This document shows, piece by piece, positions 1 through 64,000 of a stretch of 64,000 bases of DNA. Position 1 is the stretch's first letter. The number at the start of each line of letters is the position of its first letter. The notes beneath the pieces were generated by a model. It was not told the DNA's origin. It saw nothing but the letters and a program-made list of their open reading frames with translations, and searched no databases. The DNA comes from an uncultured delta proteobacterium (GTDB taxonomy: Bacteria; Myxococcota_A; Polyangia; Polyangiales; Polyangiaceae). The translations under genes were made by a program, and so were the position numbers. Location of the stretch: NCBI GenBank assembly GCA_963782055.1, contig CAWAIF010000003.1, forward strand, positions 2,912,001 through 2,976,000, read 5' to 3'.

Positions 1-1
1 G

Positions 2-1984
<1,983 letters not shown>

Positions 1985-2025
1985 GGGGGCGGCGGGCTCC
2001 GGGCTGCCCCTATCACCCTCTGGAC

Positions 2026-2910
2026 ATGACGCTCGTTCGGGCCACAATGCGCGCCGTGCCGTCGCCGCGAGCCGCCGTCTTCGTCCTCGGATGCGTCCTC
2101 GTCGCGGGGTGCGGGCTCTCCACCTACGGCACCGCGCCCCCGGGGGACGACTCCGCCCTCGACGCCTCCGCGGCCGGCGACGCCGCGCCGCTGCCCGAGG
2201 CGAGCGACGGCATCGACGCGGCGACGAAGGATGCTGCCGCGATCGACGCGGCGGTCGCCGACGTGGGGCCGAGCTGCGATCCGGACGTGTGCCCGGGCGA
2301 GCGTTGCGACGCCGGCAAGTGCGCCTTCTACGCCGACTGCCACGGCATGCACACCGCCGACCCCGGGCGCAAGACGGGCATGCACACCTTCAAGGGGGCC
2401 GCCGGCAACTACGCGGCCTGGTGCGACATGGACAAGGCAGGCGGCGGGTGGACGCTCGTCGCGCGCTCGGTGCTCTTCGGCAACTCCTCCTCCTTCGGCT
2501 GGGGGAGCGCCACCGGCACGGCCGCCGACATGGCCAGCCCGTACTCGCTGGACGTGGTGACCAACGGCGTCGCCTTCACCGAGGCGCTCGTCGGAGACCG
2601 CGGCCTCGGCACCAACGTGTGGGGCAACAACGTCTACCAGATCGGGCTCCCCCCCAACTTCCCCGCGAGCCAGGCGAGCAGCGCCGCGGCGACGACGCAG
2701 GTCTCGGTGGTCGCCTCCTACATCTGTCAGACGGGACCGCAGATGCTCGGCAACGTCGGCTTCACCTCCCACACGCAGGACTTCTTCCTGCGCGACAACG
2801 CGACCGACGGTTTTTATGGCCTCGGCCCCGATGGCTTTCACCTCGCGTACTTCGCCAGCTGCGCTGCGGGGTTCCTGGATGGCAACCAGGGCATGATCAT
2901 GGTGCGCTGA
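2026..2910 (+). CDS. Lipoprotein with a fibrinogen-like (YCDxxxxGGGW) domain
   Basis: Lipobox LVAGC, acidic DA-rich linker, WCDMDKAGGGWTLV motif; the start could also be 2047. Confidence 0.7.
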   Translation: MTLVRATMRAVPSPRAAVFVLGCVLVAGCGLSTYGTAPPGDDSALDASAAGDAAPLPEASDGIDAATKDAAAIDAAVADVGPSCDPDVCPGERCDAGKCAFYADCHGMHTADPGRKTGMHTFKGAAGNYAAWCDMDKAGGGWTLVARSVLFGNSSSFGWGSATGTAADMASPYSLDVVTNGVAFTEALVGDRGLGTNVWGNNVYQIGLPPNFPASQASSAAATTQVSVVASYICQTGPQMLGNVGFTSHTQDFFLRDNATDGFYGLGPDGFHLAYFASCAAGFLDGNQGMIMVR

Positions 2911-4505
2911 TGCGGACGAGGAGCCACTGGGCCTGGGGGTTCGAGGACGCGCTGCCCGACGCCGACGCGCGTCGCGCGCTCGCGGCCCAGGTGACCTTCC
3001 TGCTGGGGGGGGAGGCGCTGGCGCTCCGCCCGCTGCCCCACGCCGACCGCGCGCGGATGCCCGAGCCGCGCTGCCACGTGCCGGAGGCGCTCGCGCCCTT
3101 CGCCAACCAGATGCGCGAGGACCGCATCCTGCACGCCCACGGCCGCGGCTACCCCGACATCGTGCGCGGGTTCGAGGGGGACTTCGCGCACGCGCCGGAC
3201 GTGGTCGCCTACCCGCGTGACGAGGAGGACCTCGCCGCGCTCTTCGAGGTGTGCGCGCGGGAGTCGGCGGCGCTCGTCCCCTTCGGCGGGGGCACCAGCG
3301 TCGTCGGCGGGGTGACGTGCGCCTCCGAGCGGCCCGTCGTGTGCGTGGACATGCGTGCATTCTGCAAGGTCCTGGAGGTGGACGACGTCTCCCTCGCGGC
3401 GCGCATCCAGGCGGGGACGAGCGGGCCGGACCTGGAGGCGCAGCTCGCCGCGCGCGGCCTGACCCTGCGCTTCTTCCCCCAGAGCTTCGAGCTCTCCACG
3501 CTGGGCGGGTGGATCGCCACGCGCGCCGGCGGCCACTTCGCCACCGGCCCGACCCACATCGACAATCTCACCGAGTCGGTGCGCATGCTCACGCCCTCCG
3601 GCGTCTACGAGACGCTGCGGGTCCCCGCCTCCGGCGCGGGGCCCGATCCCAACCGCCTGGTGCTCGGCTCGGAGGGCACGCTCGGGGTGATCACCGAGGC
3701 CTGGATGCGCGTCTTCCGCCGGCCGCTCTACCGCGCGAGCGCGAACGTCCTCTTCGGGGATCTGCGCGCCGCCGTCGCCGCCGCGCGGGCGATCGTCCAG
3801 GCGCGGCTGCTGCCCTCCAACTGCCGGGTGCTCGACGCGCGGGAGGCGATGCTCAACGGGGTGGCCGGCGACGGCTCGTGCGTGCTGCTGCTCGCCTTCG
3901 AGTCCGCCGACCACGATCTGCGCGAGGCCATGGAGCGCGCCCTCAAGCTTGCAAGCCGCGAGGGCGGCCGCTGCGAGAAGGGCGCGCGCTACCGCCGCGG
4001 CGGGGAGAAGGCGCGCGGGGGCGGCGGGGAAGGGGAGGCGTGGCGCGCGGCCTTCCTCCGCGGCCCGTACCTGCAGAGCGCGCTGATCAGCATGGGGCTG
4101 GTGATCGACACGTTCGAGACGGCGTGCACCTGGGACCGCTTCGACGCGCTGCACGCGGAGGTGCAGGGCGCGGTGCGCGCGGCGTTCGAGGCGATGGGGG
4201 AGCAGGGGATGCTCTCGTGCCGGGTGACGCACCTGTACCCGGACGGCCTGGCGCCCTACTACACCTTCGCGGTGCGGGGCGCGCCGGGACGCGAGCTCGA
4301 GCAGTGGGACGCGCTCAAGCGCGCGGCGAGCGACGCGCTCTCGCGCGCGGGGGCGACGATCACGCACCACCACGCCGTGGGGCGGACGCACCGGCCCTGG
4401 TACGACCGCGAGCGCCCGGAGCCCTTCGCGGCGGCGCTGCGCGCGGCGAAGCGGGCGCTGGACCCGGCGGGGATCCTGAACCCGGGCGTGCTGATCGACG
4501 TGTGA
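2910..4505 (+). CDS. FAD-binding oxidoreductase, alkyl-dihydroxyacetonephosphate synthase-like
   Basis: PFGGGTSVVGG, STLGGWIATRAGGH, GSEGTLGVITE, THHHAVG and DPAGILNPG motifs; TGATG overlap with the upstream gene. Confidence 0.88.
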   Translation: MRTRSHWAWGFEDALPDADARRALAAQVTFLLGGEALALRPLPHADRARMPEPRCHVPEALAPFANQMREDRILHAHGRGYPDIVRGFEGDFAHAPDVVAYPRDEEDLAALFEVCARESAALVPFGGGTSVVGGVTCASERPVVCVDMRAFCKVLEVDDVSLAARIQAGTSGPDLEAQLAARGLTLRFFPQSFELSTLGGWIATRAGGHFATGPTHIDNLTESVRMLTPSGVYETLRVPASGAGPDPNRLVLGSEGTLGVITEAWMRVFRRPLYRASANVLFGDLRAAVAAARAIVQARLLPSNCRVLDAREAMLNGVAGDGSCVLLLAFESADHDLREAMERALKLASREGGRCEKGARYRRGGEKARGGGGEGEAWRAAFLRGPYLQSALISMGLVIDTFETACTWDRFDALHAEVQGAVRAAFEAMGEQGMLSCRVTHLYPDGLAPYYTFAVRGAPGRELEQWDALKRAASDALSRAGATITHHHAVGRTHRPWYDRERPEPFAAALRAAKRALDPAGILNPGVLIDV

Positions 4506-4506
4506 T

Positions 4507-4579
4507 GTAGGTGAATGCCACCTACTCCCTAGGGAGTAGTTTGTGACTGCCATGTAAATGCTCCACGGGTTTACGTGGA
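4507..4579. promoter_or_regulatory. AT-richer intergenic segment with three inverted repeats
   Basis: GTAGGTG-N5-CACCTAC (4507-4525), perfect palindrome CTACTCCCTAGGGAGTAG (4522-4539), TCCACG-N6-CGTGGA (4562-4579). Confidence 0.5.
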
Positions 4580-7500
4580 TTCGCGTTGCATCGCCGACGT
4601 CGCCCCGTTAGTACTGTTGCGTCCTCGCGGCGGGTGCCCGGGCAAACGTGGAGGTGGGCCATGGTGTGTGCAAAGGTGGGGGGGTAGGCGGGCTGGCCTT
4701 CTGCCGATCGCGATGGCGGCGGTCATCGTGTCGGCGGCGTGTGTCAGGACGCAGGACGACGTGGGGCAGTCGAGCGCGCAGATGTCCTCTGCCGCTTCCC
4801 TCGCGCTGGGGGAGATGCGCGCGGCATTCAAGCTTCGGGTCGAAGAACCTGTCCGCCCGATGGCTGTCTCGAACCGCAACGCGACGCACGACGTCGTGCG
4901 GGAGGTGCTCCGGAAAGGAGACGAAGCATCCTTCCCGCTGGTTGCCGACGGCTACCGCTTCGACAAGGGCGGCGCCAAGGCGCGCGTCACCGTCCCCCTC
5001 CGTTCGGATGGCGCGCTCCACCTCGCCACGGCGGACGGCGTCTACGACGTCACCATCCAGCCGAAGGGGCTGGCGTCGGTCGCGGGCAACGAGGTCGACG
5101 GCTACCTCGTCTACCCGCAGGGTGCGGGCTCGGGTCACCTGGCGTACCGCTCTTCGGTCCGCGGTGTGGAAGATTTCCGCTCCTTGTCGGCGGCGCCGCC
5201 CGGCGCCGACGTGGGCTATGACATCACGCTCGGCAAGCAGATCGCCGGGTTGCGGCTCGTCGAAGGCTCCCTAGAGCTCCTCGACGCCCGCGGCGTCCCG
5301 AGGCTCCGCGTGGCCCATCCCTTCCTCGTCGACGCGAACGGCAAGCCGGTCCACGCGTCGCTCTCCGTCGTGGGCTGTGCGTACGACAAGAGTCCTGCGC
5401 CGCCATGGGGGCGTCCCGTCACCTCTCCGGGCGCGGGGGTGTGCACCGTGCACCTCACGTGGGACAATCAGGGCGTGGCTTACCCCGCGCTGCTCGACCC
5501 GTCCTGGACGACGACGGACTCCATGACAGAAGCGCGCTACCTGCACACGGCGACGCTTCTCGATACCGGCAAGATCCTCGTCGTTGGCGGCTACGGCGAC
5601 ATCGACTACGCCGGCGCCGAGCTCTACGATCCCGACTCCGGAACGTGGGCCACGACGGGCGCTCCGTCGACGAAGCGCGCCCAGCACGGGGCCGCGCTCC
5701 TCGGTTCGGGGAAGGTCCTCATCGCCGGCGGCAACGGGTCCGGGTACACCGTCCTCAGCTCGGCAGAGCTCTACGATCCGTCAGCCGGCACGTGGAGCAC
5801 GACCGGATCGATGGGCACCACCCGCGAGTTCATCGAGGCGAGTGTGCTCTCCACCGGGAAGGTCCTGGTCGCCGGCGGCTACGATGGAAGTGACGATTCG
5901 CTGACCGCGGAGCTCTACGATCCGTCAGCCGGCACGTGGTCGAACACCGGGAGCATGTCGCACAAGCGCTCCTATTATGCATCCGCGCCGCTCCCGAGCG
6001 ACAGCATCCTGGTGACGGGAGGCTTCAGCTCCACCAGCGATACCGCCACGGCCGAGCTCTACGATCCCGGTGCGGGCTCGTGGTCCGCGGCGGGGAGCAT
6101 GTCCAGCGCGCGTTTCTACCATGCCGCGGTCACCACCGCTCTTGGGGTGGTGGTCGCCGGCGGCTTCACCGACCTCGGCTCGACGGCCCTCGACTCGGTG
6201 GACCTCTACAGCGTTTCGAGCAACTCCTGGAGCGCCGGGCCGTCCCTCAGCACCGCGCGTGGCTACGTGGCGGGCACGATCCTCCAGAACGGCGACGCGC
6301 TCTTCGCCGGAGGGTATGACGGCACATCCTCCCTCTCGAGCGTGGACCGACTCAACCCGTTCACCGGCAGCATGGTGTCCACGTCGAGCATGTCCGACGC
6401 ACGGGCCGCGTTCACGCTGACGCCGTACTCCGGCCCGTCGTGGGGCATTCTCGCCGCCGGAGGCTACGGGTCCAGCGGCTTGCTCTCGAGCGCCGAGGTC
6501 TACGATCCGACCGCGGGTACGTCGTCCGCGCAGGTCATGCCCGGCGATCCCGGGACGCCCAGCTACCTCGCGATCGACTGGAACGACGCGAACCCGACGG
6601 GCAACTACAATCTCACCGACACCTTCACCGTCACCGTCAAGAACAACTCCGACGAGACGCGCTACGCCCACGTCGATCTGGTGGGTACCGGCCTCGACCA
6701 GCGCACGGCGGTCCGCAGCGCGTACCAGAACGTCACGCTGAGCGCCCACTCGTCGACGACCGTGAGCATCGAGGCGGGCGACTTCCCCATGCGGAGCGTG
6801 GGAGTAGAGAGCGACATCATCGCCGAGGCGCGCGAGTACTCCCCGAGCAGCGGCGCCGATACGGGCTTCATCAGCTACACCGAGCCCTACTTCGTGGAGT
6901 TCAACGCCACCTACACCACTGCCACCCTGCACGGGATCGAGGGCGCCGACCTCGACCGCACGCAGCCGACGCAGAGCACGACCCAGTCGCAATTCCTGAC
7001 CAGCACCAGCTCCATGGTCTCAAGCGTGTCGAGCCGGCAGGGCGAGGTATGGGACGACGACGACGGCGCGTTCGTGGACGTGACGACGCTCACGCAGACC
7101 GGCAACTCGGTCAGCACCATCGGATCGACGTACGTGGCGCGCGGGCAATGGGCCGCCGACTTCGAGGCGCTCTACCCGTCGTTCACCACGGACTACACAC
7201 CGGGTCCGAACGCCGTGGATCACAAGATCTGCGCGAAGTGGTTCGCCAGGTTCGAGGACGCGAAGGTCCCCGGCAGCTACCAGGATGACTACCTGCGCCT
7301 CCCCTCCAACGCGCCGCCCGGCGCAGGCGTCGCGGTGCCGGCTCGGTATGCCCGGACCATGATCTCCACCGCCGCGAACGAGATCGCCTATGTCGGGAAC
7401 CTGGATGCAGACGGCTGTGTCACCGTGACACTGGACATCGGTAACTTCGTCATCTGGCAGGAGGGGTGGCTGGACCCCAGGCGACCACGAGCATCATCGT

Positions 7501-8461
7501 CTCCTACGGCTCGAAGGGGATCGACTTCCAGCAGACCAACTTCGCGTACTCGAATGTTCCGGTGTTTGCGAGCACGGCGTTCTCCATCACGCAGAACGTC
7601 GCCGGCGATCCGCCCGCGATCACTGAGACGGACGACGACTACGCCACCCGGGTCGTCGCCGTGATGAGCCAGATCGTGTCTGCCTCTGCCGCCGAGACCG
7701 GGCTCATTGCCAATCACACGTATGAGGCGTGGGCCAACGACGGCTGCGGTGGCCTTGGCGCGTGCTACGATACCAGCAACGATCGATTCCTCATTGGTCC
7801 GGAGCCGAATGGCGGCAAGCACAGCTCATTGTACAAGACCATCATCGCCCACGAGTTCGGGCACAACATCCATGCGAAGGAGCTAGGGGCGGACTCCAGC
7901 GGCGACGGTCACGGGATACCGGGCTACACGTACAACGCGAGCGTCAGCCAGCCCTTTGCTCCTGCATCCGACGTGCAGGACGATGCATGGTGCCGGTGTG
8001 ACTACATCAACACCAGCAACGTGACGCACTGTCCGCCTGTGGCCGTCTCCTGCATGGGAGACGGTTCCGATCCGACGACGAAGTGGATGGAGACGAAGTG
8101 TCCCGACAACGATAGCCATCTTGGCAACGAGTGGGACTGGATGCGCGCGCTGTACCGCATCAACACCCAGACGACCAACAAGTACTCCCTGAGCGACCTT
8201 GCATCCATTTACCGGTTGGCTTGTTCCGGGAGCACCACCGGAGTGTGCACGGCTGGTAGCACCAGCACCGACGTTGGGGAGAATGTGTATTTCAATGCGA
8301 CACCGGATGACTTTTACTACCCACAGGTAGGGACCATCTACGCGGGATACACGAGCCTGGTCGATGCGGCGTGTAGCGTGGAGGGCGGAAGCTGCGACAG
8401 CTTCGACGCTAAGTTCAGCCACTTCTTCAATAGCGGGCAGTCCCAAGGAATCAACCACTGA
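4575..8461 (+). CDS. Large exported kelch-repeat protein with a C-terminal HEXXH metallopeptidase-like domain; frameshifted near 7475
   Basis: Kelch repeats (GKVLxAGG...AELYDP). The coding frame switches at GACCCCAG (C4 run) into ORF 7466-8461, which carries IIAHEFGHNIH. Start codon uncertain; lipobox-like SAAC near 4740. Confidence 0.75.
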
Positions 8462-9579
8462 TGCATGTGCGACGGCTGGTCGTTGCCGGGCTCGCCGTGA
8501 TGATGCTCGGCTATGCGGCGTTGCGGTGCTCCAGTGGATCCCTCAATACTGGAGATGGCGGCGCTCCGCCCGTGGACGCCAGCGCGGCGCGATGGGATGC
8601 GAGTCCCGACGTGGTCGCGGAGTCTGGTGTAACGTGTGGACGCCCCACCGTGCAGAAACAATGCGCGTCGGACTGGTGCTACGTTCCGCCCGGTTGCTTC
8701 TGGATGGGCTCGCCGGAGACAGAGTTCGGTCGTGGTGCCGCGGACGAGCGTCTGCACGCGGTGACACTGACGCACTCCTTCCTGATCCAGCAGACAGAGA
8801 TGACCCAAGGACAATGGGCGTCGCTCGGCACGGACCTCCTTTCGGGGATCCCGGATGCGGACGGGGGGTTCAAGGATCACGGAACTGGTCCGCGACTGCC
8901 CGTGTATACTGCAACGTACTACGACGCCATGGCCTTCGCCAATGCCTTGTCCAAACGGTTCGGGCTGCCGGAGTGCTACGTCCTGCACGGCTGCACGGGC
9001 TCGACGGGCAAGGTCCTGAAGTGCTCCAGCTACGATCTAACCGCACCCAGCCCATACGAGTGCAACGGGTACCGCCTGCCGACCGAGGCCGAGTGGGAGT
9101 ACGCGGCGCGAGCTGGCACGACGACGGCCTTCTATTCCGGCGACATCACAGCATCGGCGGATTGGGAGGATTGCATCCAGGATGACAGCCTGCTGAAGAT
9201 CGGCTGGTACTGTTTCAACTCTGGGGGAACGCTTCACGAGGTCGGCTTACTCCAGCCGAACGGCTTGGGGTTGTACGACATGTCCGGGAATGAGCCGGAG
9301 TGGGTCCAGGATGGATTCCACAATCTCCCTGCTGACGCCGTGACGGACCCCTACACGCCCCAGCCCGGCTACGAGGCAACATTCCGCGGCGGCGCAGCAA
9401 GTCTCTGGGCCAGCGACGAGCGGTCCGCCAGTCGAGGTTTCGGCCCGGCCTCGGCCCTGTCGGGGCTTCGTCTCGTTCGGACGCTTGCACCGGGCGAGGA
9501 CGCCGGCCCCGGCCCATTTCCCGATGCCGGCTACGACTGGGAGGCCGGTGCCAGCGCGCTTGACGCGTCACCAGAATGA
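8461..9579 (+). CDS. Formylglycine-generating enzyme (SUMF1/FGE-sulfatase) domain protein, exported
   Basis: FWMGSPETE, YRLPTEAEWEYAARAG, PNGLGLYDMSGN and GLRLVRT motifs; N-terminal signal; TGATG coupling to the upstream gene. Confidence 0.9.
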   Translation: MHVRRLVVAGLAVMMLGYAALRCSSGSLNTGDGGAPPVDASAARWDASPDVVAESGVTCGRPTVQKQCASDWCYVPPGCFWMGSPETEFGRGAADERLHAVTLTHSFLIQQTEMTQGQWASLGTDLLSGIPDADGGFKDHGTGPRLPVYTATYYDAMAFANALSKRFGLPECYVLHGCTGSTGKVLKCSSYDLTAPSPYECNGYRLPTEAEWEYAARAGTTTAFYSGDITASADWEDCIQDDSLLKIGWYCFNSGGTLHEVGLLQPNGLGLYDMSGNEPEWVQDGFHNLPADAVTDPYTPQPGYEATFRGGAASLWASDERSASRGFGPASALSGLRLVRTLAPGEDAGPGPFPDAGYDWEAGASALDASPE

Positions 9580-9670
9580 TCGCGGAGCGCTGGCGTGCGG
9601 CTCGGGCGTGTCACGTCGGCGTGTCGTCTCCGGCGCGCCGCAGGCATCAAGCCTCTGCTAACGTGCTCTG

Positions 9671-12187
9671 GTGCGTCGCGTCGTCCTTGCCTCCTTCGTC
9701 CTCGGCCTCTCCTACTGCTCGTCCTCGTCAGAGCCGCCTTCTCCGCCGGTGTCGTCGACGTACGGCGTCTTCACCGTGGTCCTCTCCCCGGACAGCGCCG
9801 ATCTGGACGTGCAGGGGCCGGACGGCAAGAAGCTCCTGGAAGGGCTCCCGGCGTCGGGCGACGTGGGCGCCGGCTTCTCGCAGAACGACGACGCGCCGCC
9901 GATGACGGGCTTCGCGGTCCGCGACGTGGCCACGAGCTACGACATGCTCTACGGCGCCTTCAAGATCGTCGACACGCCGAACGCCCCGTGGCGCGTGGCG
10001 AGCAAGGGGAGCTGGGCGGGCGGCAGCGCGCCGGTGGAGCTGCTCGACGGGAGCGGCGCGAAGCTGGCGTCCATCACCTTCTCGCGCGACGGCGACGACA
10101 ATGGCCTCGTCGCCGACATCGAGCCGGGCGACGGCCCGGAGCGCCGCTTCTCCTGGGGCTTCCGCTGCGCGCCGGACGATCACTTCCTGGGCTTCGGCGC
10201 GCAGACGTGGGGCGTGGACGGCCGCGACGAGAGCATCCCCATCTGGGTGCAGGAGGAGGGGATCCGCAAGGACCTCACCACCGACGATCCCACCGGCGCG
10301 TGGTTCCTCGTCGGCCGCCGGCACTCGTCGTACATGCCGATGCCGGAGTTCCTCTCCAGCCGCGGCATCTACGTGGTCGCGGAGACCGACCACCTCTCGC
10401 AGTTCGCGCTCTGCAAGGAGCGCGAGGACGTGGGGCGCATCCAGCTCCAGATGCCGGTGAAGCTGCACCTCTTCTACGGGCCGGACGCCAAGGCGGCCAT
10501 CACCCGCATGACCGCGCGCTTCGGCCGGCCGCGCGTGCCGCCGGACTTCGCCTTCGCGCCGTGGAACGACGCCATCTTCGGGTCCGCCAACGTGCGGCGC
10601 GTGGCGGACAAGCTGCGGCAGCTCGGCATCCCCTCCAGCGTCATCTGGACGGAGGACTGGCGCGGCGGGGACGCCGGGCCGGACAACCGCTACGCCCTCA
10701 AGGAGGAGTGGGAGGTCGACCGGACGCTCTACCCGGACTTCGAGCAGGTCGCCAAGGACCTGCACGCCGCCGGCTTCAAGTGGCTGGTGTACTTCAACCC
10801 CTTCGTCGAGACGGACAGCAAGGCGTACCCGGAGACGGCGCCCAACGGGTATCTGATCCAGAAGTCCGACGGGACGCCGTACCTCTTCCAGGACGCCAAG
10901 TTCATCGACAGCTCGCTCGTCGACCTCTCCAAGCCGGCGGCGATCGCCTGGGCGGTGAAGAAGATGCAGGAGGCGCTGAAGATGGGGGCCGACGGCTGGA
11001 TGGGGGACTACTCGGAGTGGCTGCCCACCGACGCGACGCTCGCCGGCGGCAGCGGCCTGGACCTGCACAACCGCTACCCGGTCCTCTGGCAAGAGGCGCA
11101 GCGGCAGGCGCTCGACGGGATGAAGGACGGCGTCGAGCGGCTGGACTTCGTGCGCACGGGCTGGTTCGGCACGCCGGGTCTGGCCGACGTCTTCTGGGGC
11201 GGCGATCAGCAGAGCGACTTCCAGCCGGACGACGGGCTGCCGACGGTGATGCCCATCGGCCTGGGCGTGGGCCTCTCCGGCGTCTCGACGTACGGCAGCG
11301 ACGTGGGCGGATACCAGAACATCAACAGCCAGCCCAGCACGAAGGAGCTCTTCTTCCGCTGGACGGAGATCGGCGCCTTCAGTCCGGTGATGCGCACCCA
11401 CCACGGCTCGGCGCCGAAGCCCAACTGGAGCTGGGAGTCGGACACCGAGACGACCGACTTCTGGACGCGCTACGCGCGGCAGCACATCGCGCTCGCGCCG
11501 TACCTGGAGGAGCTGGCGCGCCGCGCGCACGACACCGGCATCGCCATCTGGCGGCCGCTCGCGGTGGAGTTCCCGGGCGACGCGCGGCTGTGGCCGCTCG
11601 CAGACGAGGTGATGGTGGGGGAAGGGATGCTGGTCGCGCCCGTCCTGACGCAGGGGGCCACCAGCCGCGAGGTGATGCTGCCCGCGGGGACGTCGTGGTT
11701 CCCGTGGAACGGCGGCGCGCCTGTCGCCGGCGGCGGGACGGTGACCGCCGACGCGCCGATGAGCGAGATCCCGGTCTACGCACGCGCCGGCGCGGTCATC
11801 CCGACCTTTCCCGACGGGGTGGAGACGCTGACGCACGAGCCGTCCAGCGCGGCCAACCAGAGCTTCGCCGGCGACGACCGGGTGGTGCTCGCCTTCGCCG
11901 GGGCGGACGGCTCCTTCTCCGAGCGCAACGGCGCGGTCTACACGCTCTCCAGCGGCGCCTACGCCGCGTCGACCGACGCGCCGGCGGTGACCTTCGACGG
12001 CGTGGCGCTCGCCGCGTGCGGCGGTACGCCCGCGCCGCCCTGCTTCACGAGCGACGCCGAGGGCGTCCGCGCCTACGTGAAGGGCGCTGGGAAGCTGGCC
12101 GTCACGCGGGGGGCGGCGAGCATCGCCACGCTGGAGATCGCCACGCCCAACACGCTGGCCACCTTCGAGGTGCGGCTCCGCTTCTGA
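9671..12187 (+). CDS. Glycoside hydrolase family 31, YihQ-like, probably a lipoprotein
   Basis: IWTEDW, GWMGDYSEW (nucleophile Asp), WGGDQ (acid/base Asp), SDVGGY, FSPVMRTH; signal peptide ending LSYC. Confidence 0.88.
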   Translation: MRRVVLASFVLGLSYCSSSSEPPSPPVSSTYGVFTVVLSPDSADLDVQGPDGKKLLEGLPASGDVGAGFSQNDDAPPMTGFAVRDVATSYDMLYGAFKIVDTPNAPWRVASKGSWAGGSAPVELLDGSGAKLASITFSRDGDDNGLVADIEPGDGPERRFSWGFRCAPDDHFLGFGAQTWGVDGRDESIPIWVQEEGIRKDLTTDDPTGAWFLVGRRHSSYMPMPEFLSSRGIYVVAETDHLSQFALCKEREDVGRIQLQMPVKLHLFYGPDAKAAITRMTARFGRPRVPPDFAFAPWNDAIFGSANVRRVADKLRQLGIPSSVIWTEDWRGGDAGPDNRYALKEEWEVDRTLYPDFEQVAKDLHAAGFKWLVYFNPFVETDSKAYPETAPNGYLIQKSDGTPYLFQDAKFIDSSLVDLSKPAAIAWAVKKMQEALKMGADGWMGDYSEWLPTDATLAGGSGLDLHNRYPVLWQEAQRQALDGMKDGVERLDFVRTGWFGTPGLADVFWGGDQQSDFQPDDGLPTVMPIGLGVGLSGVSTYGSDVGGYQNINSQPSTKELFFRWTEIGAFSPVMRTHHGSAPKPNWSWESDTETTDFWTRYARQHIALAPYLEELARRAHDTGIAIWRPLAVEFPGDARLWPLADEVMVGEGMLVAPVLTQGATSREVMLPAGTSWFPWNGGAPVAGGGTVTADAPMSEIPVYARAGAVIPTFPDGVETLTHEPSSAANQSFAGDDRVVLAFAGADGSFSERNGAVYTLSSGAYAASTDAPAVTFDGVALAACGGTPAPPCFTSDAEGVRAYVKGAGKLAVTRGAASIATLEIATPNTLATFEVRLRF

Positions 12188-12204
12188 GCGCCCGCGGCCG
12201 GCTT

Positions 12205-12343
12205 CCCCGCCCCCTGTCCCCCCTGTCCCCCTTTCTGTCCCGGGACACCAAACGTCGGAGTGCAAGCAGGCTGGCACTTCGACGTTTCAGCGGGAATCTG
12301 CGAGGGGGGTGGGGTGGCACGGGAGGTGCTCTGGATGGTGGGA
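12205..12343 (+). repeat. Dispersed hairpin/sigma54 module, copy 1
   Basis: (CCCCTGT)n tract, inverted repeat AAACGTCGGAGTGC/GCACTTCGACGTTT (12250-12287), GGGAATCT, then the sigma54 box; matches 53360-53498 (reverse strand) and in part 20205-20292. Confidence 0.85.
12315..12330 (+). promoter_or_regulatory. Sigma54 -24/-12 promoter for MarR copy 1
   Basis: TGGCACGGGAGGTGCT has the exact GG-N10-GC spacing and is conserved in copy 2. Confidence 0.7.
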
Positions 12344-12931
12344 ATGGACCCTGTGTTCTTCACCATCAAGCGGGCCTACTACGCGACGCTCAAGCTGACA
12401 CGGCGGGCGCTGGCGGCGATGGGGCTCACGGCAGCGCGGTACGACCTGCTCGACGCGCTCTACAAGCTCGGCACGCGCACCATCTCGCTTCAGAGCCAGC
12501 TCCGGCGCGCGATGGGCGTCGCCCGCTCCACCATCAGCCGCATGATGCGGTCGCTCGAGCAGCTGGGGCTCGTCACCCGGCGCCGCGACGGGCGCGACTG
12601 CATCGTCGCGCTCACCCCCGAAGGTCGGCGACGCGTGCGGCGCGCCCACTACGGGCTGGTGCTCGTGGGGCACGTCGGCCTCGCCCTGGACGGCGCGCTC
12701 GCGCCGGGAGAGCGCCGCTGGCCCGATGTCCGCGCGTGCAGGCGCGCGCGCAGGCACCTGGAAGCGCTGTGCATGCGCATCCGCCTCGGCTTCGGCGACG
12801 AGGCCGTCCTCGACAGGCGCACCGAGTACGGCTTCTGGGTCCTGCGGGCCGAGGAGCGCACCCGCCGCGCGCGCGCCCATCAGCAGCGCCGCGAGCTCGA
12901 GCTGGAGCGTGCGCGCACGGGCCTCGCCTAG
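12344..12931 (+). CDS. MarR-family winged-helix regulator, copy 1
   Basis: GLTAARYDLL...LQSQL...VARSTISRMMRSLEQLGLVTRRR...VALTPEG; close paralogue at 52763-53359. Confidence 0.88.
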   Translation: MDPVFFTIKRAYYATLKLTRRALAAMGLTAARYDLLDALYKLGTRTISLQSQLRRAMGVARSTISRMMRSLEQLGLVTRRRDGRDCIVALTPEGRRRVRRAHYGLVLVGHVGLALDGALAPGERRWPDVRACRRARRHLEALCMRIRLGFGDEAVLDRRTEYGFWVLRAEERTRRARAHQQRRELELERARTGLA

Positions 12932-12981
12932 GGGGGTACCGCGATCAGGTCCCGGGCTCCGGCCAGCGCCACGACCGCGGA

Positions 12982-14765
12982 CTACTTCGTGCTGGGGCCC
13001 ATCCCGTTGCGCAGGAGGTTCCCGCGCCCCGTCGGCCAGAGGACGCACTGCGTGCCCGAGCCGGGCACGGTGAAGACGTCCAGGCCATGGTCGAAGGTGG
13101 AGACGACGATCTCCAGCTGGCCGTCGCCGTCCAGATCCCCACAGCGGGCGCCGCCGGGATGCCGATGCCGTTGCCGTCCTTGCCCTGGTTGGGCAGTGGT
13201 ACGTCGAAGAGCAGCGCGCCGGTGTTCTCCAGCACGATGAGGTGGCCCCCGCCCGGCTGTAGCGAGTAGGTGCCGAAGATGATCTCCGGCGTGCCGTCCT
13301 TGTTCAGGTCGGCGACGACGGCCTCCGAGGCGAAGGTCTTGGCCACGCCCTTGGCGTAGTCGTAGCGCCAGAGGACCTTGCCGTCGGGGCCCACCGCGTA
13401 GAGGTAGCCGTCGTTGATCGGCGCGATGATCTCCGGCCGCGCGTCGCCCAGGATGTTGACCGTCGTCGGCGCGGGGATGCCGTTGGGGGGGTAGTAGTCG
13501 CCGCTCGCGCGCACCGGCGGCTTGTCGCTGAAGGGCAGGGTGCGGAAGGCCGGCAGGCGCTTCGCCGCCAGCGAGCCGTCGCCCTGCGCGCCCTGCAGCA
13601 CCATGAAGGCGTAGCCCTGCGTCTCGTACGGCTGGTGCTCCTCCGCGTTGGGGATGCCGACCACCTCGTTCTTCCCGTCGCCGTCGATGTCCACCACGTT
13701 GGGCGGCGAGGCCGTCCACTGAAGCCACATGGTGGTGTCCACGCTCGGCCAGGGGCCGGTCTGCGTGTGGTACTGCGCGTCCTCCACGTCCGGGTCGAAC
13801 CAGCGGATGAACTGCCCCCACCCCATGCGCTGCCCGGCGTACTTCGTCGCGCGGTTCTTGTACCAGTCGCTCGCCAGGACGGAGGTGCCGTCCTTCTTGA
13901 AGGCGTTGATCTGGTGGTTGTCGTAGGTGACCAGGATCTCCAGGTCCTTGTCGTCGTCGATGTTGCCGATGCCGACGTTCTCCCCGTAGCAGCCGTAGCC
14001 CTGGTTGCCCTGGCCGTTGAAATCGGCGTCGTTGCCCGGGCCGGTGGCGGTGTTGTAGCGCGGCCAGGCCGGCGTGACCGCGGCGCCGGCGGGCTGGTAG
14101 AGCGTACCGTCCGGCTCGAAGACGAAGACCTGCGCGCCGGTCTTCGAGGTGTTGGTGGTGGTGACGACGACCTCGATCTTGCCGTCGCCGTCCAGGTCCG
14201 CCGCGGCCATGCCGCGCACCTCCGGGCACTGCCCGCCGCTGCACGTGGACACGGGCCAGCCCGCCTTGACCGAGAGGGTGCCTCCCTTCCACTCGTAGGC
14301 GGCGACGCTCGTGCCCTGAGTCTTGCCGTCGCTGCCGCCGACGACCACCTCCATCGTGCCGTCCCCGTCCAGATCCGCGACCACGCCCGGCGCGTACACG
14401 CGGCCGCCAGTGGCGGTGCCCTTGGCGAGCCGCTTTCCCTGCGCGTCGAAGACGAAGGTGCTGTAGTCCGGCGCGACGATCTCCTTCTTGCCATCCTTGC
14501 CCAGGTCGACGATCGCCGGCGACGAGAACCAGCCCGTCTCGCCCGTCTTGATGTTGCGCACGAAGGTCGGGGCCTGCACGTCGCCGGAGCTCCCCCCCGC
14601 CTTGCACGCGGCGGTCTCGGCGACCGACCCGTCGTCGATCACGCTGCTGTCGCGCGGGCCGGCGTCGTCGCCGTTGCCGTTGCTGGTGTCGTCGCCGCCG
14701 CAGGCGACGGCGAGCAGCACCAAGGTGGACACCCCGGAGACGAGAAGAAGCGCCCAGGCTCGCAT
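12982..14765 (-). CDS. FG-GAP/VCBS repeat beta-propeller lipoprotein; frameshifted near 13138
   Basis: Lipobox LAVAC and multiple DLDGDGxxE repeats. The last repeat (GDLDGDGQLEIV) continues in another frame across a G4 run at 13137-13140. Confidence 0.82.
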
Positions 14766-14833
14766 GCGAACATGATAGCCGAAGCGCGCTCGCGTGGTGC
14801 CCTTCCGGCGTACGTGGCGGTACCCTGGTTGAG

Positions 14834-15841
14834 ATGGTCACACACCTCCTCGTCGGCAACCCCACCGCGCAGAGCGGAAAGAACGCGGCGCGCATCGAGA
14901 GGGCGCGGTCGCTCCTCGCCACGCACGGCATCGCGAGCGATCTGCTGGCGACCCTCCCTGGCGGCAAGACGGTCGGCGCGGTGACCGAGGCGCTCGACCG
15001 CGGTGGCTACTCGTGCGTCGTGACCATGGGCGGCGACGGCACCTTCCGCGAGGTCGCCTCCGGGCTGCTGGGCAGCGCGCGCGGGGAGTCCATCGCGATG
15101 GGGATGCTGCCGACGGGCACCGCCAACGATCAGGGACGCAGCTTCGGCCTGGAGGCGGGCGAGGCGGCGCTGGAGCGCAACGTCGAGGTCGTCGCGGCGG
15201 CCAAGGAGACCCGGCTGGACGCCGGCCGGATCGAGGCCGCCCGCCCCGACGCGAGCGTGCAGTCTGCATACTTCTTCGACTCCGCGGGCTGGGGGCTCTC
15301 CGCGCGTGTGCTGGCGGAGCGCAACGCCGAGCGTGAGGCGGTGCAGCAGGTGCCCATCCTCCGCGACGTGTACCGGGACTACCTGGTGTACGCGAGCTCG
15401 CTGCTCAAGGTGTTTCTGGACTCGTACACGGTGAACGACAAGTTCACGTGCGAGGTGGAGCACGAGAGCGGCACGGAGCGGCTGGAGGGGCTCACCGACC
15501 TCATCGTGAAGGGGACGCGCGTCTACGGCGGGGCCTGGGTGTTCGACCGTGGCTCCCGCCACGACGACGGCCTCTTCGAGGTCATCCCCTTCCGCGGCAA
15601 GCGCGACTGGACGAGCAAGGCCATCGTGGACCTGGAGGGCAATCCGGTGACCGAGGAGATGCTCAACCAGATCGGCGTGGAGCACTCCCACTCCTTCCGC
15701 GTCGCCCGGGCGACGCTGCGCTTCCGCCCGCCGGAGGGCGGCGCCCCCCTCGCCGCGCAGATCGATGGCGAGGAGTTCCTCGCGTCGACCCAGGCGCGCA
15801 TCGAGGTCCTCCCCCGCGCCGTGCGCCTCATCGTGCCGTAG
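14834..15841 (+). CDS. Diacylglycerol/lipid kinase family protein (YegS/DAGK-like)
   Basis: NPTAQSG, GGDGT, LPTGTAND, DDGLFEV and QIDGE motifs. Confidence 0.9.
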   Translation: MVTHLLVGNPTAQSGKNAARIERARSLLATHGIASDLLATLPGGKTVGAVTEALDRGGYSCVVTMGGDGTFREVASGLLGSARGESIAMGMLPTGTANDQGRSFGLEAGEAALERNVEVVAAAKETRLDAGRIEAARPDASVQSAYFFDSAGWGLSARVLAERNAEREAVQQVPILRDVYRDYLVYASSLLKVFLDSYTVNDKFTCEVEHESGTERLEGLTDLIVKGTRVYGGAWVFDRGSRHDDGLFEVIPFRGKRDWTSKAIVDLEGNPVTEEMLNQIGVEHSHSFRVARATLRFRPPEGGAPLAAQIDGEEFLASTQARIEVLPRAVRLIVP

Positions 15842-15853
15842 CCCTTCTTCCTC

Positions 15854-15883
15854 CCCCCCGCGCCCTCGTAGGGGCGAGGGGGG
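15854..15883. terminator. GC-rich hairpin between convergent genes
   Basis: CCCCCC-G-CGCCCT / GGGGCG-A-GGGGGG; no clear U-tract. Confidence 0.45.
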
Positions 15884-15887
15884 CAGG

Positions 15888-19514
<3,627 letters not shown>

Positions 19515-19873
19515 GCACCCGCTCCGGAGCGTCTCCGCTCCCACACTCCGCCCGAGACCCAGGTGGGCCAACTTTTCTGCAATCGCAACGCGCCAGCCTG
19601 CGCGCCTGCGCAGGTAAGGCCATGACTATGGCCGTAGGGCAAGCGTAACGTCACTTCACATAAGGTCACTGTCCACTTGCACAGGTACGCCTGCGAGGAG
19701 CCCTCTTCAAGGGAAAAACGCGTGTATTTCGCACGTATCCACAATTTGTCCAGAGGGAGGCGCCTTGACAGGTGGCCAGCGGCGGCCATACGTGTGGCGA
19801 TGGGTGCGCCGCGTGCGGCGAGCCCCCGCCTGCCCCCGGCGGCCAAGGGGGCGCGAGGCGACCAAGCGACCCC

Positions 19874-20200
19874 ATGCCGACCTACGACTACGCCTGTAAG
19901 AGCTGCGGCCATCAGTGGGAGACGGTGCAGCGCATCTCGGCGGATCCGCTCACCGAGTGCCCCAAGTGCCACGCCCAGACCGCCCAGCGGCTGATCAGCG
20001 GGGGCAACTTCATCCTGAAGGGGGGCGGCTGGTACGCCGACCTCTACTCCTCGGCGAAGCCCGCATCCTCCGCCTCCGGCTCCGGCAAGGAGACGAAGAG
20101 CGAGTCCAAGGGGGAGAGCTCTTCGGGTTCGTCCTCCACCGCGCCGACCGCGCCGAGCGCGCCGGCTCCGGCGAAGAGCGGCTCGTCCCCGAAGGAGTGA
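19874..20200 (+). CDS. FmdB-family zinc-ribbon protein
   Basis: MPTYDYACxxC...CPKC...FILKGGGWYADLY with a Ser/Ala-rich tail. Confidence 0.9.
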   Translation: MPTYDYACKSCGHQWETVQRISADPLTECPKCHAQTAQRLISGGNFILKGGGWYADLYSSAKPASSASGSGKETKSESKGESSSGSSSTAPTAPSAPAPAKSGSSPKE

Positions 20201-20204
20201 GGGC

Positions 20205-20292
20205 CTTTCCCCCAAGATTCCCGGCGAAACGTCGGAGTGCGAGCATGCTAACACTCCGACGAACGGGGGGATGGGTCAGGGGGCGGGGGGGG
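20205..20292 (-). repeat. Dispersed hairpin module, orphan copy 3 (no sigma54 box, no MarR)
   Basis: CGTCGGAGTG/CACTCCGACG arms around AGCATGCT, flanking AGATTCCC and G-rich tract as in the other copies; lies between convergent genes. Confidence 0.8.
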
Positions 20293-20767
20293 AGCCCAGC
20301 ACCCAGCGGCGTACGTCGGCGGGGCTGGCGCCCATGCTCTCCGCCACGCTCGCGACCACGACTCGCGAGATGCGACCCCCCGGCGGCCTCGCCAGAAGCG
20401 CCAGCCGTTCGCGGCCCCACGCCCGCGCGGGGTCCTGGTGGGCCTCCTCGAACGCGCGCTCCATTGCGGCGTCGACCACGCGTCGCCGCCCGAGCCATCG
20501 CTTGACCTCCAGCGCCAGCCGCATCTCGCGGTGGTAGCGGCTCATCGCCACCATCCAGCGCTCCGGCTCGCCGCCGCGCGCGCGGTCGAGCGCGGTGAGG
20601 CGTCGCTCGATGCTCTCGAGGGGCAACGCATCAATCTCGCGCAGCGCGCCGGGGAAGCGCAGGGCCAGGGCGCGCAGACGAGGCGTCGGATCGTGGGGCA
20701 CGCCGCTCGCGTCAAGACGCCTCAGCGCGAGCATCTCCTGGTACTTCTGGCCGAGCTCCTCGAGCAC
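20276..20767 (-). CDS. Hypothetical protein
   Basis: Codon-biased ORF (KYQEMLALRR...FPGALREID) filling the gap upstream of pheA; GTG start inferred. Confidence 0.65.
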   Translation of the reverse strand: MLEELGQKYQEMLALRRLDASGVPHDPTPRLRALALRFPGALREIDALPLESIERRLTALDRARGGEPERWMVAMSRYHREMRLALEVKRWLGRRRVVDAAMERAFEEAHQDPARAWGRERLALLARPPGGRISRVVVASVAESMGASPADVRRWVLGSPPAP

Positions 20768-20837
20768 GGGGTCATTGTGACACTTGTTGCGGCGCGTGTG
20801 GACGATGCGCCCGCGCGCCCTTACGCTTCCCCTCGAG

Positions 20838-21902
20838 ATGAGCGACGCCAAGCGCGAGGTGGAGGATCTCCGGCAGGAGCTGGTGCGGGTCGACGGGCAG
20901 ATCCTCGCGGGCCTGGAGAAGCGAGCCAAGCTGTCGCGCCGCGTGGGCGAGCTGCGCAAGGACCAGCCCGCGCAGCTCCCCCTCACCGAGAAGGCGCAGA
21001 TCTCGACCGTCGTCGCGCGCGCGAGCGGGGACATGCCAGCGGAGGACCTGCGCGTGATCTTCGCGCACGTGTACGCGAGCTGCCTCGCGCTGGAGCTGCC
21101 GGTGAAGGTGGCCTACCCCGGACCGGAGGGCGGCGCGGCGCACTCGGCCGTGCGCGCGCGGTTCGGCGCGGGGGTGGAGCTGCACGTGGTCGAGGGTGTG
21201 CCCGCCACGCTGGCGGAGGTGACGGCCCACCGCGCCGAGTTCGGGGTCGTCCCCATCGAGACGATGGCTGATGGCCCGGTGCAGGGCACCATCGCCGCGC
21301 TCGTGGCCTCCGACCTGAAGATCGTCTCCGCCATCGAGGTCGCCACCGAGCTGTGCCTCGCCAACAGAACGGGCAACGACGCGGACGTGGACAAGGTGTA
21401 CGCGACGGCGTCCGACCACGCGCGCGGGCAGAACGCGCTCGCGGCGCTGGCACGGCGGGTGACCGTGTTCGACGTGAAGACACCACACATGGCGTGTCAG
21501 CTCGCGGCCGAGGACCACGGCGCTGCCGCCCTCTGCACGGAGGACTTCGCCGCCGAGCAGGGCCTCGCCGTCGCGCGCAGGGGGATGGAGCAGCCGGAGC
21601 GCATCCGCTACGCCATCGTCGGCTCGCGACCCGGCGGCCGCACCGGGGACGACGCCACCGCGTGCGTCTTCTCCGTGAACGACGCGCCCGGCGCGCTGCT
21701 CTCGGTGCTCAAGCTCTTCGCCGAGCGGGGCGTCAGCCTGAAGAACATCCAGTCGCGCCCGGCGCGGGGCGAGGAGTGGGTGTACCTCTTCTTCGTGGAG
21801 CTGACGGGCCACGCGACGGACCGCGCGCTGGTGACGGCGTTCGACGACGTGCGCAAGCAGACGCGGTTCTTCAAGGTTCTGGGCTCGTATCCCGCGCTCT
21901 GA
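20838..21902 (+). CDS. pheA: Chorismate mutase / prephenate dehydratase (P-protein), divergent active sites
   Basis: AroQ-like N-terminus, VAYPGPEG, GVVPIE, ACT domain with PGALLSVL, IQSRP and KVLGSYP; near aroA and cmk. Confidence 0.82.
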   Translation: MSDAKREVEDLRQELVRVDGQILAGLEKRAKLSRRVGELRKDQPAQLPLTEKAQISTVVARASGDMPAEDLRVIFAHVYASCLALELPVKVAYPGPEGGAAHSAVRARFGAGVELHVVEGVPATLAEVTAHRAEFGVVPIETMADGPVQGTIAALVASDLKIVSAIEVATELCLANRTGNDADVDKVYATASDHARGQNALAALARRVTVFDVKTPHMACQLAAEDHGAAALCTEDFAAEQGLAVARRGMEQPERIRYAIVGSRPGGRTGDDATACVFSVNDAPGALLSVLKLFAERGVSLKNIQSRPARGEEWVYLFFVELTGHATDRALVTAFDDVRKQTRFFKVLGSYPAL

Positions 21903-21968
21903 AGCGGCTGTTCGGGGAGCCGCGCTTGGCGGTCGCTTGTCGCCGCCGGTCGGGTTACCTTGGCCAGG

Positions 21969-22955
21969 ATGCTGACGGCTCGAAAGTCACCGTTCGCCGC
22001 GGCGATCGTGGCCCTTGCGCTCGCCGCGGGTGCGTGCGGCGGCGGCGCGGCCCAGAACGCCGAGGTCGCCAAGGCCCCGTCGGCTGCCCTGTCGATGGAC
22101 ACCATCGACAAGGATCCGCTGGTCCTGTTGCCGTCCGGCCCGCTCGCCGTCGCGACGGTCGACGCCAAGGCGCTCTACGCCAGCCAGTCCTTCGGCGCGC
22201 AGGCGGCGAAGCTCGCCGAGATGTACTTCCCCCTCGGCGCCGACGCCGGCTTCTCCCCGTCGAAGGACCTCGACCGCGTCACCATCGGCTCCTACTCCCT
22301 GCAGGGCGTCGACGTGCTCGCCGTGCTCAGCGGCCGCTTCGACGTCGACAAGATCGCCCTCGCCGCCAAGAACCACACCCAGACGAAGGCGGGCGTGGTC
22401 GTGCAGTCGACGTACGCCGGCCACGACGTCTACACCGTCGCGAACGTGGGCGTCACCGTGCTCTCGCCACACACCGCCCTCGCCGGGACGGAGGGCGCGA
22501 TCCGCCGCGCCCTCGACCGCCTCAAGGACGGGCGGGTGAAGCGTGACGTCCACCCGTGGATGCTCGAGACCATCGAGACGGCGGGCGCGGCCTTCGCGCT
22601 CGCCGCCGACTTCAAGGACCAGCCCCTCAGCGGCGTCAGCGTATCCGGCTTCCGCCTCGCGGCGGCGGAGGGCCTCGCCGCCGCGCGCGCCGTCGGCACC
22701 TTCCAGTCGCCCGGCGTGCAGGTCGCGGGGTCGCTCACCTACAAGGACGCCGACCACGCCAAGAGCGCGGTGCCCGCGATCAAGCAGCTCATCGCGATCG
22801 CCAACGCGACCGCCGGCTTGACGGGCGTCTTCCCCCAGATCCAGAGCCCGACGCTCGCCGTGAAGGACTCCGACGTGCAGATCACCTTCGGAGTGGACGA
22901 GACCTCCCTCGAGAACTTCCTCACCAAGCTCCCGCAGATCCAGCCGCCTCCATGA
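21969..22955 (+). CDS. Hypothetical lipoprotein
   Basis: Lipobox AAGAC, strong GC3 bias. Confidence 0.75.
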   Translation: MLTARKSPFAAAIVALALAAGACGGGAAQNAEVAKAPSAALSMDTIDKDPLVLLPSGPLAVATVDAKALYASQSFGAQAAKLAEMYFPLGADAGFSPSKDLDRVTIGSYSLQGVDVLAVLSGRFDVDKIALAAKNHTQTKAGVVVQSTYAGHDVYTVANVGVTVLSPHTALAGTEGAIRRALDRLKDGRVKRDVHPWMLETIETAGAAFALAADFKDQPLSGVSVSGFRLAAAEGLAAARAVGTFQSPGVQVAGSLTYKDADHAKSAVPAIKQLIAIANATAGLTGVFPQIQSPTLAVKDSDVQITFGVDETSLENFLTKLPQIQPPP

Positions 22956-24040
22956 TGTACGCGTTCGAGGACATCGGCGCCGATCTCCCCCGGCCGCCGC
23001 TCGCCGCGCGCCGCGCCTTGCTCTGCGCGGGCGTCGCCCTCCCGCTCGAGACGTGGCAGTCGCTTCCGATCGAGGTGCGTCAGCGCATCGTGCAGGAGGG
23101 CACGCACGAGAAGGTGGACGAGGCGACGGTGAAGAACGCCGTCTCGCCGGTGCTCAAGCGCGTGCGCTTCATGGGGAAGGTGAAGGACCCGCCCCTCGAG
23201 GAGGTGCCGGTCGCCGTCGCCGACGCCCTGCGCAGCTTCCGGCCCGTGAGCGCCGAGGAGTGGCGGCGCCTGCGGCCGCTGGACCGCTACACGCTCGTCG
23301 CGCTGGCCGCCAACAGCCGCCTGCTCTGGCGGGCAGTCGAGGAGATGGCGGGGGGCCAGGGCACCGCGCTCTCCTCCGTGAAGCTGCAGCCCTGGGTCGG
23401 CCAGCTCGCGAGCTGCAAGGTGCACATGTCCGCCGGCGCGCTCGGAGAGCTCTCGGCGGGTCTGCTCATGTCGGGCAAGGCGATGGTGCTCGCCCGCACC
23501 TCCGGCGTGCGTCTCGCCCGCCGCGCCCACGAGATCATCGATGGCTACGCCGAGAAGTACGCCGGCCCGGTGGAGCTGGACTCGCGCATCGATTTCAGCG
23601 AGGGCACATGCGTCTGGCAGGGCCACGTGAGCACGGTGGACGGTGAGTTCTTTTCGCCGGCCTCGCTGCTCGCGGTCGCCGCCGCCGCCGTCGCGGTGCG
23701 CGACGCCGTCGCCACACGCGACCCGAAGGCGACCATCACCGACGTGGCGATCCGCGAGGAGGCCTGGTCCGTCGGCAGCTCGGCGTTCGGGGAGGAGGCG
23801 ACCGTGAACATCGACGCGAAGGCCTACCTCGCGGCGAGAGGCATCGTGCCGGAGGTCCCGCAGCCGGCGCCGGTCTCGCTGGGCGCGCCGCCGCCGTCGT
23901 CCTCGACGCCGGGGCTCGTCGCGGCCCCTGCCCCGCGGTCCGGTGTTCCGGTGTGGGTCGTGGTGCTCCTGCTCATCACCACCCTTGCCGCCCTGGGCGC
24001 CGCGGTGGCGGTGCTGATCATGCACCACCCCCTGCGCTGA
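22952..24040 (+). CDS. Nitrate-reductase-associated domain + degenerate MoaC-like domain + C-terminal TM helix
   Basis: N-terminus YAFE...PLAARRALLCAGVAL...WQSLP and WRRLRPLDRYTL; MoaC-like GKAMVLARTSGVRLARRAHEII; hydrophobic C-terminus. Confidence 0.6.
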   Translation: MMYAFEDIGADLPRPPLAARRALLCAGVALPLETWQSLPIEVRQRIVQEGTHEKVDEATVKNAVSPVLKRVRFMGKVKDPPLEEVPVAVADALRSFRPVSAEEWRRLRPLDRYTLVALAANSRLLWRAVEEMAGGQGTALSSVKLQPWVGQLASCKVHMSAGALGELSAGLLMSGKAMVLARTSGVRLARRAHEIIDGYAEKYAGPVELDSRIDFSEGTCVWQGHVSTVDGEFFSPASLLAVAAAAVAVRDAVATRDPKATITDVAIREEAWSVGSSAFGEEATVNIDAKAYLAARGIVPEVPQPAPVSLGAPPPSSSTPGLVAAPAPRSGVPVWVVVLLLITTLAALGAAVAVLIMHHPLR

Positions 24041-24055
24041 GCGCCGCCACGGCGG

Positions 24056-24075
24056 ATCGCCAGCATGCTCGCGAT
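24056..24075. repeat. Core palindrome ATCGC-C-AGCATGCT-C-GCGAT
   Basis: Same core as the dispersed module; intergenic, just after a stop codon. Confidence 0.7.
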
Positions 24076-24128
24076 GGGACGGCTGGCGCGTGGGTAGACT
24101 TTCCCGAGGGCGTGGTCATACTGGAGCC

Positions 24129-24422
24129 ATGGCCTCTCCCGGTGGCGGGTTGGATCGCGTGGTGGGCGTGCTCGGCGCAGCCGATGCCGTCGCGCACTTC
24201 GCGCTCTTCTGGTTCTTCGTCTGGCGCGTCGTGTCCGGCTCCGCGTTCGACAAGGTGCTCGCGGTGCTCTGGGCGGCCCTCGCCTTCGGCGGGCTGGTGC
24301 TCGGCGTCGTGGGGCGCGCGCTCATCAAGTACGGCCACATCGGGAAGGCGAAACGCTGGGGCACCTACGCCGTCGGCGGGTCCACCGCGCTCGCCGGCGT
24401 GCTGCTCGTCGTCGCCGCGTGA
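24129..24422 (+). CDS. Small membrane protein (about 3 TM helices)
   Basis: GGAG RBS, three hydrophobic segments. Confidence 0.7.
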   Translation: MASPGGGLDRVVGVLGAADAVAHFALFWFFVWRVVSGSAFDKVLAVLWAALAFGGLVLGVVGRALIKYGHIGKAKRWGTYAVGGSTALAGVLLVVAA

Positions 24423-24495
24423 GTTTGCGTACGCTCGGCGACGCGGGCGCTTCTCGCGCGGAGTGAGAGCGCCGGGAGCTGCTAGAGTCCCGCGC

Positions 24496-25908
24496 GTGAC
24501 GGATCTCATCGTGTGCTACGCGGAGCGGCCGCTCACCGGGAGCGTGCCGGTGCCCTCGGACAAGAGCATCGGCCACCGGGCGCTGCTGCTCGGCGCCCTC
24601 TGTCATGGCAAGAGCCGCATCCGCGGGTTCGCCGGCGGCGGGGACAACCGCTCCACCGCCGCCGCGCTCACCGCGATGGGCGTGGCCATCGAGGAGTCGG
24701 GGGAGGGGCGCGCCCGCGAGCTGGTGCTCACCGGCGCGGGCCTGTTCGGACTGCGCGCCCCCACCGCGCCGCTCGACTGCGGCAACTCCGGCACCACCAT
24801 GCGCCTTTTGTGCGGCGTGGTCGCGCCCCAGCCCTTCGAGTCGGTGCTGGTGGGCGACGCCTCCCTCTCTGCGCGCCCGATGATGCGCGTCGTCGGTCCG
24901 CTTCGCGCCCGGGGTGCACGCATCGACGGCGCGCCGCACCCGACACGCCGCGTCCCTTCCGCTGCGGCGAGCGGCGCGCCCGGCGAGCCGGACATCACCG
25001 CCCCGCTGGTCTGCCACGGCCTGCCCGAGGGCGAGTACCTCGGGCCCATCGAGCACACGATGAAGGTCGCCAGCGCGCAGGTGAAGAGCGCCCTGCTGCT
25101 GTCGGGGCTCTACGCGCACGGGACCACCTACGTGCGCGAGCCCACGGTCTCGCGCGACCACACCGAGCGCCTCCTGCTGGCGCTGGGCGTGCCGCTGCGC
25201 GCCTTCGGGCCACTCGTCGAGCTGGACCCGGCGGGGTGGAGCGGGCAGATGCCCGCCTTCGACGTCGAGCTCCCGGGCGATCTCTCCGCCGCCGCCTTCC
25301 TGCTCGTCGCCGCGCACATGGTGCCGGGCTCGCGCATCACGGTCCGGCGCGTCGGCACCAACCCCACACGCACCGGCGCCCTCGAGGTCGCGCGGGACAT
25401 GGGCGCGGGCCTGCGCGTCGAGCCCGGCGGGGAGACGGGCGGCGAGCCGGTGGGCGACCTCCACGCCTTCTACGCGGAGCTGCGCGGGGGCAAGGTCGGC
25501 GGTGAGCTGGTGGCCCGCTCCATCGACGAGATCCCCGCGCTCTGCGCGCTGGCGGCGCGCGCCCACGGCGAGACCCTCATCATCGACGCCGCCGAGCTGC
25601 GCGTGAAGGAGACCGATCGCATCGCGGCGATGGTCGAGGTGCTGCGCGCCTTCGGGGTCGAGTGCGAGGAGCGGCCGGACGGCATGGTCGTGCGGGGGCG
25701 AGATGGCCCGCTGACTCCCGCCCGCGTGAGGAGCCGCGGCGACCACCGCATCGCGATGACGGCCGCCGTCCTCGCGCTGGCCGCCGGCGGGCCGGGGGCC
25801 GAGAGCCGGATCGAGGACGTCGACTGCATCGCGACGAGCTTCCCCCGCTTCGTGGGGACGCTGCGTGCCCTGGGTGCGGACGTGCGCGCGGATGTGGGCG
25901 CGATTTGA
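24496..25908 (+). CDS. aroA: 3-phosphoshikimate 1-carboxyvinyltransferase
   Basis: PSDKSIGHR, DCGNSGTTMR, ASAQVKS, SRDHTER, ELRVKETDR, DHRIAM, TSFP. Confidence 0.96.
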   Translation: MTDLIVCYAERPLTGSVPVPSDKSIGHRALLLGALCHGKSRIRGFAGGGDNRSTAAALTAMGVAIEESGEGRARELVLTGAGLFGLRAPTAPLDCGNSGTTMRLLCGVVAPQPFESVLVGDASLSARPMMRVVGPLRARGARIDGAPHPTRRVPSAAASGAPGEPDITAPLVCHGLPEGEYLGPIEHTMKVASAQVKSALLLSGLYAHGTTYVREPTVSRDHTERLLLALGVPLRAFGPLVELDPAGWSGQMPAFDVELPGDLSAAAFLLVAAHMVPGSRITVRRVGTNPTRTGALEVARDMGAGLRVEPGGETGGEPVGDLHAFYAELRGGKVGGELVARSIDEIPALCALAARAHGETLIIDAAELRVKETDRIAAMVEVLRAFGVECEERPDGMVVRGRDGPLTPARVRSRGDHRIAMTAAVLALAAGGPGAESRIEDVDCIATSFPRFVGTLRALGADVRADVGAI

Positions 25909-26014
25909 GTGGCGCAACACGAAATCGCTCTCGACGGGCGATTGGCCCTGATATGGATCGTATGTTGGCCGTTCATTGTAATGAGCCAGCGCTTTCGCGG
26001 AGGTCTGCTCGAAC

Positions 26015-26872
26015 ATGACTTCGGATAGAGGCAGGAGAACCGTGCGCCCGGGGCGCTCCAGCCACCGGCCCCCGGCGTCCACGCGCTCTGGTCGCGTCTC
26101 GTCGCCTCCGGCGCGCACGTCGGTCAGGCCTTCGCTGCTGCCCATCGAGGAGGCCGCGGCCCAGAAGCAGCTCACCGTCGTCTACCAGCCGATCGTCGAT
26201 CTGGTGACCGGCAAGCCCTTCGCCTACGAGGCGCTGGTGCGCAGCCGCGTGCCCACCTTCCCCGACCCGCCGAGCATCATCAAGGCGGCCATCGAGGGCA
26301 AGGTCGCCGGGAAGATCGGCCGCGCCATCCGCGAGCTCGCGGCGGAGGGCTGCCCGGACGCGCCGCTCTTCCTCAACATCCACCCCAACGAGCTGGACGA
26401 CTCCTGGCTCGTGCGTCCGGACGATCCCATCTTCTCGCACGACCACCCGATCTACCTGGAGATCACCGAGTCGGTGCCGCTCACGCATTTCCGCTTCTGC
26501 CAGGGCGTGCTCTCGGAGGTGCGCGGGCGCGGTGCCTATCTCGCGGTGGACGACCTCGGCGCGGGCTACTCCAACCTCAAGTACATCGCCGACCTCAACC
26601 CGGAGATCGTCAAGATCGACCGGGAGCTCGTCGCCGGCATCCGCAGCGGGACGCGCCTCTTCAAGCTGGTGCAGGCCATCGTGCGGCTGTGCAACGACAT
26701 GGGGGCGAAGGTGGTGGTGGAGGGCATCGAGACCTACGAGGAGTTCGCGGCGGCGCAGGACGCGGGCGCGCAGTTCGGCCAGGGCTACTACCTGGCGCGG
26801 CCCTCCAACCCGCGGCCCTCCTACGACTGGAAGCGCATCTCCATGGTCCCGCTCGTGGGTGGCAGTCCGTAG
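26015..26872 (+). CDS. Stand-alone EAL-domain c-di-GMP phosphodiesterase
   Basis: YQPIV, EALVR, FLNI, LEITE, DDLGAGYS, KIDR, EGIET, QGY. Confidence 0.92.
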   Translation: MTSDRGRRTVRPGRSSHRPPASTRSGRVSSPPARTSVRPSLLPIEEAAAQKQLTVVYQPIVDLVTGKPFAYEALVRSRVPTFPDPPSIIKAAIEGKVAGKIGRAIRELAAEGCPDAPLFLNIHPNELDDSWLVRPDDPIFSHDHPIYLEITESVPLTHFRFCQGVLSEVRGRGAYLAVDDLGAGYSNLKYIADLNPEIVKIDRELVAGIRSGTRLFKLVQAIVRLCNDMGAKVVVEGIETYEEFAAAQDAGAQFGQGYYLARPSNPRPSYDWKRISMVPLVGGSP

Positions 26873-26963
26873 AGCTGCGCCTCACCACGGCGTGTCCCGG
26901 TGCAAGTGGGCTGGCGGGCCGAGGCGTGTTGGTTTCCGCCCCAGGACTTGCTAGACGAGGCCC

Positions 26964-27650
26964 ATGCGCAGCCGCCCGGTCGTGGCGATCGATGGCCCCG
27001 CGGGGGCGGGCAAGAGCACGGTCGCGCGGCAGCTCGCCGCGGCGCTGGACTTCGTCCTGCTCGACACCGGCGCGCTCTACCGGGTCGTCGCCCTCGCCGC
27101 GAAGCGCGCGGGGCTGGCCTTCGACGGCGGCCCGCCGGTGGGGGAGATCGCCCGGGACATCGTCCGGCGTGGCGGGCTCGTCCTCAAGCGCGACGCGGAG
27201 CTGGGGATGCGCGTCTACCTGGACGCCGAGGACGTCTCGGAGGCCATTCGCACCCCCGAGATGGGGATGGGGGCCAGCACCGTCTCCGCCAACCCCGAGG
27301 TGCGGGCGGCGCTGCTCGACCTGCAGCGCCAGGCGGGGGCCGAGGGCGGTGTGGTGCTGGAGGGCCGGGACATCGGTACGGTTGTCTTCCCCGACGCGGA
27401 GGCGAAGTTCTTTCTCACCGCCCGCCCCGAGGTGAGGGCTCGCCGCCGGTGGGAGGAGCTCCGCGCGAAGGGGCAGGACGTGACGCTGGAGCAGACGCTG
27501 GCGGAGGTGGTGCGGCGGGACGCGCAGGACACCGGCCGGGCGGTCGCCCCCCTGCGGCAGGCGGAGGACGCGCTGGTGGTCGACTCCTCCAGCGTGGGCG
27601 TCAGCGAGGTGGTGGCGCGGATGGTGGAGCGCGTCCGGTCGCTGACCTAG
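26964..27650 (+). CDS. cmk: Cytidylate kinase
   Basis: AIDGPAGAGKST, DTGALYR, EGRDIGTVVFP. Confidence 0.97.
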   Translation: MRSRPVVAIDGPAGAGKSTVARQLAAALDFVLLDTGALYRVVALAAKRAGLAFDGGPPVGEIARDIVRRGGLVLKRDAELGMRVYLDAEDVSEAIRTPEMGMGASTVSANPEVRAALLDLQRQAGAEGGVVLEGRDIGTVVFPDAEAKFFLTARPEVRARRRWEELRAKGQDVTLEQTLAEVVRRDAQDTGRAVAPLRQAEDALVVDSSSVGVSEVVARMVERVRSLT

Positions 27651-27701
27651 CCTCCGGGCGGGCGGCAGGGTGGGGGCAGCCCCCCACGACCGGGCGCCGA
27701 G

Positions 27702-27727
27702 CGTCGGACTGCGAGCGTGCTAGCAAT
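27702..27727. repeat. Degenerate hairpin-module copy (left arm + core)
   Basis: CGTCGGACTGC-G-AGCGTGCT-A-GCAAT between cmk and rpsA. Confidence 0.62.
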
Positions 27728-27806
27728 GGGGCGCGCGGGGCCCGCGGGGGCGGAGGACACTGCGCATCGGTGCAGGCGGGGGCGGCCCGCGGCTTGCCTT
27801 TGGCCT

Positions 27807-27835
27807 TTGACAGGGAGGGCGTCGTGGCGTACACA
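27807..27835 (+). promoter_or_regulatory. Possible sigma70 promoter for rpsA
   Basis: TTGACA-N17-TACACA (imperfect -10). Confidence 0.4.
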
Positions 27836-27972
27836 CCCTGCTCCCGCGCGGCCAAAAGGCGCTCATTTGCCTGCGGCCGTGGGACGAGATCCAACCCCAA
27901 CCCGCGCACCGCGCCCCTCGGCACGGACGCGGCAACGTCGGGCATCGCCCGAGAAGAGCAGACGAAAACTTC

Positions 27973-29814
<1,842 letters not shown>

Positions 29815-29997
29815 GCCTCCCGCCTTCCTCCGACTCGCGCTCGGGTGCCCGGCCGCGGCGACATCTCACACGGGATGTCGTTCGCGGCCGTCGCACTTCC
29901 ATGTGGTCACGCGCGTGCCCGTCGTGGCGGAGGCGGGCGGGGCCCGTCGAAGGGCCCCCCTTATCCTCCCTCGCCGATTCCTCTACAGTGCGCTGGC

Positions 29998-30510
29998 ATG
30001 AGCACGCCGCTCTGGGCGCCCTGGCGGATGGACTACATCCTCGGCAAGAGGGCGGACACCTGCATCTTCTGTGACTTCCCCGCGAGGGACGTGTCGCACC
30101 GCCGGGAGGACCTGGTGCTCGCGGTGCAGCCGCACGGCTTCGTGTGCCTCAACCGGTACCCGTTCACCGCCTCGCACCTGCTCGTCGTGCCGCGACGGCA
30201 CGCGACCGACCTCGGCGATCTCGGGGAGGAGGAGGCCACGGCGTTCTTCGCGCTCCTGCGCGCGACGGTCGCACGGGCGCGCGCGGCGGTGATGCCCGAC
30301 GGCGTGAACGTGGGGATGAACCTGGGCAAGGCGGCGGGCGCGGGCATCGCCGATCACATGCACGCCCACGTCGTGCCGCGCTGGGCGGGCGACACCAACT
30401 TCATGCCGGTCATCGCCGACGTGCGGGTGATGCCGGAGTATCTCCACGAGTCCTACGATCGTCTCCTCCCGCACTTCGCCGACCTGGATCGCGGCGGGGG
30501 CGGCGCGTGA
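29998..30510 (+). CDS. HIT-family (Ap4A hydrolase/FHIT-like) protein
   Basis: LWAPWRMDYI, CIFC, NLGKAAGAGI, HMHAHVVPRW. Confidence 0.92.
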   Translation: MSTPLWAPWRMDYILGKRADTCIFCDFPARDVSHRREDLVLAVQPHGFVCLNRYPFTASHLLVVPRRHATDLGDLGEEEATAFFALLRATVARARAAVMPDGVNVGMNLGKAAGAGIADHMHAHVVPRWAGDTNFMPVIADVRVMPEYLHESYDRLLPHFADLDRGGGGA

Positions 30511-31808
30511 CCCGGCCGCGGGCGGAGCTCATGCCGGGCAGGTGGCGCAAGCCCGTACTGCTCGGGCTGGTGGCGGCCGTGTTGCTGGTGGTCATCGTGG
30601 TGGCGCGGCGGGTGATGACACCCTTCGTGCTGGCGCTCGTGCTCGCGTACGTGCTGACGCCCGCCGTGTCCCTGGCGGAGGCCCGGCTGCGGCTGCCCCG
30701 CGCGCTGGCGATCATCGTGGTGTACGTGGTCGTCCTGGGCTCCCTCTACGGCTTCGTGCGCCTCACCGCGCCGCGCGTCGGCCAGGAGCTGGGCAACCTG
30801 GCGCGCGAGCTGCGTCACGACGCGCAGGTCGCCAAGGACAGCTGGATCCCGGCGATCGAGGACAGGCTCAACAGCTGGGGCCTGTCCACCTCCTCCGACC
30901 CCGCGCCGCCGGAGAAGGCGGAGCCGATCGTGATCACCCCGCGGCCGGACGGCTCGTACGCCGTGGACCTCGGCGACGGCATCGCGGTGCGCCCGAAGGG
31001 CGACGCCGGGTGGGTGATCGTCCCGCACGAGCCGCCCGACCAGCGCATCGATCTCAACCGGATGGCGGACCAGGCCATCGGCCGCACCGCGGCGTACGTG
31101 CGCAGCAACGCGGTGGACCTGCTCAAGTACGGCGGCAACCTCGTGGCGGCCGCGGCGCGCACGGTCTTCGTCTTCGGCATCACGCTGATGCTCGCCGCCT
31201 ACCTGATCCTCACCCGCGAGAAGATCCTCGCCTTCTTCGGCTCGCTCGTCCGCCCGAGCTCGCGCGCGAGCTTCGACGCGCTGGTGGCGCGCATCGACGA
31301 GGGCCTCTCCGGCGTGGTGCGCGGGCAGCTCATCATCTGCCTCATCAACGGCGGCCTCTCCGCGGTGGGGTTCGCCTTGCTCGGGCTGAAGTACTGGCCG
31401 GTGCTCGCCCTCATCGCGACCGTCCTCTCCCTCATCCCCATCTTCGGCGTGATCGTGAGCTCGGTGCCGGCGGTGGCCATCGGGCTCACGCAGTCCATCG
31501 GCACCGGCTTTCTGGTGCTGGCGTGGATCGTGGTCGTCCACCAGATAGAAGCCAACCTGCTCAACCCGAAGATCATGGGCGACGCGGCGAAGCTCCACCC
31601 GGTGCTCGTCATCTTCTCCCTCATCGTGGGCGAGCACCTCTTCGGCGCGCTCGGCGCGTTGCTGGCCGTGCCGGCGATGTCGGTGGCGCAGAGCTTCTTC
31701 TTGCACCTGATCGAGATCGTCCGGCGCGAGGAGCACCGCGAGGACGCGACGGACTCGAAGGACGAGCCGGACGCGAAGGACGAGGAGAAGGGCGAGGCGC
31801 CTGCCTGA
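30507..31808 (+). CDS. AI-2E family transporter
   Basis: PFVLALVLAYVLTP, VRGQLII, HQIEANLLNPKIMG, LHP, GALLAVP. Confidence 0.9.
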   Translation: MTRPRAELMPGRWRKPVLLGLVAAVLLVVIVVARRVMTPFVLALVLAYVLTPAVSLAEARLRLPRALAIIVVYVVVLGSLYGFVRLTAPRVGQELGNLARELRHDAQVAKDSWIPAIEDRLNSWGLSTSSDPAPPEKAEPIVITPRPDGSYAVDLGDGIAVRPKGDAGWVIVPHEPPDQRIDLNRMADQAIGRTAAYVRSNAVDLLKYGGNLVAAAARTVFVFGITLMLAAYLILTREKILAFFGSLVRPSSRASFDALVARIDEGLSGVVRGQLIICLINGGLSAVGFALLGLKYWPVLALIATVLSLIPIFGVIVSSVPAVAIGLTQSIGTGFLVLAWIVVVHQIEANLLNPKIMGDAAKLHPVLVIFSLIVGEHLFGALGALLAVPAMSVAQSFFLHLIEIVRREEHREDATDSKDEPDAKDEEKGEAPA

Positions 31809-32037
31809 GGTCCGGCCGGAGGCCGGCCGACCGCCCGAAGGGCGCGATGACATAGGTCCGGCCGCAGGCCGGCCGACCGCCCGAAGGGCGCGATGACATA
31901 GGTCCGGCCGGAGGCCGGCCGACCGCCCGAAGGGCGCGATGACATAGGTCCGGCCGGAGGCCGGCCGACCGCCCGAAGGGCGCGATGACATAGGTCCGGC
32001 CGCCGGCCGGCCGACCGCCCGAAGGGCGCGATGCCAA
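31808..32037. repeat. Tandem array of five 46-bp units
   Basis: Unit AGGTCCGGCC(GGA/GCA/GCC)GGCCGGCCGACCGCCCGAAGGGCGCGATGACAT starting at 31808, 31854, 31900, 31946 and 31992. Confidence 0.95.
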
Positions 32038-33579
32038 TCACTCCAGGCCGAAGAAGGTCCGCACCTTGGCGAGGATCTGCTGCTCCTCGGTCTCCTGGAC
32101 ACGCTTCTTGGCCTCGGCGTCCAGGTCACCCTTGGCGGCGAGCAGCTCCACCTTGCGCTCGGCCAGGGTGCGCGACATCGCCGCGGCCACCTCCGGCCGG
32201 GCGCGCAGGATGTGATCGAACCCCTTCTTGTCCAGGCGGTAGCACTCCACGTCGTTCACCGCGATGACGTCGTTGGCGCGCGGCTCGCCGGTCATCAGCC
32301 CCATCTCACCGAAGAAGGAGGGTGCCGGGACGTTGGCGACGACGGTGGAGATCTCCCCGTCCCCGTGGACGCGCATCTCCACCTCGCCGGTGACCAGGAT
32401 GTAGAGCCAGTGGGCGACGTTGCCCTGCTTGGTGATGGTCTCGTTGCGCGCGAAGGGTGCGTAGCGCAGGTGGTCGATCAGGGAGTCGATCTCCTCCGGC
32501 TTGAGCACCTTGAAGAGCGCGACCGAGCGGAGCGCGGCGGCCCGCTTGGCGCGGTGCCGCTCCGACCGGCGAGAGTCCTCGCCCTCGTCGATGGCGACGA
32601 AGGTGGTGTTCGTCGGGCGGGCGAAGGGGATGTCGGCGCGGCGCAGGGCCGCCTGCACACGCGCGCGCACCAGGCAGTTCGTCGGGTCGTCGTAGGCGAG
32701 GTCGGTCAGCCAGTAGCGCACGGCGTAGTAGACGAAGCTGTCGCGCCCCTCGCGCGCGAAGTCGAAGGAGATGCAGTGGGGCTTCGGCTCCTCCGCCACG
32801 TTGGGGATGGGCGAGGCCTGCAGCGCCTCGTTCACCACGTCGATGACCTGGTTCTGCGGGTAGCGGAAGTCCACGTTGAAGTAGACCCAGTAGCGGTACT
32901 GCCGGCGCTCCTGCCCCTCCCGCTTGCCCATCACGATGATCTGCTGGGCGAGCAGCATGGAGTTGGGGACGATCAGCGTGCCCCAGTTGCGTGTCTCCAG
33001 CACGGTGTGGCGCCAGCGGATGCGCTTGACCTTGCCCTGCCGGCCGTTGTCGAGCAGCAGCCAGTCTCCCTCGTGGATGGAGCCGTCGAGCTGCAGGGCG
33101 ACGCCGCCGATGACGTTGCCCAGCGTGGACTGCAGCGACAGCGCCAGGATGGCGCTCACCACCGCCGAGGCGCCCAGCACCGAGGAGGCGTTGAAGCCCT
33201 CCTCGCTCATCGCGCCGAGGGTGGCGACGACGTACCCCGCGCCGACCGCGAGATCGCTGGCGATGTCGGGCAGCTCGATGGAGACCGCCGGCAGCGCGAG
33301 GTCGAAGAGGGCGACCACGCCCAGGTTGAGGATGACGAAGGCCTCGAGCAGGTGCGCGCCGAAGCCGAAGCGGTGCGCCCAGCGGTCGGCGCCGGCCACG
33401 CTCGCCGCCACCAGGCCCGCCTCCGCGACCAGCATGAGCAGGTAGAGGATGACGACACGGCGGAGCATGCGCCGGCTCGCCGGCCGGAACCGGTTGACCA
33501 GCATGGCCAGCACGACGATGGCCGCGAAGAGCGCGGCGAGCGCCCACCGGTCGCGGACCTGCGCGAAGAGTGCCCCCAT
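32038..33579 (-). CDS. MscS mechanosensitive channel with a C-terminal cyclic-nucleotide-binding domain
   Basis: TM helices, LSLQSTLGNVIGG, GDW, IVPNS; cNMP domain with FFGEMGLMTGEPR. Confidence 0.9.
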   Translation of the reverse strand: MGALFAQVRDRWALAALFAAIVVLAMLVNRFRPASRRMLRRVVILYLLMLVAEAGLVAASVAGADRWAHRFGFGAHLLEAFVILNLGVVALFDLALPAVSIELPDIASDLAVGAGYVVATLGAMSEEGFNASSVLGASAVVSAILALSLQSTLGNVIGGVALQLDGSIHEGDWLLLDNGRQGKVKRIRWRHTVLETRNWGTLIVPNSMLLAQQIIVMGKREGQERRQYRYWVYFNVDFRYPQNQVIDVVNEALQASPIPNVAEEPKPHCISFDFAREGRDSFVYYAVRYWLTDLAYDDPTNCLVRARVQAALRRADIPFARPTNTTFVAIDEGEDSRRSERHRAKRAAALRSVALFKVLKPEEIDSLIDHLRYAPFARNETITKQGNVAHWLYILVTGEVEMRVHGDGEISTVVANVPAPSFFGEMGLMTGEPRANDVIAVNDVECYRLDKKGFDHILRARPEVAAAMSRTLAERKVELLAAKGDLDAEAKKRVQETEEQQILAKVRTFFGLE

Positions 33580-33589
33580 GGACCGCGCG

Positions 33590-36409
<2,820 letters not shown>

Positions 36410-36537
36410 GGGCAATTGGCTGTAGTTAGCGCAATCTAGGGTCGGCCATCAGACTTTTCCGCCCCGCCGGGCCACCTTTTTGGCAGGGGCACGGCGTCCC
36501 CACCCGCCCCGCGGCACGGGCGTGCGCCGCCCGCGTG

Positions 36538-36557
36538 ATCGCGAGCATGCTCACGAT
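36538..36557. repeat. Core palindrome ATCGCGAGCATGCTCACGAT
   Basis: Same core, intergenic upstream of sucA. Confidence 0.7.
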
Positions 36558-36588
36558 TGGACGCGCCCGGCTGCCTCTGCCGCGAAGG

Positions 36589-37461
36589 TCACTCCCCGGT
36601 GAGCCACGGGAGCAGGTCGATGTCGGGGTCCAGCGAGACCAGGACTGCCTCGACCGTGATGGCGGAGACCACCGTCCCGGCGGGGGCGATGCGCACGCCG
36701 TCCGGGCCGCGCCACACCACCACGCGGACGGCCTGGGAGGTGCGGACGGGCGCGGCGGACTCTGCCGTATCTCCGGTGTCGTCGGCCTGCGTCTTCTTCG
36801 GCCCGGCCTGGTAGGCGGGAGCACCGATGCGCGTGCGCTCGGTCCCGAAGACCGGCACGTCGGCGTTCACCTCCGTCGGCCAGGCGTCGGCCTCCTGCGC
36901 GTTGACGCGGCTCGTCTCACCGGGGTCCGCCTTGGCAGGCTTGCGATCCAGGATCATCTCGTGGGTGTCAGTGTGCTCCTCCGAGGGGTCTGGCCGGCTC
37001 GCCGAGCGCGCGCGGTGGGAGGTGCTCTTGGAGCTGCCTCGCGGCGCGTGTGTCTCGCCGGAGAGCGACTTGCGGTGCGACTTACGCTCGTCCCTGGACG
37101 GCGCCGAGGGGCTCTTCGCGCGCGCGGGTTTCGACGGCGCGGGCTTGGGCACCGGGCGCGCCGGGCTGCCGGCGGCGGGGCGAGGCGCCGCCGACGGGCG
37201 CGGGGCGGACGACGGGCGCGGCGGGGGAATGCTCGGCGGGGGCGGCGGCGTCGAGAGCAAGGCCGAGACGTCGGACGCGGCCTTCGCCAGCTCCAGCGCG
37301 CGCGTGTCGTCGTCCGCCTCCGAGGCGGCCTCGGCGGCGCGACGGAGCCACTTGGCGGCCTCCATGCGATCGCCGCGGCCCCACATCGTCTGGGCGGTCG
37401 ACAGCGCCCACGCCACGTCCTCCGGGTCGTTCTTGCGAGCCTGCGGGATGGGAGACTGCAT
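36589..37461 (-). CDS. Hypothetical protein: helical N-domain, Pro-rich linker, small beta C-domain
   Basis: EDVAWALSTA...WLRRAAEAA helical segment; codon bias. Confidence 0.7.
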   Translation of the reverse strand: MQSPIPQARKNDPEDVAWALSTAQTMWGRGDRMEAAKWLRRAAEAASEADDDTRALELAKAASDVSALLSTPPPPPSIPPPRPSSAPRPSAAPRPAAGSPARPVPKPAPSKPARAKSPSAPSRDERKSHRKSLSGETHAPRGSSKSTSHRARSASRPDPSEEHTDTHEMILDRKPAKADPGETSRVNAQEADAWPTEVNADVPVFGTERTRIGAPAYQAGPKKTQADDTGDTAESAAPVRTSQAVRVVVWRGPDGVRIAPAGTVVSAITVEAVLVSLDPDIDLLPWLTGE

Positions 37462-37578
37462 GGGGCGCACGCCAGCGTCGACCATCCGCCGCGCGGGCGC
37501 AACTGGCTCGTGGCCCCCGGAGGCCGGATCAGCCTCCCGGAGGTTGAACGGCGCCCCGGACCGGAACCGGCGGGCGCC

Positions 37579-37996
37579 TCAGAAGGAACCGGTCAAGCCG
37601 GCGCCCCACCCGGTGCCGAGACGCAGGGGGGCGAGCTCGAGGCGTGCGGCGTCGTCCCTGACGAGCGTGAGGCGGGGGACGAACCCCAGGACCGCGGCCA
37701 CCAGGCTGGATGCCTGCAGAAGAGTGTCGGTGATGAGGAGCGCCGCGATCCAGTCCCCCGCCGCCTCGTTGGAGGCCGGAGCGATGGTGGCCAGCGTCGC
37801 CACGGGGCCGACGACAGGGATGAAGAGCGGCCAGTAGGGGTTTCGGCAACCGGAGGCGTCGCAGAGCTTGCCCGCGTCGCTGCTGCCGACGGTGGCGACG
37901 ATCCGCACGAGCGGGGGGCGCGCTCGATGCCAGGACGGCGCCGACGCAGAGGCAGAGCGCGTATCGCCAGGGTGCAGGAGAAGAGGCCGATCGCAT
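37579..37996 (-). pseudogene. Frameshifted or internally deleted membrane protein
   Basis: Signal-peptide-like MRSASS...APPARAD in one frame; LFIPVVGP...GAGLTGSF body in another; junction near the G6 run at 37913-37918. Confidence 0.45.
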
Positions 37997-38110
37997 GGAA
38001 GCGCTCCATGCGACTCTACCCCGTCGTGGGCGAGGGCGGTCTCCCTGCACATCGACCCGATGGCTCCGGGCGACTTGAAGGCCGCGTCCCGGCCGGCTAC
38101 CCCTTGTCCC

Positions 38111-38311
38111 ATGCAGCTCACCATCAACGGCGAACCTCGCGACGTCCCCGACGGGCTCACCGTCCGCGGTCTCCTCGCGCACCTCGGCCTGGACACCGGG
38201 CCGGTCGCGGTGGAGATCAACCGCGCCGTCGTGCCGCGCGCCGAGCACCCTGCGCGCGCCGTCTCCGCCGGGGACGTGGTGGAGATCGTGCACCTCGTCG
38301 GCGGCGGTTGA
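38111..38311 (+). CDS. thiS: Sulfur carrier protein ThiS
   Basis: 66 aa, INGEPR, VAVEIN, C-terminal GG. Confidence 0.92.
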   Translation: MQLTINGEPRDVPDGLTVRGLLAHLGLDTGPVAVEINRAVVPRAEHPARAVSAGDVVEIVHLVGGG

Positions 38312-38315
38312 CGGG

Positions 38316-39113
38316 TCAAGCATTGCGGGCGACGCGGTCGCACGCCTCGCGCGCCCGCGCCACCTCGCGCGCCACGGCCTCGCGCGCCTTCTGGCAGAGC
38401 GGCCCCGCGGCCGTCTCGCCATCGGCCGGGATGGCAGCGCCCACGGCCATCACCACCGTGCTGCCCGGGCTCGCGGCGAGGCGGGCCAGGTGCTCGGGGA
38501 CGCTCTCGTCCAGGAAGGCGGCGCCCGACCCGCGCGGGTAGGCGATGCCGACTGGGATGACGTCCACCTCCGAGCGGAGCGCCGCCAGGAACGCGCCGGC
38601 GTGGAAGGGGCGGACCTCGTCGCCCTCGAAGGTGGTGCCCTCCGGGAAGACGGTGACGGTGCGGCCCTCGCGCAGGGCGTTGCGCATGACGCGGATGGCG
38701 CCCGCGCGGCTGGAGGAGCTCTGGCGGTCGACGAAGAGGGTGCCGGCCTTCCTGGCGCCCCAGCCGATGAGCGGCCAGCCGGCGACGTCGGCACGGCTGA
38801 GCAGCGCCCCGCCGAAGCCGCGCATGAGGATGACCACGTCGATCATCCCGCGGTGGTTGGCGACCACCAGGCGCGCCCGGCGGGAGGGGACCTTGTCGGC
38901 GTGGTCCGCCTCGCCGAGCACCAGCAGATCGATCCCGAACATGCGCAGCATCGCGTCGCACCACACGCGGGTGTGGCGATCGCGCAGCGCCTGCCGGTCC
39001 GCCTCCGGCGTGCTCGGCTCGCGCACCGCGTAGGCGGAGACGATGCCCGCCGTCGCGCCGAGCACGCCCAGGGCACGGCCCGCGCGTCGCGCCTGCGCCC
39101 GCACCGGGGTCAC
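38316..39113 (-). CDS. 1-acyl-sn-glycerol-3-phosphate (lysophospholipid) acyltransferase
   Basis: NHRGMID (HX4D), FVDR, FPEGT. Confidence 0.9.
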   Translation of the reverse strand: MTPVRAQARRAGRALGVLGATAGIVSAYAVREPSTPEADRQALRDRHTRVWCDAMLRMFGIDLLVLGEADHADKVPSRRARLVVANHRGMIDVVILMRGFGGALLSRADVAGWPLIGWGARKAGTLFVDRQSSSSRAGAIRVMRNALREGRTVTVFPEGTTFEGDEVRPFHAGAFLAALRSEVDVIPVGIAYPRGSGAAFLDESVPEHLARLAASPGSTVVMAVGAAIPADGETAAGPLCQKAREAVAREVARAREACDRVARNA

Positions 39114-40249
39114 CAGAGCCTCCGGAGGCCGTAGGCGAGCCACTCGAAGGCGCGGCGGGTGCGGGGGCGCAGCCGCCAGGTGGCGAGGTCGACGCGCTGA
39201 CCCTCGCGGCAGTCGCGCTCGAAGGAGTCGCGCACGTGGGCGGCGAAGGCCTCGTCGTCGACGGCGAGGTTGACCTCCAGGTTCTTGCGCCAGGAGCGCT
39301 CGTCCAGGTTGTAGCTGCCGATGGTGGCGAAGTCGTCGACGATGGCGGTCTTGGCGTGGAGGACGCGCCCGGGCAGCGCGTAGATCTCCACGCCGTGCTT
39401 GAGGAGCTTGTCGAAGAGCGCCTCCACCGCGAACTGGACGATGGGGAGATCGCTGCGGTCGGGGACGAGCACGCGCACGCGCACGCCGCGCTCCGCCGCG
39501 CGCCAGAGCGCGCCGCGCACCGAGCGGTTCGGCACGAAGTAGCTGTTGGCGATGTCGACCGAGCGCTGGGCGTGCTGGATGCGCCACAGGTACTCGCGGC
39601 GGATGTCGCGCCGCTTGCGCCACGGGCTGGCGAGCACCCACACGCGGGAGGTGCGCCGGCGGTGGATGGGCCGCACGTCCGGCGGGAGGTCGCGGGGCTT
39701 GCTCCCAGGTGTGCCGTCGCTCGCCTTGCGCCAGGTGTCGTAAAAGAGGGTGCGGAGCTCCTGCGCGGCGTCGCCGCGCACCCCAATCATGTCGTCGCGC
39801 CAGCCCTGCCCGCCCTCGGCCTCGGGGAGCCACTGCCGGCTCAGGTTGATGCCGCCGGTGAAGCCGATGCGACCGTCCACCACCAGCAGCTTGCGGTGAT
39901 CGCGCCGCTCCAGCATGTCCAGCGTGAGGGCGCTGCGCAGGGGGAAGAGGGCGTGGAAGGGGACGACCTGGCCGCCCGCGTCCACCAGCCGCCCCCAGAA
40001 CGCCGGGGTGATGGCGAGGCTGCCGAAGGCGTCGTAGATGACGCGGACGGTGACCCCCTGCTTCGCCTTCTCGACCAGGGCGTCGAGGAAGCGCAGGCCC
40101 GCGCGGTCGGGGTTGACCCAGTACATCTCCAGCAGGACCTCGCGCTCGGCGTGGCGGATGGCGTCGAGCATGACGGGGAAGGCCTGCGCGCCGTCGCGCA
40201 GGAGGCAGACCTCGTCGGCACGCACGGCGAACCAGATGACGTCAGTCAC
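39110..40249 (-). CDS. Cardiolipin synthase-like phospholipase D (ClsB-type, no N-terminal TM)
   Basis: Two HKD motifs (DHRKLLVVD, LHAKTAIVD), GGIN, WRD, GSYNLD. Confidence 0.9.
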   Translation of the reverse strand: MTDVIWFAVRADEVCLLRDGAQAFPVMLDAIRHAEREVLLEMYWVNPDRAGLRFLDALVEKAKQGVTVRVIYDAFGSLAITPAFWGRLVDAGGQVVPFHALFPLRSALTLDMLERRDHRKLLVVDGRIGFTGGINLSRQWLPEAEGGQGWRDDMIGVRGDAAQELRTLFYDTWRKASDGTPGSKPRDLPPDVRPIHRRRTSRVWVLASPWRKRRDIRREYLWRIQHAQRSVDIANSYFVPNRSVRGALWRAAERGVRVRVLVPDRSDLPIVQFAVEALFDKLLKHGVEIYALPGRVLHAKTAIVDDFATIGSYNLDERSWRKNLEVNLAVDDEAFAAHVRDSFERDCREGQRVDLATWRLRPRTRRAFEWLAYGLRRLW

Positions 40250-42639
40250 GGTGACCTCTTGATGGGGGGGCGCGCGGCGACGATCACCAGCGCGTCGTCC
40301 TTGAGCGCGGAGGCCGCGTCGGCCTTCAACCGGGCGAGCGCGGGGGGCGGCGCGTCCTTCGTCCCGCGCCAGAGCGCGATGGCACGCGCGCGCGGGTCCA
40401 GCATGGCCTTGCGCGCGTCGGCGGCGGCGCGCGTGCGCGCGCGCGCGAGGTCAGCGTCGGTGAGGGCGCCGTGCGCGACCCGCGCGAAGAGGGCGCGCAC
40501 CTGCGTGACGGCGGCGTCCAGCGCGGAGCCCGGCGCGTCCACGTGGACGACGAGCGCGGGGGCGCTCGCCGGGCCGACGGACCGCACGTCGAAGGAGCGC
40601 GCCAGCCCGTCGCCGAGCGCGCGGGCGAGCAGGCCGTCGTGCCCGCCGAGGATGGCCGCGATCCACGGTGCCGCCGGGGCCGTCTCGCCCCGGAAGGAGG
40701 CCCCGAGGTACGCCTCGCTCGCGCCGTCGGTCTCGACGGCGTAGGTGCCCGCTCGCGGTGGGGCCGTCGTGGCCGCGGCGGGACAGGTGCGCGGGCCCGG
40801 GGTGCGCTCCACCCAGCGATCGATCGCGCGCAGCGCCTCGTCGCCCTGCGCGTGGCTGTCGTTGGCGAGGACCACCGCGCGCAGCGGGCCTCGACGCAGC
40901 GCCTCTGCCCTCGCGGCCACCGCGGCGGGCGAGAGGTGTCGCAGCCCGGCGACCGTGCCTGTCGGCAGGAGGGAGGAGGGCGCCGCCGGAGAGAGCGCGA
41001 CGGCGAGGGTGGAGAGCGCGGGCGACGCCTCTCCGAGCAGCACGCCCTGCGCGCGCGGGACGCTGTCCATGTCGTCCACCGCGAAGCTGCGCGCCGCGGC
41101 GTCGGCGATGCGCCGCGCGAGCCGGCCGGGTGACTCCTGCGGCCGCGCGCTGGCGTGCACCACCACCCCGACGCCGTCGGCGGCGACCCACGGGTCGGCC
41201 TCCACGCGGTAGACGCGCCGGGCGTGCCGCGCGACGGCGACGGCGAAGGCCGCGGAGAGGCCGGCGTCGGCCGAGGTCTCGCCGGTCACGCCGCATGCGG
41301 AGGCGACGAGCACGTAGGCCTCGCGCTGCCCGCGCTCCACCGCCGCGCGCCCCTGGACCACGGGCGCGCCCGCGTCGGCGCGCACCCTCTCCAGCTCGCG
41401 ACGGAGCGCGTCCCGCGCCGCCTCGAGATCCGCCGGCGTGGGCGCCGCGCGCGCGGTGTCGAGGCCGATCGCCACCGGACCCGGTGTGGCCGGGACGGCG
41501 CGATCATCCAGCTCGGCCAGCGCCAGCACCGCCCCCTGCTCGGCCGCGTCGCGCGGGTCGGCCAGCGGCGGCGGCGTGACGCTCGGCTCTGCGGCGGCGA
41601 TGGACATCTCGTGCTGGGCCAGGTCCACCAGGGCGGCGACGCGCGCCGGCGCCTTGCGCGCGTCGGCGGGCGCGCGCAGCGTCACCGAGATGCACGCCGA
41701 GCGCGCGTGGGTGCTGGCGATGACCGACTCCACGCGCGCGGCAGGCTCGGTGGCGCGGAGCCGCGCGACGAGCGCGCCGTCGCGCGCGCCGAGGGATGCC
41801 GCCGCGTCCGGGGCGCGCGCGGCGTCGAGGCGCAGCGTGAGCGATACGCGCGTCGTCCCGGGCGTGCCGTCGTCGCTGGCGTCGTAGACCGCGAGGTCCG
41901 TCGTGGGCGCCGCCTCCGGCGGGAGGGGCGCCGCATCGGGCCACGCCGGCCCGGACGTCAGGCCCGCGGCGACGCTGCGGACGAAGGCGTCTGGGCCGAC
42001 CGCGGCCCAGGCCACGCGGCCGAGGCCGCCGGCGGCCTTCCGCCACGCGTCCAGCTCGGCGACCGACGGCAGCGCGGCGGGCGGCGGGCGCACGACCCTG
42101 CCGTCGCACGCAGCGACCGGCGCGAGGGCGCGGGGGACGGCGCGGAGGTTGCCGAGCGCGGTGAGCTTGACCAGCGCCGCGGCGCGGTCCGCGTCGGACA
42201 CCGGGTCGAGCAGCGCCGCGCGAAGCAGCGCGGCGGTGGCGGCGGCGTCGGCCGGTCGCTGCACCCACCCGCGGACCCGGAAGCCGTCCGCCTGCGGCAC
42301 GACCGCCACATCGGACCAGCCACGCGCGCGCAGGCGCGCCTGGACGACGGCGCCGAGGGCCACCGCGACCGTGGCGCCGCGCTCGGGCGCGATGCCCTCG
42401 GTGGTCACGGCGGCCGCCAGGCCGTCGAGCGGGTCGCCGTCACGCACCAGCGTGGCGAGCGGCGGGCGCCCCGCGGCGCGGAGGACCGACTGGGTGGGAG
42501 CCCTGTACGGGGCGGCGGACGGCGTCGTGGTGGTGTGCCGGACCGCGGGTGTGCACGCGACCGCCGCGGCGATCTGCGCCACGAGGGCGAGGACGCTCAG
42601 CTCACTTCGCCTGGCCCGGCGAGCCCGCTCCTCCGCCAT
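40246..42639 (-). CDS. Ala-rich lipoprotein, probably a non-catalytic M16 peptidase-like protein
   Basis: AVAC lipobox; C-terminal ILGG...LARAL...LTDADLARA pattern resembles M16 domains; no HXXEH. Confidence 0.55.
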   Translation of the reverse strand: MAEERARRARRSELSVLALVAQIAAAVACTPAVRHTTTTPSAAPYRAPTQSVLRAAGRPPLATLVRDGDPLDGLAAAVTTEGIAPERGATVAVALGAVVQARLRARGWSDVAVVPQADGFRVRGWVQRPADAAATAALLRAALLDPVSDADRAAALVKLTALGNLRAVPRALAPVAACDGRVVRPPPAALPSVAELDAWRKAAGGLGRVAWAAVGPDAFVRSVAAGLTSGPAWPDAAPLPPEAAPTTDLAVYDASDDGTPGTTRVSLTLRLDAARAPDAAASLGARDGALVARLRATEPAARVESVIASTHARSACISVTLRAPADARKAPARVAALVDLAQHEMSIAAAEPSVTPPPLADPRDAAEQGAVLALAELDDRAVPATPGPVAIGLDTARAAPTPADLEAARDALRRELERVRADAGAPVVQGRAAVERGQREAYVLVASACGVTGETSADAGLSAAFAVAVARHARRVYRVEADPWVAADGVGVVVHASARPQESPGRLARRIADAAARSFAVDDMDSVPRAQGVLLGEASPALSTLAVALSPAAPSSLLPTGTVAGLRHLSPAAVAARAEALRRGPLRAVVLANDSHAQGDEALRAIDRWVERTPGPRTCPAAATTAPPRAGTYAVETDGASEAYLGASFRGETAPAAPWIAAILGGHDGLLARALGDGLARSFDVRSVGPASAPALVVHVDAPGSALDAAVTQVRALFARVAHGALTDADLARARTRAAADARKAMLDPRARAIALWRGTKDAPPPALARLKADAASALKDDALVIVAARPPIKRSP

Positions 42640-42648
42640 GCCTCCCCA

Positions 42649-43407
42649 TCACTGCACGAGGTCGGCCGCGGAGCGCGGCGCGATCTTCAAGTTGAAGAAG
42701 TACGTGACGAGCCCGGTGACGGACGCGAAGTGCGTGCCCGGCGGGTAGGCGTTCGCGGGGATGTCGTACAGCTCGTTGCTGATCGAGGGGCCGCCCTGGA
42801 GGTTGGTGAAGTCGGCGGTGACGCGTCCCTTGCCGTCGCCCGTCGTGCCGGTGGCGAGGGTGACGTCCTTGACGGTGACCAGCAGCCCGATCCACTTGCG
42901 CCCGCTGTCGAAGTTGTTCAGGTCGGCGACGTCGATGACGGCCGGCTCGGGCGGCGTGGTGCTGTACTGCAGGGCGACGGCCGGCTTGGCCATCTGCGGG
43001 AGGAAGGCGGGGCTGAAGTCGACCGTGGTGCCGATGGTCTGCTGCTCGACGTACTGTCCGTCGATGTCGACCACGTCGCCCGGGGCGAGGCGCAGGTCCG
43101 CCGGCTGGAGGGTGGGGGAGTAGAGGCTGATGCCGCCCAGCGGGCCGGCCAGATCCACGTCCTGCAGGTAGATGGTGCCGCGACTCTTGCCGTCCTTCGT
43201 CTCGTCGAAGGCGTCGACCGCCGTCACCACGGCGCTGGAGACCGACACAGTCTGCCCGGCGAGCCCGCGCGCGGGGTCCTGCACGTCGCGCAGGCGCATG
43301 CCCTGCCCCAGCACCGAGGGTGTGTAGGGCGCGGGGGGATCGCCGGCGCGGCTGGAGCACGCGGCGGCGAGGGCGAGGCAGCACGTGAGCAGGAGGGCAC
43401 GGCGCAT
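42649..43407 (-). CDS. Hypothetical lipoprotein, possibly with OB-fold domains
   Basis: Lipobox LAAAC; VVTAVD...IYLQD, PGDVVDIDG and C-terminal IAPRSAADL. Confidence 0.72.
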   Translation of the reverse strand: MRRALLLTCCLALAAACSSRAGDPPAPYTPSVLGQGMRLRDVQDPARGLAGQTVSVSSAVVTAVDAFDETKDGKSRGTIYLQDVDLAGPLGGISLYSPTLQPADLRLAPGDVVDIDGQYVEQQTIGTTVDFSPAFLPQMAKPAVALQYSTTPPEPAVIDVADLNNFDSGRKWIGLLVTVKDVTLATGTTGDGKGRVTADFTNLQGGPSISNELYDIPANAYPPGTHFASVTGLVTYFFNLKIAPRSAADLVQ

Positions 43408-43468
43408 CCGGGTGGCGTTTGCTTACAACACCGGGCGCCCGGAGACCAGCGGTCGAGCGTCACAGTGA

Positions 43469-43505
43469 CGTAACGATCGGCGTAACGATCGGCCGGAACG
43501 TTACG
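43469..43505. promoter_or_regulatory. Tandem 12-bp repeat plus an inverted half-site; candidate enhancer
   Basis: CGTAACGATCGG twice (43469-43492) and CGTTACG (43499-43505). Confidence 0.55.
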
Positions 43506-43602
43506 CTCTGGGGGGGGTGTGACGGTGGGGACCCAGGTGACGCGTAGCCCAGTCCTACGGGGAAATCGGCCGTTTCTTCCTCAAGGTGCCCTCTCCGGGC
43601 GA

Positions 43603-43618
43603 TGGCACGGCGGCTGCA
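43603..43618 (+). promoter_or_regulatory. Sigma54 -24/-12 promoter for the ECF sigma gene
   Basis: TGGCACGGCGGCTGCA, exact GG-N10-GC. Confidence 0.65.
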
Positions 43619-43670
43619 CTGGGGGTCCCCGTCGCGCGGACGTCGCGACACTTTTTGGAGGACGACGAAG

Positions 43671-44336
43671 ATGACCAGGCGAGTTCGTGAGAGCGGAGTG
43701 TTCGTGGCGGTGACCCTTGACGTCGCTCGCAGCATGCCCAGCGAGTGGACCGACGAGGTGCTGCTGGCACATCTGGTCGCGAGCGAGCCGGCCGCGTGGC
43801 GCGAGTTCCAGCGTCGTTTCGGGCGGCTCATCGACCGCTGCATCATGAAGGTCACCCGGCGCTTCAGCTCGGTGGTCTCCCCCGACGACGTGCGCGAGAT
43901 CGCCGCGACGCTGCAGCTGTCGCTCCTCGCCAACGACATGCACAAGCTCCGCACCTTCGACCCGGAGCGCGGCAACCGCTTCTCGAGCTGGATCGGCCTG
44001 CTGGCGATCAACTGCGCCTACGACTACCTGCGCTCGCTGCGCCGCGAGCCGGGCAAGACCTCGCTGAGCGACGCCTCCGAGCTGGTGTGCGAGACGCCGG
44101 ACCCCTTCGAGATGGTGGCGCAGCGGCAGCGCGCTGGCATCGCCCGGCGGATGCTGGACGGCTTCAGCGCGCGTGATCGCGCGTTCGCCGCGCTCTACTT
44201 CGGCGAGGGGATGGACCCGCAGGCGATCGCGCGGCGGATGAACATCAGCGTGAAGACGGTGTACTCGAAGAAGCACAAGATCCAGGCTCGCCTGGAGGCG
44301 CTGCACCGCGACGAGGTCGGGACCGTCGCTGCCTGA
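43671..44336 (+). CDS. ECF RNA polymerase sigma factor
   Basis: Region 2 (FSSWIGLLAINCAYDYLR) and region 4 (IARRMNISVKTVYS); GGAGG RBS. Confidence 0.88.
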   Translation: MTRRVRESGVFVAVTLDVARSMPSEWTDEVLLAHLVASEPAAWREFQRRFGRLIDRCIMKVTRRFSSVVSPDDVREIAATLQLSLLANDMHKLRTFDPERGNRFSSWIGLLAINCAYDYLRSLRREPGKTSLSDASELVCETPDPFEMVAQRQRAGIARRMLDGFSARDRAFAALYFGEGMDPQAIARRMNISVKTVYSKKHKIQARLEALHRDEVGTVAA

Positions 44337-44388
44337 GCGCTCCTGGACGCGCGCCCTCTGCCGCGCGCCGAGAGGCCGCTCGTGGTTA

Positions 44389-44766
44389 CTACGCTTGCGT
44401 CGGGGCGCTGCGGGCGAGGTGGAGCAGCGCCGCCGCGATGGTGGTGGCGAGCTCGGCGAGCGGCTCCTCGCCCGGCAGCGCGAGCACCAGGTAGTCGCGC
44501 GCGATGACGTCGTAGGTCGCCAGGTGGCGCAGCGGGCGAAGCTCCCCGCCGCCGGGCAGGGCGATGCCCGGCTTGGTCGGGCGCACGTCGTCGGCGAGCG
44601 GCTTGCCGTACCGGCGGAAGACGGGGGCGAGCCACTCCTCGGCGAGCTGGCCGATCGCGACGCCGTTCTCGCGCAGCACCAGCACCTCGCCTTCCACCGC
44701 CAGCGTCGTCCGCACGAGCGCGCCGCCGGCGTCGAAGGTCTCGTGCACCACGAGGGAGGCGCTCAC
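44389..44766 (-). CDS. Hypothetical protein
   Basis: GTGA overlap with the upstream gene, codon bias. Confidence 0.65.
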   Translation of the reverse strand: MSASLVVHETFDAGGALVRTTLAVEGEVLVLRENGVAIGQLAEEWLAPVFRRYGKPLADDVRPTKPGIALPGGGELRPLRHLATYDVIARDYLVLALPGEEPLAELATTIAAALLHLARSAPTQA

Positions 44767-45203
44767 GCCTCCTCCGGCGCGACCGGTCCGACCTCCGCCG
44801 CCTTCTGCCGCACGAAGGCCTTGATGGCGCGCATGGGCACCGCGGTCGGGCAGACCTTCTCCAGCTCGGTGAGCCGCGCGTCATCGACGACGTCGAAGGA
44901 GCGGGCGGCGGCGTCGAAGTCGGGCATGCTGCGCGACGACGCGACGACGAGGTCCATGACCCCGGCGTACACGCCGCGCGAGGCCACCGCCCGCGCCGCC
45001 TCGCCCACATCGCACCGCCCGCACGCGATGCACCCGCCGAAGGCAGGCAGGGCGCGGCGCTCGTCGGGGGCCACCGCGGGGAGGCGATCTCTGGCGTAGC
45101 TCGCGCGGAACGCTGCGACGCCGCGCCGGGCGCCGAAGATGGGACCGATGAGCGTCTTGAGCAGCGCCCAGAAGAGGATCCAGGCCGCGTGCAGTCGCTC
45201 CAT
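44763..45203 (-). CDS. Small membrane-anchored Fe-S-like protein
   Basis: N-terminal hydrophobic helix, CIACGRC and distal CP. Confidence 0.68.
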   Translation of the reverse strand: MERLHAAWILFWALLKTLIGPIFGARRGVAAFRASYARDRLPAVAPDERRALPAFGGCIACGRCDVGEAARAVASRGVYAGVMDLVVASSRSMPDFDAAARSFDVVDDARLTELEKVCPTAVPMRAIKAFVRQKAAEVGPVAPEEA

Positions 45204-45227
45204 CGTGCCGTCCACGATTAGCGCCGC

Positions 45228-45266
45228 CTTAACAGTTCTTCAACCTCTCGCGCGTGGGTCCTTAAC
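45228..45266 (+). promoter_or_regulatory. Candidate OmpR-family binding repeats
   Basis: TTAAC (45229), TCAAC (45240) and TTAAC (45262), in 11-bp phase upstream of the two-component operon. Confidence 0.45.
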
Positions 45267-45304
45267 GTTCGCGCCACAAGCTCTCGGGCACACGGAGGCA
45301 CATC

Positions 45305-45928
45305 ATGCTCGGGTTTCTCATCGGTACGGCATGTCTCATCGGGCTCATCAAGGTGGCCCGCCACGGCCGCGGCTGCGGCGGCTGGGAATACGCGCACGGC
45401 TGCGGCCACGGCGGCGGCGGGGGCGGTCACCATCATCACCATCACCACGGCGGCTGGGGGCACGGCCACGGCGGCGGTCCCGGCTGGGGACGCGGCAGCT
45501 GGGGACGCGGCGGCGGCTGGGGCGGACGCGGCTTCTTCCTGCGCGGCCTCTTCTCGCGGCTGGAGACGACGCCCGGCCAGGAGAAGGCCATCAAGGCGGC
45601 GCTCGATCAGCTCTTCGAGACCGCCAAGCAGTCGCGACGCGAGTGGCGCGATACCGGAGAGCTCGCCACCCTGCTCCGCGGCGAGACCTTCGACCGCACT
45701 GCGGCCGAGGGCCTGAGCGGCAAGGCCGACGCGTCCTTCGCCAGGGTGCGCGTCGCCTTCGTCGAGGCGCTCGCGCAGATCCACGAGGTGCTCGACGACC
45801 GCCAGCGGCGCATCCTCGCCGACTTCCTGGAGTCCCGCGGCGGCTTCTTCCGCGGCGGCTGGGGCGGCGGCGGTGGCTGGGGCGGCGGACCTTACCGCAG
45901 CCCGGGCGGCGACAGGGACTGGGTCTGA
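45305..45928 (+). CDS. Spy/CpxP-like (LTxxQ) protein with a His/Gly-rich insert
   Basis: LETTPGQ and VLDDRQR motifs; H7 run. Confidence 0.78.
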   Translation: MLGFLIGTACLIGLIKVARHGRGCGGWEYAHGCGHGGGGGGHHHHHHHGGWGHGHGGGPGWGRGSWGRGGGWGGRGFFLRGLFSRLETTPGQEKAIKAALDQLFETAKQSRREWRDTGELATLLRGETFDRTAAEGLSGKADASFARVRVAFVEALAQIHEVLDDRQRRILADFLESRGGFFRGGWGGGGGWGGGPYRSPGGDRDWV

Positions 45929-45940
45929 GAGGAGGATGCC

Positions 45941-46129
45941 ATGCGACGCAGAATTCTCATGATCCTCCTCGCCCTCGGCACCGTCGGGGGCTACTCGGCG
46001 GGCTTCGCCCACATGCACTGCGCGGGGGCCGCGCGGCGCGCCGCCTTCGAGCACCACGTCGCCAGGGTGTGCGTGGACGCTGCTCGGGGGGCCGGTCGGG
46101 CCCCCGGCGCCGCCGCCGTCGCCCGATGA
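45941..46129 (+). CDS. Small membrane protein
   Basis: GAGGAGG RBS, hydrophobic N-terminus, within the operon. Confidence 0.65.
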   Translation: MRRRILMILLALGTVGGYSAGFAHMHCAGAARRAAFEHHVARVCVDAARGAGRAPGAAAVAR

Positions 46130-46183
46130 CGCCGGTTCCCGGGCGGGACGACGTCCCGCGGAGGAGGTAACGTGCTGGACGCG

Positions 46184-46858
46184 ATGCGCGTGCTCCTCAT
46201 CGACGACGACGCGAGGCTCTTCGAGCTGCTCTCGAGCTACCTCGAGCAGAACGGCGTGACGGTCAAGGGCGCGCCCGACGGCAAGAAGGGCCTCGCGCTC
46301 CTCGAGGAGGGCGGCTTCGACGCCGTCCTCCTCGACGTCATGATGCCGGGCATCGATGGGCTGGAGGTGTGCCGGCGCATCCGCCACAAGAGCAACGTGC
46401 CGGTGCTCATGCTCACCGCCAAGGGCGACGAGACCGATCGCGTCGTGGGCCTGGAGATCGGCGCCGACGACTACATCGCCAAGCCCTTCAGCCCGCGGGA
46501 GCTACTCGCGCGCCTTCGCGCCGTCATCCGGCGCGTGCAGCCCGACGTGCCGGTGGAGCGGATCGTGGTGGGCGAGGTGGCGGTCGACCTCGGCCGGCGC
46601 GAGGTGCTGCGCGGCGCCGAGCGCGTGGACCTCACCGGCATCGAGTTCGACATCCTGGTCGCGCTGATGCGCCGCGCCGGGCGCGTGGTGCCGCGCGAGT
46701 CGCTGCTCAGCGAGGCGGGCAGGGGAGACGTGGTCGTCGGCGAGCGCACCGTCGACGTTCACATCTCGCACCTGCGCCAGAAGCTCGGGGACGATCCGAA
46801 GACCCCCAAGCTGATCAAGACGGTGCGCGGCGTCGGCTACGTGCTGTCGAGGGAGTAG
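46184..46858 (+). CDS. OmpR-family response regulator (CpxR-like)
   Basis: IDDD, LLDVMMP, GADDYIAKPF, IKTVRGVGY. Confidence 0.95.
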   Translation: MRVLLIDDDARLFELLSSYLEQNGVTVKGAPDGKKGLALLEEGGFDAVLLDVMMPGIDGLEVCRRIRHKSNVPVLMLTAKGDETDRVVGLEIGADDYIAKPFSPRELLARLRAVIRRVQPDVPVERIVVGEVAVDLGRREVLRGAERVDLTGIEFDILVALMRRAGRVVPRESLLSEAGRGDVVVGERTVDVHISHLRQKLGDDPKTPKLIKTVRGVGYVLSRE

Positions 46859-46861
46859 GGG

Positions 46862-48250
46862 ATGGGCTTCCACGAGCGGTGGCGCGAGCGGAGGGAGCGG
46901 TGGCACGAGCACCACGAGCGGTGGCACGAGCACCACGAGCGGTGGCACGCCCTGCACGATCACCCGGCCGCGTGCGAGATCCCCGCGGAGGTGCGCGCGC
47001 GCTGGTACTACCGCTGGCGGCTCCAGCGGCGCATCTTCGCCTGGTTCGGCCTCACCATCCTGCTCACCGGGCTGGTCGTGGCGTTTGTCTTCCGCGGCAA
47101 CGCCGAGAGCTACAAGCGCGACATGCTGCGCGTGCAGACCTTCGTCAGCGATCGCTTCGCGCGGGTGTGGGACGAGCCCGCGCGGCGTGACGAGCTGGCG
47201 CGCTCCCTCGCGGGGGACCTGGACGTCGATCTGGTGCTGCGCTCGCCATCCGGCGCGACCCTCGCCAGCTACGGGCGGAGCTGCACCTCCCCCCAGGCGA
47301 AGGTGCCTGTCGTGCGCGGCGGCGCGACGCTCGGCGAGGTGTGGGTCTGCGCCGACCGCCACCGCGCGGGGAGGCCGTGGCAGCTCATCGGCCCGCTGCT
47401 GGTGACCTTCCTGATCCTCTGGGGCGCCTCGGGCGGGATCGCGCGGCGGCTCGCGCGTCCCTTCGCCGAGCTGGAGCGCGTGGCGCGCGCCATCGGTCAG
47501 GGCGACACGCGCGCACGCTTTGCCCTCTTCGGGCGTCGCGGCGGCGCGGAGGTGGCCTCGCTGGGCGCCACCATGAACGAGATGGCCAACCGCATCGAGG
47601 AGCAGCTCGCCGACCAGCGTGCGCTGCTCGCCACGGTGTCGCACGAGATCCGCACGCCGCTCTCGCGCATGCGGCTGCTGGTGGAGCTCGCGCGTGCGGG
47701 CGGCGGCGACGCCAGGACGCTGGACGAGCTGGACGAGGAGATCGTCGGCGTGGACGAGCTGGTGAGCGAGCTGCTGGCGGCCTCGCGCCTGGACTTCTCC
47801 ACGCTGCGGCGCACGCGGCTGCTCGCCAAGGAGGTGGCGGAGACGGCGCTCGGGCAGGCGAAGGTGGACGTCTCGGTGCTCGACGCCGAGACGCCCGACG
47901 CGGCCTTCGAGGGCGACGCGACGCTGGTCGCCCGCGCGGTGCGCAACCTGCTGGAGAACGGGCGGCGGCACGGCGGCGGTGTCGCGCAGATGCGCGTGCG
48001 CACGACCGGCCGGCGCGTCGTGTTCGAGGTGGAGGACGACGGTCCGGGCTTCGAGGCCGGGGAGGAGGAGCAGGTTTTCGAGCCGTTCTACAGCCGGAGC
48101 AAGGGCGGTGAGGCGGCCGGCAAGCGTTCGGTGGGGCTGGGACTGGCGCTCGTCAAGCGCATCGCCGAGGCCCACGGCGGCCGGGCCTACGCGGAGAACC
48201 GCGCCGGCGGCGGCGCGCGGGTGGCCGTGGAGTTCCCTCTCGCATCCTGA
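46862..48250 (+). CDS. HAMP-domain sensor histidine kinase with a His/Trp-rich N-terminal repeat
   Basis: Two TM helices, SHEIRTPL, NLLEN, DDGPG, GLGLAL. Confidence 0.94.
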   Translation: MGFHERWRERRERWHEHHERWHEHHERWHALHDHPAACEIPAEVRARWYYRWRLQRRIFAWFGLTILLTGLVVAFVFRGNAESYKRDMLRVQTFVSDRFARVWDEPARRDELARSLAGDLDVDLVLRSPSGATLASYGRSCTSPQAKVPVVRGGATLGEVWVCADRHRAGRPWQLIGPLLVTFLILWGASGGIARRLARPFAELERVARAIGQGDTRARFALFGRRGGAEVASLGATMNEMANRIEEQLADQRALLATVSHEIRTPLSRMRLLVELARAGGGDARTLDELDEEIVGVDELVSELLAASRLDFSTLRRTRLLAKEVAETALGQAKVDVSVLDAETPDAAFEGDATLVARAVRNLLENGRRHGGGVAQMRVRTTGRRVVFEVEDDGPGFEAGEEEQVFEPFYSRSKGGEAAGKRSVGLGLALVKRIAEAHGGRAYAENRAGGGARVAVEFPLAS

Positions 48251-48276
48251 GCCGCAACGCGCGATGGTTGGGGCGC

Positions 48277-48774
48277 GTGCGGTCCTCGACGGCTCACCTC
48301 CCTCTCGCGGCGCTGCTGCTCTTGGGCGCCTGCTCCGGCGCGACGGCGCGTCCCGCGCACTCGCCGCGGGCGAGCTCCGCCCGGGTGACGACCACCCCGG
48401 GTCCGGCGTCCGGCCCGCGGCCCGCGTCCACGGCGTCGCAGGTGCTGCAGCCGGCGCCGCCTCCCGCGGGCGGCGCACCGTTCCAGGTGGGGAAGGCGTC
48501 GTGGTACGGCGCCGCGCTCGCCGGTCACAAGACGGCGAGCGGGGAGCGCTTCGATCCGGAGCAGATGACCGCCGCGCACCGCACGCTGAAGATGGGGACG
48601 TGGGTGGAGGTCCGGCGCACCGACAACGGCAAGATCGTGCGCGTGCGGATCAACGACCGCGGCCCGGTCTCGCACCGCCTGATCATCGACCTGTCGCACG
48701 GCGCGGCCGAGCGTCTCGGGATGGTGCGCATGGGGATCGCGCCCGTGGAGCTGAGGATCGTCAGCGGCCCGTAG
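48277..48774 (+). CDS. rlpA: Septal ring lytic transglycosylase RlpA-family lipoprotein
   Basis: LGAC lipobox, GKASWYG, TAAHRTL, RINDRGP, IIDLS. Confidence 0.92.
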   Translation: MRSSTAHLPLAALLLLGACSGATARPAHSPRASSARVTTTPGPASGPRPASTASQVLQPAPPPAGGAPFQVGKASWYGAALAGHKTASGERFDPEQMTAAHRTLKMGTWVEVRRTDNGKIVRVRINDRGPVSHRLIIDLSHGAAERLGMVRMGIAPVELRIVSGP

Positions 48775-48896
48775 GCGGGTCGTGGGGGGCTTCCCCCGCC
48801 TGCCCGGTTTGAATAATCTCTCGCCGCACCCGTCATCACATCGTGCGCCTCCCGCGCACCTCCCACCCCGGCCGGGGAAACGTGAGAAGAAAACAG

Positions 48897-49406
48897 ATGG
48901 ACCCGACGATCCGCACCTCCGTGCTCGTGACCCTTGCCGCCGTGGGCGCGGCGCTCGCCGTGGGCTGCAGCGGCATCCGCGTGGTGCGCGAGAGCAAGTA
49001 CGGCGGGGAGATCGCCCTGTTCGGCAGCCGCGAGGACGCCATGGTGAAGGCCCGCCAGGAGATGGCGGCCACGTGCGGCGGTCCCCAGAACTACGAGGTC
49101 GTCGAGGAGGGAGAGGTCGTGGTCGGCACCGTGTCCACGACCCACGAGCAGCAGCAGACCGAGCACGGCCGCACCTTCCACGGGCGCCCGGCGGTGCGCA
49201 CCAACACGGTGCAGACGACCGACACGCAGGACAAGACGGAGTGGCGGGTGAAGTACCAGTGCAAGGGCGCCGAGGCGCCGCCGCCGGCCCCCGGGACAGG
49301 CGCACCGCCGCCGGATGGCACGCCCCAGCCCGCGCCGACCGACGCCGCCCCACCGCCCGCCGGCCCGCAGGGGCGCATCATCCACGAGCTCGTCATCCGC
49401 TTCTGA
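48897..49406 (+). CDS. Hypothetical lipoprotein
   Basis: Lipobox AVGC, Pro-rich tail. Confidence 0.72.
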   Translation: MDPTIRTSVLVTLAAVGAALAVGCSGIRVVRESKYGGEIALFGSREDAMVKARQEMAATCGGPQNYEVVEEGEVVVGTVSTTHEQQQTEHGRTFHGRPAVRTNTVQTTDTQDKTEWRVKYQCKGAEAPPPAPGTGAPPPDGTPQPAPTDAAPPPAGPQGRIIHELVIRF

Positions 49407-49431
49407 CGAGCCAGGAGGCGCGTCCTCTTCA

Positions 49432-50826
49432 CTACACGACCGGGAGACTCCGCACCGCCTTCGCGGTCCGCTTCGGCAGGCCGTCGCGCGCCGCCGGGAC
49501 GAGCGCGCCGGCGAGCGAGTGCTTGTTCGCCCGGACAATCTCCACCTCCACCACGCGGCCGACCATGTCCAGGTCGTCGGCGCCCTCCACGTGGACGATC
49601 TCGTTGCGCTCGGTGCGGCCCTCGCTCCCGCCCTCGACGAGGACGAGCTCGACGCCGCCGACGCGGCGCGCGAGGTTCGCTCGCGTCAGCTCCTCCGCCA
49701 CCTCGAAGAGGCGCGCCAGGCGCTCCGCCTTCGCCTCCTCGGGCACGTCGTCCTCCAGGCGCAGCGCCGGGGTGAAGGGGCGCCGTGAGAACTTGAAGCC
49801 GAAGAGGGAGACGAAGCCGACCTCCCGCACCAGGGAGAGGGTGGCCTCGAAGTCCTCGTCCGTCTCGCCGGGGAAGCCGACGATGACGTCGGTGGAGACG
49901 GTCATGTCCGGGCGCGCCGCCAGAAGGCGGCCGACGCGTTCGATGTATTCTGCACGCTTGTAGCGGCGGATCATGCGGCGGAGCATGCGGTCGCTCCCCG
50001 ACTGGACGGGCATGTGGACGTGCCGCGCCAGCACGTCGAGCTCCGCGTGCGCCCGGGCGAGGGACGCGGTGGCGTGTCGCGGGTGGGGGCTGGTGTAGCG
50101 AAGGCGCAGCAGGCCTGGCACGCCCCGCGCGATGGCGCGCAGGAGGTGGGGGAACTGCGACTCGTCGGGGTCCTCGCTCTCGGGGGGCGGCAGCGCGGGG
50201 TCGCGGAAGCTGTCCACCGTCTGCCCGAGGAGGACGACCTCCCGCGCGCCGGCCTCGACCCAGCGGCGCACCTCGGCGACGATCTCCGCCGCCGGGCGGT
50301 AGCGCTCCGGGCCGCGGGTGTAGGGGACGATGCAGAAGGAGCAGCGCTCGTCGCAGCCCTTCATGGTGGTGACGAAGGCGCTGACCGGCGCGCGCCCCGG
50401 CTCCGGCCGGGCGGCGAGGAAGCGCGGGGCGTCCAGGTCGAAGACGGTGCGCGTGGCGGGCGGCGCGCCGGCGATCTGCTGCTCCAGCAGCGCGGGGAGC
50501 TCCTCCAGGTTGTCCGGGCCGACGACGAGATCGAGCTCCGGGATGCGCGCGAGGAGCTTCTCCCCCTCTTGCTGGGCGACGCACCCGGCGACCACCAGGA
50601 GCAGGCCCGGGCGCTCGCGCTTGAGGCGCGCCAGCCGACCGACCTCGCTGCGCAGCTTCTGCTCCGCCTTCTCCCGGACGCTGCAGGTGTTGAGGACGAC
50701 GGCGTCGGCGGAGCGAGCCTCCCCGGCCTCCGTCCAGCCGTGGCCGCGCAGGACCTCCACCATCCGGTCGGAGTCGTGCACGTTCATCTGGCAGCCGAAC
50801 GTCTGGACGTGAAAGGCCCTTGCCAC
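49432..50826 (-). CDS. miaB: tRNA-2-methylthio-N6-dimethylallyladenosine synthase
   Basis: TFGCQMNVHDS, NTCSVREKAE, CDERCSFC radical-SAM motif, TRAM domain. Confidence 0.96.
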   Translation of the reverse strand: MARAFHVQTFGCQMNVHDSDRMVEVLRGHGWTEAGEARSADAVVLNTCSVREKAEQKLRSEVGRLARLKRERPGLLLVVAGCVAQQEGEKLLARIPELDLVVGPDNLEELPALLEQQIAGAPPATRTVFDLDAPRFLAARPEPGRAPVSAFVTTMKGCDERCSFCIVPYTRGPERYRPAAEIVAEVRRWVEAGAREVVLLGQTVDSFRDPALPPPESEDPDESQFPHLLRAIARGVPGLLRLRYTSPHPRHATASLARAHAELDVLARHVHMPVQSGSDRMLRRMIRRYKRAEYIERVGRLLAARPDMTVSTDVIVGFPGETDEDFEATLSLVREVGFVSLFGFKFSRRPFTPALRLEDDVPEEAKAERLARLFEVAEELTRANLARRVGGVELVLVEGGSEGRTERNEIVHVEGADDLDMVGRVVEVEIVRANKHSLAGALVPAARDGLPKRTAKAVRSLPVV

Positions 50827-50891
50827 GGGGCCCGATTTAGCACGAACGGGGCCCTTTCCGTCTCCGGTCCGGGTGCTACGCTCCGCCTCCC

Positions 50892-52730
50892 ATGACCACC
50901 GCGCGATTTTCCACCCTCGTCGATGTCTTCGAGCACTCCATCCACGACTTCGCCGGCCGGGAGCTCTTCGGCACGAAGAAGAACGGCCAGTGGGTGTGGA
51001 CCACTTACGCCGAGTTCGGCAAGCAGGTGGACGCCTTCCGCGGCGGGCTCGCCTCCATCGGGGTGACGCGCGGGGACAAGGTGGCGGTCATCTCGGACAA
51101 CCGCGTGGAGTGGGCCGTGTGCGCGTACGCGTGCTTCGGGCTGGGCGCCGCGCTGGTGCCCATGTACGAGGCGCAGCTGGACAAGGACTGGGAGTTCATC
51201 GTCAAGGACTGCGAGGCGAAGGTGCTCTTCGTCGCGACGAAGGCGGTGTTCGACAAGACCAAGGGCTTTCTGGACTCCATCCCGAGCTTGAAGCACGTCA
51301 TCTGCCTGGAAGAGGTGCCGGCGGACGGCAAGCGCACGCACACCTATGCGTCGCTGGCGGGGAGTGGGCAGAGCGTGCCCTCCATCCACCCGAAGCCGGA
51401 GGACGTCGCCTGCGTCATCTACACGAGCGGCACCACGGGCAACCCGAAGGGCGTCATCCTCTCGCACTCCAACATCGCCTCCAACGTGAGCGCGGTGCAC
51501 GAGGTCTTCCCGATGAGCCTGGACGACCGCTCGCTGTCCTTTCTGCCGTGGGCGCACTCCTTCGGCCAGACGTGCGAGCTGCACACGCTCTTCTCGCTGG
51601 GCGCGAGCATGGGCCTGTGCGAGTCGACGACGAAGATCCTCGAGAACCTGGCGGAGGTGAAGCCGACGCTGCTGATGAGCGTGCCGCGCATCTTCAACAA
51701 GCTCTACCAGGCGGTGCAGAAGCAGATCAGCGAGCAGCCGGCGCCCATCCAGGCGCTGGTGAAGTCGGCGCTCAAGGCCGCGGGCAAGGAGCGAGAGGGC
51801 AACCGCCTCACCCTGAAGGAGCACGTGGTGCTCACGCTCGCCGACAAGCTGGTGTTCTCCAAGGTGCGCGCGCGCCTCGGCGGGCGACTCCGCTACGCCT
51901 TCAGCGGCGGCGCCGCCATCTCGCGGGAGGTCGCCGAGTTCATCGACTCGGTCGGCATCAAGGTCTACGAGGGCTACGGCCTCTCCGAGACGAGCCCCAT
52001 CGCCACCGCCAACTGCCCGGGCGAGCGGCGCATCGGGTCGGTCGGGCGCGCCATCCCGGGGGTGAAGATCGTCATCGACCCGAGCGTCGGCCACGCGCAG
52101 AACGGCGCCGGTGGCCGCGTGGAGGGTGAGATCCTCATCTACGGGCCGAACGTGATGCAGGGCTACCTGAACCGCAAGGAGGAGAACGACGCCGTCTTCA
52201 CCAAGGACGGTGGCTTCCGCACGGGCGACCAGGGCTACCTGGACCCGTACGGCTACCTGTACATCACCGGCCGCATCAAGGAGCAGTACAAGCTGGAGAA
52301 CGGCAAGTACGTGGTGCCGTCGCCGCTGGAGGAGCAGCTGAAGCTCTCGCCCTTCGTGCTCAACGCCTTCGTCTACGGGGACAACAAGCCGTACAACGTG
52401 GCGATCGTCTGCGCGAACGTCGACGCCGTGAAGAAGTGGGGAAACGAGCAGGGGCTCGGCTCCCTCTCCACCGAGGCGCTGCTCGAGAACGCGCGCGTGC
52501 GCGATCTCTTCCGCAAGGAGATCGATAAGTGCTCGGAGGGCTTCAAGGGCTTCGAGGAGGTCAGGGAGTTCGCCGTGGTGCCGGAGGACTTCACGACCGA
52601 AAACGGCATGCTCACCCCGAGCCTGAAGGTGAAGCGGCGCAAGGTGATCGAGAAGTACGGCAAGCTGGTCGAGGGCCTCTACGCGACGAAGCGTGAGAAG
52701 AAGGCGCAGGCCTCCGCCAACGTGAACTGA
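50892..52730 (+). CDS. Long-chain fatty acid-CoA ligase
   Basis: YTSGTTGNPKG, EGYGLSET, FRTGD, GRIKE, LTPSLK. Confidence 0.93.
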   Translation: MTTARFSTLVDVFEHSIHDFAGRELFGTKKNGQWVWTTYAEFGKQVDAFRGGLASIGVTRGDKVAVISDNRVEWAVCAYACFGLGAALVPMYEAQLDKDWEFIVKDCEAKVLFVATKAVFDKTKGFLDSIPSLKHVICLEEVPADGKRTHTYASLAGSGQSVPSIHPKPEDVACVIYTSGTTGNPKGVILSHSNIASNVSAVHEVFPMSLDDRSLSFLPWAHSFGQTCELHTLFSLGASMGLCESTTKILENLAEVKPTLLMSVPRIFNKLYQAVQKQISEQPAPIQALVKSALKAAGKEREGNRLTLKEHVVLTLADKLVFSKVRARLGGRLRYAFSGGAAISREVAEFIDSVGIKVYEGYGLSETSPIATANCPGERRIGSVGRAIPGVKIVIDPSVGHAQNGAGGRVEGEILIYGPNVMQGYLNRKEENDAVFTKDGGFRTGDQGYLDPYGYLYITGRIKEQYKLENGKYVVPSPLEEQLKLSPFVLNAFVYGDNKPYNVAIVCANVDAVKKWGNEQGLGSLSTEALLENARVRDLFRKEIDKCSEGFKGFEEVREFAVVPEDFTTENGMLTPSLKVKRRKVIEKYGKLVEGLYATKREKKAQASANVN

Positions 52731-52762
52731 GGAGCGCGGGCCGATCGGCCACACGCGAGCAA

Positions 52763-53359
52763 TCAGCGCGCGGGCTCGTCCGTCGGGCACGCGCGGTCGA
52801 TCTCGCCGTGGTGGCGCTTCCGGGCGGCCTGCGCACGGCGCGCGCGCGCCTCTCCCCGCAAGAACCAGAACCCGCCGTAGGTGAGCCTGTCGAGCGTGGC
52901 CTCGTCGCCGAAGCCGAGCCGGATGCGCATGCAGAGCACCTCGAGGTGCCGGCGGGCGCGGGCGCACCGCCGCGCGTCGGGCCAGCGGCGTGCACCTGGG
53001 GCGAGCGCGCCGTCCAGCGCGAGCCCGACGTGTCCGACGAGCACCAGCCCGAAGAAGGCGCGACGGACGCGGCGGCGTCCCTCCGGCGTCAGCGCGACGA
53101 TGATGTCGCGCCCGTCGCGACGCCGCGTGACGAGCCCCAGCTGCTCGAGGGACCGCATCATGACGCTGATGGTGGAGCGCGCCACCCCGAGCCCGCGCCG
53201 AAGCTGGCTCTGAAGGTGCACGGCGCGTGTACCCAGACGATGAATCGCATCGAGCAGATCGTACCGCGCCGCCGTGAGCCCCATCGCCGCAAGCGCCCGC
53301 CGCGTCAGCCGCAGCGTCGCGTAGTAGGCCCGCTTGATCGAGAAGAACACAGGGTCCAT
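52763..53359 (-). CDS. MarR-family winged-helix regulator, copy 2
   Basis: 36 of the first 40 residues identical to copy 1; same wHTH and C-terminal extension. Confidence 0.88.
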   Translation of the reverse strand: MDPVFFSIKRAYYATLRLTRRALAAMGLTAARYDLLDAIHRLGTRAVHLQSQLRRGLGVARSTISVMMRSLEQLGLVTRRRDGRDIIVALTPEGRRRVRRAFFGLVLVGHVGLALDGALAPGARRWPDARRCARARRHLEVLCMRIRLGFGDEATLDRLTYGGFWFLRGEARARRAQAARKRHHGEIDRACPTDEPAR

Positions 53360-53498
53360 GGCATCCCCCACAGCACCCCCCGTGCCACCCCCCCTTCCCC
53401 CAGATTTCCCGCGAAACGTCGAATTGCGAGGATGCTAGCAATCCGACGTTGGGTGTCCGGGGACAGGGGGAGGGGACAGGGGGACAGGGGCGGGGGGG
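53360..53498 (-). repeat. Dispersed hairpin/sigma54 module, copy 2
   Basis: C-rich tract, hairpin 53415-53450, GGGAAATCT, and TGGCACGGGGGGTGCT (53387-53372) on the minus strand. Confidence 0.85.
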
Positions 53499-53566
53499 CG
53501 CGTTGACGGACGCTCGACGATGGTGTGGGGGCTCCGCTGCGGGCGGAGGCCGCGACCCCCAGGGTT

Positions 53567-54532
53567 TCAGAGGCCGTACTTGGTCTTCAGATAGGTGTCG
53601 ATGGCGGTCATGTCGTTGTCGCTGAGCGTTCCCTTGACCGCCAGCTCCTCGGCGATATCGCCCTGGAGGTAGCCGCCCTGGAACCCGCGACTCCCGATGA
53701 AGACGATGGCGTTGGCGAGGGTGACGTCGGCCGCGGCGTTGTTGGACGTGTCCTTGGCTCCGTCCACCCAGACCTCGAGCGCCGTGCCGTTGCGGCGGAT
53801 GGCCCAGCGATGGGGCTTGCCGTCGTTGTTGGTCGTGCTGGCGCTGGTCACGGTGACGTTGCCGACGGTGCCGCCCACCGCCGCCACCGCGCCGCCACCG
53901 GTGGTGTTGCCGAAGAGCCCCAGGGTTGTCTGGCTGTTGTACGTGGCCCGGAAGTAGAAGTAGGTGGAGCCCGCGCCCTGACCCGTCGCCGGGTTGGTGT
54001 ACGAGCCGACCAGCGCCACGGCGAAATCGCCCGTGCCCCACTGCAGCGACTTGTCGTTGTTGTCCGCGATGGTCAGGTACTGGTGCTGCTGGTAGTTCTG
54101 GGGAGGCGTGAAGCGGATGACGGGCAGCCCGTTGATCCCCTTGGCCACGACGGTGGGCTGGTGCGACTGGTTGCCCTGACCGCCGGAGGCGTCGTTCTTG
54201 TGGCTGGTCTGGTCCGCCCACGCCGAGACGTTGTTGTTGTTCTGCGTGACGCCCTTGGCCGCATCGAGCCAGAGCACGAGGCCGCTGAGCTGGCTGGGGT
54301 CCCACGAGCCGGCGTCGCCCGTGTTGCCGGAGTCAGTGTTGCCGGAGTCCGCCACCCCCGAGTCGTCGGTGTTGCCGGAGTCGTCGCCCGTGCCGGTGTC
54401 GCTCGTCACGCCCGTGTCGGTCGCCACCCCCGTGTCGGTTCCGCCGCCGTCGACATCCACCGAGACGTCGTCCCCTCCGCAAGCCGCCGTGGTCAAGAGC
54501 GTCGCGGCGCCCCAAAGGATCCATGCACGCAT
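53567..54532 (-). CDS. LamG/concanavalin-like lipoprotein
   Basis: AGGAGG RBS, TAAC lipobox, DTG/DSG linker, LVLWLDA...WADQ...GDIAE...YLKTKYGL. Confidence 0.82.
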   Translation of the reverse strand: MRAWILWGAATLLTTAACGGDDVSVDVDGGGTDTGVATDTGVTSDTGTGDDSGNTDDSGVADSGNTDSGNTGDAGSWDPSQLSGLVLWLDAAKGVTQNNNNVSAWADQTSHKNDASGGQGNQSHQPTVVAKGINGLPVIRFTPPQNYQQHQYLTIADNNDKSLQWGTGDFAVALVGSYTNPATGQGAGSTYFYFRATYNSQTTLGLFGNTTGGGAVAAVGGTVGNVTVTSASTTNNDGKPHRWAIRRNGTALEVWVDGAKDTSNNAAADVTLANAIVFIGSRGFQGGYLQGDIAEELAVKGTLSDNDMTAIDTYLKTKYGL

Positions 54533-54570
54533 AGGCAAGCCTCCTGGTTGAGCTCGTATCAGACGCAAGG

Positions 54571-55857
54571 TTAGCAGCTCGGTGGGGTGGTGGTACGCCG
54601 TTCGCGCCGGCGCCGGCCCCACAACAGCGGGAGGAGGAGCAGGAGCGGCCAGCGCGAGGGGCGCGATCCCGAGGCGTTGCAGCCCCCTCCGGGCGTGATG
54701 ACGCCGTCCTCGCCGTCGCCGGGTGCGGCGTCCGCCCCCGCGTCGGCATTGAGGGCGTTCATGCACGCGCCCTGGCTGCAGATCGCACCGGGAGGACAGT
54801 CCGCCAGCGTGGTGCACTTGTCCGGGCCCCCCTTGCAGCCGTCCTGCGACACACACTGGAGGTCGCCGGCGCCGCTGGTGGGCAGGCAGCGGAAGCCCGC
54901 TCCGCAGTCGGCGTCCGCGGCGCACGAGCGCCCGCACACGCGCCCTCCGGGGAGATCGACGCAGCGCGCGTCCTCACCCACCCCCGCGCACGCTCCCGCC
55001 ACCGGGTCGCAGGGCGAGCAGACCTCCTGCGTCGCGCCCGCACGCTCGCAGGTGCGCGCCACGCACGTGTAGCCGGCGGGGCAGGGGAGGGCCTCGCACC
55101 CCTCCGCGTCGCCCGTGCCGGGATACAGGGCGCAGACGCCGTTCCGGTCGTCCTGCTCGATGGATCTCCAGGCGAGCCCGGGGGGATAGCTCGGCCACAT
55201 GGTGGCGGTGGGGTCGCTGGTGTGGCCCAGGCCGAGCGCGTGGCCGAGCTCGTGGGTGAGCAGGCCGCGCGCGTCCACTGTGTCACCGTGGCCATCGAGC
55301 GACCAGGTGTGCCCTGCGCCGTTGAGGTGGATGTCCACGTCGTAGATCTGGTTCTGCGCGTCGGTGTGCACCACGGCGGTCCCCAGCGCGTCCTCGGTGA
55401 GGCCCGCCGGCCAGGTGTCGTCGTGCCAGTAGATGCCGCTCACGCCATCGTCGCCCGGCGGGTTGGCGGTGGTGCCGGCGAAGGTGGCCCGCCACGCGGT
55501 GCACGGCGCGCGCCCCCACGTGCGTAGCGCCACGTCCACCTCCGCGTCGGTGTCGGCCCCCAGGTCCCGACTGCGCGGCAGCCCGAGGTAGAAGGGCACC
55601 GGCAGGGCCGACGTGGGCCACACCGCCGGGGGCGAGTTGGGTTTCCAGGCGGGGACGATGGGGAAGGCGGGGTCTGCGAGAAAGACACGGCCTCCGCGCG
55701 CGCTCGGCCCCCCGACGGCGCGTAGCGTCACCAGCTTTCCGCCCGGCAGGCGCAGGCGCGTGACCGTCACCGGATCGCTGGTCCATGCCACGTGCTCGAC
55801 GCTGGAGGAGACCACCACCGCGTCGCTCGCCGGGCTGACGGCCGGAAGGGCGTGCAC
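54571..55857 (-). CDS. Matrixin (M10) metalloprotease with Cys-rich repeats and a MYXO-CTERM-like tail
   Basis: HELGHALGLGH plus Met-turn ATMWP; GGGC...hydrophobic...RRRR tail; start uncertain. Confidence 0.85.
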   Translation of the reverse strand: MHALPAVSPASDAVVVSSSVEHVAWTSDPVTVTRLRLPGGKLVTLRAVGGPSARGGRVFLADPAFPIVPAWKPNSPPAVWPTSALPVPFYLGLPRSRDLGADTDAEVDVALRTWGRAPCTAWRATFAGTTANPPGDDGVSGIYWHDDTWPAGLTEDALGTAVVHTDAQNQIYDVDIHLNGAGHTWSLDGHGDTVDARGLLTHELGHALGLGHTSDPTATMWPSYPPGLAWRSIEQDDRNGVCALYPGTGDAEGCEALPCPAGYTCVARTCERAGATQEVCSPCDPVAGACAGVGEDARCVDLPGGRVCGRSCAADADCGAGFRCLPTSGAGDLQCVSQDGCKGGPDKCTTLADCPPGAICSQGACMNALNADAGADAAPGDGEDGVITPGGGCNASGSRPSRWPLLLLLPLLWGRRRRERRTTTPPSC

Positions 55858-55940
55858 GGGTCCAGCGTAGCACCCGCGGCGCGACGCCCGCTCCGCTCCA
55901 CCTGGCCGTCGTGCCTCCGCGGTGGGGCGTGCCGCGGCCG

Positions 55941-55962
55941 GATCGCGAGCATGCTAGCGATC
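55941..55962. repeat. Core palindrome GATCGC-G-AGCATGCT-A-GCGATC
   Basis: Same core, between divergent genes. Confidence 0.72.
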
Positions 55963-56092
55963 GAGCGTCTGGCGCCGAAACCCCTCGCCCCACCCCGGCG
56001 TATCCCTTCGGATGACCCTCCCCGCCGCAGGCTGGCTCCTCCCGCCCCGCGCTCCTGCGCGCGCGCCGGCCGCCGCCGCGGGTTTTGGTGGT

Positions 56093-56701
56093 ATGACCCG
56101 GACCGTGACGGCCGAGCGAACCCCCGCGGATCGCGCGATGGAACGCTACGCGTCGGGGAACGACGCGGCGTTCGGCGAGGTCTACGACACGGTCGCGCCG
56201 CGCCTCTACGGCTACCTCGTCCGTCAGACGCGCAGCGAGGCGAAGGCGCAGGACATCCTGCAGCAGACCCTCCTCAAGATGCACCTCGCCCGTGGCAGCT
56301 TCATGCCCGGGGCGAGCGTCATGCCGTGGGCCTACGCGATCGCGCGGAGGCTGGTCATCGACGGTGTCCGCCGCGGCCGCCGGGAGGTCCCGCTCGACCC
56401 CGAGGACGCGGCGCAGGCGCCCGCCGACCCGGCGACTGCCCCGCCGGGTGCCGACGAGCTGGTGGCCGCCGGGCAGCTCGCGCGACGCCTGGCGCAGGAG
56501 CTCGCCAAGCTCCCGGAGGGCCAGCGCGTCGCCTTCGAGCTCATCAAGCAGGAAGAGCTGTCGGTGGCGGAGGCGGCGGAGGTCCTCGGCACCACCGTCT
56601 CCGCGGTGAAGCTGCGCGCCCACCGCGCCTACCTCGCCTTGCGTGAGGCGATGGGTGACCTGGCGGGGACGCCCCCGGGCGAGAAGAAGGAGGTCGCATG
56701 A
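56093..56701 (+). CDS. ECF sigma factor
   Basis: AFGEVY, DILQQTLLK, WAYAIARR, AVKLRAHR. Confidence 0.9.
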   Translation: MTRTVTAERTPADRAMERYASGNDAAFGEVYDTVAPRLYGYLVRQTRSEAKAQDILQQTLLKMHLARGSFMPGASVMPWAYAIARRLVIDGVRRGRREVPLDPEDAAQAPADPATAPPGADELVAAGQLARRLAQELAKLPEGQRVAFELIKQEELSVAEAAEVLGTTVSAVKLRAHRAYLALREAMGDLAGTPPGEKKEVA

Positions 56702-57351
56702 GCGCCACCCTCCCGCCCGAGCTCCGCGCGCACATGCTCGAGCGCGTCCGCGCCCGGCCGGTACCCTCCCGCGCGGCGACGCTGCGGCGTCAGGTCCTCG
56801 GCGTCGTGCTCGGCGCGGCGGTCGCCGTCGTGCTCCTCGCCGCCCTCGGATTTTCCCTCGGCGGCCGGCCGGTCACCTTCTTCGTGCTCTCCGGCATCGG
56901 CTGGGCGGCGCTGGCGCTCGCGGCGACGTGGGGGGCCGTCGGCCGCGGCGGATCCATGCTCGGGCGCGCCCGCATCGCGCTGGTGATCGTCGCCACGCTC
57001 ACCGCCCCAGCCATCTACGCCTGGGTGATGGGCTGCACCCTCGGCTGGCCGGGCGTCCGTGCGACGAGCGCGCCCTGGGCCGCCAACATCGCGTGTCTGG
57101 TGGCGACCACCGTCTTCTCCCTCGGCCCGCTCGCCGGCTTCGCCCTCGTGCGACTGCGCAGCGATCCGGTGCATCCCCGCTTGACGGGTGCGGCCATCGG
57201 GGCGGCCGCGGGCGCGTGGGGCGGCGTCCTCATCGACATGCACTGCGGCAACGTCCACCCCTTCCACGTCGCCTTCGGCCACGTCATGCCGGTGCTCGTC
57301 TACGTGGCGCTCGGCGCCCTGCTCGGCCGGCGCCTCTTCGGGGTACGCTGA
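56698..57351 (+). CDS. NrsF/DUF1109-like membrane anti-sigma factor
   Basis: ATGA overlap with the ECF gene, multiple TM helices, C-terminal HC...H...H. Confidence 0.78.
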   Translation: MSATLPPELRAHMLERVRARPVPSRAATLRRQVLGVVLGAAVAVVLLAALGFSLGGRPVTFFVLSGIGWAALALAATWGAVGRGGSMLGRARIALVIVATLTAPAIYAWVMGCTLGWPGVRATSAPWAANIACLVATTVFSLGPLAGFALVRLRSDPVHPRLTGAAIGAAAGAWGGVLIDMHCGNVHPFHVAFGHVMPVLVYVALGALLGRRLFGVR

Positions 57352-57362
57352 CGGTCACCGCC

Positions 57363-57788
<426 letters not shown>

Positions 57789-57799
57789 AGCGCGCGCCG

Positions 57800-58561
57800 T
57801 CACGCCGGGCTGACGTGGACGCGGCTGGTCACGTCGCGCACGCCGGCCACGTACCAGGCGTCGCGCTCGGCGATCTGCCGCTGCTCCTCGCTGCGCAGCG
57901 TACCGAACAGCGTCACGTGGCCGCCCGCGGTCCGCACGCCGAGCTGTCCGGCGTCGAGCAGCGGCTCCTTCTCCAGCACGATGCGCACCACGTCGTTGAT
58001 CTCGTCGTCGCTGTCCTCCTCCGGCGGCATCGCCCGCAGCGTGTTCCGCACGTCGCGCGTGCCGGGGACCCACCACGCCAGGACGCCGGCGAGCCGCGCG
58101 TGGGAGAGGCTGGGTACCTCACCCTCCAGCGTGACGACGCCGCCCTCCACGGTCGCGGTGACGTCACCGTGCCGCGCGACGGGATCGCGCGCGACGGTCT
58201 CGTCGCCCTCGGCGCGCAGCACGATCCGGCACTCCTGGAGTGTCGCCTCGCCCAGCACGGCGCGCATCAGGTGATCACGGATCTCGGCGTCGCCCATGGC
58301 GCCGGCGGGCCGTACCCCGATGTGGTCGACGACATGCCGTACCTCGGGCAGCACGAGCACGAGCTCGAGCGCGCGCTTCTTTGCCGCCACCTCCGCCACC
58401 TCGCCGGTGAGCGTGAGCGTGCCCCCCTCGAGCGCGGCCTCGATGGGATGCGCCTTGACGTCCAGGCGCGGGTCGCTCTCGAGCAGGCCCAGCACCCGCC
58501 GGAGCGTGCGTGCGGGGTCTTGCGTCTCGTCGTCGTGGTCCGTCAGGCCTCGTAGAGCCAT
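57800..58561 (-). CDS. BON-domain protein (three domains)
   Basis: Repeated G(T/V)(L/V)TLxG...V pattern, VPGTRDVRNTL. Confidence 0.85.
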   Translation of the reverse strand: MALRGLTDHDDETQDPARTLRRVLGLLESDPRLDVKAHPIEAALEGGTLTLTGEVAEVAAKKRALELVLVLPEVRHVVDHIGVRPAGAMGDAEIRDHLMRAVLGEATLQECRIVLRAEGDETVARDPVARHGDVTATVEGGVVTLEGEVPSLSHARLAGVLAWWVPGTRDVRNTLRAMPPEEDSDDEINDVVRIVLEKEPLLDAGQLGVRTAGGHVTLFGTLRSEEQRQIAERDAWYVAGVRDVTSRVHVSPA

Positions 58562-58754
58562 GGGCTTCCTCCGCACGGCACCACGCAAGCTTCGTGCTCG
58601 CCCCCGCGCGCGCGGTCACGCGCGGTCAGGGGTCGTCCTCCCGCCCTTCTTGCGCAACCACCGCAGGCGCGCGCAAGCAGCGCGCGAGCTCGGCCAGGCG
58701 GCGGACTGCTCGCGGGCAGCTCGACCGCGGCCCTTCTCTTGCACGAAAGGAAGC

Positions 58755-59756
58755 ATGCTCCGCGTGCCTCGAATGCCCCGCTCGCTGGCGTCCGCGGCGG
58801 TGCTGGCGGCGGTGCTCGCCTTGCCCGCTGTCGCCCGGGCGGACGCGGCGCCGGGAGCCGCTGGCTCCGCGTCCGCGCAGCCGCCTGCCACGAAGACCGC
58901 GACTGCCGCGAAGACCGCGCCCGCGCCGCACCGCAACCGCGTGCGCTGGGACCCCGCATGGCCGCACGCCAACGCGTGGGATTACACGCTCGCCGGTGTG
59001 GGCGCCACGACGGCGCTGGTCGAGGCGATCGTGCTGCAGCCGATGAGGCCGCCCCTGCACTGGACGGATCCCATCCTGTTCGACAGCGACGTGCGCGACG
59101 CCCTGCGCCTCACCGACCCCACCGGACGCGACGTGCTGGAGGGCGTGAGCTGGGGGCTCTGGGGCGCGCAGCTCGCGCTGCCCCTGCTCGTGGACGTGCC
59201 GTACGCGTGGGGCCGCTACGGCTTCTGGTTGGCGCGCGACCTCTTCTGGCAGGACGCGGCCACCCTCACCGTCGCGGCCGCGCTCGACCTGGGGCTCCGC
59301 AATCTCGCCGGCCGCGCGCGTCCCTTGACCTACGACTGCCTCTCCCACGGCGGCACCAACTGCCTCGACGGGGTGGAGACCACGCGTTCCTTCCCGGGCG
59401 GGCACCTCATCAACGCGACGGCGGCCTCGGTGCTCGCGTGCACGCAGCACCTCTACACGCACCTGTACGGCGGTCCCTGGGACGCCGTGGCGTGCGCCAC
59501 GACGTTGGCGTCGGACATGACCATCACCGTGCTGCGCGTGGTGACCGACAACCACTGGGCGACCGACCAGCTCGCCGGCCTGGCGATCGGCGCCCTCGTC
59601 GGGTGGGGGGTGCCCTACCTGATGCACTACCGGTTTCACGGTCGCCCGGCGGCCGACGAGACGTCATCCTCGTCGTCGCCGCCGGGCGCTCTCATCCTGC
59701 CGGTGCCGCTCGCCTACGAGGGGGGCGGCGGCCTCGGCGTGGCCGCGATCTTCTGA
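58755..59756 (+). CDS. PAP2-family phosphatase, membrane protein
   Basis: GRARP, SFPGGH, RVVTDNHWATD; the start could also be 58773. Confidence 0.85.
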   Translation: MLRVPRMPRSLASAAVLAAVLALPAVARADAAPGAAGSASAQPPATKTATAAKTAPAPHRNRVRWDPAWPHANAWDYTLAGVGATTALVEAIVLQPMRPPLHWTDPILFDSDVRDALRLTDPTGRDVLEGVSWGLWGAQLALPLLVDVPYAWGRYGFWLARDLFWQDAATLTVAAALDLGLRNLAGRARPLTYDCLSHGGTNCLDGVETTRSFPGGHLINATAASVLACTQHLYTHLYGGPWDAVACATTLASDMTITVLRVVTDNHWATDQLAGLAIGALVGWGVPYLMHYRFHGRPAADETSSSSSPPGALILPVPLAYEGGGGLGVAAIF

Positions 59757-59812
59757 GGCTCCACGCTCGTCGCGGGCCGCCGGCCCGAAGGGCGCGTGGA
59801 GGACGCTCGCCG

Positions 59813-60730
59813 CTACTGGGTGAGGCGGAAGAACTCGTCCATCGGCGTGGCGTTCGCGGTCGTCGCGAGGCGCGGGAGTCGCAGGATGTCCTCGACGGTG
59901 GCCAGGTACGACGCGTGGTCGAAGGCGGTCTGGCTCACGTAGCCGTTCGCCACCAGGTTGGGCGAGGCGACGATGGTCGCCAGGTTGGCGCCGGCGCCCA
60001 GGAAGCGCGTGTTGCCCTCGTCGAAGAGGACGAAGAGCGCGCCGCCGTTCTTGTAGCCCGGGGAGTCCATGATCTGCGTCACGACCTTCTTCAGCCATGC
60101 GTCGACGACGTCACCGGGGCAGTTGTGCATGTCGTTGCACATGTTCGGCGTGATCCACATGTAGCGGTACGTGTTCGCCGCGAGGTCGGTCGCGAAGTTC
60201 TGGTCGAAGTCCACCACGTGGTCTGCGCAGCGTGAGGGGTTGCTCGCCATCGTCGTGTAGTAGACGAAGGGGTTGTGGTGGGCGGAGTAGTCGCCCGTCG
60301 TGTCGAACTTGCAGGGCTCGCCCATGCTCTCCATGTACGCGCGCCACGGGACGCTCGCAGCGTCGAGCTGGTCGGCGATGTTGTCGGTGCCGCCGACCTG
60401 CACGTTGTAGCGGGGGTCGTTGTCGGTGGTGACGCCGTGCGTGCTGCCGGAGGTCATCTCGATGTAGTTGGGCAGGCTCGGGTGCGTGGTGGACACGTAC
60501 GCGGCGGCCTGGCCGTACTGGCTGGCGAGGGAAGAGAAGAAGGGAAGCGTGGGGAGGATGTTGGACTGGTCTTCGTTCTCGAAGACGATGGTGAACACCG
60601 TCCCGGTGACGTTGGGCGCCTGGACACTCGGGTTCCCCTGGACCCCAGGATTGGTGGCCGAGGAGCAACCCGTGGCGAGGGATGCCGTGCCGAGGGCGCC
60701 GGCGGCGAGGAGGGCGATGGCGTGTTTCAT
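59813..60730 (-). CDS. Phosphoesterase / acid phosphatase-family lipoprotein
   Basis: IVFEN, THPSLPNY, HNPF, ITPNMCNDMH, FDE, DHASYLATVE; ATGC lipobox. Confidence 0.88.
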   Translation of the reverse strand: MKHAIALLAAGALGTASLATGCSSATNPGVQGNPSVQAPNVTGTVFTIVFENEDQSNILPTLPFFSSLASQYGQAAAYVSTTHPSLPNYIEMTSGSTHGVTTDNDPRYNVQVGGTDNIADQLDAASVPWRAYMESMGEPCKFDTTGDYSAHHNPFVYYTTMASNPSRCADHVVDFDQNFATDLAANTYRYMWITPNMCNDMHNCPGDVVDAWLKKVVTQIMDSPGYKNGGALFVLFDEGNTRFLGAGANLATIVASPNLVANGYVSQTAFDHASYLATVEDILRLPRLATTANATPMDEFFRLTQ

Positions 60731-60946
60731 GTTTCTTCCTTCCGTACCTGCAGTCTGGGGTCCGTACGGTCAGGTGCAAGGAAGGCGGCTCGCATTGAAA
60801 CTAGCTGAAACGCGCGTGGAATCTCATCTGTAACATGTCTCACGCAGCGAGTGCGTCGCGGCGAAGGAGGTTCGCGTCCGAACGGACGAGCCCCCGATTT
60901 TTGCGTGATTTCGCGTGGCCCGGCGCTTGCTCATCCATTCGCCATC

Positions 60947-61654
60947 ATGTCCACCATCCCCTCCTCTTTCCGTCTCGCGCTGCTGGGCTTGCTCGCCAGC
61001 GCCTGCACGTACCCCACACTCTCGCCACACCTCGCCGAGGGTACGGATGTGCTCAAGCCCGGTCAGATCGGCCTGACGGTGGCCGGCGGCGGCGGCGGCG
61101 GCGGCTACACGATCGCCAGCGGCACCAACAGCACCAGCACCAGCACCGCCGGCGGCGGCGCGGAAGCGCGTGTGCGCGTCGGCTTGCCCGGCCACCAGGA
61201 GATCGGCGCCAGCGGCGCCGCCGGCATCGCCTCTGCCATCACCGGCGACCCGCCGGTCGTCGCCGGCGGTGAGCTCTCCTACAAGATCGCGCCGCTCCCC
61301 TGGATGGCGTTCGTGGTCGATCTCGGGGCGATGGACCGCGTCATCTCCAGCACCGCCATCCTGGGCGGGTCGCTCGCGGCCATCTTCGCCCCCTACACCT
61401 GGAAGGGCGGCTCGCAGTTTTACACCGGCCTCAAGGGCTCGATCACCGTGCCCATCCTCCAGGACGCTTCGGGGACGGCCGAGCTCATCGACGTGCCGGT
61501 GGGCCTCGCGTGGCACGCCAGCGAGCGCGTCCGGCTCTACGCCGAGGGAGGCTTCCTCCTCGGCTTCGACCAGATCAACAGCGGCGGCACCACGACCAGC
61601 ACGTCCGGCTACGGCGGCTACGGGATGCTGGCGTTCGGGTACGTGTTCCGCTGA
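60947..61654 (+). CDS. Hypothetical lipoprotein, probable small outer-membrane beta-barrel
   Basis: ASAC lipobox, alternating Gly/hydrophobic strands, C-terminal FGYVF. Confidence 0.65.
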   Translation: MSTIPSSFRLALLGLLASACTYPTLSPHLAEGTDVLKPGQIGLTVAGGGGGGGYTIASGTNSTSTSTAGGGAEARVRVGLPGHQEIGASGAAGIASAITGDPPVVAGGELSYKIAPLPWMAFVVDLGAMDRVISSTAILGGSLAAIFAPYTWKGGSQFYTGLKGSITVPILQDASGTAELIDVPVGLAWHASERVRLYAEGGFLLGFDQINSGGTTTSTSGYGGYGMLAFGYVFR

Positions 61655-61662
61655 ACGGGCCG

Positions 61663-61685
61663 TAGGGGCGGCCCGCGCCGCCCTA
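61663..61685. terminator. Hairpin between convergent genes
   Basis: TAGGGGCGGC-CCGC-GCCGCCCTA. Confidence 0.4.
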
Positions 61686-61717
61686 GCCACGCCGGCCCCA
61701 AGCGAGTGGGGAGCCCG

Positions 61718-63472
61718 TCAATGCGTGGGGCGCTCCAGGGCGACGAGGCGGAAGCCGCGGGCGGGGCCGAGGTCGTAGAGGTCGGCGACGAGGGGACCCT
61801 TCGCGACGCCGTCCTCGACGACGACGCGCACGTAGCGCCGGGCGTCGTCGTCCGCCGGGCCGCCGTCGGGCGCGACGTGCGGCAGGGCGACGCAGACCTG
61901 GCCACCTGGGAGGTGGGACGCCGGCAGCGCCTCGCCGCTCATGGTGCGCGCGGCGTAGTGGAAGCTCGCGGCGTCGCGCAGACCGCGCCACTCGGCGAGG
62001 TCCACGCCGCAGAGGGTGGCGCCGCCCGCCACGTGCACGCCGGCGATGGGCGAGAGGCGCGTGAGGTAGCGCTGGAGGATCTTCTGCAGACGCCCGTCCA
62101 GCACCTGCGCGAGGTACGTCGTCTGGGCCGGGTCGGTGAACTTGCCCGTCCGCACCAGGGCGAGCACCAGGTCCGGCGTGAAGTGCGCCAGCACGCGCGC
62201 CATCCAGGCGGCGTCGCGCTCGGTCATGCGGGAGAAGGCCGCGTTGGGGTATTCCGGCTTCCAGTCCTGCGGGACGAAGTCCTTCACGTTGAAGTAGCCG
62301 AAGATCTCGTGGCCCGGCGTGAGGCGCACCGTGTCCCACGGTCGGATCGGGATGCCGAGCGTCGCGAAGTCCGCGCCGATGTCGCCCCAGTCGACGATGT
62401 ACGACGTGCCCAGCCGGCGGTCGATGGGATCCCAGCCCCAGAAGGAGCCCAGCGCCTCGCTGGTGTCGAGCTGGTAGTGGATCACGTGCCCGGGGGAGGA
62501 GTCGGGCGGGCGCTTGGCGTCGGCGATCCAGGTGTCCAGCGAGTTGGCCTCCCGCGCGTCGTGGCGCTCGATCCACGCCGCCAGCAAGCGCATCGCGCGC
62601 AGCTCGCGCCGGTCCTCGTGCGGCACGACGTCGCTCGGGTCGTCGTCGCGCGTGCCGTCGTAGCGGAAGGGGCCGATGGCGTAGCCGTCGATCCACGCCG
62701 ACGCGCTCACGCGCACCAGGCCGTCGCGCCGGGTGGCGCGCGCGATGTCGGCGTCGAAGGCCGCCCTGTCGTACGGCTTCCGCGCGCTGAAGTTGTTCGC
62801 GTAGGTGAGGCCGGGGGTGAGCGTGAAGACCGAGGGGCTGACGTACAGCACCTGCTCGCACGGCGCGTTGTAGCCGGCGGCGTAGAAGACCCTGGAGCCG
62901 ATCACCGTGGCCGCGCTCTGCCGCTCCGGCTCCTCGTCGGCGAGCTCCAGCTTGATGTAGTACTTGCCCTTGCCCGGCACGCGGACCCGGAATGCGGGCG
63001 TCCAGCCCTGGGTCTTGCCCTTGTCGATCACCCACGACCCCTCGGCCGCGTGGGCGGGGTCGAGGAGCTGGTCGGGGCGGCACGCGCCCATCGTGATCTG
63101 CGCGGGCGTCATGGGGTGGAGCCCGATGCGGTTCTGGAACCACGTCGAGTCGGGCACCTCGTCCATGCTGTTGACGTCGACCGACTCGCCGCTCGTCTGC
63201 AGATAGAGCGCATCGGAGAGGGGGCGGAAGAAGAGGTTGTCGGCGCCGTCCCAGTAGAGCGGCGAGTCGTAGGGCTCCGGCGCGCACGACACGTGGTGGG
63301 GGTCCTTCTTGTCCGGCTGCTCGTGACAGCGCGCGTAGACCGACGCGAGATCGCCGTCGCGCCACACCGGCGCCGCGAGCGGGAAGCGCGCCTCCGTCGA
63401 CGCGCAGCCGGTCGACGCGCAGCCGGCGAGGACGGCGAGGGCGACGAGTCCGAGCGTGGTTCTGGCGTTCAT
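61718..63472 (-). CDS. Lipoprotein with an atypical protein-kinase-like fold
   Basis: LAGC lipobox; KGKTQG, YYIKLE, EPER, HDAREAN and LDTS in kinase order. Confidence 0.65.
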   Translation of the reverse strand: MNARTTLGLVALAVLAGCASTGCASTEARFPLAAPVWRDGDLASVYARCHEQPDKKDPHHVSCAPEPYDSPLYWDGADNLFFRPLSDALYLQTSGESVDVNSMDEVPDSTWFQNRIGLHPMTPAQITMGACRPDQLLDPAHAAEGSWVIDKGKTQGWTPAFRVRVPGKGKYYIKLELADEEPERQSAATVIGSRVFYAAGYNAPCEQVLYVSPSVFTLTPGLTYANNFSARKPYDRAAFDADIARATRRDGLVRVSASAWIDGYAIGPFRYDGTRDDDPSDVVPHEDRRELRAMRLLAAWIERHDAREANSLDTWIADAKRPPDSSPGHVIHYQLDTSEALGSFWGWDPIDRRLGTSYIVDWGDIGADFATLGIPIRPWDTVRLTPGHEIFGYFNVKDFVPQDWKPEYPNAAFSRMTERDAAWMARVLAHFTPDLVLALVRTGKFTDPAQTTYLAQVLDGRLQKILQRYLTRLSPIAGVHVAGGATLCGVDLAEWRGLRDAASFHYAARTMSGEALPASHLPGGQVCVALPHVAPDGGPADDDARRYVRVVVEDGVAKGPLVADLYDLGPARGFRLVALERPTH

Positions 63473-63482
63473 GGCTTCTCCA

Positions 63483-64000
63483 TCAGAAAAGGAGGGGCAC
63501 CCCGAAGGAGACGCGCCCCGACTGGATCGTGGCGCCGTGGTCGAAGGTGTCGGTGCCCAGGCCGACGATCACCTCGATGGGCGGATCGGTCGTCGTCCGC
63601 AGCCCGATGCCACCGGAGAAACGCAGCAGCTTGGGGTCGAAGCCCTCCAGGTGCGGGCCGAAGACGTTGCCCACGGTGGCCACGAGGCTGGCGTCCAGGT
63701 ACGGGGCGATGGGCCAGTGATACTGGAGCGACGCCACGGCCGCGCTGCGTCCGAGGAGCCGCCCGGGCAGGTAGCCGGTCATCCAGACCTCGTCTCCCAG
63801 GGCCACCAGCTCGGTGAACGGGATGGGTTCGGAGGTGAGGGGATCGGCGAAGAGGGTGCCCGCCGAGAGCTCGAGGATGCGCCCGTGCCCGTTCACGTCG
63901 AGGAAGCCGCTCGCCACGGCGCCGTAGCGCATCCACGCCGAGGCGGGGGCGTGCGAGACATCGCTCCCCACGTAGCCTTGCGCCGTCAGCCGGACGCCGG
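63483..64000 (-). CDS. C-terminal part of an Omp85/BamA-TamA-like outer-membrane beta-barrel (truncated by the window edge)
   Basis: IPFTELVALG...MTGY...GR loop-6-like motif, GNVF, GGIGLR, terminal Phe. Confidence 0.65.
   Translation of the reverse strand, partial: GVRLTAQGYVGSDVSHAPASAWMRYGAVASGFLDVNGHGRILELSAGTLFADPLTSEPIPFTELVALGDEVWMTGYLPGRLLGRSAAVASLQYHWPIAPYLDASLVATVGNVFGPHLEGFDPKLLRFSGGIGLRTTTDPPIEVIVGLGTDTFDHGATIQSGRVSFGVPLLF

Follow-up and report, generated by a model that had tools for sequence, protein, structure and literature searches.

The window examined here is a 64-kb stretch of a soil-type myxobacterial genome (G000; 7.58 Mb, 97% complete), and it contains two copies of a compact cassette encoding a protein with a MarR fold. 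Copy A lies on the plus strand and begins with an enhancer-like array of two TGTCC half-sites and one palindrome, TGTCC-NN-GGACA (positions 12214–12247), the likely site of a sigma54 activator. The array is followed by a 38-bp inverted repeat (12250–12287, without strand), the likely operator of the encoded protein, in which a 22-bp palindromic core (12258–12279) has a C next to the 2-bp spacer in each half. Next come a sigma54-type −24/−12 box of the form GG-N10-GC (TGGCAC-N6-TGCT; 12315–12330, plus strand) and, with its ATG 13 nt 3′ of the box, the gene for a winged-helix protein of 195 amino acids with Arg at residue 66 (12344–12931, plus strand; m26, subfamily I). In copy B, on the minus strand, the enhancer-like array (53454–53487), the palindrome (53415–53450, core 53422–53443), the sigma54-type box (53372–53387), and a gene for 198 amino acids (52763–53359; m27, also subfamily I) occur in the same order; the ATG lies 12 nt past the box, the palindrome has one C half and one G half, and residue 66 is Val. 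The whole ORFs share 79.7% nucleotide and 79% amino acid identity, and 36 of the first 40 residues, read from the translations, are common to both, as the original prediction for this DNA had stated. Both repeated stretches and the order of their elements were likewise confirmed when the coordinates were re-read in the window. What had been described as a C-rich tract is present but is in fact a specific motif, the TGTCC-NN-GGACA array, and the two conserved Cys residues of the C-terminal extension (Cys132 and Cys143) occur in 41/41 intact subfamily-I copies but not throughout the family. Elsewhere in G000, 13-nt pyrimidine-rich tandem repeats that resemble the C-rich tract, without a palindrome, occur at C3:2485313–2485529 and C3:5209004–5209067.

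Both proteins exceeded the Pfam cut-offs for MarR_2 (44.3 and 40.9 bits for copies A and B; cut-off 27) and MarR (38.3 and 28.3 bits; cut-off 24.6). The top Foldseek matches of a structure model of the copy A-type protein (pLDDT 71.8) were all MarR proteins (best E-value 4.4e−6), and none of the specific NCBIfam families reached its cut-off. The homodimer prediction gave a score of 0.25, against a mark of 0.42, which weighs neither way. The inverted repeats of copies A and B each folded better than 200/200 shuffled sequences (z = −3.9 and −4.1), and an Rfam search over copy A and its flanks gave no match at E ≤ 0.1. Copy A begins 18 nt past the stop codon of a GH31 gene and converges with an FG-GAP gene across a 14-nt gap; copy B begins approximately 70 nt past a LamG-domain gene and converges with an AMP-binding gene across a 33-nt gap. 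The placement of each copy right after the stop of one unrelated gene and convergent with another was therefore as predicted, and so was the lack of a nearby transposase: no transposase family was found among the 44 window ORFs run against Pfam (11 + 33), a scan that left out about a dozen ORFs with the N-termini of housekeeping proteins. The LamG-domain gene beside copy B (53567–54460, minus strand) is itself missing at the corresponding junction of each of the five congeners that were searched; three of these have approximately 650 nt of other DNA there.

Copy number, distribution, and insertion sites

The two copies originally noticed are part of a much larger set, as a whole-genome count found 58 cassette loci in G000. 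They fall into five subfamilies (43 in I, 6 in II, 2 in III, 6 in IV, and 1 in V) with one layout: the TGTCC-NN-GGACA array, the 22-bp palindrome, the sigma54 box, and the MarR-fold gene 12–14 nt further on, with the end of the unit near the stop codon. Four of the 58 copies look damaged (two frameshifts, one lost stop, and one short copy), which may reflect assembly errors. According to codon-based gene calls made for this analysis, the cassettes sit between unrelated genes, and 27/58 occupy convergent gaps, against 10.8 expected (p = 3e−7). No regulated neighboring operon of the kind expected of MarR regulators was found, the neighbors being unrelated across the 58 loci; as regards the ligand or redox sensing also expected of such regulators, the Cys pair is confined to subfamily I. 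All six congeners carry 5–17 copies of their own, which are at most 47% identical to copy A. In a distribution scan at E ≤ 1e−20, with 30 candidates scored per genome, the cassette family was present in 12/72 other genomes of the same taxonomic family and in 0/48 from other families; with so limited an occurrence, it is dispensable. Relatives of the protein that carry names come from Polyangiaceae, Polyangiales, Myxococcales, or deltaproteobacterial MAGs, so that the host probably belongs to the Polyangiaceae. At 50% identity, 187 clusters scored E ≤ 1e−30, and their names, where given, say only MarR regulator. No relative was found on viral contigs, on plasmids, or, with a single-protein query, on metagenome contigs, and literature searches, which extended little to subscription papers and supplementary annotation tables, returned no account of the family or its regulon. 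Among 41 copies, with the two frameshifted ones excluded, dN/dS was approximately 0.22 over the first 160 alignment columns and 0.64 in the tail.

The original prediction had proposed a comparison with empty orthologous sites, and the junctions tested were indeed mostly empty in the congeners, which together with the 58 loci bears out the idea of a self-contained, spreading unit. The sucD and ndk genes, approximately 45 nt apart in G001, are separated in G000 by an inverted cassette. At the site of copy B, a family member was found in 0/5 congeners, and in G005 and G006 the two flanks adjoin directly; the relatives do not have the two neighbors of copy A side by side, and no listed copy adjoins either of them. 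Two further junction searches likewise yielded no adjoining flanks in relatives, and one DNA sequencing run (share 0.06) matched as short, scattered pieces that contained no junction. The gap between genes that we take to be hemN and relA measures 55–462 nt in 5/5 congeners versus about 1100 nt in G000, and the gap 5′ of a gene that is presumably dapA measures 21–39 nt in three congeners, about 300 nt in one, and 6 kb in one, with about 920 nt in G000. Other sites are old: five G000 copies share a neighbor (>50% identity) with one of 69 congener loci, and behind mglA, where G000 has a Lys-type copy, three congeners carry one of the Glu type.

In G000, the DNA that near-identical copies have in common starts at the enhancer and runs out close to the stop codon. 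In other genomes, the common DNA of near-identical pairs extended from the enhancer to stop +0/+1 in approximately 11 of the 20 pairs examined; one congener group had ragged tails of +1 to +81 past the stop, and one pair was identical only from the sigma54 box. No DNA past the stop codon is conserved in subfamily I. The target duplications that had been suggested as a trace of movement left no signal, as the longest word shared between junctions averaged 5.02, compared with 5.16 in mismatched pairs (n = 54), a comparison in which a duplication of 2–4 nt lies below detection; nor do the cassettes show the terminal inverted repeats and target duplication of a MITE or DDE-mobilized cassette. As for a co-occurring HUH or RAYT enzyme, RAYT (Y1_Tnp) gave 0 matches in the 97%-complete G000 (the control matched in 6/14), and the 20 Y2 transposase matches, with Y2_Tnp and Zn_Tnp_IS91 domains, are of the IS91 type, with 0/43 IS91-origin-like motifs within 1.5 kb of any cassette. 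Recombination was detected among 40 subfamily-I copies (PHI-type test, p = 0.001), and copies m15 and m58, whose flanks are unrelated, have ORFs that are 99.8% alike and enhancer zones that are 69% alike; gene conversion among the copies is evident. The best reading of these data is spread by a route in which no dedicated transposase is implicated, and a precise copying route would also agree with the sharp boundary that near-identical pairs show at the stop codon.

Promoter and enhancer of the cassettes

The GG-N10-GC box, which had been recognized as sigma54-type in the first two copies, is present in 58/58 G000 copies and in 83/90 loci of relatives. The first in-frame ATG lies 12–14 nt past the GC in 56/58 copies; usual sigma54 geometry puts such an ATG at about +2 to +4, and the predicted near-leaderless transcription would fit this spacing. 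The enhancer motif stands upstream of 57/58 copies in the same version as at the host's comM and radC. This placement agrees with that of sigma54 activator sites, which lie 80–150 bp upstream of the start. An enhancer role had at first been considered for the hairpin; the enhancer-like element is instead the TGTCC-NN-GGACA array, which is common to comM and radC. In its strict form, the array occurs 69 times in G000, 67 of them intergenic, and enhancer motif plus sigma54 box gave 70 sites (reversed control, 0), namely 54 cassettes and 16 others. The latter precede comM (followed by recA), radC, ssb, an XPB-like helicase gene, six Uma2 genes, a HEPN gene, two IS91-type transposase genes, and three unassigned loci. 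In the congeners, comM has a TGGCC-GGCCA variant (4/4 read), radC has similar repeats (5/5, with a strict match in 2), and most cassettes have the TGGCC-GGCCA variant too, so that the sequence of enhancer plus box changes together with the host's comM/radC version. A strict or relaxed enhancer motif was found within 220 nt of 58/90 loci of relatives, and an order-wide enhancer-plus-box pattern, whose spacer was set too short, missed the cassettes. The palindrome was absent at the other regulon members (comM, radC, Uma2, and IS91) in the sequences inspected. These comparisons make it probable that the cassettes share a candidate sigma54 enhancer regulon with comM-recA and radC in Polyangiaceae. 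The functions of the member genes suggest a DNA-stress or competence-like regulon; it is not the textbook competence regulon, because dprA lacks the enhancer motif and ssb has it in G000 only (absent in six congeners).

Several other loci under this enhancer deserve mention. At ssb (G000 C3:1344289–1344400), the enhancer and sigma54 box were gained or kept around a sigma70-like promoter. G000 has two recA genes (C3:143617–144747 and C3:986752–987783), and only the recA behind comM is under the enhancer. Two IS91-type elements (C3:4409731–4411452, plus strand; C3:5265299–5267020, minus strand) are 97.6% identical; the DNA that they share opens with this enhancer and sigma54 box and extends to an origin-like motif 140 nt beyond the stop. 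Ends of this origin-like kind number about 30 and are gathered in a few islands. Each of the six Uma2 genes (C3:6896789–6911203 and C3:1711916) has its own enhancer and sigma54 box, with the ATG about 13 nt past the box and without a purine-rich leader; five of them alternate with unrelated cargo genes and adjoin a WYL-WCX regulator gene and the HEPN gene, an arrangement that looks like a gene-capture island. A full enhancer and sigma54 box at C3:6428615 (minus strand) has no called ORF for approximately 600 nt and no Rfam match, and may drive a noncoding RNA of the regulon, and an 89-amino-acid protein encoded under the same enhancer and box (C3:966306–966575, minus strand) has no Pfam or NCBIfam family.

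Palindromes inside and outside the cassettes

The 22-bp core lies about 74 nt 5′ of the ATG, between the enhancer and the sigma54 box, and was found at a score of at least 17 in 128/148 units. In these 128 scored units, which include a few picks at odd distances and many close copies, residue 66 of the protein varied with the base beside the spacer: Glu or Gln occurred with G,G in 32/32 units and Arg or Lys with C,C in 86/88, the seven Val units were mixed, and one unit had Thr. With the prediction fixed beforehand, 30/33 held-out congener loci (30 Glu and 3 Arg, left from 44 fetched loci after one duplicate and 10 low scorers were dropped) were right, and the three misses were at odd distances. 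In a quick tree that omitted the helix and was read by eye, the acidic-GG combination occupies three or more separate positions, namely one clade of congeners, one clade from G000, and two isolated G000 copies, of which one has Gln. About 270 bp separate the helix codon from the palindrome, and inheritance or conversion affects both at once; because of this linkage, and because many units are near-identical, the independent switches are few (three or four). Contacts of Arg or Lys with guanine and of Glu with cytosine are the expected chemistry. Moreover, the inverted repeat would not be part of the mRNA, because it lies 5′ of the predicted start. The covariation supports the earlier suggestion of the hairpin as an operator, and the palindrome is probably the operator of the encoded MarR-fold protein rather than a transposon end. 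A role as a mobilization end, which had also been considered, finds no support: the hairpin is internal, no RAYT/Y1 transposase was found in the 97%-complete genome, no IS91-origin-like motif lies within 1.5 kb of a cassette, and no target duplication was seen.

Loose palindromes occur outside the cassettes as well. In the window, subfamily-I palindromes lie at 20235–20256, between convergent genes 8 kb from copy A, and at 27707–27728, between genes that we take from their N-termini to be cmk-like and rpsA-like; two of the general family type, at 36537–36558 and 55941–55962, are intergenic, the latter 2.6 kb from copy B. Genome-wide, the subfamily-I matrix found 41 sites outside cassettes at ≥17 bits, 39 of them intergenic (reversed control, 0), and two 10-position matrices found 133 loose sites at ≥15 bits (8 and 4 matches in the reversed C3 control). 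Loose sites showed no enrichment at promoters, the 19 tandem, 16 divergent, and 4 convergent locations being proportional to intergenic DNA. The E-type palindrome occurs 13–83 times in five E-dominated congeners and 0 times in G000 and G003, and the subfamily-I pattern 60 times in G000 and 0–4 times elsewhere; the type of loose site thus tracks the dominant subfamily of each genome. A relaxed Arg-type palindrome, which is a noisy pattern, gave 10–82 matches in carriers and 0–64 in noncarriers among 121 genomes. Loose-site flanks scored above the control in 15 and 7 of 39 cases, scores that include overlapping palindrome arms.

Within G000, 8/44 type-II loose sites lie within 10 kb of a subfamily-II copy (0.6 expected) and 13/54 type-I sites within 10 kb of a subfamily-I copy (5.4 expected), and no cross-type enrichment was found at the same distance. 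Type-II sites are mostly on C2 and both ends of C3, and type-I sites are mostly in mid-C3. The own-type clustering repeats in G004 (4/31; 0.56 expected) and G006 (2/11; 0.32 expected) and is not significant in G001 (2/35, with 50 of its 55 sites listed) or G005 (1/38). The 49 congener sites fetched included 38 that could be mapped, which fell on 31 places in G000; a G000-type site lies within 400 nt at 5/31 of these places (0.58 expected), four of them within 150 nt, and 9/31 are within 10 kb of a G000 cassette (4.8 expected; p = 0.04). An in-frame site present in G001 and G004 could be aligned with G000 free of indels and with almost the same peptide; the other spanning alignments were gappy. 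Loose sites were no more similar in sequence to the operator of the nearest cassette than to the average operator (0.08 ± 0.27), and no MarR remnant that would mark loose sites as decayed cassettes was found near two G001 site clusters and four other regions. We also considered loose sites as landing pads for cassettes and rejected the idea, as no congener-type operator was found at 11 empty-site regions, where the best scores were GC-rich look-alikes. Three loose palindromes with an exact 101-bp period share one divergent gap (G000 C3:4235048–4235250). The zinc-ribbon gene that follows smc has, in G001 and G006, a perfect Glu-type palindrome between its promoter and its start codon; the corresponding gene in G000 (window 19700–19874) has no palindrome there.

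Known systems, proposed mechanism, and alternatives

Many substitution-built sites, also inside genes, are known for SlmA/SBS, MatP/matS, and DNA uptake sequences, and the ssp genes of Bacillus are dispersed, coregulated, monocistronic genes for DNA-protecting proteins. In contrast to all of these, the gene here has multiplied together with its site, and subfamilies with different sites coexist, with the sites clustering near own-type genes. The cassettes resemble IS91 rolling-circle elements and mobile insertion cassettes in intergenic insertion without target duplication, and two IS91-type genes start at the same enhancer, but unlike IS91-family elements the cassettes have no origin motif, terminal repeats, or transposase. 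REP/REPIN-RAYT systems (PMC3184786) are similar in that a single resident protein family is matched by dozens of intergenic palindromes peculiar to the species; however, the partner here is a MarR-fold binder rather than an HUH nuclease, G000 has no RAYT, and base substitution within a gene gave rise to at least one loose site. SCO3205 of Streptomyces coelicolor is a MarR-family protein with a footprint of approximately 22 bp read by the recognition helix (PMC3737563). With such autoregulators (SCO3205; E. coli MarR-marO, PDB 5h3r; MftR, PDB 8ylg), the cassettes share the fold and a 22-bp pseudo-palindrome 5′ of their own gene, with bases read by the recognition helix, the binding being predicted here. 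They differ in being 58 dispersed solo copies without a regulated neighbor, in having a sigma54 promoter, an enhancer common to recombination genes, and an operator between enhancer and promoter, and in a 30–50-residue C-terminal extension of the protein, which has no NCBIfam family at the cut-off. By its fold and operator, the cassette protein is a member of the MarR family, and defining features of REP/RAYT, IS91-type, and MITE elements are missing.

We are inclined, by a modest degree, to regard the cassette product as a DNA binder that belongs to a recombination regulon, is expressed in pulses, limits itself, and acts locally. The sigma54 box of every copy and the enhancer motif of 57/58, in the genome's comM/radC version, suggest how expression might begin: under DNA stress or in a competence-like state, a host sigma54 activator would fire all copies together, and the mRNAs would be near-leaderless. 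A dimer would then read the 22-bp site between enhancer and promoter, block looping of the activator, and end the pulse, as the helix-base covariation would lead one to expect. Besides this self-shutoff at its own promoter, the protein would bind over 100 loose palindromes across the chromosome, a number that suggests that the family likely coats many chromosomal sites during DNA stress. The distribution of the loose sites indicates that they arise through base substitution and that some positions are kept between species, where they may be functional; their enrichment near own-type copies suggests that the protein works chiefly in the neighborhood of its gene, in which case selection would favor dispersal and dose. 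The insertion pattern is consistent with new copies entering gene-end gaps through rare, nonspecific recombination, after which they would be trimmed of flanks to their functional limits and homogenized or replaced by gene conversion. The purifying selection and the conserved loose sites point to a host function, at least in part. The original interpretation as a spreading regulatory or selfish cassette holds in part, with its selfish component made less certain by these two observations.

A selfish hitchhiker in the recombination regulon, like the Uma2 and IS91 genes with which it has a promoter in common, seems to us rather unlikely. During the activity of RecA, ComM, and RadC, its protein would bring its operator together with loose sites and so bias its own insertion and conversion; the loose sites would be by-products or decoys, and the host would gain little. 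The patchy distribution (12/72 genomes), the species-specific expansions, the 5–58 copies per genome, the preference for harmless convergent gaps (27/58 versus 10.8 expected), the replaced resident at the mglA site, and the proximity of congener sites to G000 cassettes (9/31 within 10 kb versus 4.8; p = 0.04) all agree with such a life. Yet the loose sites are no more similar to the nearest cassette operator than to the average one (0.08 ± 0.27), no indel accompanied the origin of the in-frame site, the type has switched at some positions that are preserved between species, no congener-type operator was found at the 11 empty-site regions, and the MarR fold has no catalytic center.

It is very improbable that the cassette is a nonautonomous transposable unit moved in trans by an HUH enzyme (a Y2 enzyme of the IS91 type or a RAYT since lost) that would recognize the hairpin or the TGTCC array as its end. 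The hairpin is internal and its center tracks the protein; no conserved DNA follows the stop in subfamily I, and the tails are ragged (+1 to +81) in one congener group, although approximately 11/20 near-identical pairs do share DNA from enhancer to stop +0/+1 and HUH elements typically leave no target duplication. The 20 Y2 matches in G000, two of whose IS91-type copies begin at the same enhancer motif, would supply an enzyme, but 0/43 origin-like motifs lie within 1.5 kb of a cassette, Y1/RAYT is absent, and the IS91 origins are confined to a few islands whereas the cassettes are genome-wide. We also think it quite improbable that the palindrome serves another protein, such as a DNA-bending factor for sigma54 looping, or an RNA or single-stranded DNA hairpin, with the MarR genes an ordinary paralogue expansion and the covariation a matter of linkage. 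Sites of bending factors do lie between enhancer and promoter, a stable hairpin is predicted, codon and site are linked, and the relaxed Arg-type pattern matches 0–64 times in genomes without the family. Against this, comM, radC, Uma2, and IS91 have no palindrome in the sequences inspected; the unlinked loose sites follow each genome's dominant subfamily, the pairing of Arg/Lys with guanine and Glu with cytosine is the expected chemistry, and the repeat is 5′ of the predicted start and hence outside the mRNA.

The pulse-expressed local binder could be part of something larger, although we hold this extension to be unlikely: the cassettes might form a distributed, locally acting chromosome-binding network in which each copy controls nearby sites while recombination is active, a change of one residue re-codes protein and sites together, competing subfamilies occupy different parts of the chromosome, and the gene, needing no transposase, steers host recombination so as to spread and overwrite its rivals. 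The family raises the questions of why a bacterium keeps dozens of near-identical regulator genes apart and of whether such a regulator acts mainly near its own gene. It offers a natural repeated experiment on how a protein and its site change together, with one residue, one base, and several origins, and it exposes in Polyangiaceae a probable sigma54 enhancer regulon of comM-recA and radC that selfish genes also use.
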